A DNA stretch of 64,000 bases from Squalus acanthias (taxonomy: Eukaryota): assembly GCA_030390025.1 (NCBI GenBank), contig CM059444.1, positions 61,938,001-62,002,000 of the forward strand, in the 5' to 3' direction. The position numbers and the translations under genes were made by a program. A model generated the notes under the pieces. The model did no database searches, was not told the origin of the DNA, and saw nothing but the letters and a program-made list of their open reading frames with translations. Positions within the stretch are counted from its first letter, which is position 1; each line of letters starts with the position of its first letter. Below are positions 1-64,000 of the stretch, in pieces.

Positions 1-730
1 ATGGGATGCATCCTAGGATGCTGAGGGAATTCAGGGAGGAAATTGCGGAGGTACTGGACGTAATATTCCAATCCTCCTTAGATACGGGGGGTGGTGCCAG
101 AGGACTGGAGAATTGCAAATATTACACCATTGTTCAAAAAAGGGTGTAAAGATAAACCCAGCAACTACAGGCCAGTCAGTTTAACCTCGGTAGTGGAGAA
201 GCTTTTAGAAACAGTAATCAGGGACAAAATTAACAGTCACTTGGACAAGTGTGGATTAAATAAGGAAAGCCAGCACGGATTTGTTAAAGGCAAATCATGT
301 TTAACTAACTTGATTGAGTTCTTTGATGAGGTAACAGAGAGGGTTGATGAGGGTAATGCGGTTGATGTGGTGTACATGGATTTCCAAAAGGCGTTCGACA
401 AAGTGCCACACAATAGGCTTGCCAGCAAAGTTGAAGCCCATGGAATAAAAGGGACAGTGGCAGCATGGATACGAAATTGGCTAAGTGACAGGAAACAGAG
501 TAGTGGTGAACGGTTGTTTTTTGGACTGGAGGAAGGTATACAGTGGCATTCCCCAGGGGTTGGTTCTAGAACCACTGCTTTTCTTGATGTATATTAATGA
601 CTTGGACGTGGGTGTACAGGGCACAATTTCAAAATTTGCAGATGAAATAAAACTTGGAAGTATAGTGAACAGTGAGGAGGAGAGTGATAGTCTTCAGGAA
701 GGCATAGACAGGCTGGTGAAATGGGCGGAC
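1..730 (+). mobile_element. CR1 LINE ORF2 (reverse transcriptase) fragment, frameshifted
   Basis: ORFs 91-597 and 485-808 give VPEDWRIANITPLFKKG...NYRPVSLTS...QHGF...DFQKAFDKVPH and PQGLVL...FAD, the CR1 RT motifs, split across frames. Confidence 0.9.
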
Positions 731-1014
731 GTGGCAGGTCAGGAACTCGGGCGGGGGGGGGGGGGGAGGAGGTCAGGAACCTGTTTGGGGGGTGGGAGAA
801 GGTCTTAACCCGCGAGGGTGAGCCCGGTCTGTTCCAAGTGAGCTCTATTCTGTCTGGAGTCGGCAGTCAGAATGGCTCGAATTACACTTTGCAAAGTAAC
901 GGATTATGCAGGCAGGGAGGATCTAATTACACATTCCAGAGAAACTGCTGGGTGTGTCTTATCGTCCAGGGGAACCAATCAGCAATCAGTACTAGTCATC
1001 AAGGGGGCCCAATC

Positions 1015-1510
1015 AACAACAACAACTTGTATTTATATAGCGCCTTTAACCAAGACGTTGCACAGGAGTATTACAAGACAAAAAATTTGACACCGAGCCA
1101 CATAAGGAGAAATTAGGGCAGATGATCAAAAGCTTGGCCAAAGAGGTAGGTTTTAAGGAGCGTCTTAAAGGAGGAAAGAGAGGTAGCGAGGCAGAGAGGT
1201 TTAGGCAGGGAATTCCAGAGTTTAGGGCCTGGGCAACAGAAGCATGGCCACCAATGGTTGAGCGATTATAATCAGGGATGCTCAAGAGGGCAGAATTAGA
1301 GGAGCGCAGATATCTCGGGGTGGGATTGTGGGGCTGAAGGAGATTACAGAGATAGGGAGGGGGCGAGGCCATGGAGGTATTTGAAAACACGGATGAGAAT
1401 TTTGAAATCGAGGTGCTGCTTAACCGGGAGCCAATGTAGGTCAGCGAGCACAGGGGAGATGGGCGAATGGGACTTGGTGCGAGTCAGGACACGGGCAGCC
1501 GAGTTTTGGA
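1015..1510 (-). mobile_element. L2 LINE 3' fragment
   Basis: LQNSAARVLTRTKSHSPISPVLADLHWLPVKQHLDFKIL resembles the L2 ORF2 C-terminus. The tail reads ...AAAGGCGCTATATAAATACAAGTTGTTGTT on the minus strand. Confidence 0.85.
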
Positions 1511-1534
1511 GCTTTAGGTGTTGCAAATTAACAC

Positions 1535-1900
1535 GTCCTATTAACTGAGCCAGCATCTGCTGCCTTTTTTGTGGCAGAGAGTTCCAAACTTCTACCACCC
1601 TTTGCGTGAAGAAGTGTTTCCTAACTTCTCTCCTGAACGGCCTGGCTCTGATTTTAAGGTTATATCCCCTTGTCCTGGACTCCCGCCCCACCCCACCCCC
1701 CACCAGCGGAAATAGCTTCTCTCCATCTACCCTATCGATTCCTTTCAAAATCCTAAAAGCCTCAATCAAATCGCCCCTTAACCTCCTATATTCCAGAGAA
1801 TACAAGCCTAGTTTATGTAATCTCGCCTCATAATCTAAGCCTTGGAGCCCTGGTAACATTCTGGTGAATCTGGGCTGCACTCCTTCCAAGGCCAGTATAT
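1535..1900 (-). mobile_element. CR1 LINE 3' fragment
   Basis: LGLYSLEYRRLRGDLIE...HFFTQRVVEVWNSLP, the CR1 ORF2 C-terminus. Confidence 0.85.
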
Positions 1901-2292
1901 CTAAGGTGCGATGCCTGGAACTGTCAAGGCTTCAGTTTTAAATTCCTTTGCGGATGATATTTCAGTGAAACCATTAATAACTGCAGTCTTTTCTTGGCGA
2001 ATCAAAACAGTTTCTTGATGCCAAAGACAACTTGAATATGTTTTTTTATATGTTCATTCCCGGGAGCGTCGGCCTAGATTTATTGCTCAAGTCTCTGGGT
2101 TTGGGGCTGAAACTCAGCACCTTCTGACTCGGAGGCGAGAGAGAGCGCTGTCCACTGAGCCAAGGCAGGCGTATTTCGATACTGTGAACCGCGCAGCTTG
2201 GAATTCAAGAGGAGAATAGAATGCCTAAAATAAGAGGACAAATGTGAGAAGTCGCACAACACCAGGTTATAGTCCAACAGCTTTATTTGAAA

Positions 2293-2329
2293 TCACAAGC
2301 TTTCGGAGCGCTGCTCCTTCGTCAGGTGA
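2293..2329 (-). ncRNA. Minimal type-I hammerhead ribozyme motif (putative)
   Basis: UCAC-CUGACGA-A-GGAGC(AGC)GCUCC-GAAA-GC-UU-GUGA: stem I UCAC/GUGA, CUGANGA core, 5-bp stem II, GAAA and a palindromic AGCU helix III. Confidence 0.65.
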
Positions 2330-2339
2330 AGTGAAGACT

Positions 2340-2376
2340 TCACCTGACGAAGGAGCAGCGCTCCGAAAGCTTGCGA
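2340..2376 (+). ncRNA. Minimal hammerhead motif, opposite arm (one stem-I mismatch)
   Basis: TCACCTGACGAAGGAGCAGCGCTCCGAAAGCTTGCGA. Confidence 0.55.
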
Positions 2377-2549
2377 TTTCAAATAAAGCTGTTGGACTAT
2401 AACCTGGTGTTGTGCGACTTCTCACATTTGTCCACCCCAGTCCAACACCGGCATCTCCGCAACATAAAATAAGAGGGGAGAAGCTGCAAATGTTGGAAAT
2501 ACACAAGGTCAGCCAGCATCTGGAGAGCGGAGAGACAGGGTAACCTTTC

Positions 2550-2775
2550 ATACAATCATAGAATGATACAGCACAGAAGGAGGCCGTTCGGACCATCGTG
2601 CCTGTGCCGGCTCTTTGAAAGAGCGATCCAATTAGTCCGGCTCGCCCCTGCTCTTTCCCCATAACTCGGCAAAATTTTCCCCTTCAAGTATTTATCCAAT
2701 TCCCTTTTGAAAGTTACTATTGAATCTGCTTCCACCGCCCTTATGGGCAGCGCGTCCCAGATCACAACAACTCAC
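2550..2775 (-). mobile_element. CR1 3' tail fragment
   Basis: WDALP...AVEADSIVTFKRELDKYL plus the CR1 3' UTR ending in ATTCTATG-like units on the minus strand. Confidence 0.8.
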
Positions 2776-3179
2776 TGTGTTTCGGGCGTGTTCTGATATC
2801 GACAGACCTGCTGAGTATTTCCAGTTTTTAAAAGAATTAACCTTTCTTTAGATACAGAAATAATTGGGGACATAAACCAGCATTGTTACCCAATTCATGT
2901 GTTAGGGAGTCTCAAGACATTCAAAAACTGGACCATTTGATCTAAAACCGATGGGTACTAACCAAAGTTCCCTTCAAGCTGTCTGGACCTCCTGCACAGC
3001 CAGCTCACCGGCTTTTAAATGCAAAAACAGCGCCTGTGCGGATTTTTCAATGGGCCGCCAAAAAAAATTAGGGGCAACATTGGAACTAACCTTATTCCAC
3101 CGCCCACATCCCGCTCGCCCCCAGCTCCCAAACACACAGACACCCACTGTCTCACATGCACACAATCACACAGAAAATT

Positions 3180-3715
3180 TTGTCTCCTTATTTAAGGAAG
3201 GATATACTTGCATTGGAGGCAGTTCAGAGATGATTCACACGGTTGATTCCTGAGATGAGGGGGTTGACTTATGAAGAAAGGTTGAGCTGATTGGGCCTAT
3301 ACTCATTGGAATTTAGAAGAATGAGAGGTGATCGTATTGAAACATATAAGATACTGAGGGGGCTCGACAAGGTAGATGCAGAGAGGATGTTTCCCCTCGT
3401 GGGGAAATCTAAAACTCGGGGGCATAGTTTCAGAATAAAGGATCGCCCTTTTAGAACTGAGATGAGGAGGAATTTCTTCTCTCAGAGGGTCATAAAACTG
3501 TGGAATTCCCTGCCCCAGAGAGCTGTGGAGGCTGGGTCATTAAATACATTTAAGGTGGAGATAGTCAGATTTTTGCAAGATAAGGGAGTGAAGGGTTATG
3601 GGGAGCGGGCAGGGAAGTGGCTTTGAGCCCAAGATCAGCCATGATCTTATTGAATGGCGGAGCAGGCTCGAGGGGCCAAGTGGCCAATTCCTGCTCCTAT
3701 TTCTTATGTTATGTT
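3180..3715 (+). mobile_element. CR1 LINE 3' fragment
   Basis: GLYSLEFRRMRGDRIETYKIL...RRNFFSQRVIKLWNSLPQ, followed by the 3' UTR. Confidence 0.88.
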
Positions 3716-4070
3716 CCTTCAATGCTTATTTTACTGCACGAAACCCTTACTCCAGCCTTGGCTAGGAAGAGTTAAAACTGACCCACTGATGTGGGTTTCC
3801 CAGGCCTGGCTGTCTCGCACCATCAAGCTGTTGTGTGCTTAACGACCAGTCAGAAGATCAGGAGTCCAGATCCCCGGGTGGCCGCTTGCCCTCAGTAACT
3901 TGGCCTCAGCTGAGCGAGCTTTGTCACTTTGCCTCGTTGAGATGTGGCACCGCACAGAAGTGAGTGGTTTCATTTCGAGCGAAGGAAAAACAGCATCCAT
4001 CTCATTCGACTTTGATCGCACCTCTTGGGCCTGCTCTCAGAGGAGCACTCAATCATCAGTTACAGTGTCA

Positions 4071-4610
4071 GGCCGTGGCTTGGTGGGCAGCACTCTCGCC
4101 ACTGAGTCAGAAGGTTGTGGGTTCAAATCCCACTCCAGAGACTCGAGCACAAAATCCAGGCCGACACTCCCAGTGCAATACTGAGGGAGCGCCGCACTGT
4201 CGGAGGGGCAGTACTGAGGGAGTGCCGCACTGTCGGAGGGGCAGCACTGAGGGAGTGCTGCACTGTCGGAGGTGCCTTCTTTCGGATGAGACGTTAAACC
4301 GAGGCCCCATCTGCTCTCTCTCTCTCTCTCTCTCTCTCGAGTGGACGTAAAAGAACCCACAGCCACTATTTCAAAGAAGAGCAGGGGAGTTCTCCCCGGT
4401 GTCCTGGGCCCAATATTTATCCCTCAACCAACATCACTAAAACAGATTATCTGGTCATTATCACATTGCTGTTTGTGGGAGCTTGCTGTGCACAAATTGA
4501 CTGCCGCGTTTCCCTGCCTTACAACAGCGACAACACTTCAAAAAGTACTTCATTGGCTGTAAAGCGTCCTGAGGTGGTGAAAGGGGCTATATAAATGCAA
4601 GTTCTTTCTT
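4071..4610 (+). mobile_element. tRNA-derived Deu-domain SINE (SacSINE1-like), full length, with three 33-bp units
   Basis: tRNA-like head (TGGCTTGGTGG...GGTTCAAATCCC), a central GGAGGTGCC-TTTCGGATGAGACGTTAAACCGAGG...CCCCGGTGTCCTGG block resembling the Deu domain of AmnSINE1 as recalled, and an L2-like tail. Confidence 0.8.
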
Positions 4611-4788
4611 TGGTTCTTTATAAGTTGCACATTCTATGTCTGCTACTTGAAGATCATCAGGCCTGGGTTGGGCACGACCATTAGTTCTAATTCCGCTCGC
4701 GATGGATGTCCTTCAGCTCCCCTGAAGGCTCAGTTGGTAAATGCGCAGAGCTTTCAAAAGCAGGAAGGTCCCAAACAATCTCATTCTC

Positions 4789-4990
4789 AGGATGTGGGCA
4801 TCGCTGGCAAGGCCATCGTTTATTGCCCATCCCTAGTTGCCCAATGCGATTTGATGCAACTGATTCTCTTGCTAACCCACGTCAGAGGGCAGTTAAGAGT
4901 CAACCACGTTGGTGTGGGACTGGAGTCACATATAGGCCCAGACCGGGTACAGGACATTAGTGAACCAGTTGGGTTTTTACGACAATGCGA
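4789..4990 (-). mobile_element. SINE-like element carrying a CR1-Zenon-like LINE tail
   Basis: Shares its 3' end (GGGCAAxTAGGGATGGGCAATAAA...GCCCACATCC) with the LINE at 19600-20410. A second copy lies at 47220-47410. Confidence 0.55.
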
Positions 4991-5811
4991 CAGCTTCACG
5001 GTCACTTTTACTGATACCAGTGCCAGTTGCTGATCGCTGCTGGAAAGTGCGTGTGTACGGGTGCCCCTTGAGGACAGATTTGGGCTTGGCTGTCAGCCAC
5101 GTTTGCATTGCCTGCCAACACTGTAGGCTCTCTTCCCCATCCCCACTTCCCCCCACCACCTTCATGAGCAACAACAGTAGAGACAAGGATTCGGAAGGTA
5201 GCTGGTCCCTGTGGAATTAAGCCCCCGGCACAAGAATATGCCTTCAACAAAGAATGGGACAAACTAAAGACTGGAGGTCCTTCCCTCGCTGTGGACTCCA
5301 TCTAGCAGTTTGGCCGAGGACCGAGACTAGATTTCTGATCAAGCGTCCATGGGCTTTACAGCGACATAGAGGAGATCTTGTATTAAAATGGTTGAAAGTT
5401 GTTTCCATCATGCCCTTTTTGTTTTTAAATGCCTTCCATTCTTCATCTGAACCCTGACATGAAACTCTTGCCTTCCCTAATTAAGAAATAATGGATAGGT
5501 TCTTATATTTTACCGGGCATGTTAATCTGAAGGACAAGATACTGTTTCAATCAGCTGCCATCTTACTCGCTGGTGAAATATTGCCAGGCTCAATTATTAC
5601 TGTTCCATTAGCTGCTGCCACTGTGTTATAGACTCACTGCCTCATCCTTTACTCCTTTGCAACTGTCGAGAATCACTTCAAGACACAGTAAGTGGCAGCG
5701 AACTCTTTGTGCAGTGAAAGGGACTAACTCGTTGACAGCCCTTGCCATGATGGATTCCTCCATCAAGCTGGTCACTGCTCAACTGAGCTTAACTATTCAA
5801 GAGATAAAGAA

Positions 5812-6390
5812 AAGATCTTGCATTTCTACAGCACCTTGCACAACCTCAGGACGCCCCAAAGCGCTTTACAGCCAATTAAGTACTTTTAAAGCATAGCCAC
5901 TGTTGTAATGTAGGAAGCGCGGCAGTTTTTTGCGCACAGCAAGCTCCCACAAACAGCAATGTGATAATGACCAGATAATCTGTTTCAGTGATGTTGGTTG
6001 AGGCATAAACTTGAGCACAAAAATCCAGGCTGACACTCCCGGTGCAGTACTGCAGGAGCGCTGCACTGTCGGAGGTGCCGTCTTTCGGATAAGGCGTTAA
6101 ACCGAAACCCCCGTCTGCCCTCTCAGGTGGACGTAAAAGATCCCGCGGCCACTATTTTGAAGAAGAGCAGGGGAGTTCTCCCCGGTGTCCTGGGGCCAAC
6201 ACCCTAAACACGGATGATCTGGTCATTGTCACATTGCTGTTTGTGGGAGCTTGCTGTGCGCAAATCGGCTGCCGCTTTCCCACATTACAACAGTGAATAC
6301 ACTTAAAAAAAAAAGTACTTAATTGGCTGTAAAGCGCTTTGGGGCATCTGGTGGTCCAGAAAGGCGCTGTATAAAGTCTTTATTTTCTTT
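5812..6390. mobile_element. Two adjacent Deu-SINE fragments in inverted orientation
   Basis: 5812-6005 is the minus-strand 3' part. 6009-6390 is a plus-strand, 5'-truncated copy. Confidence 0.75.
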
Positions 6391-6659
6391 TTATACCTCC
6401 CTCCCACACTATCTGCTAATCTCTCACTTTAAGGAGCATTAAGTTCAACCTCCCATGACAAAAAAGTATCTCTCCATAATCCTCAGTCCCACTCCTTCAA
6501 TCATTTTCCTTTATTGTTAATTTTGCTCCCTTTACTCCTCGGGACTGAAGGTGACCTGTTTCACGGACAGCCGGGGGGGGGGTCACTGCAGCAGGGCTGA
6601 AAGCTGGCTCCTATCGTTCTCCTGTATTCTGTGCCACCCTGCCACCTTAACAACCCCCC

Positions 6660-7205
6660 TAGAGCACTGCGTGCCGTTCTGGTCACCACATTACAGGAAA
6701 GGATGTGATTGCACGAGTGAAAGGAGGAGATTTACGAGGATGTTGCCAAGACTGGAGAATTTTAGCTACGAGGAAAGATTGGAGAGGCTGGGGTTGTTTT
6801 CTTTGGAACAGAGGAGGCTGAGGGGAGACTTAATTGAGGTGTATAAAATTATGAGGGGCCTAGATAGAGTGGATAGGAAGGACCTATTTCCCTTTAGCAG
6901 AGAGGTCAATAACCAGGGGGCATAGATTTAAAGTAATTGGTGGTAGGATTAGAGGGGAGTTGAGGAGAACTTCTTTCACCCAGAGGGTGTTGGGGGTCTG
7001 GAACTCACTGCCTGAAAGGGTGGTAGAGGCAGAAACCCTCATCACATTTAAAAAGTACTTGGATATGCATCGGAAGTGCCGTAACCTTCAGGGCTTCGGA
7101 CCAAGAGCTGGTAAGTGGGATTGGGCTGATAGCTCTTTTTCGGCCGGCACAGACACGATGGGCCGAATGGCCTCCTTCTGTGCCGTAAATTTCTATGATT
7201 CTTTA
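6660..7205 (+). mobile_element. CR1 LINE 3' fragment
   Basis: LEHCVPFWSPHYRK...LGLFSLEQRRLRGDLIEVYKIM...FTQRVLGVWNSLP, ending TTCTATGATTCT. Confidence 0.88.
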
Positions 7206-7839
7206 TGAGCAACTGCCTCAGAGGCAGGCGGACGAGCAAGACCTGAAGCCAGAGCAGACAGTGACAGATAGACTGGGAATGGAATAAAAGGAACGCTATC
7301 TCCTTTTCACTCTCAACCCCACACCCAACCTCCGTCCAGAACGCCAATCAACATTTTCAAAAGAAAAGGAGCTTTGAAAGAACAGTCAGCGCTGACCGAC
7401 TCAGGCAAAGCTTCATATCACTGTTCAGCAAGGGCCACCGCAGTCATTTTAAATCTCATTTGCAACTAAACCCACTGACGGATTTCTGAGAGGCTTACTG
7501 TTGGCTTTTATTCATTTAAATCCATCCGAGGTATCAGAGACTTGATGTAAGCGAGAGAGGCATAATAAAAAAAAAAGCCCCAGAATGTAAACTTAAGTAA
7601 GTGAAAGAAGGGGTTTTGGTGTTACTTGCTACGAATCATTTTCAAATTCAATCTTTACGAGTGTATTGTAGCCAGACAAATTCATCTTTTATAGGAAAAT
7701 AAAGCTGGATTGTCACTGGGATTTCAGTGCAGTGTAATGGTGGGTGGGTGAGATTTCCATTCACTGTGGGACTCGGAACACCCAGTACGATCATCGATCT
7801 TGCCCTTCCAAGTATTGAGGTTTTCCTTTTTAAATCGTT

Positions 7840-8150
7840 CTTTGAGATGTGGGCGTTGCTGGCGAGGCCGGCATTTATTGCCCTCGAGAAGATTGGCGAT
7901 GGGGCTTCCTCTTGAACCACTGCAGTCCCTCGTGGTGAAGGTGCTGCCACAGTGACGTTCGGCAGGGAGTTCCAGGATTTTGACCCAGTGGCGATGAAGG
8001 AGCAGCCGATATATGTCCCAAGCTGGGATGGCGTGTGTGACTGGGAGCGAAACTTGGAGGCGATGCACCCGCTGCCCTTGTCCTTCTCGGCACTGGAGGC
8101 CGCGTTTTTTTTTGTGAGGTGCCGCTGAAGAAGCCTTGGCGACTTACTGT
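7840..8150 (-). mobile_element. CR1-Zenon-like LINE 3' fragment
   Basis: Reverse complement of the 3' end seen at 20090-20410. Confidence 0.7.
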
Positions 8151-8321
8151 GCAAGACCAGGGTGAAGCACTGGTGGTTGCAGTCATGGGAGCAATTTGAG
8201 GTGACGAATTAAAGAGTGTCACATAAGACCGAAGTGCTTAAGGACTCACTCAACTCTACCACAGCCATGGCTTCTGCCAGTGCATCCCCAATCCGATCCC
8301 ACCAACATCCTACCAATCCTA

Positions 8322-9445
8322 GCCAGAGACTTGAGCACAAAAACCTAGGCCGACACTCCAGTGCCAGTACCGAGGGAGTGCTGCACTGTCGGAGGGGCAG
8401 TACTGAGGGAGTGCAGCACTGTCGGAGGGGCAGCAGTACTGAGGGAGTGCAGCACTGTCGGAGGGGCGGTACTGAGGGAGCGCTGCACTGTCGGAGGGGC
8501 AGCAGTACTGAGGGAGCGCTGCACTGTCGGAGGGGCAGTACTGAGGGAGCGCTGCACTGTCGGAGGGGCAGTACTGAGGGAGCGCTGCACTGTCGGAGGG
8601 GCAGTACTGAGGGAGCGCTGCACTGTCGGAGGGGCAGTACTGAGGGAGCGCTGCACTGTCGGAGATCCAGTACTGAGGGAGCGCTGCACTGTCGGAGATC
8701 CAGTACTGAGGGAGCGCTGCACTGTCGGAGGGGCAGTACTGAGGGAGCGCTGCACTGTCGGAGATCCAGTACTGAGGGAGTGCTGCACTGTCGGAGATCC
8801 AGTACTGAGGGAGCGCTGCACTGTCGGAGATCCAGTACTGAGGGAGCGCTGCACTGTTGGAGGGGCAGTACTGAGGGAGTGCTGCACTGTCGGAGGGGCA
8901 GTACTGAGGGAGCGCTGCACTGTCGGAGGGGCAGTACTGAGGGAGCGCTGCACTGTCGGAGGGGCAGTACTGAGGGAGCGCTGCACTGTCGGAGATCCAG
9001 TACTGAGGGAGCGCTGCACTGTCGGAGATCCAGTACTGAGGGAGCGCTGCACTGTCGGAGGGGCAGTACTGAGGGAGCGCTGCACTGTCGGAGGGGTAGC
9101 AGTGCTGAGGGAGTGCTGCACTGTCAGAGGTGCTGTTTTTCAGATGAGACGTTAAACCGCGGCCCCGTCAGGCGGACGTAAAGATCCCATGGCGCTATTT
9201 GAAGAAGCACAGACAGGAGTTCTCCCCGGTGTCCAGGCCAATATTTATCCCTCAACCAACATCACTAAAACAGATTATCTGGTCATCACATTGCTGTTTG
9301 TGGGAGCTTGCTGTGCGCAAATTGGCTGCCGCGTTTCCAATATTACAACAGTGACTACACTTCAAAAAAGTACTTCATCGCTGTAAAGCGCTTTGGGACG
9401 TCCTGAGGTCGTGAAAGGCGCTATAGAAATGCAAGTTCGTTCTAT
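8322..9445 (+). mobile_element. Deu-domain SINE with internal minisatellite expansion
   Basis: SINE body on both sides of the 33-bp array, ending in the L2-like tail at about 9445. Confidence 0.85.
8366..9130 (+). repeat. 33-bp tandem array, 23 units (GTACTGAGGGAGCGCTGCACTGTCGGAGGGGCA)
   Basis: Directly visible. The ORF 8216-9181 translation contains 23 STEGALHCRRG-type repeats. Confidence 0.95.
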
Positions 9446-9490
9446 CTTTCTTTCTCGGCTTCTCAGACGCTGGGCCATGGTTGACACAAT

Positions 9491-10240
9491 GGGCCGGATA
9501 TTCTGATCCCTACGGGTGGGTACGCGCTGTGTACTCACCCGTAGGGACATCGGTAATGCCGGTTTTAGGCATGCACTGCGCATACGTTGGAAACCGGCAT
9601 TTCCGATCTGTCAGGAAAGCTCTTGACAGATCCTCCAGCTGCCCGGGAGAAGGGCCTCTGCGGGCGGAGAGTTCCGTTTTTTGGAGACCCTCCACCCGCA
9701 GAAAACACTTACAATTCTTGCGCCTGGTAAAAGCAGGCCTGCTTTTACCAGGATAAGAGTTGAAAAAGTAAAAAAAAAAAAATTTCCACTGATTTATCAT
9801 TTAAAAATACTTTAAAAAAGGTAAGTTTATATTTTTAGCCCCGTTAAAAACTTTAATTTTTTTAATTCAAAAATTAACTATTTTAAACAAAAATTTAAAT
9901 TTATGTAATTTCAAGTCATTTTAAAAATGTGATTTTTTTTTAAATTTATTTAAAGTTTTACTATGTTTTGGGGTGATCTCCATTCATATATTTGACAGGT
10001 CTTCCTGTCAAGTGTATGAAGGGAGATTCCCTTCTGTGATTGGCTCCCCATGGCCCACGTGATCCCAGGGACGCTGCGATCCGCCTGCGCCTCTGGGATA
10101 CGTGGGCCCTGCGCACCGGCAGTTTGGAGAGGCCCAGCAGCGGAACTCTGCGCCTCCCGGAAGCCCTCAGGTAAGGGCGCAGATTTTTCCAGATCGCAGC
10201 CCTCCGCCCGCGGGAGACCTGCGATCGGAATATCTGGGCC
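9491..10240. mobile_element. Non-autonomous DNA transposon, PIF/Harbinger-like
   Basis: Imperfect TIRs GGGCCGGATATTCTGATC and GATCGGAATATCTGGGCC (15/18), flanked by AAT on both sides (3-bp TSD). GC-rich ends, AT-rich core. Confidence 0.6.
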
Positions 10241-10370
10241 AATGTATCGCGGCAGGGGTGGGGAAACATAAGCCAAAAAACAATTCTCTCAGAGCAAGAC
10301 CTGACGCAAAGTCTCCGCGCAACACTGACTGAGCTGAAGATCCAGCGCGTTCCCACGTGCTCACACTCAC

Positions 10371-10514
10371 CAAAACTTTATGCTCGCCCGTCAGGTTGGG
10401 CGGTTCACACAGGAGCTGGGTCTCCGAGACAGTCAGTACGCAAGGGTTCTCCCCTATCAGCACCGTGTAGTTCAGCTTGACGTTGCCTGGTGCGTTGGGA
10501 ATCAAGTTCCTCCC
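10371..10514 (-). CDS. PLXNA1: Plexin-A1-like exon (last in window), membrane-proximal IPT domain
   Basis: 144 nt, ctgcag|GGG...TTG|gtgagt. [48 protein letters not shown]. The transmembrane exon expected next was not found in 1-10370. Confidence 0.93.
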
Positions 10515-10917
10515 CTGCAGAAAGAAGACAGGAGCAAACCCGAGTTAGGCCTCCGTCTGAAAACAATTCTTCAATCCCCTGGTGGCATTTCGCTAGAATC
10601 ACACAATTTCAGTTCAAGCAGTTGTACGGTAGCTTAGTCAGTCAATGACGGCACTCTGAGGGTTCCCTGCTGCCTCAGTGGGTACATGCACCATGTGGTG
10701 TGACACTGAGCCACACAAGAGCAGGAAGGTCACAAGTGTCATCCATGGCCTGTGTTGAATTAGCAGATTTCAGCCAGGGTAACGGTTCGGGGTGAGGGGA
10801 TCGATAATCAGCCAGGGCTCCCATTGCTCGTCACTATCCAGTGAACCCTCTGGATACTCGGTGAGAACAGGCATAGCTGTGACAACCACTTGTGCTGGAA
10901 TAGCTCACTGATCTCCA

Positions 10918-11522
10918 CGCACACACACACACTCGCACGCACACAGACACACACTCGCGCGCGCAGACACACGCACACACTCGCGCGCGCAGACACGCAC
11001 ACACTCGTGCGCGCAGACACACGCACACACTCGCGCGCGCAGACACACGCACACACTCGCGCGCGCAGACACACGCACACACTCGCGCGCGCAGACACAC
11101 GCGCACTCGCGCGCGCAGACACACGCACACACTCGCGCGCGCAGACACACGCACACACTCGCGCGCGCAGACACACGCACACACTCGCGCGCGCAGACAC
11201 ACGCACACACTCGCGCGCGCAGACACACGCACACACTCGCGCGCGCAGACACACGCACACACTCGCGCGCGCAGACACACGCACACACTCGCGCGCGCAG
11301 ACACACGCACACACTCGCGCGCGCAGACACGCGCACGCACACACTCGCGCGCGCAGACACACACACACTCGCGCGCGCAGACACGCACACACTCGCGCGC
11401 GCAGACACACGCACACACTCGCGCGCGCAGACACACGCACACACTCGCGCGCGCAGACACACGCACACACTCGTGTGCGCAGACACACGCACACACTCGT
11501 GTGCGCAGACACACGCACACAC
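10918..11522. repeat. 26-bp CpG-rich minisatellite (ACACACTCGCGCGCGCAGACACACGC)n, about 23 units
   Basis: Directly visible, with period 26 (e.g. AGAC at 11041 and 11067). Confidence 0.95.
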
Positions 11523-11831
11523 TCAGTCATTTGCCAGCTGAACAAATCCAGTTTCAACATTAAACACAAGGAAACTAAAGAAATATCGACCCAAATAGAA
11601 CGACGGGACTTCAATTTGACCCGTGTGGAGACCTGGATATCTCATAGGCAGCTGCAATGCTCGTGAGTTATGCTGCCTCTCTCACCCTTTATGTCACATG
11701 GCCTTTCCATTAAGTGATGGGGGGGCGTCGATTATGGTGGGGGGGAGTGGTGAGGGTAGGGGGGGTGGGAACAAGTGGGTCAACTACATGGACTCTTCAG
11801 ACGATAAGCTCCGGCTTTATTCAGTCCTCAC

Positions 11832-12071
11832 CTTCAGTATAACCGGGGAGCTGGGCTTCAGCTCAAGAGACCCAGAAGGGCTCAGCAGCTCAAAGATTGG
11901 GTCTGGGTAGTAAACAAATCCCGTTCCATTGACGACGAGCACTGATTGGACGTTGTCCATGACGAAGCCAATCTCGTCCGGCTGAGCTGCATTTTCTAAT
12001 GAGCTTCGTCCACTGTTTGCGATGGATGGAGCCTTGCAGACCATGGCGGTATCATTCAACACCTTACATTC
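11832..12071 (-). CDS. PLXNA1: Plexin-A1-like exon, IPT/TIG domain
   Basis: 240 nt, ctacag|GAA...AAG|gtgagg. [80 protein letters not shown]. Phase 0 to 0. Confidence 0.93.
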
Positions 12072-13374
12072 CTGTAGCGGGCACAAAGTCTCTGTTACAC
12101 ATTAGTTAACAATAACTTGCAATTATACAGCGCCTTTAACGTAGTAAAACGTCACAAGGTGTTTCACAGGAGCGTAATCAGACACAATTTGACACCAAGC
12201 CAGAGAGAGATATTAAGGAACATAGGAACAGGAGGAGGCCATTCAGCCCCTCGAGCCTGTTCCGCCATTCAATTAGGTCATGGCTGATCTGCGACCTAAC
12301 TCCGTCCACTGCCTTAGCTCCGTAACCCTTAATATCCTCGCTAACAAAAATCTGTCCATCTCAAGTTCCAAAATTTTCGATTGACCCCTCCCATTTTAGG
12401 CAGGGGAAGAGTAAGGAAGGAAGATATTCGGACAGGTGACCAAGAGCTTGGTCAAAGAGGTAGGTTTTAAGGAGCCTCTTAAAGGAGGAGAGGGCATTCC
12501 AGAGCTGCGGCAAAGTGTCAACATTCAAGCAATTGAGAAGCAACTTGTATTTAATTATCTTGCATAATGGATTACTTGGAACTTCAGCGAGTGTTAGGGA
12601 GCCAACCAGGCAGCAACATCGCATAAGCAGCCACAGCCAATCCGTTTATGGTGGCATTGGTTGAGGGAAAGAACATTAGTCAAGACAGCGGGAGGTCTCC
12701 CCACTCTTCTTCAGTTGGTGGCAATGGGGGTCTTCCAGCACGCAACTCAACGGCCCATTCGAAGTACGGCATCTCCAACCACGTCGCACTCCGCTCAGCG
12801 CGGCACGACACGGCAATGGCGGCCTAGATCTTGAGCCCGAAATCTGGGGCTTCGCCCGCAACCCTCTGACCCACAGGCAGCGGCGCTGGTCAGGATGCGA
12901 ATATTAGTCCCAAAACCTCAGTAATGGCGCCCAGGTCTCTCCAGCTCCTGTGGGTTTTCACTCCCGCGAGCAACACACTGAATTTCCGTTAAGCTGCATT
13001 TCCCCCACAAGGACCTTGTGGCAAATATAAAGGCGCCGGAATGTTTAAGACACTGAAACCTTCTTTTTCTATTACTTGGGTGAAAATTTGCAGTTATTAA
13101 AAATATATTAATGAATATTTACCAGTGTATAAAGGATGGCGGACAAAGTGCATTGCGTGGCTTAGAGGCTCTAATAACTGATGCGCATGTATTTCTCACC
13201 AGTCACAGTCGACTGTTTAGAGTGATTAGAATGTGGAACTCGCTACCAGGAGGAGTGGTTGAGGCAAACAGTATAGAGGCATTTACGGGGAAGCTGGATA
13301 AACACACAAGGGAGAAAGGAATAGAAGGATATGCTGATAGGGTTGAGAGGAAGAGGAACTATGAAATGTATATC

Positions 13375-15233
13375 AAGGAACATAAAACAAAATAGTAAAA
13401 TATTTTACAGGCACGTAAAAAAAAAATGGAAGGTCGGAATGGGAATAGGGCCACTCAGGGATGGAGAGGATAATACCACAGGCAGTGATAGGGAGATGGC
13501 AGAGATATGAAATAATTACTTTGCTTCAGTATTTAGCAGGGAGATAGAACAGGTGGAGATGGCATCGGATGATGAGATTAGTAATGAGATAAATGCATTT
13601 AAAATCAAACGAGGAGATATATTAACTAAACTAATGAAACTCAAAGAGGATAAAACCCCTGGTCCGAACAGATTACATCCGCGCATTTTCAAAGAATCTC
13701 GGGAAGAAATAGCAGAGGCATTACTACATATATTTAATAATTCGTTAAAAAAAAGGTGTAGTGCCAGAGGACTGGCGGATCGCTAACGTAATACCGATAT
13801 TTAAGAAGGGGGATAGAACATGTCCAGGAAACTATAGACCAGTCAGCTTAACATCGGTGGTAGAAAAAATAATGGAATCCCTACTAAAGGAGAAAATAGA
13901 ACATCTCGAAACCAAAAATATAATAATGAATAGTCAGCATGGATTTCAAAAGGGAAAGTCTTGCTTAACCAACCTAATTGAATTTTTTGAAGAGGTAAAC
14001 AGAGAGAGGAGACAAGGGTAATGCAGTAGATGTAATTTATCTAGATTTTCAAAAGGCCTTCGATAAGGTACCTCATAATAGACTGATGAACAAGGTCAGG
14101 GAATGCAGAGTCAGGGGACAAGTAGCAGAATGCATAGCTAGCTGGCTTCAGGACAGAAAGCAGAGAGTAGGGGTAAAGGGTAGCTATTCACAGTGGCAGA
14201 AGGTGGGTAGTGATGATCCACAAGGATCAGTGCTGGGACCACTGTTGTTCACAATTTATATTAACGATTTAGACTTTGGAATCAAAAACACAATTTCTAA
14301 ATTTGCGGACACCACCAATTTTTTTTGGGGGGGGAGATAGTCAATACTGAGGAGGACTGCAACAAATTACAAGAAGACATTAATAAACTTGCAGAATGGG
14401 CATATAATTGGCAAATGAAATTCAACAGAGATAAATGTGAGGTGTTACATTTTGGTAAGAAAAATAGGGAGGTCACACATTACTTGGAAAATAAGAATCT
14501 AAATAGGGTAGAGGAACAAAGGAATCTCGGAGTACAAATACACAAATCACGAAAAGTATCGACACAGGTTAGCAAGGCCATAAAAAAGCAAGCCAAGCAC
14601 TAGGGTTTATTTCTAGAGGGATAGTATTGAAAAGTAGTGAAGTTATGCTAAACCTGTATCGAACCTTGGTTCGACCACACTTGGAGTACTGCGTACAGTT
14701 CTGGTCGCCAAATTATAAAAAGGATATAGAGGCACTGGAGAGGATGCAGAGAAGATTTATAAAGATGACACCAGAAATGCGAGGGTATACCTATCAGGAA
14801 AGGATGAACAGGCTGGGTCACTTTTCTCTTGGAAAGAGAAGGCTGAGGGGTGACCTAATAGAGGTCTTTAAAATCATGAAAGGTTTTGATAGAGTGGATA
14901 CAGAGAGAGTATTTCCACTTGTGGGGAAGAGCAAAACTAGAGGCCATCAATCTAAAATAGTCTCCAAGAAATCAGATAGGGAATTCAGAAGAAACTTCTT
15001 TACCCAGAGTGGTGAGAATGTGGAACTTGCTACCACAGGGGGTTGAAGCGAATATTATACATGCATTTAAAGGGTGGTTAGATAAGCATATGAGGGAGAA
15101 GGGAATAGAGGGTTATGCTGATAGGGTTAGTGGAGGAAAGACAGGAGGAGGCTCGAGTGGAGCATAAACGCTGGTATGGACTGGTTGGGCCGAATGGCCT
15201 GTTTCTGTGCCGAATATCCTATGTAATCCTATG
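13375..15233 (+). mobile_element. Decayed CR1 LINE, ~1.9 kb of ORF2 plus 3' UTR
   Basis: Five consecutive frameshifted ORFs (13553-15046) carry RT motifs NYRPVSLTS, QHGF, PQGSVLGP, FAD and RPHLEYC. It sits inside another CR1 tail (about 13215-13350 and 15235-15332). Confidence 0.92.
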
Positions 15234-15474
15234 AAGAGGGGTGGGAAGAGGCTCATGTGGAGCATACACACCGGCATGGACCAGTTGGTCTGAATTACCT
15301 GTTTTTGTGTTGAACAAGCTATGTAATTCTATGTACAGTACTGAGTAGAATCCACATGGGCTGACGCAGAAATTGTCCCACATTCCTCAAATTCCAAGCT
15401 CTCTGTCAAACTTGCCATCTGCGTCTTAAGACTCTTGGGATCGTGTGTTACTAAAATTAAGTTTGTATACTCAC

Positions 15475-15568
15475 ATTGGTTGACTGTACACTGCCATATT
15501 TCGCTCGAATCTTCGGCTCCTGGATTGTGGCGAGGTTGGTACCTGTTACAGTGTGTGGTGTCCCACCA
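15475..15568 (-). CDS. PLXNA1: Plexin-A1-like exon, IPT/TIG domain
   Basis: 94 nt, atgaag|T GGT...AAT|gtgagt. [31 protein letters not shown]. Phase 2 to 0. This frame is absent from the ORF track. Confidence 0.9.
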
Positions 15569-15805
15569 CTTCATGTAGGGATGGAGGGAAAGAAAGAAAG
15601 AGAGAGAGAAGAGAGAGAGAAAAATAGGTAAATTAGTTCATGGATTGGAATTTTATTCAGCTTCCCCAAGCATGGAGGTCTTCATCTACCCCCACATACT
15701 CGCCGACTCCCACTTCTGTTCTGCAGGCAGACATTCCCATAAGTCCTGCTTGTCCACCACTACCTCATTCAAGGGGCCATTCTTCTCATACGAACCAGCA
15801 TATTA

Positions 15806-16240
15806 CCGTGGCTCAGTAGATAGCAGTCTCTTGTCTGAGTCAGAAGGTTGTGGGTTCAAGTCCCACTCCAGAGACATGAGCGCAAAAATCCAGGCTGACT
15901 CTCCAGTGCGGTACTGAGGGAGCGCCGCACTGTCGGAGGTACCGTCTTTCAGTTGAGACGTTAAACTGAGGCGCCGTCTGCCCTCTCAGGAGGATGTAAA
16001 AGATACCATAGCACTATTTGAAGAGCAGGGGAGTTCTCCCCGGTGTCCTGGGGCCAATATTTATCACTCAATCAACATCACCAATACAGATCATCGGGTC
16101 ATTATCACATGGCTGTTTGCGGGAGCTTGCTGTGCGCAAATTGGCTCCCGCGTTTCCTACATTACAACAGTGACTCCACTTCAAAAAGTACTTCATTGGC
16201 TGTAAAGCGCTTTGGGGAGGCTGAGGTGGTGAAATGGCGC
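15806..16240 (+). mobile_element. Deu-domain SINE, single-unit copy
   Basis: Head CCGTGGCTCAGTAG...GGTTCAAGTCCC, Deu block and tail. Confidence 0.85.
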
Positions 16241-16484
16241 AAGAAAATGTTGTCAAGCTACTGGCCTGAGGGTGAAGGAAAGGATCCACTGCAGTGAAGC
16301 CCGTCGTCACCCAGGCTGCACACAGGGGTTACAAATTCAACTTTGGCGGCAGCGCTAATCAGGCGCCAGCGAATCGGCAGCCCCGTTTAACACTCCCTCC
16401 AAGTTTCTTTTCCATTGAAGTCAACAGGAAAGAAAATTGGGCAGAGTGTAAAAGCAGGCTGCCATTCTCTGCTGCTGTCCAACA

Positions 16485-17550
16485 ACTACTTGTATTTATA
16501 TAGCGCCTTTAAGATAGTAAAACATCCCAAGGCGCTTCACTGTAAGACAAAAAAAATTTGACACCGAGCCACATAAGGCGATATTAGGGCAGGTGACCAA
16601 AAACTTGGTCAAAGAGGTAGGTTTTAAGGATCGACTTAAAGGAGGAAAGAGAGGTAGTGAGGCGGAGAGGTTTAGGCAGGGAATTCCAGAGCTTAGGGCC
16701 TTGGCAACAGAAGGCACGGCCAGCAATGGTTGAGCGATTATAATCAGGGATGCTCAAGAGGGCAGAATTAGAGGAGCGCAGATATCTCGGGGGTTTGTTG
16801 GACTGGAGGAGATTACACAGATAGTGAGAGGCGAGGCCATGGCGTGGGGGGGGGGGGGGCAAGGCCATGGAGGGATTTGAAAACAAGGATGAGAATTTTG
16901 AAATCGAGGCGTTGCTTAACCGGGAGCCAATGTAGGTCGGCGAGCACAGGGGTGATGGGTGAACGGGACTTGGTGCGAGTTAGGACACGGGCAGCCGAGT
17001 TTTGGATGACCTCAAGTTTACGTAGGGTAGAACGTGGGAGGCCGGCCAGGAGTGCGTTGGAATAGTCGGAATAATGAGAATTAGGACAGATGTCCAAAAG
17101 CTTGGTCAAAAAGGTAGGTTTTAAGGAGTGTCTTAAAGGAGAAGAGAGAGTTGGAGAGCAATGTTCCCCCTAATTTTTTTCTGGGTGCGCGGTCCCGTTA
17201 ACAGGCTGCGCGGCCCATTCAAAGTTTCACACGTGCGCAAAATTTCGCATTTGAAAAGCCAGTCCCGGGCTGCACGTGACTGGCAGACAGCCACGCAGCT
17301 TAGAGGGAACGTTGGTAGAGAGGCGGAGAGGTTTAGGGAGGGAATTCCAGAGCTTAGGGCCCAGGCAGCTGAAGGCACGGCCGCCAATGGTGGAGCGATT
17401 AAAATCGGGGATGCTCAAGAGGCCAGAATTGGAGGAGCGCAGAGATCTCGGGGGGGGCGGTTGTAGGGCTGGAGGAGGTTACATAGATAGGGAGGGGCGA
17501 GGGCGTGGAGGGATTTGAAAACAAGGACGGGAATTTTAAAATCGAGGCAT
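16485..17550 (-). mobile_element. Two tandem L2 3' fragments, the second interrupted by a MITE
   Basis: DYSNALLAGLP...LEVIQNSAARVLTRTKSRSPITPVLADLHWLPVKQRLDFKIL. Confidence 0.85.
17159..17314 (+). mobile_element. hAT-type MITE family A
   Basis: TIRs CAATGTTCCCCTAA and TTAGAGGGAACGTTG. Flanks TTGGAGAG/GTAGAGAG form a degenerate 8-bp TSD. Confidence 0.7.
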
Positions 17551-18530
17551 TACCGAAGATGAATTTCTACCCACACACTCGGCAGCAGGTTTGATGCGTG
17601 ATGATGGCAGCACCATGACAGCACCCACTCCGGTGCCAATCGGACACTGCCAGCTCCCACACCCAGCCATCCCTGTGTCCTCTGGAGCAGCGCCAACTTC
17701 TGGGCATTTAAAACTGGAGATTCGAATCATAGAATCATACAGCACAGAGGACGGCCATTTGGCCCATCGCGCCTGCGCCGGCTCTTTGAAAGGGCTATCC
17801 AATTAATCATCCCACTCCCCCCTGCTTTTTCCCCATAGCCCCGCAATTCTTTTCCCCCTTCAAGTATTTATCCAATTCCTCTTTGAAAGTCACTATTGAA
17901 TCTGCTTCCATCGCCCTTTCAGGCAGCGCATTCCAGATCACAACAACTCGCTGCGTAATTCTTTTTTGGTCATGTCGCCTCTGGTGCGTTTGAAAATTAT
18001 CTTAAATCTGCAAAGAATTGGATCAGCCAAGAATTCCCTTCTCTGTCATTTTTCCCTGGTTTTTATTTTTATTTAAAGGAAGCGATGGCAGTCTTTGGGG
18101 ATGGAACACTTGCCCACCTTTTCCCAGATTAAGATTTCCCATGGCAGGAGAATGAACTGCTTATATTCTTACTCTACAAGGCACGTTAACCCCAAACTCC
18201 TAACAGCACCCACTATCGCAGCAGCGTTCATATCCTCCAATTCCAACCCCTCTTTGAATAAGTCACACACACCATCCTGACTTGGAAGTATATCGCCCGT
18301 TCCTTCAATCGTCGCTGGGTCAAATTCCTGGAACTCCCTCCCTAACAGCACTGTGGGAGGACCTTCACCACACGGACTGCAGCGGTTCAAGAAGGCGGCT
18401 CAACCACCACCTTCTCAAGGGCAATTAGGGATGGGCAATAAATGCTGGCCTTGCCGGTGACGCCGACAACCCGAGAATTAATAAAGCAAAAGATCAACTA
18501 ATGACTACCCTCCATGGAATGGGCAGGAAT

Positions 18531-18752
18531 CTCTACAACTATGTATAGCATAGGACTGAAACATCACTAAGCTCTACAACTATGTATAGCATAGGACTGA
18601 AACATCACTAAGCTCTACAACTATGTATAGCATAGTCTTGAAACATCACTAAGCTCTACAACTATGTATGACATAGTTTTCAATCATCTCTAATCTGTAC
18701 AACAAAGTATAACATAAGCCTGAAACATGTCTAATCTCTGCAACAACGTATA
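18531..18752. repeat. 41-bp tandem repeat, about 5.5 units
   Basis: CTCTACAACTATGTATAGCATAGGACTGAAACATCACTAAG at 18531, 18572, 18613 and 18654, then degenerating. Confidence 0.9.
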
Positions 18753-19599
18753 GAGTTTTGGATTTTAAGGTAATCAAGGGATATGCTGATAGGGCGGGAA
18801 AGTGGAGTTGAGGTCGAAGATCAGCAGGCTCGAGGGGCTATATGGCCTACTCCTATTTCTTATATTCTTATATAAGGGGGATGTGGGGGGGGAAGAGAAG
18901 TCGTTGGTCGCGCTCACTTGGGAGTCCTCATGCCTTGGTACTTGTCAACCTACAACCAAGCTCTTTGGGTTTAGGTACACCAGGTGCCCTGAAGGGTAGT
19001 AGGCACTCTGTAAACAGAAACAGAAACCTGATCTGTGTAGATTTCTCAGTCATCGGTTGGAGGTCTCGTAATGTCAGAATCCCAGCAGAATGGAAAATGC
19101 CAATTGGAGCCGAATTATGGACAGTTTAGTGCGATTGTTCTGTGCTCATTAGGAATGAATTTTAAATTGTCCCAAAGTCATTTCATATTACATAGAATTA
19201 CACAGAATGTACAGCAAGGAAATGGGCCATTCGGCCCAACTGGTCCGTGCCGGTATTTATGCTCCACACGAGCCTCCTCCCACCCCTCTTCATCTCACTC
19301 CATCAGCATATCCTTCTATTCCTTTCTCCATCGTGTGTTTATCCAGCTTCCCCTTAAATGCATCTCTGCTATTCGCCTCAACCACTCCCTGTGGTTGCGA
19401 GTTCCACATTCTCACCACTCTCTGGGTAAAGAAGTTTCCCCTGAATTCCCGATTGGATTTGTAAGTGACTGTCTTATATTTATGGCCCCTTGTTTTGAAA
19501 AGAAAAATAGGCAGGGCTATGAGGAAAGAGCGGGGTGGGTGGCGGAGGAGTGAGACTAATTGGGATGGCTCACCAGCACGGGCACGATGGAGCAGTCCA

Positions 19600-20410
19600 T
19601 GCCCGCAGGCAACAAGACCTGGATGACGTTCAGGCTTGGGCTGATAAGTGGCAGGTAACATTCGCGCCACTGAAGTGCCAGGCAATGACCACCTCCCCTT
19701 GACATTCAACGGTATTGCCATCGTCGAATCCCCCACCATCAACATCCTGGGGGTCACCATTAACCAGAAACTTAACTGGACCAGCCACATAAATACTGTG
19801 GCAACAAGAGCAGGTCAGAGGCTGGGTATTCTGCGGCGAGTGTCTCACCTCCTGACTCCCCAAAGCCTTTCCACCATCTACAAGGTACAAGTAAGGAGTG
19901 TGATGGAATACTCTCCACTTGCCTGGATGAGTGCAGCTCCAACAACACTCGAGAAGTTCGACACCATCCAGGACAAAGCAGCCCGCTTGATTGGCACCCC
20001 ATCCACCACCTTAAACATTCACTCCCTCCACCACCAGCGTACCGTGGCTGCAGTGTGTACCATCTACAAGATGCACTGCAGCAACTCGCCAAGGCTTCTT
20101 CGGCAGCACCTCCCGAACCCGCGACCTCTTCCACCTAGAAGGGCAAGGGCAGCAGGCGCATGGGAACACCACCACCTCCAAGTTCCCCTCCAAGTCATAC
20201 ACCATCCTGACTTAGAAGTATATCGCCGATCCTTCATCGTCGCTGGGTCAAAATCCTGGAACTCCCTACCTAACAGCACTGTGGGAGTACCTTCACCACA
20301 CGGACTGCAGCGGTTCAAGGCGGTGGCTCACCACCACCTTCTCAAGGGCAACTAGGGATGAGCAATAAATGCTGGCCTTGCCAGCGATGCCCACATCCCA
20401 TAAAAAACGA
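19600..20410 (+). mobile_element. CR1-Zenon-like LINE 3' end
   Basis: ORF 19648-20355: NILGVTINQKLNWTSHI...YKVQVRSVMEYSPLAWMSAAPTTLEKFDTIQDKAARLI...SLHHQRTVAAVCTIYKMH, a LINE ORF2 C-terminus resembling the Zenon-like CR1 group as recalled. Confidence 0.75.
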
Positions 20411-21012
20411 ATTTTTAAAAATGGCCTCCTTTTCTGTGCTGTAAGATTCAGGAGTTTGGAAAGAGAGGAGGTCACGAGAACTTCAAGGTTGCAGACTTTT
20501 GAGAAAATGGGACATTTAAGATTTTAAAAGGCTCAATCTAACCTACTCAGCCAAAAAGAATCGAAAATAAATAAATTACTAATGCACGATGTCCGTCTGT
20601 GAAGGGCAGTGAACAAAAAAAAAAGGCGACATTTATTCTGTTGTTTTGCGAAGGATTTCTCAGAGCGCACCATTAGTTCATGAATAATTCCCCAATTCCA
20701 CCGACAGCTTCCTCTCCTCAACGTAACACAAAATGACAGTGTCTGAAACCCAGGACTCTGACAGTGCCAAGTCAGCAGCTTGGCAAAGTGTGAGAACGCT
20801 GCCCGAGAAACCGCTTGTCCCCGTTGTGTTGCTGTAACCCAGAGCCCACGACCGGGGCCCAACGCACTCGCCGATGTTGCCCTCTGCGCAGTAGCTCTCA
20901 TGAATGACAGGAACAGGAGGAGGTCCATTCAGCTCCTCGAGCCTGTCCCACCATTCAATTAGATCGTGGCTGATCTGTACCTTAACTCTGTTTACCCACC
21001 TTAGCTCTACAC

Positions 21013-21166
21013 CAACGTTCCCGCTAAACTGCGCAGCGGTCTGGAGGTCCCGCGCAGGCTGCTCACTGGCTTTTATGTGGAGGAAACCGCACGTGCGCGA
21101 AAATTTGAAGGGGCCGCGCAGTCAGTTAAGGGACCGCGCACGAAAAAAAAATTAGGGGGAACATTG
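21013..21166 (-). mobile_element. hAT-type MITE family A
   Basis: CAACGTTCCC...GGGAACATTG with 8-bp TSD CTCTACAC/CTCTACAT. Confidence 0.75.
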
Positions 21167-21214
21167 CTCTACATCCCATGATACCCTTACCTAATAAAAC
21201 TCCGTCAATCTCAT

Positions 21215-21855
21215 AGGTTACTTGGTTACATAGGATATACGGCAGAGAAACAGGCCATCCGGCCCAATCAGTCCATGCTGGTGTTTATGCTCCACTCGAG
21301 CCTCCTCCCGTCTTTCCTCATCTAACTCCATCAGCATAACCCTCTATTCCCTTCTCCCTCATATGTTTCTCTAGCCTCCCCTTAAATGCATCTATACTAT
21401 TCGCTTCAACCACTCCCTGTGGTAGCGAGTTCCACATTCTAACCACTCTTTGGGTAAAGACGTTTCTTCTGAATTCCCTATTTCATTTCTTGGTGACTAT
21501 CTTATATTGATGGCCTCTAGTTTTGCTCTTCCCCACAAGTGGAAACACACTCTCTGTATCCACTCTATCAAAACCTTTCATAATTTTAAAGACCTCTATT
21601 AGGTCACCCCTCAGCCTTCTCTTTTCAAGAGAAAAGAGACCCAGCCTGTTCATCCTTTCCTGATAGGTATACCCTCGCATTTCTGGTATCATCCTTGTAA
21701 ATCTTCTCTGCAGCCTCTCCAGTGCCTCTATATCCATTTTATAACATGGCGACCAGAACTGTACGCAGTACTCCGTGTGGTCTAACCAAGGTTCGATACA
21801 GGTTTAGCATAACTTCCCTACTTTTCAATTCTATCCCTCTAGAAATAAACCCGAG
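21215..21855 (-). mobile_element. CR1 3' fragment, same subfamily as 13375-15233
   Basis: DIEALERLQRRFTRMIPEMRGYTYQERMNRLGLFSLEKRRLRGDLIEVFKIMKG. Confidence 0.88.
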
Positions 21856-22489
21856 TGTTCAGTCTTGAAAGCTTCAATTGTCCCCCAGCATCCACAGTCT
21901 TTTTGGGAGGAGAGAGTTCCAGACTTCCACTAAACTTTGTGCGTGGAAAAATTGCATCCTGATTTCACTCCTGAATGGCCTGGTTCTAATTTTAAGAATA
22001 TGCCCCCTTGTTCTGGAATCCTTCAATTAGTTTATGGTTTTGCTAAAAAAAAAATTAACATATAGAGGAATGCATTTCAAAGGAATGCTCCTATACTGGG
22101 AGTTAGATATCCCCTCAATGCCTAGTGTGAAACAGAATTCAACAAATCAGGAGGAATCTGGAACGCTCTCCCCCAAAAGCTGTTTAGGGCGGGGGGGGGG
22201 GTTCAATAGAAAATTTCAAAATTGGGATTGATAGATTTTTGTTAGGCAAGGGTATTAAGAGCTACGGAACCAAGGCGGGTATATGGATTGAGGTGCAGGT
22301 CAATCGTGATCTCACTGAATGGTGGAACGGGCTCCAGGGGCTGAATGGCCTCCTCCTGTTCCTACGTTCCACGTGTCGAGTTAGATGATATCAATCAAGG
22401 TAGTGGTAGGGTTGATACAACTGCCCCTCTGTTTCTCTTTCCTCCCCCACCCCCCTCGCCCTCCCTCCAGAAAGAAAGAAGAAAAAAAG

Positions 22490-22945
22490 AAAGACTTGCA
22501 TTTCTACAGCGCTTTTCACGGCCACCGGATGTCCCAAAGCTCTTTACAGCCAATGAAGTACTTTTTGAAGTGTAGTCACTGTTGTAATGTAGGAAACGCG
22601 GCAGCCAATTTGCGCACAGCAAGCTCCCACAAACAGCAATGTGATAATGACCAGATCATCTGTTTTTAGCGATTTGGTTGAGGGAAAAATATTGGCCTCA
22701 GGACACCGGGGATAACTCCCCTGCTCTTCTTCGAAATAGTGGCCGTTGGATCTTTTACGCCCATCTGAGCGCAGACGGGGCCTCGGTTTAACATCTAATC
22801 CGAAAGACGGCGCCTCTGACAGTGCAGCACTCCCTCAGTACTGGAGTGTCAGCCTAGATTTTTGTGCTCAAGTCTCTGGAGTGGGGACTTGAACCCCCAG
22901 CCTTCTGACTCAGAGGCGAGGGTGCTGCCCACTGAGCCACGGCCG
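22490..22945 (-). mobile_element. Deu-domain SINE
   Basis: Full reverse-complement copy. Confidence 0.85.
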
Positions 22946-23994
22946 ACACTGCAGGATAGAGGAGAGGGAAATCCATCAACATTTATGCTCCTGATCACAA
23001 TCCATGGACTTTCTGCCGAAGAGTCCACAGGCACAGACGTCAGGCGAAGACTGGATCAGCCTCTCCCTTCTCCCGTCGAGGTTTACATACTCGCACAGGA
23101 TTACTTCAGCAGAGGGGGAAGCCTGTGCCAGCTTGTAGTGGTTGGCAGCACCCGCGGTCCTGAGTCGGCGGACTGAGGGCCCGAGCCTGCGTATCCGGGG
23201 GCTCTGGTGCGGTATCCAAGCTGACGCTGCAGCCAAGCGCTGGGAGAAGTTTGGCAATTTCAAACGAGACATAAAATTAGTAACAGTTCATCTTCCCTAT
23301 TTGAGTGGACATTAAAAAAAAAGGCTACATGGGACAACAGCAGATTCAGTGTAAGAGAAGGGCGGAATAATACAGCACAGAAGGAGGCCACTCAGCCCAT
23401 CGTGCCCTGTGCCGGCTCTTTGAAAGAGCTCTCCAATTAGTCCCACTTCACCCCTGCTCTTTCCTCACAGCCCTACAAATTTCTCAAGTATTTATCCAAA
23501 TCCCTTTTGAAAGTTACCATTGAATCTGCTTCCACCGTCCTTCAGGCAGCGCAATCCAATTCATAACTTGGAAGGAGAAAAAATTGCTGGGATATGGGGA
23601 AAGAGCCGGGGAGTGGGAATAACTGGATTGCTCTTCGAAAGAGCCAGCGTAGACTCGATGGGCCGAATGGCCTCATTCTGTGCTATTCTATGATTCTATG
23701 ATGATAACTCGATATGTAAAAATAATTCTCCTCCTCTCCCCTCTGGTTCTTGTGCCAATCATCTTAAATCTGGTTACCGACCCTCCTGCCAGTGGAAACA
23801 GTTTCTCCTTATTTACTCTATTAAAACCCTCCTCATAATTTTCAGTCGAAGGGCTTTCTTTACCCAAATCTACGCTGTGGCCTATGGAACTACATCGGGG
23901 CAAGAATCGGCCCCTTGAGCAGAGAAAGGGAGCGTGAAGCCACGGCTGGTGCCCACCAACAAAAAAAAAATCCTTGATCTCCAAGAAGGGTTAC

Positions 23995-24165
23995 CTGGAA
24001 ATGCTCCATTCGGGCTCGATTTTGGAGATGGTGGGATCATCTGTGTAGTTGTACTGCACGCTGGGGTTTAGCAGCTGAGCTCGGTTGATGTGGACTTTGA
24101 TGGAAGCCGGGCCCGTTCCCTTTGTGGAGGCAGATGTCACACAAATGATCTCTCCTGAAGTTCTC
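23995..24165 (-). CDS. PLXNA1: Plexin-A1-like exon, IPT/TIG domain
   Basis: 171 nt, cttcag|G AGA...AG|gtaacc. RTSGEIICVTSASTKGTGPASIKVHINRAQLLNPSVQYNYTDDPTISKIEPEWSIS(S). Phase 2 to 2. Confidence 0.92.
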
Positions 24166-24244
24166 CTGAAGGCAAGAATAGAGAAAAGCAACGGCGTCAC
24201 TAAAATGCAAATTGATGGCATGAGGGTGAACCTACGACAAACGC

Positions 24245-25345
24245 ACTGGAGTCATAAGAGTCATAACGGCACAGAAGGAGGCCATTCGGCCCATCGAGTC
24301 CGTGCCGGCTCTCTGTAGAGCAATCCAGTCAGTCCCATTCCCCCGCTCTATCCCCGTAGCCCTGCAAGTTTATTTCCCTCAAGTGCCTATCCAGCCTCCA
24401 CTTGAAAACATTGAGTGTCTCCGCTTCCACCACTTCCGTCGGCAGCGAGTTCCAGGTCCTCACCACTCGCTGCGTAAAAATGTTTTTCCTCGCATGCCCC
24501 CCCTGTATCTCTTGCCCAAAACCTTAAATCTGTGTCCCCTAGTCCTTGTACCATCAACTAGTGGGAACAGCCTTTCCCCGTCTAGCCTATCCAAACCTGT
24601 CATAATCTTGTACACCTCTATTCTGGAGTTTAGAAGAATGAGAGGGGATCTCATTGAAACTTATAAAATTCTGAAAGGACTGGACAGACTGGATGCAGGA
24701 AGGATGTTCTCGATGGTCGGGGAGTCCAGAACCAGGGGTCACAGTCTAAGGATAAGGGGTAAACCATTTAGGACAGAAATGAGGAGGAATTTCTTCACCC
24801 AGAGAGTGGTGAACCTGTGGAATTCTCTACCACAGAAGGCAGTAGAGGCCAATTCATTAAATATATTCAAGAAGGAGTTGGATATATTTCTTAAGGCTAA
24901 AGGGATCAAGGGATATGGGGAGAAAGCAGGGACAGGGTTCTGAATTTGGATGATCAGCCATGATCGCATTGAATGGCGGAGCAGGCTAGAGGGGCCGAAT
25001 GGCCTACTCCTGCTCCTATCTTCTATGTTTCTATGTTCTATCAAATCGCCCCTCAACCTCCTTTGCTCTAATGAAAACAAATCCAGCTTCTCCAACCTGT
25101 CCTTGTAGCTAAGATCCCCCATCCCTGGAATCATTCTGGTAAATCTCCTTTGCACCCTCTCAAGGGCCTTCACATCCTTCCTAAAGTGTGGTGACCAGAA
25201 CTGGACGCAATACTCCAGTTGTGGCCTAACCAGCGCTTTATAAAGGTTCAGCATAACTTCTCTACTTTTATATTCAATACCTCTATTTATGAAGCCCAAG
25301 ATCCCATATGCTTTGCTAACCACTCTCTCAATATGTCCCGCCACC
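24245..25345. mobile_element. Nested CR1 fragments: a minus-strand copy interrupted by a plus-strand CR1 tail (about 24621-25035)
   Basis: ORFs 24739-25344(-), 24460-24654(-) and the C-terminal half of 24302-24943(+). Confidence 0.85.
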
Positions 25346-25511
25346 TTCAGGGACCTATTGCACTGCCTGAAGCAGATTCAACAGTAACTTTCAAAAGGGA
25401 ATTGGATAAATACTTGAAAAGGAAAAACTTCTGGGCTAGACAGAACCTGCCTCTTCGTAAATGACCAGGGCCTTGCTGAGAATAATTTTTAATTGTATTT
25501 TCTGTTTTTAC

Positions 25512-25651
25512 CTTTTAAATTGGCAAATGCCGCTTTCTCCAACGTAAGCCTCCACGGAACTGCCAGCATCGAGATGCACCCCCACAATCGTCACTTGACT
25601 GCCTCCCGACACAGGTCCCTGGGAAGGTATCACCTTGTTAAACTTCGGAGT
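25512..25651 (-). CDS. PLXNA1: Plexin-A1-like exon, IPT/TIG domain
   Basis: 140 nt, ccacag|ACT...AG|gtaaaa. TPKFNKVIPSQGPVSGGSQVTIVGVHLDAGSSVEAYVGESGICQFK(R). Phase 0 to 2. Confidence 0.9.
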
Positions 25652-25736
25652 CTGTGGGGGGGAGAAAAAAGTGTTGATATAAGTAACAAATTGATGCACC
25701 GTCTGTAGGGAGACAGAAACAGAGAGAAAAATACAG

Positions 25737-25959
25737 NNNNNNNNNNNNNNNNNNNNNNNNNNNNNNNNNNNNNNNNNNNNNNNNNNNNNNNNNNNNNNNN
25801 NNNNNNNNNNNNNNNNNNNNNNNNNNNNNNNNNNNNNNNNNNNNNNNNNNNNNNNNNNNNNNNNNNNNNNNNNNNNNNNNNNNNNNNNNNNNNNNNNNNN
25901 NNNNNNNNNNNNNNNNNNNNNNNNNNNNNNNNNNNNNNNNNNNNNNNNNNNNNNNNNNN
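25737..25959. other. Assembly gap (N run) next to a GA/GT microsatellite
   Basis: N run. Confidence 1.
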
Positions 25960-26179
25960 TGTGTGAGAGAAAGAGAGACTGTGTGAGAGAAAGAATGTGT
26001 GTGTGAGAGAGAGACTGTGTGAGAGAAAGAATGTGTGTGTGTGTGAGAGAGAAAGTGTGTGTGTGTGAGAGGGAGAGGGAGAGAGAGAGAGAGAGAGAGA
26101 GCAGAGCAGGAGCAAGGGAGCAAAGCAGAGAGTGAGCGAGAGTATGAACGAGAATGAAAGATACACAGACACACACATA

Positions 26180-26628
26180 GAAAGAACGAACTTGCATTTC
26201 TATAGCGCCTTTCACAACCTAAGGACATCCCAAAGCACTTTACAAACAATGAAGTACTTTTGAAGTGTAGTCACTGTTAACGTAGGGAAATGCGCACAGC
26301 AAGCTCCCACAAACAGCCATGTGATAATGACCAGATAATCTGTTTTAGTGATGTTGATTGAGGGATACATATTGGCCCAGGACACCGGGGAGAACTCCCC
26401 TGCTCTTCTTCGAATAGTGCCAGGGGATCTTATACATCCACCCGAAAGGGCAGACAGGGCCTTCGTTTAACGTCTCATCCGAAAGACGGCACCTCCGACA
26501 GTGCAGCACTCCCTCAGCACTGCACTGGGAGTGTCAGTCGAGCTTTATGTGCTCGAGTCTCTGGAGTGGGACTTAAACCCACAACCTTCTGACTCAGAGG
26601 CGAGAGTGCTACCCACTGAGCCACTGCC
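26180..26628 (-). mobile_element. Deu-domain SINE
   Basis: Full reverse-complement copy. Confidence 0.85.
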
Positions 26629-26923
26629 GAGTAGGTTTGATGATTAACCCTTTCAGCGCCGGCAGTGCTGAGGCCAACTGTAGCACCTTCAGCCGAGATA
26701 AACGAACTCAACGCCAACTGGGACCTTCCTTGGTCGGGAAGCGCTCAGTGCTGCTCCATGCAGGACGGTCCCTCGTTAAACTACCCGTGTCATCCTTCAG
26801 GTAGGCGAGGCACAGAGAGAGAGAGGGCACATACTGCAGCCGACAGACAGACAGTAATCTCGCTGAAAGAAAAGGGACACAAGAATTCAAAGACTTGCTC
26901 TTGTTTCTCTCTTGGACTCTTAC

Positions 26924-27044
26924 CACGAAGGTGAAGGGCTCGGAGGAGATGGCTCGGTAATCATCGTTGCAATCCACAACGCAAACCTCCACGAGTCCTC
27001 GGTCAGCGGTTTGAAGTGCAGCTGGCTCCATATCGCACACAATC
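26924..27044 (-). CDS. PLXNA1: Plexin-A1-like exon, IPT/TIG domain
   Basis: 121 nt, ccgcag|G ATT...GTG|gtaaga. IVCDMEPAALQTADRGLVEVCVVDCNDDYRAISSEPFTFV. Phase 2 to 0. Confidence 0.9.
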
Positions 27045-27102
27045 CTGCGGATCACAGTTGATGAGCACCCATTATTGGTTTCCAGCACAGCGTCACATCC
27101 TA

Positions 27103-27535
27103 GATTGAGCCGATTGGGCCTATACTCTCTGGAGTTTAGAAGAATGAGAGGCGATCTCATTGAAACATACAAGATTTTATGGGGGGATTGACAGGGTAGA
27201 TGCTGAGAGATTGTCTCCTCTGGCTGGAGTGTCTAGAGCTAGGGGGCTTAGTCTCAGGATAAGGGGTCGGCCATTTAAGACTGAGATGAGGAGGAATTTC
27301 TTCACTCAGAGGGTGGTGAATCTTTGGAATTCACTACCCCAAAGGGCTGTGGATGCTCAGTCGTTGAGTCTATTCAAGGCTGAGGTAGATAGATTTCTGG
27401 ACTCTAAGGGAATCAAGGGATATGGGGATAGGGCGGGAAAGTGGAGACGAGGTAGATGATCAGCCATGATCTTATTGAATAGTGGAGCAGGCTCGAGGGG
27501 CCGTATAGCCTACTCCTGCCTCCAATTCTTATGTT
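27103..27535 (+). mobile_element. CR1 3' fragment
   Basis: ...GIDRVDAERL...RRNFFTQRVVNLWNSLPQRAV plus 3' UTR. Closely similar copies at 31180-31610(+) and 44450-44865(-). Confidence 0.85.
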
Positions 27536-27714
27536 GAGAGGGGCAATCTTTTGATTGCTACCCAAACGATTCATACTCAAAGTCCAGGCATCCTCCCCCA
27601 CCCCTCCTAGTTTTAAATGCATTTCCCTTCCAAGGTTTCAACCTTCCCAATGTTGTACATGTACCCATTTTTTCCACGACCCCCACCACCCCACCTCTTT
27701 TTAAAAATTGGGTT

Positions 27715-29340
27715 GGGGAATTCTGTGCGCCGCAAGATGAGGGATGTTAGTGCTGGGGAATGGAAACATCCCCATTATAGCCTCTCACTGTTGGCATTAA
27801 TATTCCAGGGCAGGTACAGCACGGGTTAGATACAGAGTAAAGCTCCCTCTACACTGTCCCATCAAACACTCCCAGGGCAGGTACAGCACGGGTTAGATAC
27901 AGAGTAAAGCTCCCTCTACACTGTCCCATCAAACACTCCCAGGGCAGGTACAGCACGGGTTAGATACAGAGTAAAGCTCCCTCTACACGGTCCCATCAAA
28001 CACTCCCAGGGCAGGTACTGCACGGGTTAGATACAGAGTAAAGCTCCCTCTACACTGTCCCATTAAACACTCCCAGGGCAGGTACAGCACGGGTTAGATA
28101 CAGAGTAAAGCTCCCTCTACACTGTCCCATCAAACACTCCCAGGGCAGCTACAGCACGGGTTAGATACAGAGTAAAGCTCCCTCTACACTGTCCCATTAA
28201 ACACTCCCAGGGCAGGTACAGCACGGGGTTAGATACAGAGTAAAGCTCCCTCTACACTGTCCCATCAAACACTCCCAGGGCAGGTACAGCACGGGGTTAG
28301 ATACAGAGTAAAGCTCCCTCTACACTGTCCCAGTAAACACTCACAGGGCAGGTACAGCACGGGTTAGATACAGAGTAAAGCTCCCTCTACACTGTCCCAT
28401 CAAACACTCCCAGGGCAGGCACAGCACGGGTTAGATACAGAGTAAAGCTCCCTCTACACTGTCCCATCAAACACTCCCAGAGCAGCTACAGCACGGGTTA
28501 GATACAGAGTAAAGCTCCCTCTACACTGTCCCATCAAACACTCCCAGGGCAGGCACAGCACGGGTTAGATACAGAGTAAAGCTCCCTCTACACTGTCCCA
28601 TCAAACACTCCCAGGGCAGGTACAGCACGAGTTAGATACAGAGTAAAGCTCCCTCTACACTGTCCCATCAAACACTCCCAGGGCAGGTACAGCACGGGTT
28701 AGATACAGAGTAAAGCTCCCTCTACACTGTCCCATCAAACACTCCCAGAGCAGCTACAGCACGGGTTAGATACAGAGTAAAGCTCCCTCTACACTGTCCC
28801 ATCAAACACTCCCAGAGCAGCTACAGCACGGGTTAGATACAGAGTAAAGCTCCCTCTACACTGTCCCATCAAACACTGCCAGAGCAGCTACAGCACGGGT
28901 TAGATACAGAGTAAAGCTCCCTCTACACTGTCCCATCAAACACTCCCAGGGCAGGTACAGCACGGGTTAGATACAGAGTAAAGCTCCCTCTACACTGTCC
29001 CATCAAACACTCCCAGGGCAGGTACAGCACGGGTTAGATACAGAGTAAAGCTCACTCTACACTGACAACGACGTATCTGAATCTCAAGCTCGGAGGCGTG
29101 TTACTTATACAACCAAAGAGATATTTTCTGATTTCCCACAACGGGCATGCTTGACCTCCGAGCGAGATTGGCAAACGGTGCTGAATTAGGGGTAGCTTTG
29201 CATTGGGTCATATTTGGTTGGAACTGGATTGACCCCGTCTAAAGTTACTTCATGTGGGATCCCTTCATCTTCAGCTGACAGAATCGACTTTCGTCGCCGT
29301 CAGTCTGGGCTGGATTCGAGTGCAGCTTCCAGAGGATAAT
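27715..29340 (-). mobile_element. Putative LF-SINE-related element hosting the 67-bp array
   Basis: Minus strand reads TCGAATCCAGCCCAG...CGAAAGTCG...TCCAGTTCC...CTAATTCAGCACC...CCCGTGCTGTACCTG, colinear with the LF-SINE consensus as recalled. Confidence 0.5.
27804..29064. repeat. 67-bp tandem satellite, about 19 units
   Basis: CCCAGGGCAGGTACAGCACGGGTTAGATACAGAGTAAAGCTCCCTCTACACTGTCCCATCAAACACT, period 67 (27871, 27938...), with no spacers. Confidence 0.95.
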
Positions 29341-29364
29341 TTTCACTTTCATTCCATCTATTTG

Positions 29365-29535
29365 TTTTTGAAGTTGGCCCCGAGACGGTCTTGAGAGAGA
29401 GAGGGGAAGGTTTCGAGCAGGATTGCTGCACTGCGGGTAACATTTTCACCTGGTATGACACTAACACCACCTCCAGCGCCAAGAAATCATGAATAGCTTG
29501 TGTTGGCACTCGTGAGTGCAGACGGTGCATTTCCT
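29365..29535. repeat. Unidentified ~170-bp dispersed repeat, with an inverted copy at 48825-48995
   Basis: 29410-29470 is the exact reverse complement of 48894-48954 (61 nt), and the flanks are also similar. Confidence 0.85.
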
Positions 29536-30447
29536 CCCCTCCCCTCCCACCTCCAAAGCAACAGCAAGTAAGTGTTCAACCAAACGAGTTGTTGAATTTT
29601 CTCCTTTATTAATTGTTCCCAATCCACGCACCTCCAGCAGCTCAGAGGGTGGCCCAGATGCCCCCCCCCCAGGCCTCAGCTCATGCCACTCTTCGACTCA
29701 TTAAAAACACCCTGTCCATTTTCTACCCTGTTCTTCCCTCTTTGTTAGTTGCTCGTCAAGCCTCCACTAGACCGCTCTCTGCATCGGAGTGGCTTGGATT
29801 GGGGAAACTCTGAGAGAGACCAAACTACCATCACCCACTGTCAAAGCAGCGTGATGCTCCAATGCACTGTGCCCTCATACTGACCCTTGCCAAGCATTTG
29901 CTTCATTCAGTGAGGCCTCGGAAACCCAACTGCAGCGTCAGTCGGCCTGCAATACCCCAGGGCAGTGCTGATGACAGACGAGCCCGCTGGTCCCATTAAT
30001 AGGGCCTGGGGGGTGTCATAAATCGCAAGTAACAACTCAGGAAGTACTACTGGGCGGCCAGCTGGGGCGCCGTCCAGGGAGTATAAATACTCAGGCATGG
30101 GCCCACCTTGGGCAGAGACAATCTGGAAACAGGAAGCTAGTGACTGCTAACTAGACCTCCATGTTTTGTTACAAGTTGATTAAAGCCTTGCTTTATGTTC
30201 AAGTGCGTAGTGAGTCTTTATTACGTCAGGGGGGGAATTGACCTATCGTTGGGGTTGAAGGGCGCAGAAATGGGAGTTTCTTCCCACTCTTGCTCCAGCT
30301 AATTCTACAAGCCAGTGCCCCAACGGGTAGAGTGCGTCAGCCCCGCGCAATCAGTGGGAAGGTTAGCAGCGCGCTACGCTGGCAGGCCGCGCGGTTTTAA
30401 CGGTTTGATCTTCAACATTACCCCTTTGGGTCCCTACGCCTTGGCTC

Positions 30448-30630
30448 CAATGTTCCCCATAATTTTTTTTTGGGTGCGCGGCCCCTTTAAGGGTCTGCGG
30501 CCCCTTTAAGGGTCTGCGGGGCCCATTCATGGTTTTGCGCATGCGTGAAATTTAAGACTGGAAAAGCCAGTCACGGGCTGCGCAGGACCGGCAGAGAGTT
30601 GCGCGGCCGCACAGCTTAGAGGGAACGTTG
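30448..30630 (+). mobile_element. hAT-type MITE family A
   Basis: CAATGTTCCCC...GAGGGAACGTTG with TSD CTTGGCTC/CTTGACTC and an internal 20-bp duplication. Confidence 0.75.
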
Positions 30631-30870
30631 CTTGACTCTTGTGCCTGAATCTCTTTGAAATTAGCCGAATAAATTGGGTCCCCAGAAGGAACAATTGTGC
30701 ATTCCATATCTGGCCAACGGAAAGTCTGCCTGACCCAAAAAACCCCACAAATAAGCACAACCGGGTAAGATTGCCATCCAAGCCTCCAAATCTGGGTCTT
30801 ATTCAGTTTGCTTGAGGGGCAAGTACTGTGTCTCAAAGCGATTGAGTATGACGTGGTTCTACACACTTAC

Positions 30871-31022
30871 TGCTCAGCGCTGATGTACTCCTCTGGAATG
30901 GGATTGCACCGGACTCTCCCGACGTGCACCCCGTAACGGATTTCGGAGAACGTCAGGCCCAGATTCACGCCAGTAATGGTCAACCTGGTTCCTCCTTCCT
31001 TGGGGCCGGTCTCCGGTACCAA
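30871..31022 (-). CDS. PLXNA1: Plexin-A1-like exon, IPT/TIG domain
   Basis: 152 nt, ttacag|TTG...CA|gtaagt. [50 protein letters not shown](Q) has the IPT GPxxGGTxxTIxGxNL motif. Phase 0 to 2. Confidence 0.92.
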
Positions 31023-32974
31023 CTGTAAATAGAAGAACACAACGTGTTGAGAAATCTAGCCCGGAGAGCAAGGGAGCCTTTGGCCGACCACATGAGCACA
31101 TGAACACCGTGCGCCATCCTCTCGGTCCGCACTACAGCGGAACCTCCATGTTCCTATGAGGGTTGCCAGAAGAGGAGAGATTGAGTAGAATGGGCCTATA
31201 CTCTCTGGAGTTTAGAAGAACGTGAGGTGATCTCATTGAAACATACAAGATTCTGAGGGGGATTGACCGGGTAGATGCTGAGAGGTTGTTTCCCCTGGCT
31301 GGAGAGTCTAGAACTAGGGGTCATAGTCTCAGGATAAGGGATCGGCCATTGAAAACTGAGATAAGGAGGAATTTCGTCACTCAGAGGGTTGTGAATCTTG
31401 GGAATTCTCAAACCCAAAGAGCTGTGGATGCTGAATTGTTGAGTATATTCAAGGCTGAGATCGATAGATTTTTGGACTCTAGGGGAATCAAGGGATATGG
31501 AGATCAGGTGGGAAAGTGGAGTGAGGTCGAAGATCAGCCATGATCTTATTGAATGGCGGAGCAGGCTCGAGGGGCCGAATGGCCTACTCCTGCTCCCAAT
31601 TCTTATGTTCCACCATAACTGAAGGGTCCCCCATTGGCGGATAATGGAACCTGGAGGATAATTGAGAGTCCCGATATTTCGGCCCCCCCCACCCAGAGAC
31701 AATGAAAGAACGGCCGATATATTTCCAAGTCAGGATGGTGTGTGTGGCTTGGAGGGAAACTTGGAGGTGGTGGTGTTCCCATGAGCCTGCTGCCCTTGTC
31801 CTTCTAGGTGGTAGAGGTCTAGGATCCTCAATAAGAAGGGACCCCTAAGGATGGTTAATACCAGTGAATAGATGAAACAATACACAGCTAAAGTAAAATA
31901 AAATTTTGATATTCGCACATCGCAAAAAAAAACTGTGCAGCACCAGGAGTGTGTCAGGAGCCGGCTGATTTGTACATCACTGACAGTTTAATGAAATAGA
32001 AGAGAAACTCACTGAGCGCAGCTTCAGTCACAACAAAGAGCCAGGCTGACAGAAAACGCCCGCATTCTTGATGGAGGTTCAAAGACTCTCTTAGACAAGC
32101 AAGGTGCTTCCTTCACCGTCAGCTTCAAGCTGCCAGGCAGTCCTGAGACTAACAGCAAACCTTGCAAATTATTATTTTTTGAATAAAAGGATCGTTGGCA
32201 GCAAAACTGACCTTTGCCCAAAAGCTATGCAGGAATCGAGTCTCGGGGGGTGGGGGGGGGGGGGGGGGGGGGGCGTAATGTGACGGGAACTGGGCGATGC
32301 AGTGAGTTGGGACACTGGCCTTTTCCCCTTTGGTACCTGGTTTCAAAGCAAGCCCAGAATGTCTGCATCAAAGCTCCACCGCCCCCAGATCAGAAGATCA
32401 CAAGATAAATCGAGATGAAGAAACTCATGCAGTCCCATCTCAGCTCATCTGCTCAGACAGAACTCCGCAATCTCTTGTCCTCTTCCCCGCCTCCATCCCA
32501 ATCATGGGGGGTTTGATTCCTCCTTAAATTATTTGCGGTTTTTTGTTTTTAATAATTCATCCGGCCGTGCGTATCTCAACACGTGAGCTCACAGTGACTT
32601 TGTGCAGTTCCAAAGGAGTATGGTCCCACAGCAGAAATTGGACACCGAGATGCCAATCCCACTCGGGGAAGTGTCTACAAGGACACAGATACAGCAGGAG
32701 CTTTCTCTACGTGGTATTCCAGGAGCTGAACATCCTGTCATTACTGAGCAGTCAGATCTGGGATTTGCAAGGGATCATTTACCACAAATGACTCGAAGTC
32801 CAGGGGAGCAATCCTAATATGGCGACAGCCAGCGTGCAAAAAAAACAAGTTTGTTTCAATTTGGATTGCCTTGTTGAAACTGTACAAAAGCATAATTGTG
32901 TTAAAAAGTCATGTGTGTACCATGTTGGACGCCTTCAACGTGACCTCTACTCGTGGAACTGGTCAACTGACATG

Positions 32975-34108
32975 AAAAGAAAGAAAAGACTTGCATTTAT
33001 ATAGCGTCTTTCATGACCTCAGGATGTCCCAAAGCGCTTTACAGCCAATGAAGTACTTTTTGAAGTGTAGTCACTGTTGTAATGTAGGAAACGCGGCAGC
33101 CAATTTGCGCACAGCAAGCTCCCACAAACAGCAATGTGAGAATGACCGGATCATCTGTTTTCGTGATGTTGATCAAGGGATAAATATTGGCCCCAGGACA
33201 CCGGGGTGAACTCGCCTGATCTTCTTCGAAATAGTGCTGGGGGATCTTTTACGTCCACCTGAGAGAGCAGTTTAACGTCTCATCCAAAAGACGGCACCCT
33301 CCAACAGTGCAGCTCTCCCTCAGCACTGCCCCTCCAACAGTGCAGCGCTCCCTCAGCACTGCCCCTCCGACAGTGCAGCACTCCCTCAGCACTGCCCCTC
33401 CAACAGTGCAGCGCTCCCTCAGCACTGCCCCTCCGACAGTGCAGCGCTCCCTCAGCACTGCCCCTCCGACAGTGCAGCGCTCACTCAGCACTGCCCCTCC
33501 GACAGTGCAGCTCTCCCTCAGCACTGCCCCTCCGACAGTGCAGCGCTCACTCAGCACTGCCCCTCCAACAGTGCAGCGCTCCCTCAGCACTGCCCCTCCG
33601 ACAGTGCAGCGCTCCCTCAGCACTGCCCCTCCGACAGTGCAGCACTCCCTCAGTACTGCCCCCGACAGTGCAGCGCTCCCTCAGCACTGCCCCTCCGACA
33701 GTGCAGCACTCCCTCAGTACTGCCCCTCCGACAGTGCGTCGCTCCCTCAGCACTGCCCCTCCGACAGTGCAGCGCTCCCTCAGTACTGCCCCTCCGACAG
33801 TGCAGCGCTCCCTCAGCACTGCCCCTCCGACAGTGCAGCGCTCCCTCAGCACTGCCCCTCCGACAGTGCAGCGCTCCCTCAGTACTGCCCCTCCGACAGT
33901 GCAGCGCTCCCTCAGTACTGCCCCTCCGACAGTGCAGCACTCCCTCAGTACTGCCCCTCCGACAGTGCAGCACTCCCTCAGTACTGCCCCTCCGACAGTG
34001 CAGCGCTCCCTCAGTACTGCCCCTCCGACAGTGCAGCGCTCCCTCAGTACTGCCCCTCCGACAGTGCAGCTCTCCCTCAGCACTGCCCTGGAGTGTCAGC
34101 CTGGATTT
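32975..34108 (-). mobile_element. Deu-domain SINE with 33-bp array (about 24 units, 33290-34085)
   Basis: Reverse-complement SINE tail and body followed by (CAGCACTGCCCCTCCGACAGTGCAGCGCTCCCT)n. Confidence 0.9.
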
Positions 34109-34539
34109 TCTGCTGAAGCAGACCAGGTCTCTTGTTTCTGATGGCCTCTCTCTAATGAGTTTCAAACGTCTGGGTGGCAAAAAATTCCACTAATGTCCAT
34201 GAACTTGGGATATTTCATCAGAAAAATATCTAAAGGTAAACATATTGGAGAGCACAACTTGACCGGTTTTGGAACTTTGAAAGGATTCACGTCATCCTTT
34301 CGCCACTTCTTTCTTGTACGAGATACGATCTGTGGAACTGCCCATGGCTGACCACTTTACATACTCGAGCTTCACCTTGCAGTAGCTTCTCTCACATAGT
34401 CCTCACATCATGCATCACGCCACCGCTGAGAAAGCAGGCAAGTGCTCTGGCCAGTGCTCCGCAGGAAGTGACCGCGGATGGGGAAGAGTAGCTCGATGGC
34501 AAACAGCAATCGATCTTATTCTTTTTTTCCTCCGCTCTC

Positions 34540-34790
34540 TCCTTTTTCTCTAGTTCGCTATCTCGCTCTCTTTTTCTCACGCTCATTCTCTCTCCTGCTC
34601 TCTCGCTCGCTCCCCTGCTCTCTCGCTCGCTCGCTTTCTCGCTCACTCGTGCTCTCTATCTCGCGCTCACTCGTGTTCTCTCGCGCATTCGTGCTCTTTC
34701 TCTCTCGTGCTCTCTTGCACTCTCGCTCACGCTCTCACTCGCTCTTTTTCTCACTTTTCCCCTCTCTCTCTCTCTCTCTCTATCTCATGT
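34540..34790. repeat. CT-rich low-complexity microsatellite
   Basis: (CT)/(CGCT)-rich tract. Similar simple tracts occur at 25960-26180, 35810-35950 and 58480-58745. Confidence 0.85.
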
Positions 34791-36599
34791 AATCCATCTT
34801 TCTCTCTGCCCTCTATGAGGAAGCATCTGATATCCACTCATCACTATTATGCCTGTGACAGCACAGCTGAAATGGGGAATTCTAACCCCTGCCCGCCCCC
34901 GCTATACTGTGCCACCTTGCCAGTCCCCTCTGCGTTTTCTAGTGGAGAATTCCAGCACTCTACTACTGGAGGTACCACGCTATCCTTCAACAGATGTACG
35001 GTGAAGTGGGACTTAAGTGCATCGTATACCCCACTTGTAGGGCGAACGGGCCCCGTCTTGTTGAATTAGTGCTTCAGTGCAGTGGCTCTAGTTCTCTCTT
35101 ATCTACAGTTACGAGAGGCAGCACAGCTCCTGACTCGCAGGATGCAGCTGTATGTCACATGAATACTTGGCGTTAAAAGCGATGTAAAATTACCTATAAT
35201 TATACCATTATTGTTATTACGAGGCCGTTACAGTACTGCTCATCAGTCATAATATTTGTTTTGTCAAGCTACACCTGTCTTTCCATTATGAATAATTCTG
35301 TTTAATGAATCACGTTACCATACATCTCAGTAACCATGACACTTCAAATAAACCAAAGCCATCTCGCCTGACAGGGAGAGCAATGAGAGATTGGTTACAG
35401 GAGGGAAGGGCCCCGGGAATCCAGGCCTGGCTTTGGACTTCAGTGTGTCCAAACCGATTGGCAATCCCTGCCAGATATAGCAGATGCCCAAAGCTTGGAT
35501 CACTGCTTCCCTATCTGGGGGAGCTCGGCGAGCACCTCGGTCTGAATCCTGGCCTGGCTACAAGGTGACTTGCCAATCCTCTCCCTGGCCACCAATCCCT
35601 TCCTCCCCTCAGCTTCTTTCTCTTTAAATCTCTCTCCATTTTTATTTCTCTCTCTATCACTCTTTCTCTTTGTCTCTCTCTCTTCAATCTTGATTGTTTC
35701 CTGCCCTTGAATTTTCTTTTTAAAAAAGCATGTTTCAATTCTTAATTGACTCTAAGTTGTGTGACAGAAACTGTAGCATGGGTGCCTGAAAGGGTCTGTC
35801 TCTCTCGCTCGCTGTCTCTACCTGACTGCGTGTGTGACTGTCTGGGTGTGTGTGTGCGTGTGCGTGTGCGTGCGTGTGCGTGTGCGTGCGTGCGTGTGTG
35901 TCTGACTGTCTGGGTGTGTGCGTGTGTCTGACTGTCTGGGTGTGTGCGTGCACCCACTCCAAGTCTGTATGGAACATCTGAGGGGGTGGAAACCTGCCAG
36001 GTGCAAATCAACTGTTGTACCCCCCGCCCATGTAATCGGAGCACCACCAACCCAATACATTTTAAGCAGCGTCCCTGAAAGTGTGGCCGTGGTATGTGTT
36101 GTGTTTACTTGCTTCAATTTGTAAGCTTGCATTGATATGGCACCTTGTTATGTCCAAAGGATGTCCCAAAGTGCTTCATATAATGAGTTACTGTTGTTAT
36201 GTAGGCAAATGAGGCCGTCAACTAGCACACAGCAAGATCCCACATACAGCAAATGAGATGAATGAGCCGTTAATCTGGTGGGGGTCCCAAGACACTGGGA
36301 GAACAAAAATTGACACCGAGCCACATAAGCAGATATTAGGACTGGTGACTAAAAGCTTGTTCAAAGAGGTAGGTTTTAAGGAACATCTTAAAGGGGGAGA
36401 GAGAGGTAGAGAGGCGGAGAGGTTTAGGGAGGGAATTCCAGAGCTTAGGGCCTAGGCAGCTGAAGACACCAGGCAACTGGCCTCAGTTCAACACCTCATC
36501 CTGAAAGATGACACCTGCAACATCGCAGCATGACCTCTGTAGCACACTGAAGTGTCAGCTTAGCTGTCGAGCTGAATTGGGACTTGAACCCACCCTCAA

Positions 36600-37070
36600 T
36601 CACTGCTGCTTCCGCTGTTTAGCATGCATGTCGTCGTGTTGCGGCTTCCCCAGGTTGGCACCTCATTTTTAGGTACGCCAGGTGCTGCTCCTGGCATGCT
36701 CTTCCGCACTCCTCATTGAACCAGGGTTGGTCCCCTGGCTTGATGGTAATTGTAGAGTGAGGGATATGCCGGGCCATGAGGTTACAGATTGTGGTGGAAG
36801 ACAATTCTGCTGCTGCTGATGGCCCACAGCGCCTCATGGATGCCCAGTTTTGAGCTGCTAGATCTGTTCTGAATCTATCCCATTTAGCACGGTGGTAGTG
36901 CCACACAACACGATGGAGGGTGTCCTCAGTCTAAAGACAGGACTTCATCTCCACAAGGACTGTGTGGTGGTCACTGCTGCCAATGCGGTCATGGACAGAT
37001 GCATCTGCGACAGGTAGATTGGTGAGGACGAGGTCAAGTAGGTTATTCCCTCGTGTTGGTTCTCTCACCC
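36600..37070 (-). mobile_element. Internal LINE ORF2 fragment (post-endonuclease region), probably the Zenon-like family
   Basis: WHYHRAKWDRFRTDLAAQNWASM...HIPHSTITIKPGDQPWFNEEC is typical of the LINE EN-RT linker. Confidence 0.75.
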
Positions 37071-37824
37071 CCGTGACACTCCCTCAAAGATCAGCCAGAC
37101 ACCCCCACAGCCAGACATCCCCTCAAAGGCCAGACACAGCCACTGCCAGACATCCCCCTCAAAGGCCAGACACACCCACTGCCAGACGTCCCCTCAAAGG
37201 CCAACGCGCGAGGAAGTTGCAGGTCCCACTGGGAGGCAAACAGAAGTGTGTGAGGGGGACGCATTCTCCAGACCGGTGGAATGTCGAGAAACCTCAGGTC
37301 TCCGCTGAGCTTTCTGCAGCATCAGCAGATGACAAGTTGAAAAAGTTGTGCTAACAACAAATCAACACTGGAAGCAGGAGACGGCAAGAAAATAAAGCAT
37401 GGCGCCCGAGGCCCAATATGGGAAGTACAGAAGTAGAAATTCAGCTTCCTGGATAATTAGTTTCTAGGGGGAACCGTTTCTTTGGTTTGAAAAGTCATAG
37501 AACTCTCCCAAGAATCAACTCTGCCCTCGGGTGAGCGAATTTGTGCGACTGTCAGTGTAACTCTTCTCTAATCCATGATGCCCTCAAACACATCCTTCCA
37601 CTCCAGCTTGGCAAGCTGCGACATCTCTCACCGTGAAGAGCAGAAAAATACTTCAAAAACAAGGTTGAAATTTAAAACTTTACCATAAAGGCCGAAAGCT
37701 GACAGAAAGGAAATTTAGAAACATGCCATCCCATCACTCATTTTTTTTAAAAAAACACTTCACAGGAAGGAAGGAAGCAAACAGCATGGAGGGGAATAGC
37801 AACTTTGTGTTAGAATTCTATCCT

Positions 37825-38185
37825 GGGTGAGTGCAGCTCCAACAACACTCAAGAAGCTCGACACCATCCAGGACAGAGCAGCCCGCTTGATTGGCACCCC
37901 ATCGACCACCTTAAACATTCACTCCCTCCACCACCGGCGTACCGTGGCTGCAGTGTGTACCATCTACAAGATGCACTGCAGCAACTCGCCAAGGCTTCTT
38001 CGGCAGCACCTCCCGAACCCACGACCTCTACCACCTAGAAGGACAAGGGCAGCAGGCGCATAGATCACCACCACCTCCAAGTTCCCCTCCAAGTCACACA
38101 CCAAGACTTGGAAGTATATCGTCGTTCCTTCATCGTCGCTGGGTCAAAACCCTGGAACTCCCTCCCCAACAGCACTGTGGGAGTT
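37825..38185 (+). mobile_element. CR1-Zenon-like LINE 3' fragment
   Basis: SAAPTTLKKLDTIQDRAARLIGTPSTTLNIHSLHHRRTVAAVCTIYKMH. Confidence 0.8.
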
Positions 38186-39562
38186 ATTTACATTACTGTT
38201 TAACTTAGTAGCTGCAAACTCTATCAATTTCTACTTCAACACTCCAGCTACGCTTAACCACTGCTGTAAAACTTCTGTTGTGCTATGGCTACTATTTGTT
38301 GCACCCTCACCTGAGTCAGAAGGTCATGGGTTCAAGGCCCACTCCAGAGACTTGAGCGCATAAATCTAGGCTGACACTCCCAGTGCAGTGCTGAGAGAGT
38401 GCTGCACTGTCGGAGGTGCCGCCTTTCGGATGAGACGTTAAACCGAGGCCCCGTCTGCTCTCTCAGGTGGACGTAAAAGATTCCGCTGCACCGAGCAGGT
38501 GAGTTCCCCAATATTTCTCGCTCCCCCAACATCACTGCGAAACAGATTGTCTGGCCATTTACCACATTGCTGTTTATGGATTTGAGCACAGCAGCCCACT
38601 GACCCTGAGACAGGTAAGAGCTGAAGGCATCAGTAGAAAAAGATGATGTGGTGGGTGATGGGGTCTCTCCAGGGTCTGTGTCCGCCCTCATGCTGTGTCT
38701 CCAGGTACGAGCACAGCGGCACATCCAACGCTATTTACAGATTCAACTTTTAACATGAAAATACAATTCACTGAAAACTAAAGAGATACTGTCTACAGAA
38801 AAGGGATAAGCCTTTACATCCTCTCTCAGTCTATCACACTAATGTTGCATTTTGCACCAGATTCCCTAACGCCGATCTAAATCCCCCAGGTTAAACATCC
38901 CACGGCCAAAGAAATTACCAGCGACTCACTGCTAACACAGCCAGTTGCTGAGTTTACTTCAGCACATGGTTTTAGCATTAATGAACTGACTCTTTTTTAA
39001 AATAGATAGATATATATTAAGCCACAGAAGGTTGGGTTGAAGGAAATGGCTGAAGGGTCGATAACCAGAGGGCACAGATTGAAGGTGATTGGCAAATAAG
39101 AAAGAGGCGACGTGAGGAAAAACTTTTATTTTACGCAACGAGTGGTTAGGATTTGGAATGCACGGCCTGATAGGGCGGTGGATACAGATTCAATAATAAA
39201 TAGCCTTCAAAAGGGAATTGGATAAATACTTGAAGGAGAAAAAAATTGCAGGGATATGAGGAAAGCTCTGCAAGTCCCTCCCTAAACCTCTTCACCCTTC
39301 TCGCCTCCTTTAAGACGCTCCTTCAAACCTACAACTTTGCCCAAGCTTTTGGTCACCTGTCCTAATATCTCATGTGGCTCGGTGTCAAATTTTGTCCGAT
39401 TACGCTCCTGTGAAGTGCCTTGGGACATTTTACTACGTTAAAGGCGCTATATAAATGGAAGTTGTTGTTGTTGTTGGGAAAGAGCGGGGGAGTGGGACTA
39501 ACAGGATCGCTCTTCAAAACAGACTCGATGGGCCGAAAGGCCTCCTTCTGTGCTGTTCTAAT

Positions 39563-40168
39563 NNNNNNNNNNNNNNNNNNNNNNNNNNNNNNNNNNNNNN
39601 NNNNNNNNNNNNNNNNNNNNNNNNNNNNNNNNNNNNNNNNNNNNNNNNNNNNNNNNNNNNNNNNNNNNNNNNNNNNNNNNNNNNNNNNNNNNNNNNNNNN
39701 NNNNNNNNNNNNNNNNNNNNNNNNNNNNNNNNNNNNNNNNNNNNNNNNNNNNNNNNNNNNNNNNNNNNNNNNNNNNNNNNNNNNNNNNNNNNNNNNNNNN
39801 NNNNNNNNNNNNNNNNNNNNNNNNNNNNNNNNNNNNNNNNNNNNNNNNNNNNNNNNNNNNNNNNNNNNNNNNNNNNNNNNNNNNNNNNNNNNNNNNNNNN
39901 NNNNNNNNNNNNNNNNNNNNNNNNNNNNNNNNNNNNNNNNNNNNNNNNNNNNNNNNNNNNNNNNNNNNNNNNNNNNNNNNNNNNNNNNNNNNNNNNNNNN
40001 NNNNNNNNNNNNNNNNNNNNNNNNNNNNNNNNNNNNNNNNNNNNNNNNNNNNNNNNNNNNNNNNNNNNNNNNNNNNNNNNNNNNNNNNNNNNNNNNNNNN
40101 NNNNNNNNNNNNNNNNNNNNNNNNNNNNNNNNNNNNNNNNNNNNNNNNNNNNNNNNNNNNNNNNNNNN
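39563..40168. other. Assembly gap (N run)
   Basis: N run. Confidence 1.
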
Positions 40169-40589
40169 GAACGCCACACTTCTCCGGGCCGTCCACCCCT
40201 CTTCTCGCTCTTCTCACGAGCCCCACATTGTGTAAAAATGAAACACGTCGCCTCTATCACGAGTCTATCCTCAGCTCACAGGAGCAAACACAGCGCACCC
40301 CAAGAGGGGTGAGGGGAGATAAGCGTGACGCTTCGGGACGAGCGTTTCACCACGTTAAAAGCCGCTATATAAACACAAGTCGTTGTTGCTCATCAAGTAA
40401 ACAAGCTGACAAGGAAGCCGTTGCGTTTTCACGAAATTTTATTGCTTTTTAAAATACTAACCGATCGATTGATTTGGTCATTTTTTTGACGACACCGAGG
40501 CTGCGATCCAGCCCGGTACACCGTTAGTAGTAGGGCTCCGGCCTGGATGTAGGCCGCATTAATAAACCATTGGGTTCAGTCAAACTATT

Positions 40590-41130
40590 ATCTACAAGGC
40601 ACAAGTAAGGAGTGTGATGGAATACTCTCCACTTGCCTGGATGAGTGCAGCTCCAACAACACTCAAGAAGCTCGACACCATCCAGGACAAAGCAGCCCGC
40701 TTGATTGGCACCCCATCCGCCACCTTAAACATTCACTCCCTCCACCACCGGCGCACCGTGGCTGCAGTGTGTACCATCTACAAGATGCACTGCAGCAACT
40801 CGCCAAGGCTTCTTCGGCAGCACCTCCCAAACCCGCGATCTCTTCCACCTAGAAGGACAAGGGCAGCAAGTGCATGGGAACTGCACCACCTCCAAGTTCC
40901 CCTCCAAGTCACACACCATCCTAACTTGGAAATATATCGGCTGTTCCTTCATCGTCGCTGGGTCAAAATCCTGGAACTCCCTACCTAACAGCACTGTGGG
41001 AGTACCTTCACCACACGGACTGCAGCGGTTCAAGAAGGTGGCTCACCACCACCTTCTCAAGGGCAATTAGGGATGGGCAATAAATGATGGCCTTGCCGGC
41101 GACGCCCACATCCCATAAACGAATAAAAAA
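40590..41130 (+). mobile_element. CR1-Zenon-like LINE 3' end
   Basis: Near-identical to 19875-20410 and ends in an A-rich tail. Confidence 0.8.
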
Positions 41131-41346
41131 AAGGTTAATTTTATCTACAACATTTGCAGCTTGACAGATACCATCAACACAAGTGAACTTTTCATTAGCC
41201 ATCACATCTACTCCCACTGCACATGGATTGATCACAAAAGAGGCTTTGCTTAAAGTTACTCTACCCCACGGCTGGGGGCGTGGGAGGGGGGGTTGGAGAT
41301 GCCGCACGGAGCAGCACGACACGCGGACATTGCTGAAGTGACCTAC

Positions 41347-41537
41347 CTTGGTGATTTTGGGATCGGTGCATCTGCTGTCCGCGCTGCTCTGGTGCATCCA
41401 GTTGCTTCCCGGCGTCTGGCAGTCCTGCCGAAGCATGCACCTCTTCTCCTGGACGCACCAACCGCACTCAAACTTTGGGTCGGCCTTCAGACACATCCCG
41501 CAGCTCTCCCGGAGGGCGGCGCACTTGTACAGGTGAG
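41347..41537 (-). CDS. PLXNA1: Plexin-A1-like exon, PSI domain
   Basis: 191 nt, cctag|CTCAC...AAG|gtaggt. (A)[63 protein letters not shown] shows the plexin PSI Cys pattern (CxxC, CGWC). Confidence 0.93.
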
Positions 41538-42074
41538 CTAGGAGGAGGGGAGGGAGGGAGGGAGGAGAAGAGAGGGAACAGAAGGGAAAGAAAACGTTAC
41601 AAAAGGTTCCTGTGATGGTTCGCGAACCGATTGGAGAGAGAGAGAGAGAGAGACAGAAAGTCGATGAGAACCCAGGCCTCCCGGCAGATATGGTGCCCGT
41701 CACTAAAGGCTCCTTCCAGCGTTTAAACCAGAACACACTGCACCGTGGAAAGAGTGGGTTTGGACCCCTTACCAGACACATAACCCATGCACCAATCGCA
41801 GGGTTGCCACCCACTGGGTGCTGGAGTGGGCCCACCTTGTACAGTGTGGGTCATTTAGATAAACCAAGACTAAAAATTAATACTGGGGTAAAACATAGAG
41901 CATTGGACAGCCACAAGACCGTTCACCACATGAGCCTGTCCTTATACACAGCAAGTTAGCAGGCTCTATAATCCAATGCAGGCCACAGTGTTGATGTTTG
42001 GCCTGGTTCACTGATTACGTCTACAGAGAGGGAGATGGTCCTCGGGGCTGTGATACTCCCCAGTTGACTTCAAA

Positions 42075-42545
42075 TAAAGAAAGACTTGCATTTATAGAGC
42101 GCCTTTCACGACCACCGGACATCTCAAAGTGCTTTACAGCCATTGAAGTACTTTTCGAAGTGTAGTCACTGTTGTAATGTGGGAAACGCGGCAGCCAATT
42201 TACGCACAGCAAGCTCCCACAAACAGCAATGTGATAATGACCAGATAATCTGTTTTAGTGATGTTGATTGAGGGATAAATATTGGCCAGGACACCAGGGA
42301 GAACTCCCCTGCTCTTCTTCGAAATAGTGCCGTGGGATCTTTTACGTCCACCTGAGAGAGCAGACGTCTTAACGTTTAACATCTCATCCGAAAGACGGCA
42401 CCTCCGACAGTGCAGCACTCCCTCAGCACCGCACTGGGAGTGTCAGCCTAGATTTTTGCGCTCAAGTCTCTGGAGTGGGACTTGAACCCACAACCTTCTG
42501 ACTGAGCAGCGAGAGAGAGAGTGCTGCCCACTGAGCCACAGCTGA
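42075..42545 (-). mobile_element. Deu-domain SINE
   Basis: Full reverse-complement copy. Confidence 0.85.
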
Positions 42546-43244
42546 CACCTGCAGGCCACTGTCCTAATGGGGGGTGGGAGGGGGTTGGTGGGCAGGCTGC
42601 GGAGGGACAGGGGTGTCCCATTTGGACAACCAGCTTCCCTGAGAAGCTACATAGTTAAACTTGAGTGGACACTGCGGGGTACAGGCCCCCAGGTCCTGCA
42701 CCTGGATCCTTTGAGCTTAGGCAGGGGCGTCCCTACAAGGAGGCGAAGCGCGCACTCCACATCGGGCAATCAGAAACACTGCTTGTATAAGTTTCCGAAC
42801 AGCTTGGTTGGGAGCCACAAGCACAGGGTTTCAGCACGTGGGTGACCATTAATAAATGAATTAATAACTCAATGCAAGTTAGACTAAATTTGAAAGCCAA
42901 ATTATTGGCAGGCCTTAAATACCTAACTCGGACTCTCCCAGTCGATTCCAGGAGCGGGTTATTGTCGAAGGGCGAATACTTCGATCACTCTATCTGAGCG
43001 AATTTAGACGATAATTGTGCCTTTGTAATAATTGGTGAACAAAGCTGCAGAATTCGTCGTTAATTCTTTGAAAGCTGCAACTTTAATAATTACAGAGCGA
43101 TTAGCAAAATGCAGGCAAGACACTCAGCCTTGTAAGGAGAATTCTGGGGCGTGAAGTCCTGAGTCACAGTTTGTTAATCTAACAACTTTCATTCAGCCGA
43201 TTCCTCCTCATCTCAGAACTGTGACACCCGAAATACCGGCATCG

Positions 43245-43865
43245 CCGGCCCCTCCCCTTCCCGTACACGCCGGCCCCTCCCCTTCCTGTACACGCCGGCC
43301 CCTTCCTGTACACGCCGGCCCCTTCCTGTACACGTCAGCCCCTCCCCATCCCATTACATGCAGGCCCCGCCCCTTCCTGTACACGCCAGCCCCTCCCCAT
43401 CCTGTTACATGCCGGCCCTGCCCATTCCCATCACACACGAGCCCCTCCCCTTCCTGTGAAACACCAGCCCCTCCCCTTCCTGTGAAACACCAGCCCCTCC
43501 CCTTCCTGTGAAACACCAGCCCCTCCCCTTCCTGTGAAACACCAGCTCCTCCCCTTCCTGTGAAACACCAGCCCCTCCCCTTCCTGTGAAACACCAGCCC
43601 CTCCTTTTCCTGTGAAACACCAGCCCCTCCCCTTCCTGTACACGCCGGCCCCTCCCCTTCCTCTACACGCCGGCCCCTCCCCTTCCTGTACATGCCGGCC
43701 CCGCCCCTTCCTGTACATGTTGGCCCCTCCCCTTCCTGTACACGCCGGCCTCTCCTCTGCCTGAACACGCCGGCCCCTCCTCTGCCCGTACACGCCGGCC
43801 CCTCCCCTTCCTGTACACGCCGGCCCCTCCCCTTCCTGTACACGCCGGCCCCGCCCCTTCCTGTG
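43245..43865. repeat. 25/26-bp C-rich minisatellite
   Basis: CACGCCGGCCCCTCCCCTTCCTGTA (25) flanking a central block of GAAACACCAGCCCCTCCCCTTCCTGT (26). Confidence 0.92.
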
Positions 43866-44091
43866 ATATCCCAGTAGTGACCGCTTGCCATTCACAATCA
43901 CCCTTGCTTTACCTGGGTTGGCCAAATTCGAACCCTCCTCATAAACTTGTCTCCTTGTTCAATGCCTTCCCTATGTGAGGACGAATCACTTGTTTTGGCA
44001 GAACCCAATATAGGCCTCTAGGGAACTTGGAGTCAACAAGGTCCATCGTTTCCTCAAAAAACGACAGTAACTTTTAGCCAACACCTCCCTC

Positions 44092-44337
44092 TAGGGTTGC
44101 CAACTCTGGTTGGATATATTCCTGGAGGATTCATCACATGACCTCCCGCCACCAATCGCCCCCACCCTCCCGCCATTGGTCGCCCCGCCTCGCCTTCCCA
44201 CGGCCAATTGGATGATTCTTGACCGTCAGTCTTTTTTCCTCATCCCCAATATTTTTCTAACTATTAAACAAAAGGGTTTGTGCTGGCAGTGTCCAGGAGC
44301 CTCCAGGCCACTCCAGGAGGGTTGGCAAGCGACTCTA
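44092..44337 (+). mobile_element. hAT-type MITE family B
   Basis: Ends TAGGGTTGCCAAC... and ...GTTGGCAA(GCG)ACTCTA, with perfect 8-bp TSD CCTCCCTC (44084-44091, 44338-44345). Confidence 0.75.
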
Positions 44338-46044
44338 CCTCCCTCTATCCCTCTCAGTCAACAGATGCTTCCCCCCCCTCACCATGTACTTTGCACAGCT
44401 CAACATTGGCCAACTTCCTGGTCTCAAAGACCTTGTGGGACTCTCGAAAACATAAGAATTAGGAGCAGGAGTCGGCCATAGGGCCCCTCGAGCCTGCTCC
44501 ACTATTCAATATCATGGCTGATCATCAACTTCAACTCCACTTTCCCCCCCGATCTCCATATCCCTTGATTCCCCTAGAGTCTAAAAATCTATCGATCTCA
44601 GCCTCGAGTATACTCAACAACTCAACATCCACAGCCCTCTGGGGTAGAGAATTCCAAAGATTCACAGCCCTCTGAGTGAAGAAATTCCTCCTCATCTCAG
44701 TCTTAAATGGCCGTCTCCTTATCCTGAGACTGTGACCCTGTGTTCTAGACTCTCCAGTCAGAGGAAACAGCCTCTCAGCATCCACCCTGTCAATCCCCCT
44801 CGGAATCTTGTATATTTCAATGAGATCACCTCTCATTCTTCTAAACCCCCATAGAGTATAGGCCCATTCTACGAAAACAGCACAACAAGTCCGAGAAGGG
44901 AAGCAGAGGATCACCTCACCCAACATAACGCGAATCACCTTTGTACAAAACCATGGACTTCAGCTAATTTTGATTTTGTCTGAAGTGACCTTTGCTTAAT
45001 TGAAAAGTGGCGTAAACGAACGCTTTAATTACATTAACATTCTCAGAACAAGTGAACAAATTTATTGCGTGCACAACTCGGGCTAATTTGCGCCACCTCG
45101 TCCCTCCGCGGCCCACGGGCACTTGCTTGGCCGTTAGCTTTAATGGATGAGTCACACGCTCATTTGTCTTGTCCCTCGGAAGAAAATTTTCCCCCGGCCT
45201 AATTTCATTATCGAGGGGTCTGCCGAGTGACAGCAGCTCAAGTACGGCCTTTCAAAGGAGCACAGCCAACTGCGTTCACAGTTTTACATTGCTGACAACC
45301 AATTCCTTCTCCCCCCCTCCCCACCCCCGTCCCAGCCCGCAATAGGAACAGGAGGGGGCCATTCAGCCCCTCGAGCCTGTTCTGCCATTCAGTGAGATCA
45401 TGGCTGATCTGCGACCTAACTCCATATAGGGGTAGGACATTTAGGACTGAGATGACGAGAAATTTCTTCACTCAGAGGGTGGCGAACCTGTGGAATTCTC
45501 TACCACAGAAGGCTGTGGAGGCCAAGTCACTGAATATATTTAAGAAGGAGATAGATAGATCTCTAGACACAAAAGGCATCAAGGGGTATGGGGAGAGAGC
45601 GGGAATATGGTATTGAGATAGAGGATCAGCCATGATCTCATTGAATGGTGGAGCAGGTTCGAAGGGCCGAATGGCCTACTCCTGCTCCTATTTTTCTATG
45701 TTTCTACCCACCTTTGCCCCATATCCCTTAATACCTTTGGTTATTAAAATCTATCAATCTCAGATTTAAAATTAACAATTGATCTAGCATCAATTGCTGT
45801 TTGCGGAAGAGAGTTCCAAACATCTACCACCCTTTGTGTGTAGAAGTGTTTCCTAACTTCACTCCTGAAAAGTCTGCCTCTAATTTTTAGACTGTGCCCC
45901 CTAGTCCTAGAATCCCCAACCAACGGAAATAGTTTCTCTCTATCTACCCCATCTGTAACGCATTATATTTTCCTCTGCTCAATGGAAAGCGGGAGAAGTG
46001 TCAATCTTTCTTTGTAATTTGTGATCCAACAAAAATCATGGGAA

Positions 46045-46604
46045 GGGGTTGCCAACTCTGGTTGGATGTATTCCTGGATCTCCCGCCTCTGCACTCCCGC
46101 CATTGGTCACCAAACAGGTCCACCTTAGCGTCGCACGACCTTCCCACGGCTAGATAGAAAGTTAACAGACTCTTCATTATCTGATTGGATGATTCTTGAC
46201 CGTCAGAATCAGCCTTTTCTCACCCCACCACCCCCCGCCCTATCTCCAATAACTAAAACAAATTTATTCATAGATTTTTTTTAAAAATACCATTTTATTT
46301 AACCCCACCCGCCCCCCCCACCCCCCACCCCCGAATGATTTCTCTCCAGGGTTACTTTCGGCAGTGTCCAGGAGATTAAACTTTAATTGCTGGAGACTCC
46401 AGGGCAATGTTTCCTGCGAGCTGCGCTTCGTTCTGCGCGGCCCTGTTTCTTTTAGTCCGCGGTCCCTTTAAATTTCTGCGCGCGCGCGGCGGTGTTTACA
46501 TTGGAGAAGCCGGTGAGCGGCCCGCGCGGGACCTTTCCCATTGCCACGCGGGACCTTTCCCAGGAACATCGCTCCAGGGCAATCCAGGAGGGTTGGCGAC
46601 CCGA
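46045..46604 (+). mobile_element. hAT MITE family B copy containing a family-A-like MITE (46405-46571)
   Basis: Outer ends GGGTTGCCAACTCT and AGGGTTGGCGACCC. Inner element flanked by perfect TSD CTCCAGGG (46397-46404, 46572-46579). Confidence 0.7.
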
Positions 46605-48317
46605 GAAGGAGCGGCTTTTGGGACCTGCGATTCCCGGAGACGCCACCTCGTCGAGCGGTGCCAAGTGAATGTCAGCCTAATCACAAGGCCCCAAGCAACA
46701 ATGATCGCTTGACGGTAGCCAAGCAGTTAATGAGCCACTTGGACTGGTGCAAGCGTTTGCCCAAACGGCTTTGGGGAAGAGAGTAAAATTTGCACCAAGT
46801 GGCCAAAATGTTGACCAACGTTCAGCTGATTTTAGGACCGGGCCTCAGTAGCAACCTCAAGTCATCAACGGAACAGGAAAATGCAAAATTCACTTTTGCC
46901 GGGGATTGGGGGGGGGGGGGGGGTGGGTGGGGAGAGGGGTTAAGGGAAGGGCAGCCCCCCCCCCCCAACACTGCAAAGATTTGTCACAGAGACTCAACAT
47001 GAGCTCAGAGGGACCTGGTGGGAGACCGAGAAGAGATTGCACGATGCTCGAGGGCAAGAACAGAGACAAAGCACGTCAATGTAAAGCTCCAGCTCTGGAT
47101 GTACAGGTACATGACAGAGAGTAGATGGTGTTCAAGATAGAAAGAAGAATTGACTCCAAAGCACCATGATATACATAACCAATGGCAACTAAATCCTTGC
47201 TCTCTGACTAAAAACTCCCGTCGTAAAAACCCAACCGGTTCACTAATGTCCCTTTAGGGAAGGAAACCTGCCGCCCTCACCCGGTCTGGGCCTATATGTG
47301 ACTCCAGTCCCCACACCAACGTGGTTGACTCTTAACCGCCCTGTGAAGTGGCCTAACATGATAGGGATGAGCGATAAATCTCGCCAGCGACACCCACATC
47401 CCGAAAAATGGACTTTAACAAAACACACCAGGTCTTATTTAACAGTAAAATATTCCATTTTCACTGGTAAGACTTCAAAAATGTATGTCTCAACAAGGAA
47501 AAAATGTTTCTGTTTTGCTATAATCCATTTTTGGGATCGGTACAAATTCTAAGACTAATAAAACGGTCTCAATGCTTTCTATCAACATTACACCTCCGTT
47601 GGCTCACGCGTTTTCTTCAATAGGATTATCAAAGAGAGAAATTTGGCCCATAGGGTTTAGAGTGAAAGAGGAGAAAAAATATCTACTCTATGAAGAGTCT
47701 CAAGTGGCAGTTAGCCCAAAGCAAGCACTCACTAATTAAACACTGCTCCTGAATGTGATCACATCATTCTGAATGCCATAAAGAGAGAGATCTGTGGCCT
47801 TATCAGTGCGGTATCTGTGTGTCTTTTACATCAATGAACGAAACGACGTCTGCAAAGGTTGGATCTTTCTCTCCCCGCTTTCTACAGTCACTGTCTCGAC
47901 TGGGTTTAACCAGTTCTCCATGATTACGTAATGAAGTCACAACGTGTAGATTACCGATTTAACAGTTGGGTAGGGAGCAATGATCCCAGAGGTTACCAAT
48001 ACGTTGGATATTAAGGATTTGCCCCTCCGCACCCCCGGTCACTGTGCTTTATTTGCTTCAAGAGCGGTTGGCTGGAGCCGCAATGATGTTTGCAAAGACA
48101 AGAGTCAGCGAGGGTCGCCACTCAATCCCGACATCAAGTAGCCAGCCAGTCCTCACCAACAAGGCTCACACGGGAAGAATGGCCACTCGCGATCCTGCCA
48201 GTGCCCCTGGAACCGTGCCCCTGGGACCGTGCCCCTGGAACCGTGCCCCTGGAACCGTGCCCCAGCGCGCGTCAGGAAACGAGAAGAAAAAGGGAAGAAA
48301 ATCGCAGTTATACAGAA

Positions 48318-48780
48318 AGAAAGACTTGCATTTATACAGCACCTTTCATGACCTCAGGACGTCCCAAAGCACTTCACAGCCAATGAAGTACTTTCTGAAG
48401 TGTAGTCACTGTTGTAATGTGGGAAACGCGGCAGCCAATTTGCGCACAGCAAGATCTCACAAACAACAATGTGATAATGAGCAGATAATCTGTTTTTAGT
48501 GATGTTGGTTGAGGGATAAATATTGGCCCAGGACACCGGGGAGAACTCCCCTGCCCTCCTTCAAAATAGTGCCGTGGGATCTTTTACATCCACCTGAGAG
48601 GGTAGACGGGGCCTCAGTTTAACATCTCATCTGAAAGACGGCACCTCCGACAGTGCAGCACTCCCTCAGTACGGCACTGCAGCGTCAGCCTGGATTATGC
48701 GCTCAAGCCTATGGAGTGGGGCTTGAACCAACAAGCTTCTGACTCAGAGGCGAGTGTGGGACCCACTGAGCCACGACTGA
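48318..48780 (-). mobile_element. Deu-domain SINE
   Basis: Full reverse-complement copy. Confidence 0.85.
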
Positions 48781-49277
48781 CACTGAGTGTAATTCCCCTT
48801 TAAGTTGCTCGGGGGGAGTGCGGAGGAGGCATATGCACAGTCTGAGCTCACAAGTGCCAAACACAAGCTATTCATGATCAGCTGGCACTGAAAGTGGTGT
48901 TAGTGTCATACCAGGTGAAAATGTTACCCGCAGTGCAGCAATCCTGCTCGAAACTTTCCTCCCTCTAAAGATCGTCTCGGGGCCAACTTCAAAAAGGGAT
49001 GGCAGAGAAGAGATGGCCAACTATACATAGAATGTACAGCAAAGAAACAGGCCATTCAGCCCAACTGGTCCATGTTCCACACGAGTACCTCCCACCCCTC
49101 TTCATCTTACCCGATAAACATATCCTTCTATTCCTTTCTCCCTCATGTGCTTATTTAGCTTCCTCTTAAATGTATCTATGCTAGCCGCCTCAACTACTCC
49201 TTGTGGTAGCGAGTTCCACATTCTCACCACTCTCTGGGTAAAGAAGTTTCTCCTGAATTCCCTATTGGATTTATTAG

Positions 49278-49812
49278 CCATGATGTGGAGATGCCGGTGT
49301 TGGACTGGGGTGGACAAATGTGAGAAGTCGCACAACACCAGGTTATAGTCCAACAGTTTTATTTGACATTACAGGAAACTTTCGTTTATCCGGCACCGAC
49401 GGGACCGGCGTGGTGCCGGTTGATCGAAAGTGCCGGATGACAGAGAGGTATACTTACCAAGGTACGAGAGCCCCGTACACGGCCACAGGCTGAACAATTG
49501 GGACCCGGAGAGGGAAGGTAAACGAGACTCCGGCTTTTTCCTCCGTGGCGGCGACAGGTCGGAGTCGGAAGAACGTTGACCCCCCTTTCGTGGGGGCGAA
49601 AGGTCAGAATCGGGGTCTTGTCTGGATAATAAAACTTACCTGATTTTTGCCGGTTAAGCGAGAATTCCGGATATTAGGGTGCCGGATAAACGAAAGTTTC
49701 CTGTACAAGCTTTTGGAGCGCTGCTCCTTCATCAGGTGAAGGAGCAGCGCTCCGAAAGCTTGTGATTTCAAATAAAACTGTTGGACTATAACCTGGTGTT
49801 GTGCGACTTCTC
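49278..49812 (-). mobile_element. Fold-back Penelope-like terminal element, copy 3
   Basis: Same arms and tail as copy 1 in reverse orientation. 11-bp TSD GGATTTATTAG (49267-49277, 49813-49823). Confidence 0.8.
49372..49703. mobile_element. Tc1/mariner-superfamily (pogo/Tigger-like) MITE
   Basis: Perfect 26-bp TIRs CAGGAAACTTTCGTTTATCCGGCACC, with TA on both sides (49370-71, 49704-05). Confidence 0.85.
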
Positions 49813-51169
49813 GGATTTATTAGTGACTGTCTTATATTTATGGCCCCTAGTTTCAGTTTCCCCCACAAGTGGAAACATCTTCTCTACGTCTACCCTATCG
49901 AAACTCTTTCATAATCTTGATGACCTCTATCGGGTCACCCCTCAGCCTTCTCTTTTCTAGAGAAAAGAGCCCCAGCCCGTTCAATGCTTCCTGATAGGTA
50001 TAACTCTGGGGCTTTGATTCAATGTCAGCTCAGACGGATGGGATCACAGCCTCTTTCCCTGTTTGGGCCTCACACTGAATGAGCTGGGGCACTCTCAATT
50101 CAGTCCCTAAGGGGCACGGGGCTGGGAGCAGAGCCCCCCAATCAGCACTAAACTGTCCATCTCAGTCCGACAGGCCACAGGATAGCTGTTACACGAAGTG
50201 GAAAAACATCACATTGATGCAAAAAAAGAAAAAGGGTGTTCTTCTGATATGGGGGCTGAGGGCCATTGTTTGGCCTTTACTCTTCTTCTACCTGACCTGG
50301 TCGTGTTCGATGCTGACACTGGGTGCCTGAAATGGTAACGTATATTCCGTGCCCCAGCACTAAAACCCTCCTCCTGCTGAGCACAGGACCACTGCAGTGG
50401 GACACACACGCCTCGGAAATCTGCTCCACAGCAGCACCTAGTGGCCAGATCCTGCAACTACAGCGTGACTGCTGACATAGCGAGTTGCAATGGTAATCAT
50501 AAACCGTAAGGCGTGGCCAAATATCATGACAACAGGAAGTAATGTTTGTGGACAGGAAGCAAACACTTCCCACCGGATTTGTAAATAATGTGTGGGTAAG
50601 ATACAGTTTGTCTTATGTGCTGAGGCTGCTCTTAATCTGCTCGATGTGGGGCAGAATTTAGAGTACCAGCTACAATACTGGAGTAACAAAGCCGCTCTCC
50701 AGTGTTAACGGGAGGGCCCAGCAGAAATGATTAGATGTAACCCGTGCTCTTCATCCTCAAGAGAGGCATCTCACAGGATGATGCTGGAGTATATGATACT
50801 TAACAGTACAGAGACCATGGGGCGGAATCACTATGAGGTACCCAAGAGTGTTCAAGGGGGTGGGGAGGGGGTCTTGCTTATCCAAGGAAAAGCAAAACAA
50901 AAAGAGAGAATGGGTGGCAAACTGGGTCAACCCGAGCAGGGATCCACTCAAACTGGTGGCAGCTAAGCCTTCTTCTTCCAATGGCTGAAAAGGTTCAATA
51001 TGAAGCAAATTTCAGACCATCTCAACCTGCTCCCGCTCAGACATCCCACTGGGCAGGAAACAGGAAAACGTCCCACTGGTGCAGTCGGGGCACGGATTTC
51101 TGGGGCTGGGAATGAAGACATAATACAGAAGTAGAGCAGAGAAACCGTTACCTCCCATGGTCTGAGGTT

Positions 51170-51487
51170 ATCTCCCTCTCTCTGTAACCTCCTCCAGCCC
51201 CACAACCCTCCGAGAACTCTGCGTTCCTCCAATTCTGGTCTCTCGAGCATCCCCGACTTCCTTCGCTCCACCATTGGTGGATGTGCCTTCAGCCATCTAG
51301 ACGCCAAGCTATGGAATTCCCTCCATGAACCTCTCCCTCTTCCTTTAAGACACTCCATAAAACCTACCTCTTGTCCTAATCTGTCCTTTGGCTCAATGTC
51401 AAATTTTTGTCTGATTACCGTCCTGTGAAGCGGCGTGGGACCTTTCACTCGGTTACAGTTGCTATATAAATGCAAGTTGTTGTTGAT
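51170..51487 (+). mobile_element. L2 3' fragment
   Basis: Reverse complement of the L2 at 1015-1510, ending GCTATATAAATGCAAGTTGTTGTTG. Confidence 0.8.
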
Positions 51488-51610
51488 TCTTACACTGGCT
51501 GGCTGAATTGGAACCTCGCTTTGATTGTAAGCAACCCGCATGCAATGAGCTTGGGGTGGTCGCAACCCAGACCAGGATGAGCACAGGTCCATAGCACAAA
51601 AACTGCCACA

Positions 51611-52995
51611 AGTACTGAGGGAGCGCCGCACTGTCGGAAGGGCAGTACTGAGGGAGTGCCGCACTGTCGGGGGGGGCAGTACTGAGGGAGCGCTGCACTG
51701 TCGGAGGGGCAGTACTGAGGGAGCGCTGCACTGTCGGAGGGGCAGTACTGAGGGAGTGCCGCACTGTCGGGGGGGCAGTACTGAGGGAGTGCCGCACTGT
51801 CAGAGGGGCAGTACTGAGGGAGTGCCGCACTGTCGGGGGGGCAGTACTGAGGGAGTGCCGCACTGTCGGGGGGCAGTACTGAGGGAGTGCCGCACTGTCG
51901 GAGGGGCAGTACTGAGGGAGCGCCGCACTGTCGGAGGGGCAGTACTGAGGGAGCGCCGCACTGTCGGAGGGGCAGTACTGAGGGAGCGCCGACTGTCGGA
52001 GGGACAGTACTGAGGGAGCGCCGACTGTCGGAGGGGCAGTACTGAGGGAGCGCTGCACTGTCGGGGGGGCAGTACTGAGGGAGCGCCGCACTGTCGGAGG
52101 GGCAGTACTGAGGGAGTGCTGCACTGTCGGAGGGGCAGTACTGAGGGAGCGCCGACTGTCGGAGGGGTAGTACTGAGGGAGTGCCGACTGTCAGAGGGGC
52201 AGTACTGAGGGAGTGCCGCACTGTCGGAGGGGTAGTACTGAGGGAGTGCCGCACTGTCGGAGGGGTAGTACTGAGGGAGTGCCGCAATGTCGGAAGGGCA
52301 GTACTGAGGGAGTGCTGCACTGTCGGAGGAACAGTACTGAGGGAGCGCTGCACTGTCAGAGGGGCAGTACTGAGGGAGTGCTGCACTGTCGGAGGGGCAG
52401 TACTGAGGGAGTGCTGCACTGTCGGAGGGGCAGTACTGAGGGAGTGCTGCACTGTCGGAGGAACAGTACTGAGGGAGCGCCGACTGTCGGAGGGACAGTA
52501 CTGAGGGAGCGCCGCACTGTCGGAGGGGCAGTACTGAGGGAGTGCTGCACTGTCGGAGGAACAGTACTGAGGGAGCGCCGACTGTCGGAGGGGCAGTACT
52601 GAGGGAGTGTTGCACTGTCGGAGGGGCAGTACTGAGGGAGTGCTACACTGTCGGAGGTGCCATTTTTGGGATGAGACGTTAAACCGAGGCCCCGTCTGCT
52701 CTCTCAGGTGGACATAAAAGATCCCACTACACTATTTCAAAGAATAGCAGGGGACTTCTCCCCGGTGTCCTGGGCCAATATTTATCCCTCAACCAACATC
52801 ACTAGAACAGATTATCTGGTCATTTATCTCACTGCTGTTTGTGGGAGCTTGCTGTGTGCAATTTGTCTGCCACATTTCTCACATTACAACAGTGACTACA
52901 CTTCAAAAAGTACTTCAGTGGCTGTAAAGCGCTTTGGAGCGTCCTGAGGTTGTGAAAGGCGCTATATAAATAAATCCAAGTCTCTTTCTTTCTTT
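51611..52995 (+). mobile_element. 5'-truncated Deu-domain SINE starting with a 33-bp array (about 32 units, 51612-52655)
   Basis: Array runs directly into GGAGGTGCC...GATGAGACGTTAAACCGAGG and the SINE tail. Confidence 0.9.
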
Positions 52996-53143
52996 GTAAG
53001 TAACCCATTCCTTTCATCCAACACTCGCAAAACATGGCTGTCCCCCTAATTCATCCTGTATAAAACCGTAAACCTCATTATTAGGTCCCACATTCTGGAG
53101 ATATCAGCAATGACCAGTGCCTTCTTTTATCTGCTGACTGTAC

Positions 53144-53240
53144 CTTTGATGTTGGCAGGATTGTCGATGACAAAATTCCCATTCCATACGACTGAGAGAT
53201 CCACAGGAAGGTCGCTGATGTCATTTCCTTCATATGTGTA
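53144..53240 (-). CDS. PLXNA1: Plexin-A1-like exon (1st in window), end of IPT domain before PSI3
   Basis: 97 nt, ttccag|TAC...AAAG|gtacag. Translates [32 protein letters not shown], close to PLXNA1 [32 protein letters not shown] as recalled. Ends in phase 1, matching the next exon. Confidence 0.9.
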
Positions 53241-53946
53241 CTGGAAGAGAAAGACAGACAGGCTCAGTAAGGGAGGGGAGCTTTAGCAACGTGAGGCATT
53301 CATTGAGGGCAGCAAGTCACTTTTCCTATCCTGATTCGCACCAACAAACACTAATGCACCAAAGAAACAAGAGTAACTGCCATTCACCTGACTGCTGTTT
53401 GTGGCTGCCACATTTTGCAAAGAGCCAGCACAGGCACGATGGGCCGAATGGCCTCCTTCTGTGCTGTACGATTCTATGATTTGCCTACATAACACGAATC
53501 ACTGCACTTCATAGAATCTGACAGCACAGAAGGAGGCCCCGTCTGCTCTCTCAGGTGCCTGTGTCGGCAAAATAATCTTCAAAGTTATTCACTGTATGAG
53601 ATAAACTGTGGTTAAAAAAAGAGAGATTTGATAAGATGCCATACAAATTTCTTTCTTTCTTTCCTTCCCTCAGGGCTCTGCAAATAGTAAGGCTCACTTT
53701 GCACATGGTCAGGTCATTAAAGGGGGTGCCTTTACCCTTGGAATTAAGGGCATTGCTTTGTGCTACATTCTACAGCAGTGGATACAGTGATGTTCTCAGG
53801 AAGCTCAACAATCCCTGCCAATACATTGATTATGCGTGATGTCACTATGATGGACGGCGAGGCGAGGCTCCATCGTTACCACCCAACCCGGAGGTCTGCG
53901 GGTGGGTGATTCTCTTTCCAAAAACAGCACTGACGCCCACTTTAAA

Positions 53947-54165
53947 TGAGAAGTCGCACAACACCAGGTTATAGTCCAACAGCTTTATTTGAAATCACAA
54001 GCTTTCGGAGCGCTGCTCCTTCGTCAGGTGAAGTGAAGACTGTACCTGACGAAGGAGCAGCAGCTCCGAAAGCTTGTGATTTCAAATAAAGCTGTTGGAC
54101 TATAACCTGGTGTTGTGCGACTTCTCACTTTTGTCCACCCCAGTCCAACACTGGCATCTCTGCAT
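53947..54165 (+). mobile_element. Fold-back Penelope-like terminal element, copy 2
   Basis: Inverted arms of about 83 nt (53947-54029, 54044-54127) plus tail. 13-bp TSD CACTTTAAATGAG (53938-53950, 54166-54178). Confidence 0.8.
53995..54031 (-). ncRNA. Minimal type-I hammerhead ribozyme motif (putative)
   Basis: Identical to the motif at 2293-2329. Confidence 0.65.
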
Positions 54166-54892
54166 CACTTTAAATGAGTTTAAGCTTCTTTTTCTGATTG
54201 ATATTTCCTGTCCAACTCTGCCTTCAAAATCTCACTCATGTAATACAAACCGCCCAATTTGGGATGAACACCACCACCACACTGTGGTGCCCAGTCCAGC
54301 ACACAGCCAGACCACGTGCCCACCCACTGATGGGCATTGTAAGATGCTGCCAGCTGGTTCGCCCAGCACCCCAGTGCTACTGGGGCCACCTGCCTTTTGT
54401 ACTGCTGGATTAGATCTGCCCTTTGCTTCACACACACACACACATTGTCCCTTGGGTTTTGGAAGGCGGCAGACAGGCTCCCCAGAAGAGCTGTGTGTTT
54501 ACAGGAGGGCAATCTCGTGTACAAGTCTGGATGGTTTGAGGAATAGCACACTGCCCCTGCTCTCCGGAAGTCAACCGAAATCCCACCAACATGCCACGAG
54601 ATCCACCAATCTTGTTGGAAGTCACTGACCATTTGGGGGGGGTTTTTTGCCCCCAATTTCATCCTTTCTCCTGCTGAAGGTGCGGACTCCTTGCTTGGGT
54701 GCATTCCCCAGCAACCCTCCCAACGAGTCAAGCCTTCGTACACGAGCCTAGACAGTGGCCGTCAGCAGGGCACCTGGCTGTGGAGGGCATCAGCTCAGCC
54801 CCAGTACTGCCCCCATCTGACGTCAGCACGTCGACCAGGAGTACGAACCCCGATTGGTTTTCCCATCCTCAGCCCAGAGGCACGGACACCAG

Positions 54893-55465
54893 ATATGCTG
54901 AACCTTTATAAATCACTGGTTCGGCCCCAGCTGGAGTATTGTGTCCAATTCTGGGCACCGCACTTTAGGAAGGATGTCAAGGCCTTGGAGAGGGTGCAGA
55001 AGAGATTTACCAGAATGGTACCAGGGATGAGAGTCTTCAGTTACGGAGAGACTGGAGAAACTGGGATTGTTTTCCTTAGAACGGAGAAGGATAAGGGGAG
55101 ATTCAATAAAGGTGTACAAAATCATGAGGGGTTTTGATAGAGGAAATGGGAGAAACTGTTTCCAGTGGCAGAAGGGTCGGTAACCAGAGGACGCAGATTG
55201 AAGGTCAGAAGAACCGGGGGGGGAATGAGAATTTTTTTTTACGCAGCGAGTTGTTGTGATCTGGAACGCGCTGCCTGAAAGGGCGGTGGAAGCAGATTCA
55301 ATTGTAACTTTCAAAAGGGAATTGGATAAATACTTGAGGGGGAAAAATTTACTATGAAGAAAGAGCAGGGGGAATGGGACTAATTGGAGAGCTCGTTCAA
55401 AGAGCCGGCACAGGCATGATGGGCCGAATGGTCTCCTCCTGCGCTGCATCATTCGACGATCCTCT
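54893..55465 (+). mobile_element. CR1 3' fragment
   Basis: MLNLYKSLVRPQLEYCVQFWAPHFRKDVKALERVQKRFTRMVPG plus 3' UTR. Confidence 0.88.
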
Positions 55466-55664
55466 GAATTGTGGGACTCTTCATTCTGTCCTGTCTGAGA
55501 TTAGCTCATGTAACACAAACCAAGAATAGAACCTTGGATGTCGCTGGTCCGTGGCTCAGTACCAACTGACCAATCAGCACGAACATACGAAATTGACGGG
55601 CAGGATAAGACCAGCTGGTCCATCAAGCCTGTCCCACACCATGATCACTGGAGCGTCGTGACCA

Positions 55665-56205
55665 GACACCCAACTTCCCCCCACCCCTCCCCCGCCCAAC
55701 CCCTCCCCCACCCCAAGCCCAACGCCTCCTCCACCCCAACTCACGCCCAACCCCTCCCCCACCCCAACTCACACCCAACCCCTCCCCCACCCCAACACAC
55801 GCCCAACCCCTCCCCCACCCCAACTCACGCCCAACCCCTCCCCCACCCCAACTCACACCCAACCCCTCCCCCACCCCAACTCACGCCCAACCCCTCCCCC
55901 ACCCCAACTCACACCCAACCCCTCCCCCACCCCAACTCACACCCAACCCCTCCCCCGCCCAACCCCTCCCCCACCCCAACTCACGCCCAACCCCTCCCCC
56001 GCCCAACTCACACCCAACCCCTCCCCCGCCCAACCCCTCCCCCACCCCAACTCACGCCCAACCCCTCCCCCACCCCAACTCACGCCCAACCCCTCCCCCA
56101 ACCCAACTCACACCCAACCCCTCCCCCACCCCAGCTCACGCCCAACCCCTCCCCCACCTCCCACCCAACACAACCCCTCCCCAACCCCTCCCCCACCCCC
56201 ACTCC
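55665..56205. repeat. 28-bp C-rich minisatellite (CCCAACCCCTCCCCCACCCCAACTCACG/A)n
   Basis: Directly visible. Each unit has four G-runs on the minus strand. Confidence 0.92.
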
Positions 56206-58855
56206 TCCAGTCATGTAATCTCCTGGGAAGAGGCAAAAAAAAAGAGTAAAAGCCAATAAGGGAAAGAATACTCCTGGAAAATTCCTCTCTGACCCCCTCA
56301 GGCGATGGGAACCAGTCCAGGAGATCTCACGGACCAAGCGTTATCTCGCGGGGATATCGCCAACGTTCCCCCTAAGGTGAGCGACCGCGCACCAATCGGG
56401 ACATCCCGCGCAGGCCGCTCACCAGCTGCAGGAAGATCCCGCCCGTGCGCAGGAAAGTTAAAGGAACTGCGCATTAGATCGCAAATTAGCGACCACCATT
56501 TCGGAAGCCTACAAAAATACACCCAGACGTATTGCCCTCGCTGTCGAGACAAGCACAGCCGCACAAGACAAGTACAATTTCAACCGTGGCGACATTACCC
56601 CCCTCCCCCCACCCGCCGGCTCTTTGAAAGAGATATCCAATTAGTCCCACTACCCGGCTCTGAAAATCTTTCCCCCCTCAAGTCTCAGCGGGATTTGCAT
56701 CAGTTAATACAACTTGCGATGGAAGGGTAGAAGAAGCGAGGAGCAGAGGAGCCAAGACGGAAGAGGTAATAAAAACCGGAACCTCCACAAGACTGTTCTC
56801 AGTCTTAAGGGACGCAGCTTTGATCGAGTTAACGCAGCGATTTGCACGAGTAATGTAGTCAGTATTGGGCAGGGAGGCGGGGTGGGGGGGGGGGGGGTGA
56901 AGAGAGGAGAATGAACAGAAGAATTAATTTTAAATTAAATGTGCCTTGCAAATCAGATTGCGAAGTGATAATAAATGGACTTCACGAATTACCGCTTCAG
57001 ATTTCTCGCTATCAAATTATCTCATCAACAGCCAAGTGCGATCCATCAGCCGGGTCTGTGGAGCCAGGAGAGTTGTGGAAATTTGAACAATCCACATTGC
57101 TCTCGCTGTAGCCTCTTGTGGCCAATGTTTGTGCCTCCTTTATATGACTGCTGAAAATGGCCCCCCCCCCCCCCCCCCGCCAAAGAGTGGATCGTCACAC
57201 CTTGGCTCAGCTGATCATACGCCCACTTCCGAATGAGAAGTTGGGGAGGGGGGGGGGGCTCAAGTTACGTGCCACCAGGTTGTGGGTGGGGGGGGGGAAA
57301 GGTTTGAAATTCATGCCACCAGTTTGGGTGCATAATCCAAGTCGACTGCTTTCCTGGCCAAGATTCACTTCACTCCTCAGCCCAGCACGACCCAGAAATC
57401 AGGTCAACTGATTTTAGGACATTCATCTTCGGTGATGTTTGTGGGATCTTGCTGTGCATAAAATGGTTGAAACATTTGCCTGCGTAACAACTTGTCACTC
57501 CATTTGGATAAATGCTTGAAGGGAAAACATTTTTACAGGGCTATGGGGGTGGAGGGGTGGGGAGAGAGAAAGAGCAGTGGAAGTGGGATTAATTGGATCG
57601 CTCTACCAAAGAGCCGGCACAGGCTCGATGGGCCAAATGTGCTGTTTCATTCGATGAATTCGATAGTTCATTGTCTGTGAAGCTCAATGAGATGTTTGAA
57701 ATGCGATATAAAACCAAGTCTTCCCTTTCAACCCAACCTGTTCCATTATCCATGCTCCACTTCCAAGAGACATATGACCAGATCTCCTACCTTAAAAGTG
57801 CATCGTCCCCCCGCCCCCCCCCCCCCGCCCCCACAACCCGCCAGTGCCCAATGTCCTTCCCTCTTTTCCTTGATCTGACTGCTGCCGGAGTAGGATTCTA
57901 CAGGCACCATCAGCTCTCTGGTACCTCGTGCCAGTGACTATACTTCATGCCTAAGTCTAGACAATGAGGGCGTGCAGGGTAGTCGTGTGTGAAGAGCGTG
58001 CACCGCAGCCAACACCGACCCTGATGTCCACACCGAGCCACTTCCCAGCGCGAGTCACTAGTCGTCTTCGGGTATTGGTAACACTGCACTGTGGCCAACT
58101 CGAGACTCCCTTCTGCTGGCTCAGCACAGGTCAGGGCACGAACAGGGAACCGTTCTGGCCAGTAAGGCTCAGTAGCACACCACAAGGTCCAGCTCACCAG
58201 AGCTACCACGCTCAACAATGCTCGTCACTCTCGAAACCCATATCCCTGTACCCTGTGCTGAATCAGAAATTGGTGCGATTTCCTTTTGAATGAGCTGAAT
58301 TACTATTTACTACACTAGGTGGCAGTCTAGTCCAAGAAGTAATAGAGACCAAGTTCAACAGAGCTTCCTCAGATTCTGATCACCTCCCCTGCCTTTGCGC
58401 AAAGTATCTCCCTACAATTCACCTCATTAATGTATTAAAAGCTTGGGTCAAGGCCCACAATGGTTCCCGAGATGGCGTTGGAGAGAGAGAAGCGAGCATG
58501 AGAGGGAGCGAGAGAGAATGTGAGAGAGAGATTATAGAAGCAGGAAGAGGGAGAGAGACACGCAGAGACAGAGTAAACAGAAAGACAGACAGGAAGAAAG
58601 AGAGAGACAAAGAAATGTAGAAGACAGAATGAGACACAAAAGGAGGGAGAGAGAGAGAAAGAGAAAGAGAGGGACACAAGAAGGGTCAGAGGAAAAAAAG
58701 AGCAAGAGAAACAGGAAAAAGTGAACTGGTGAGTGAGCAATCAGAGAAAAAGCATGTTCTTTGTGGAGAAGTGCAGACCTAGTTGAATAACGGAGGTGGG
58801 TAAATATTCCACAGTTTTGCTTGGTCACTTTTGGGGAATGTGCATCAGAACTGTC

Positions 58856-59105
58856 AGCAGTGGCTAGTGGGTAGCACTCGTGCCTCTGAGTCAGAGGTTG
58901 TGGGTTCAAGTCCCGCTCCAGAGACTTGAGCACAAAAATCTAGGCCGACACTCCCAGCGCCAGTACTGAGGGAGTGCTGCACTGTCGGTAGGCGCCGTCT
59001 TGCGGATGAAACGTTAAACCGAGGCACCCCGCCTGCTCTCTCAAGTGGACGTAAAAGATCCCATGGCCACTATTTGAAGAAGAGCAGGGGGGTTCTCCCC
59101 ACAGA
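58856..59105 (+). mobile_element. Deu-domain SINE 5' half
   Basis: tRNA-like head plus Deu block. Other older or partial copies lie at about 38285-38580(+), 59135-59575(-), 60815-61245(-) and 63175-63605(-). Confidence 0.8.
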
Positions 59106-59619
59106 GTCCTGACCATTGACCCGGGCTGGAAAGGGAGAATTTGCATTTTATACCATTGCTTGCTCCTCAGGATATTCCCAAACCTCTTTTGTGCTTTTGA
59201 AGTGTAAGTCAGCGCCCTTACACAAGACAAACAAGGCAGTCGACTTGTGCACAGCAAGATCCCACAGCAAATCAAACAAGAGAGCAATCACTTGGTTTTC
59301 TGATGGAAGTTGGCTGGGACAAATGTTGGCCAGGACACCGAGAATTCGCTGCTTTTCTTCAACAAAAGGGCCACGGGATCCTTTACGTTTATCCGAACAG
59401 GGACTCAAAAAAAAAAGAGGCCTCGTTTTCAACAGCTGATCCAAAAAGACAACATCTCCAACGGTGCCGCACCCCCTCAGACCTGGACCTCAGCCTAGAT
59501 AACATGCTCCAGCTCCTGGAATGCAGCTTGAACCCGCAACCTTCTAACTGAGTGCTAGCAACCGAAACAAACTGACACTGGAAAGTGTGACTGTGCGAAC
59601 ACATACAACATCAACTCTA

Positions 59620-60170
59620 TGTAATACAGTAAAATATCCCACAGTAGCGCAATCAGACAAAAAGTTTGACACCGAGCCACACTCAAGGAGATATTAGGAG
59701 AGGTGGCGAGGTCAGTTTTAAAGAGCGTCTAAAGGAGGAGAGGTAGAGAGGTGGAGAGGTTTAGGGGGGAAATTCCAGAGCTTAGGGCCCAGGCAGCTGA
59801 AGGCACAGCCACCAATGGTGGAGCGATTATAATCAGGGAAGCGCAAGAGGCCAGAATTAGAGGAGTGCAAGAGATCTTGGAGGGTCATAGGGCTGGAGGA
59901 GGTTACAGAGATAGGGAGGGGCGAGGCCATGGAGGGATTTGAAAACAAGGATGACAATTTTAAAATCGAAGCGCTGCTTAACCGGGAGCCAATGTAGGTC
60001 AGCGAGCACAGGGGAGATGGGTGAACGGGACTTGGTGCGAGTTAGGACACAGGGGCAGCCGAGTTTTGGATCACCTGAAGTTTACGTAGGGTGGAATGTG
60101 GGAGGCCAGCCAGGAGTGCGTTGGAATAGTCAAGTCTGGAGGCAACAAAGGCATGATGAGGGTCTCAGCA
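59620..60170 (-). mobile_element. L2 3' fragment
   Basis: Highly similar to 16485-17070. Confidence 0.82.
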
Positions 60171-61611
60171 GCACAGGAGGTGATGGAGGTGGAATTAGTC
60201 GAAGTGGTGCTCGTAGCCAAACACTACCAACGTGCTTGTTGGACAACCCGACGGTTGAACTCCTTAAAGGCTCGTAAATGACCGTGACGCCCTCACACGT
60301 GGAGAAGAACGGTCACTTGGCTGAAGGTCCAGAAAGACTCTACCAGCTCCCTCTGGGACCCTGCCAGTCACCACCTTCAGATTGGAGCAAATAAAAACTA
60401 AAAAAAAAAGGATGGAGTATGAAATGAGGTCGCAAGCGGCAGTATCCAATGATTTCAGATCATCTCCTGCTAAATCATTTCTCGAGTCTCGCCTCAGCAC
60501 ACACTGCCTAGCAGTCGATCAATAGGGCTAGAGAACTTGGAATTTTTGCTGACAGTTAATGACCTCCTTCAGAGAGGAATCCGAACCCACTTTAAAGAAA
60601 ATGACAGCCATGTCAGAAGAGATTAAATGAATGATTCATGCCTTGAATCCATCAAGAGGAACATAAGCCCTGATAATAACGAACAACTATACAGTCACTC
60701 AGTGTAATGCGCTGTTACGGGACATTCTACAGGCTAAACAGCAATTATAGGTTATTTTTCTTTTAAAAAGTTTCTTTCACGACTTTCCTCTCCCCCCGCC
60801 AAACCCTTGCAAGAAAAAGAATTGCATTTATACAGCTCCTTTCACATCCCCATAGTGCTTCACAGCCAATGAATTATTTTTGAGGTGTGTTCACTGTTGT
60901 TTTGTGGGCAAACACAGCAGCCAATTTGCGCACAGCAAGGTCCCACGGACAACAACTGAGATGAAGCGACCAGTTAATCTTCTTGTGGTGACGTCGGCTG
61001 AGGGAAGACCAGGACACCGGGAGAGCCCACCTGGTCTTCCTCGAACGGGACTTCTTCACGCCCACTGGCGCAGGCAGAGGGGGTAGAGGTTTTGACGTCT
61101 CATCCGAAAGACGGCACCTCCGACAGTGCAGCACTCCCTCAGCACTGCACCGGAGCGTCAGCCTGGATTATGAGCTCAAGGTCCTTGAAGCCACAACCTC
61201 CTGCCTCAGAGTCAAGAGCGCTGCTGTGCTAACTGAGCCAAGCTGACACTGTAACTTGGGATGGGGAAAGGAGTGGTGGCAGAAGTGAAGGGGCATAAAC
61301 CAGGAAACCCTCCCAAGGCCTTTCTGGTGACAGCTGCTAGCAGTTGAGCGAGTGGCATTCTGGTGGGAATTTCAAAATTCTCGGAAAGGAGCGCTCATCA
61401 AAGTACGCCAGAAAAATCATGAGAGAGAGAGGAGGCAGGACATTCAGCCCATCTTCGCTTATGGGACTAATTGGATCGCTCTTTCAAAGAGCCGGCACAG
61501 GCACAACAGACCGAATGGCCTCCTTCTGTTCTATAAGTTTCTAATCTATGATTCTAAAGAAGGCATATATTTCTAGAGAGAGTGAGGGGGGGGGGGGGGG
61601 GGGGGGGGGGG

Positions 61612-61811
61612 NNNNNNNNNNNNNNNNNNNNNNNNNNNNNNNNNNNNNNNNNNNNNNNNNNNNNNNNNNNNNNNNNNNNNNNNNNNNNNNNNNNNNNNNN
61701 NNNNNNNNNNNNNNNNNNNNNNNNNNNNNNNNNNNNNNNNNNNNNNNNNNNNNNNNNNNNNNNNNNNNNNNNNNNNNNNNNNNNNNNNNNNNNNNNNNNN
61801 NNNNNNNNNNN
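61612..61811. other. Assembly gap (N run) after a poly-G tract
   Basis: N run. Confidence 1.
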
Positions 61812-61904
61812 CACCACCTCCTCAGGGCAACTCGTCATGTGGGCATAATGGCCGGCCTTGCCAGCCACGCCCACATCAAGAAAATTAATCATTTTTTTTA
61901 TTAA

Positions 61905-62420
61905 ATCAAAAATCTAGGCTGACACTCGCAGTGCAGTGCTGAGGGAGTGCTGCACTGTCGGAGGTGCCGTCTTTCGGATGAGACGTTAAACCGTCTGCTC
62001 TCTCAGGTGGATGTAAAAGATCCCATGGCACTATTTCGAAGTCACAAGCTTTCGGAGCTATCGAAAGCTTGTGATTTCAAATAAAACTGTTGGACTATAA
62101 CCTGGTGTTGTGCGACCTCTCAATTTTGTCCACCCCAGTCCAACACCGGCATCTCCGCATCATGACTATTTCGAAGAGCAGAGGAGTTCTCCCCGGTGTC
62201 CTGGGGCCAATATTTATCCCTCAAACAACATCACTAAAAACAGATTATCTGGTCATTATCACATTGCTGTTTGTGGGAGCTTGCTGTGCACAAATTGGCT
62301 GCTGCGTTTCCTACATTACAACAGTAACTACACTTCAAAAAAAAAGTACTTCATTGGCTGTCGAGGCTTTGGGACGTCCGGTGGTCGTGAAAGGCGCTGT
62401 AGAAATGCAAGTCTTTCTTT
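61905..62420 (+). mobile_element. Deu-domain SINE interrupted by fold-back element copy 4
   Basis: SINE body is split at ACTATTTCGAAG. Confidence 0.85.
62042..62164 (+). mobile_element. Fold-back Penelope-like terminal element, copy 4 (short arm)
   Basis: 13-nt inverted arm TCACAAGCTTTCG/CGAAAGCTTGTGA plus the family 3' end. 12-bp TSD ACTATTTCGAAG (62030-62041, 62165-62176). Confidence 0.8.
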
Positions 62421-64000
62421 CTTACAAAAAAAAACTCCATGAAAGCATACCTCCAACAAGGAGTCAAAGAGCCAAAAGCTAAGGTGTTTTTTTTTTACAT
62501 AAAAATAAGCCGCTAAGGAGTTAATTCTGCACCTCTACCCCTCCCCCTCCCTCTCTCAGCTCACGAGAGGCAAAGATGCAACTCTGCTCCACTTCCCCTA
62601 TTTCACTGCTTCCCATCAATCAGCAAGAGAGACTTTCACGTTTCACACGACCAAATAATAAAGTAAGGGAATCATCTCCATTACCAGTTACTCCCTTTTC
62701 ATTCTTGATTTAAGTGACAGGATACAAATATGAGTTAACAGATTAAAAGTATGTGTTGCGCCCTGACCCACATTTTGCAGCAAAGCGCAGAAGGTAACCC
62801 GATGGAGAGACTCATTAAAGCTGCATTAGAAATGAAAGCCTACTATCAGGAGGGTTTTATAATATGATCCAATTAAAAGTGCAACTGGGCAAGGATGTTG
62901 ATGAATTACCGCTCCGTCGGAAGGGGACGATCCACGTCGAGTGGCTGCACTCGAGGGGCTGACTCCAACAAATAGAAAATGAGGAGGGCAACGCAATCAG
63001 CCTTCCTCAAATCAACACACCATCAGCAACTGTGTCCTCCTCCCCGCACCCCACACCCGCCCAACCGCAGGGACCCGCGCTTGCGGAGGTACAGGACCAG
63101 CTACCCTCCCGAGCAGCCACACAGGTGCCTAGACGTTAAAGAAAAGGAAGGAAAAAAAGAAAAGAAAGCAAGCAAGAAAAGACTTGCATTTCTACAGCGC
63201 CTTTCATGACCTGAGGATGTCCCAAAGCGTTTTACAGCCAATGAAGTACTTTTTGAAGTGTAGTCACTGTTGTGATGTAGGAAACGCGGCAGCCAATTTG
63301 CGCACAGCAAGCTCCCACACACAGCAATGTGACAATGATCAGATAATCTGTTTTAATTATGTTGATTGAGCAATTAATATGGTCCAGGACATCAGGGGAG
63401 AACTCCCCTGCCCTTCTACGAAATAATGCCTTTTACATCCACCTGAGCGCGCAGACGGGGCCTCGGTTTAATGTCTCATCCGAAAGACCGGATAATATGT
63501 TTTTTTAGTGACGTTGGTTGAGGGATAAATATTGGCCCGGGACACCGGGGAGAACTCCCCCTGCTCTTCTTCGAAATAGAGCCGTGGGATCTTTGACGTC
63601 CAGCTCAAGAGAGCTCAAGATGATAGCTTTTACTGTCTTGTAACTCACTGGATGTGCCATGGTGGGCTGAATGGCCTTCTTTATCTGGATGTATCTTGTG
63701 ACAGTGCTCCTGTATTTTAAGGAAACTGAATTTTTTTTTAAGATACCAGTCCTTTTAATCTCACAAGCGTTTCAAATTAAAGTAAGGTCACGTGTCACCG
63801 GATCTCACAGGACAGGACCTCTGGTGTGCAAGGCCTCGAGTTAGCAGATGGTAGATATTATGGGGTGATGAATAACGCACACTTCTCTCTCAACTCAGCA
63901 CTCAACGGTGTCAGATGATTAGCCAGCAGTTCTGCTCTCTCTGTTTCACTTCTTTCCTTCCTCGACTGAGGCACAGCTCAACAACCCGCAAGCTTGGTTA

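What the first reader, a model, noticed from the sequence alone, without database searches (positions are those of the whole stretch)
2293..2376. Back-to-back minimal hammerhead ribozymes inside a plexin intron, probably self-silenced by their own hairpin
Seen: the minus strand (sense for the plexin pre-mRNA) reads UCAC CUGACGA A GGAGC-AGC-GCUCC GAAA GC UU GUGA, and an identical motif occurs at 53995-54031. The plus strand carries the mirror copy. Established: the hammerhead core is CUGANGA/GAAA/NUH. Penelope-type minimal hammerheads have a vestigial palindromic helix III (here AGCU) and cleave as dimers, and an extra A after A9 is a known natural variant. Inference: cleavage would be after CUU. 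In the pre-mRNA the antisense arm is transcribed first, so a 97-bp duplex should mask the ribozyme and instead provide an ADAR or Dicer substrate. Copy 3 has GAAA changed to AAAA and should be inactive.
Basis: partly seen in the sequence, partly recalled or inferred. Interest (0 to 1): 0.72.

Follow-up and report, generated by a model that had tools for sequence, protein, structure and literature searches.

The report
Head-to-head Penelope retrotransposon stubs, shark intron
The two hammerhead-ribozyme motifs are real, but they are the ends of one of thousands of short mirror-image insertions of a Penelope-type jumping gene, and in this plexin intron the motif is predicted to be locked in a hairpin and likely does nothing special for the gene.

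Summary
Observation confirmed. The motifs are the centre of a ~229-bp insertion (2236-2464) with a 12-bp target-site duplication: two 5'-truncated pseudo-LTR ends of a Neptune-type Penelope-like retrotransposon (PLE) joined head-to-head, one carrying the ~30-nt PLE 'tail'. The same end flanks an 889-aa RT/GIY-YIG ORF elsewhere. The genome holds 14,566 exact copies of the 35-nt core and at least 2,823 back-to-back pairs. Variation across copies matches a minimal PLE hammerhead (free N7 and loop II, compensatory helix I change), so the ribozyme is under selection in the element, not at this locus. The site lies in a ~22-kb plexin-A1-like intron. The hairpin is predicted to mask the motif by ~66 kcal/mol, and the two motifs sit on opposite strands, so they cannot dimerise in one RNA. 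Cleavage, editing and dicing were not testable. Extra: 117 of 119 pairs carry exactly one tail; 0 of 120 arms start at the cleavage site; starts peak about 7-fold at an initiator-like A ~30 nt behind a TATA box, mostly after a G, likely a copied cap. The scan noted such palindromes before on other DNA (e1-7858806, e1-9995956). Known kind; low-to-moderate interest.

The parts
2226..2237 (+). Left copy of 12-bp target-site duplication; its last 2 nt overlap the end of the left arm
2236..2337 (-). Tail-less, 5'-truncated pLTR arm, sense for the plexin pre-mRNA
2293..2329 (-). Minimal type-I hammerhead motif: helix I UCAC/GUGA, C3 at 2325, extra A 2318, helix II 2317-2305, GAAA-GC-UU; predicted cut between 2297 and 2296
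2333..2337 (.). Head-to-head junction (4-nt hairpin loop 2333-2336). A2337 is the preferred start base of arms genome-wide; G2336 is shared with the left arm and may be a copied cap (inferred)
2337..2433 (+). Tail-bearing pLTR arm; antisense to plexin and transcribed first in the pre-mRNA
2340..2376 (+). Second hammerhead motif (C3 at 2344); C2374 breaks the middle helix I pair
2434..2464 (+). ~31-nt PLE 'tail'; in full-length copies it ends at the ORF start codon
2465..2476 (+). Right copy of the 12-bp target-site duplication
53947..54165 (.). Second head-to-head insertion of the same family, 13-bp duplication at 53938-53950 / 54166-54178; arms differ in helix I and loop II
49284..49813 (.). 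Third insertion: tailed minus-strand arm with G12-to-A change, interrupted by a ~330-nt TA-flanked element with terminal inverted repeats; plus arm lacks the CUGA core
62032..62159 (+). Fourth insertion, truncated 3' of the CUGANGA core, with tail and 12-bp duplication
10371..10513 (-). Plexin-A exon (TIG/IPT domain) upstream of the host intron; donor GT at 10370

Best explanation
This is a short insertion of a high-copy Neptune-type Penelope-like retrotransposon, made of two truncated hammerhead-bearing ends joined head-to-head between a 12-bp target-site duplication, and its ribozyme motif is predicted to be locked in a 97-bp hairpin in the plexin pre-mRNA and likely inert there. Shown: anatomy, copy number, link to an RT/GIY-YIG ORF, family-level hammerhead conservation, intron position. 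Inferred mechanism: the element's endonuclease cuts both target strands about 12-13 nt apart; each 3' end primes a cDNA on uncleaved element RNA, one starting at the far end of the tail and one about 30 nt nearer; the two cDNA ends are joined by microhomology. The shortest arms likely run to the 5' end of a capped transcript that starts about 7 nt before C3, which is why two complete motifs end up back to back. The ribozyme likely works only in the element's own tandem transcripts, as a dimer through AGCU and perhaps with help from the element's protein. In the intron the hairpin is likely an ADAR substrate (untested).
For: 12-bp duplication and one-sided tail at the locus. 14,566 exact 35-nt cores, 66,287 exact 33-nt anchors, 2,823 back-to-back core pairs; reversed-pattern controls 0. 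30 of 30 loci fetched for the family's GIY-YIG end carry the arm in sense about 250-320 nt behind it. L192 is a complete unit: inverted arm, pLTR with hammerhead and tail ending at the ATG, 889-aa ORF (RVT_1 E=2e-8, YIDD, CX4CxxC, YIG), second pLTR, 12-bp duplication; close relatives in other sharks at 79-91%. In 80 parsed arms from the anchor-selected and random set, N7 takes all four bases, loop II is 3-8 nt, H17 is only U or C, helix I pair 2.3/1.3 is C-G 38, U-A 36, U-G 5, mismatch 1. A second PLE family in this genome has the same geometry with swapped pairs, AGCU becoming ACGU. 117 of 119 head-to-head pairs carry exactly one tail, none two; duplications mostly 12-13 bp. 0 of 120 arms start within 2 nt of the cleavage site. 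Hairpin -216 kcal/mol against -150 with helices I and II forced. PMC11167929: a lizard PLE protein cuts and extends both strands, starts RT at two sites that bound the tail, uses uncleaved RNA, and its hammerhead needs the protein.
Against: No cleavage, editing or expression data for this locus or family. Rfam has no hit. Both arms of an insertion nearly always share subfamily letters (2.6% discordance against 28% for random pairs, 1.3% background), which fits fold-back copying of one cDNA as well as two primings on RNA of one source. The pair counts reflect a few inherited changes, not independent events, and those rows were picked for an intact core and helix II. The empty site was not seen.
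Confidence: 0.88

Rival explanations
1. Same element, but the mirror arm is made by fold-back (self-priming) of one cDNA or antisense template rather than by priming at both target nicks.
For: Arms of one insertion are nearly identical at subfamily sites. Many junctions show short palindromic microhomology. PMC3846280 proposes self-priming on an antisense template for such junctions.
Against: The tail-less arm often reaches further 5' than the tailed arm, including here (to -5 against 0), which simple fold-back of the tailed cDNA cannot supply. Loop II length differs between arms in 11 of 72 pairs. One pair has G-ACTTCAC starts on both arms (L005). Both-strand cutting and extension was seen in vitro (PMC11167929).
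Confidence: 0.3
2. The 225-bp palindrome is itself a non-autonomous unit (retrozyme- or MITE-like) that is copied whole.
For: One junction recurs (12 of 42 short pairs, all from loci picked for likeness to the query); 40 of 40 scored top hits have the same overall form.
Against: 27 different junctions among 42 short pairs; a continuum of arm lengths up to ORF-bearing copies; only 6 of 39 pairs in the anchor-selected and random set are back-to-back with both motifs whole; short arms lack the upstream TATA box; not tandem as retrozymes are; 12-13-bp duplications and a one-sided tail do not fit a MITE.
Confidence: 0.07
3. The intronic copy has been co-opted to regulate plexin RNA, as a conditional ribozyme (unmasked by editing or helicases) or a small-RNA source, like the conserved intronic hammerheads of amniotes.
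For: The plexin-sense motif is intact, with a second intact sense copy 51.7 kb upstream in the same pre-mRNA. Conserved intronic hammerheads exist (PMC6155905).
Against: Perfect duplication and 97-98% identity to dispersed copies point to a young insertion. Four insertions in 64 kb is of the order of the genome average (24 arms in 760 kb of position-picked tiles). 69 of 80 sampled arms keep an intact core, so intactness is the default. Helix III cannot form in a monomer; the partner copy is masked too.
Confidence: 0.04

Closest known systems
Minimal hammerheads (min-HHR) in pLTRs of metazoan Penelope-like elements (Cervera and de la Pena 2014, PMC4209133)
   Same: Core, extra base between 9 and 10.1, G10.1-C11.1, palindromic 15.2-16.2, short helix I, thousands of dispersed truncated copies; that paper already notes pairs on opposite strands 100-700 bp apart.
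   Different: This shark family was not found in the text read or the searched supplement; motifs here can lie under 20 nt apart; helix II is 5 bp; copy number (>14,000 exact) exceeds the 4,000-9,000 quoted for coelacanth and frog.
Insertion units of EN+ PLEs with inverted 5'-truncated copy, tail and target-site duplication (PMC3846280, PMC8557442)
   Same: Inverted truncated copy at the 5' end, 30-40-nt tail on one end, short duplication, TATA plus TCACT initiator-like motif in the pLTR, CX2-5CxxC linker typical of Neptune/Nematis.
   Different: Here both halves are cut down to ~100-nt stubs with no ORF; duplications are 12-13 bp rather than 8-10 bp.
PAc Poseidon element of Anolis (Frangieh et al. 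2024, PMC11167929)
   Same: Two discrete 3' ends bounding the tail; AT-rich targets; no sign that cleaved RNA is the template.
   Different: Different clade; here hammerhead and tail lie wholly upstream of the start codon, with the tail ending at the ATG, whereas in PAc they overlap the ORF.
Non-LTR retrozymes (bioRxiv 10.64898/2026.07.22.740005; PMC7229834)
   Same: Non-coding, PLE-derived, type-I hammerhead.
   Different: Retrozymes are head-to-tail tandem units that can form dimers and circles; this is head-to-head with motifs on opposite strands.
Conserved intronic hammerheads of amniotes, e.g. RECK (PMC6155905)
   Same: Hammerhead motif in an intron, sense to the host gene.
   Different: Those are few, old and conserved; this is one of many thousand young copies, minimal in form and masked.

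Membership tests
Minimal type-I PLE hammerhead (PMC4209133) | Core CUGANGA ... GAAA ... UH | tested here: met
   N7 free and H17 only U/C in 80 arms
Minimal type-I PLE hammerhead (PMC4209133) | Extra base between 9 and 10.1; G10.1-C11.1 pair; helix II | tested here: met
   A in 80 of 80; G-C 79 and G-U 1 of 80; each helix II pair kept in 79-80 of 80
Minimal type-I PLE hammerhead (PMC4209133) | Palindromic 15.2-16.2 in place of helix III | tested here: met
   AGCU here; ACGU in the second family; 57 of 59 distinct motifs palindromic
Minimal type-I PLE hammerhead (PMC4209133) | Short helix I | tested here: met
   3-4 bp with C-G/U-A/U-G change; the plus-strand copy at this locus has one mismatch
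Minimal type-I PLE hammerhead (PMC4209133) | Located in a pLTR of a PLE | tested here: met
   L192; 30 of 30 GIY-YIG loci
Minimal type-I PLE hammerhead (PMC4209133) | Self-cleavage as a dimer | not testable with these tools
   No assay; no genomic footprint of cleaved templates (0 of 120)
Rfam hammerhead families | Score against the Rfam covariance models | tested here: not met
   No hammerhead match at E<=1 in the window
EN+ Penelope-like elements, Neptune type | Single ORF with RT and C-terminal GIY-YIG between pLTRs | tested here: met
   At family level, L192; the window copy itself has no ORF. Pfam GIY-YIG did not score on the L192 protein; the motif was read by eye and homologs carry PF01541
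EN+ Penelope-like elements, Neptune type | CX2-5CxxC linker before the endonuclease (Neptune/Nematis, absent in Penelope/Poseidon; PMC8557442) | tested here: met
   CX4CxxC at residue 750
EN+ Penelope-like elements, Neptune type | Inverted 5'-truncated copy, 30-40-nt tail on one end, target-site duplication | tested here: met
EN+ Penelope-like elements, Neptune type | Placement in the Neptune clade by RT phylogeny | not tested
   No named reference set was available; Neptune versus Nematis rests on motif and host only
Non-LTR retrozymes | Head-to-tail tandem units each with a hammerhead | tested here: not met
   Head-to-head, opposite strands
Domesticated intronic hammerheads (RECK type) | Conservation at an orthologous intron site across species | tested here: inconclusive
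   No contig of 4 runs bridged the site; young-insertion features argue against
MITEs | Symmetric terminal inverted repeats with a short fixed duplication and a DNA transposase partner | tested here: not met
   Asymmetric tail, 12-13-bp duplications, RT partner

The most novel reading that the evidence does not exclude
The junctions of these palindromes record the PLE insertion reaction in vivo: short capped pLTR transcripts, starting 7 nt before the hammerhead core and still uncleaved, are copied from both target nicks at two fixed start sites, the cap is copied as an extra G, and the two cDNAs are joined. That puts the hammerhead at the very 5' end of the element's mRNA, where cleavage would remove the cap 36 nt in, making it a switch on the element's own expression rather than a step in making the template. 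Tens of thousands of copies make this readable from the genome alone.
Probability: 0.5. Interest if true: 0.5.

Novelty: new member of a known kind. Interest (0 to 1): 0.27.

Why it matters
For the plexin gene it most likely does not matter. As a family, it is a large natural data set on two open points of PLE biology: how the inverted copy and tail arise, and what the hammerhead is for. The one-tail rule, the lack of starts at the cleavage site and the start peak with an extra G give testable predictions, and near-intact ORFs offer a Neptune-type system to set beside the Poseidon one studied in vitro. Thousands of ready-made ~100-bp hairpins, many in introns, would also be a major source of double-stranded RNA in shark cells.

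Tried and rejected
Rfam scan: no hammerhead hit. Pfam GIY-YIG search of the genome gave one hit, a decayed unrelated PLE with a separate palindrome inserted behind it; searches with it led to a second PLE family with 1004-aa frames that does not carry this pLTR as its own end. Hypothesis that cleaved RNA is inserted (pile-up at the base after CUU): rejected, 0 of 120 starts at positions 34-38; very short palindromes centre mostly on AGCT microhomologies. Test of two different templates per insertion: inconclusive. Sequencing runs: no RNA holder listed; only contigs could be laid, depth came from family copies, no contig bridged the site and A>G was not in excess, so nothing on expression, editing, starts or the empty site. 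Monomer folds were not better than shuffles (z -1.2 to 0.1), as expected for a motif this small. Cofolding two motifs gave a loop II duplex, not the AGCU dimer, so energy models do not support or exclude the dimer. Upstream extents beyond about -40 are limited by the reference copies and were not used. Lunse et al. 2017 is not held and is cited only through PMC6765202. A look-up of earlier findings by sequence gave nothing.

Full report
1. Observation. The minus strand at 2329-2293 reads UCAC CUGACGA A GGAGC AGC GCUCC GAAA GC UU GUGA and the same motif lies at 54031-53995. A core pattern matches 4 times in the window, with 0.01 expected from 100 shuffles. The arms 2236-2332 and 2337-2433 pair over 97 bp around a 4-nt loop with one DNA mismatch, 2295/2374. 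That mismatch breaks the middle helix I pair of the plus-strand motif and is a G-U pair in the plexin-sense RNA. Copy 3 (C3 at 49735, minus) has AAAA for GAAA. Rfam found no hammerhead at E<=1.

2. Host gene. A minus-strand exon at 10513-10371 encodes a TIG/IPT stretch (Pfam E=6e-8) and ends at a GT donor. The next plexin exon found lies about 12 kb left of the window (L032, acceptor AG at 7988-7987) and matches Plexin-A1 over 27 of 27 residues, Plexin-A3 slightly less. The site is therefore in a ~22-kb intron of a plexin-A1-like gene. The host is a shark by inference from the element's closest protein relatives.

3. What the thing is. The palindrome sits between two copies of a 12-mer (2226-2237, 2465-2476), and only the right arm carries a further ~31 nt. 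The window holds three more insertions (53947, 49284, 62032). The genome holds 14,566 exact copies of the 35-nt core, 66,287 of a 33-nt downstream anchor and 2,823 back-to-back core pairs within a tight pattern; reversed-pattern controls were 0. Position-picked 10-kb tiles gave 24 arms in 760 kb, roughly 100,000 arms if extrapolated. One core locus (L122) had a GIY-YIG-type frame ending about 270 nt before the arm. All 30 loci fetched with that protein (of 150 scored) carry the arm in sense behind it. L192 is a whole unit: inverted arm, pLTR with hammerhead and tail ending at the ATG, an 889-aa ORF (RVT_1 E=2e-8; YIDD; CX4CxxC; YIG), a second pLTR 93-94% like the window arm, and a 12-bp duplication. 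Relatives are 91%, 84% and 79% identical in three named sharks and about 44-46% in turtles. The CX2-5CxxC linker marks Neptune/Nematis rather than Penelope/Poseidon (PMC8557442, passages); no tree was made.

4. Is the hammerhead real? Of 122 distinct arms in the anchor-selected and random set, 82 extend across the motif and 80 parsed (the parser allowed 4 changes in 15 letters). N7 takes all four bases (48/16/13/3), H17 is U 60 or C 20, loop II has 16 forms of 3-8 nt, each helix II pair is kept in 79-80 of 80 (A-U to G-U in 15), and helix I pair 2.3/1.3 is C-G 38, U-A 36, U-G 5, mismatch 1; 69 of 80 keep the whole core. A second PLE family in this genome, 32% identical in protein, has the same geometry with other letters, ACGU for AGCU. 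On 33 chosen rows of both families 97% of cells pair, 0 of 500 shuffles reach it and slid controls give 25-45%; those rows were picked for an intact core and helix II and are related, so this counts a few events. These features are those listed for PLE min-HHRs in PMC4209133 (parts 1-2 of 4 read), which also reports no monomer activity, low dimer activity, and pairs on opposite strands 100-700 bp apart. That N7 is free and that U17 cleaves more slowly than C17 is recalled, not from a call. The selection seen is on source elements; it says nothing about this locus.

5. Behaviour in the intron. The plexin transcript meets the antisense arm first. The full hairpin folds at -216 kcal/mol against -150 with helices I and II enforced; the outer helix II pair has probability near 1e-19. 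The two motifs are on opposite strands, so one RNA never holds both; the nearest same-strand motif is 51.7 kb upstream and equally masked. This holds for any head-to-head pair on either strand, so it is geometry, not design. ADAR is plausible: lizard Penelope and palindromic frog repeats are heavily edited and elephant shark shows hyper-editing (PMC5625713, passages). It could not be tested: only contigs were available.

6. How the palindrome arises. Among 119 head-to-head pairs within 1.5 kb, 117 have exactly one tail, 2 none, none two (36, 2, 0 of 38 in the anchor-selected and random set); duplications were found in 102 of 119, mode 12-13 bp; tailed arms end at positions 121-124 (plus ATCA-type letters), tail-less arms at 87-98. 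PMC11167929 (parts 1-2 of 4) shows a PLE protein cutting and extending both strands, starting RT at two sites that bound the tail, using uncleaved RNA, with a protein-assisted hammerhead. Priming at both nicks explains one tail per pair; this step is my inference. Fold-back, proposed in PMC3846280 (passages), is not excluded: arms of one insertion differ at 2.6% of non-CpG subfamily sites against 28% for random pairs and 1.3% background, though loop II length differs in 11 of 72 pairs. Junctions vary: 27 kinds in 42 short pairs, one kind 12 times among loci picked for likeness to the query, so the palindrome is mostly built anew at insertion.

7. Where arms start. None of 120 arms starts at positions 34-38 around the cleavage site; 30 start at -2 to +7 against 9 and 12 in the neighbouring 10-nt bins (p=2e-4, arms of a pair not independent). 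Genome-wide, motifs that begin at the A of position 0 after a purine number 3,216, against 473 beginning at -1 and 492 at +2 (position +1 was not counted). The preceding base is G in 82 of the first 100 listed at position 0 and 51 of 100 at -1 (counted by eye). Part of this G is supplied by the partner arm, as at this locus, but several junctions show a G the partner does not supply (L002, L005, L014, L128, L305). This A lies in TCACTT, 30 nt behind the start of TATATA in 4 of 6 long copies examined (37 nt to C3; 39 and 40 in the other two). TATA plus TCACT in a pLTR is described for a rotifer PLE (PMC3846280), while Drosophila Penelope has a TATA-less internal promoter (PMC2377424, passages). 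An extra G from the cap marks full-length L1 insertions (PMC11702581, passage). I infer a capped transcript starting at this A; no RNA data confirm it. Searches listed no paper that evidently reports this for PLEs, and search 67 none on shark PLE hammerheads; the library lacks most subscription papers and Repbase, one supplement file of PMC4209133 was not searched, and bioRxiv supplements were not seen.

8. Comparison and verdict. It works like, and is a member of, the truncated inverted insertion units of endonuclease-positive PLEs with a minimal hammerhead. It is not a retrozyme (not tandem; bioRxiv 10.64898/2026.07.22.740005, part 1 and passages), not a MITE, and shows no sign of being a domesticated intronic hammerhead (PMC6155905, passages). 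Two earlier notes of this scan reached the same reading on other DNA; they are not independent evidence, and I had fixed my reading before seeing them. Interest 0.27; the junction record of section 7 is the part worth following.

Noticed in passing
L142:3265-6276 (-), L143, L144 and others: A second high-copy PLE family with open frames up to 1004 aa and its own minimal hammerhead of the same geometry (ACGU palindrome), 32% identical in protein to the first family.
   Followed up: partly
L192:2817-2946: The tail ends exactly at the ORF start codon, so hammerhead and both RT start sites lie in the 5' UTR; an AATAAA lies 8 nt after the predicted cut.
   Followed up: partly
window 49371-49706: A ~330-nt element with ~27-bp terminal inverted repeats and a TA duplication has inserted into copy 3, just after its helix I strand; looks like a Tc1/mariner-type miniature element.
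   Followed up: no
L051:1471-2466 (-): Decayed, low-copy third PLE lineage (about 30-40% identical to the 1004-aa family) with a palindrome of the first family inserted behind its ORF.
   Followed up: partly
window 53440-53548 and 23382-23676: Other hairpins formed by inverted pairs of common repeats; weak Rfam miRNA-model matches far below cut-off.
   Followed up: no
window 8371-9225, 33165-34221, 51545-52526; 27671-29178: 33-bp tandem arrays inside a common dispersed repeat, and a 67-bp tandem array.
   Followed up: no
family-wide: U4 is changed to C in 6 of 80 arms, recurring in several loci, suggesting a sub-lineage that spread with a core change.
   Followed up: no
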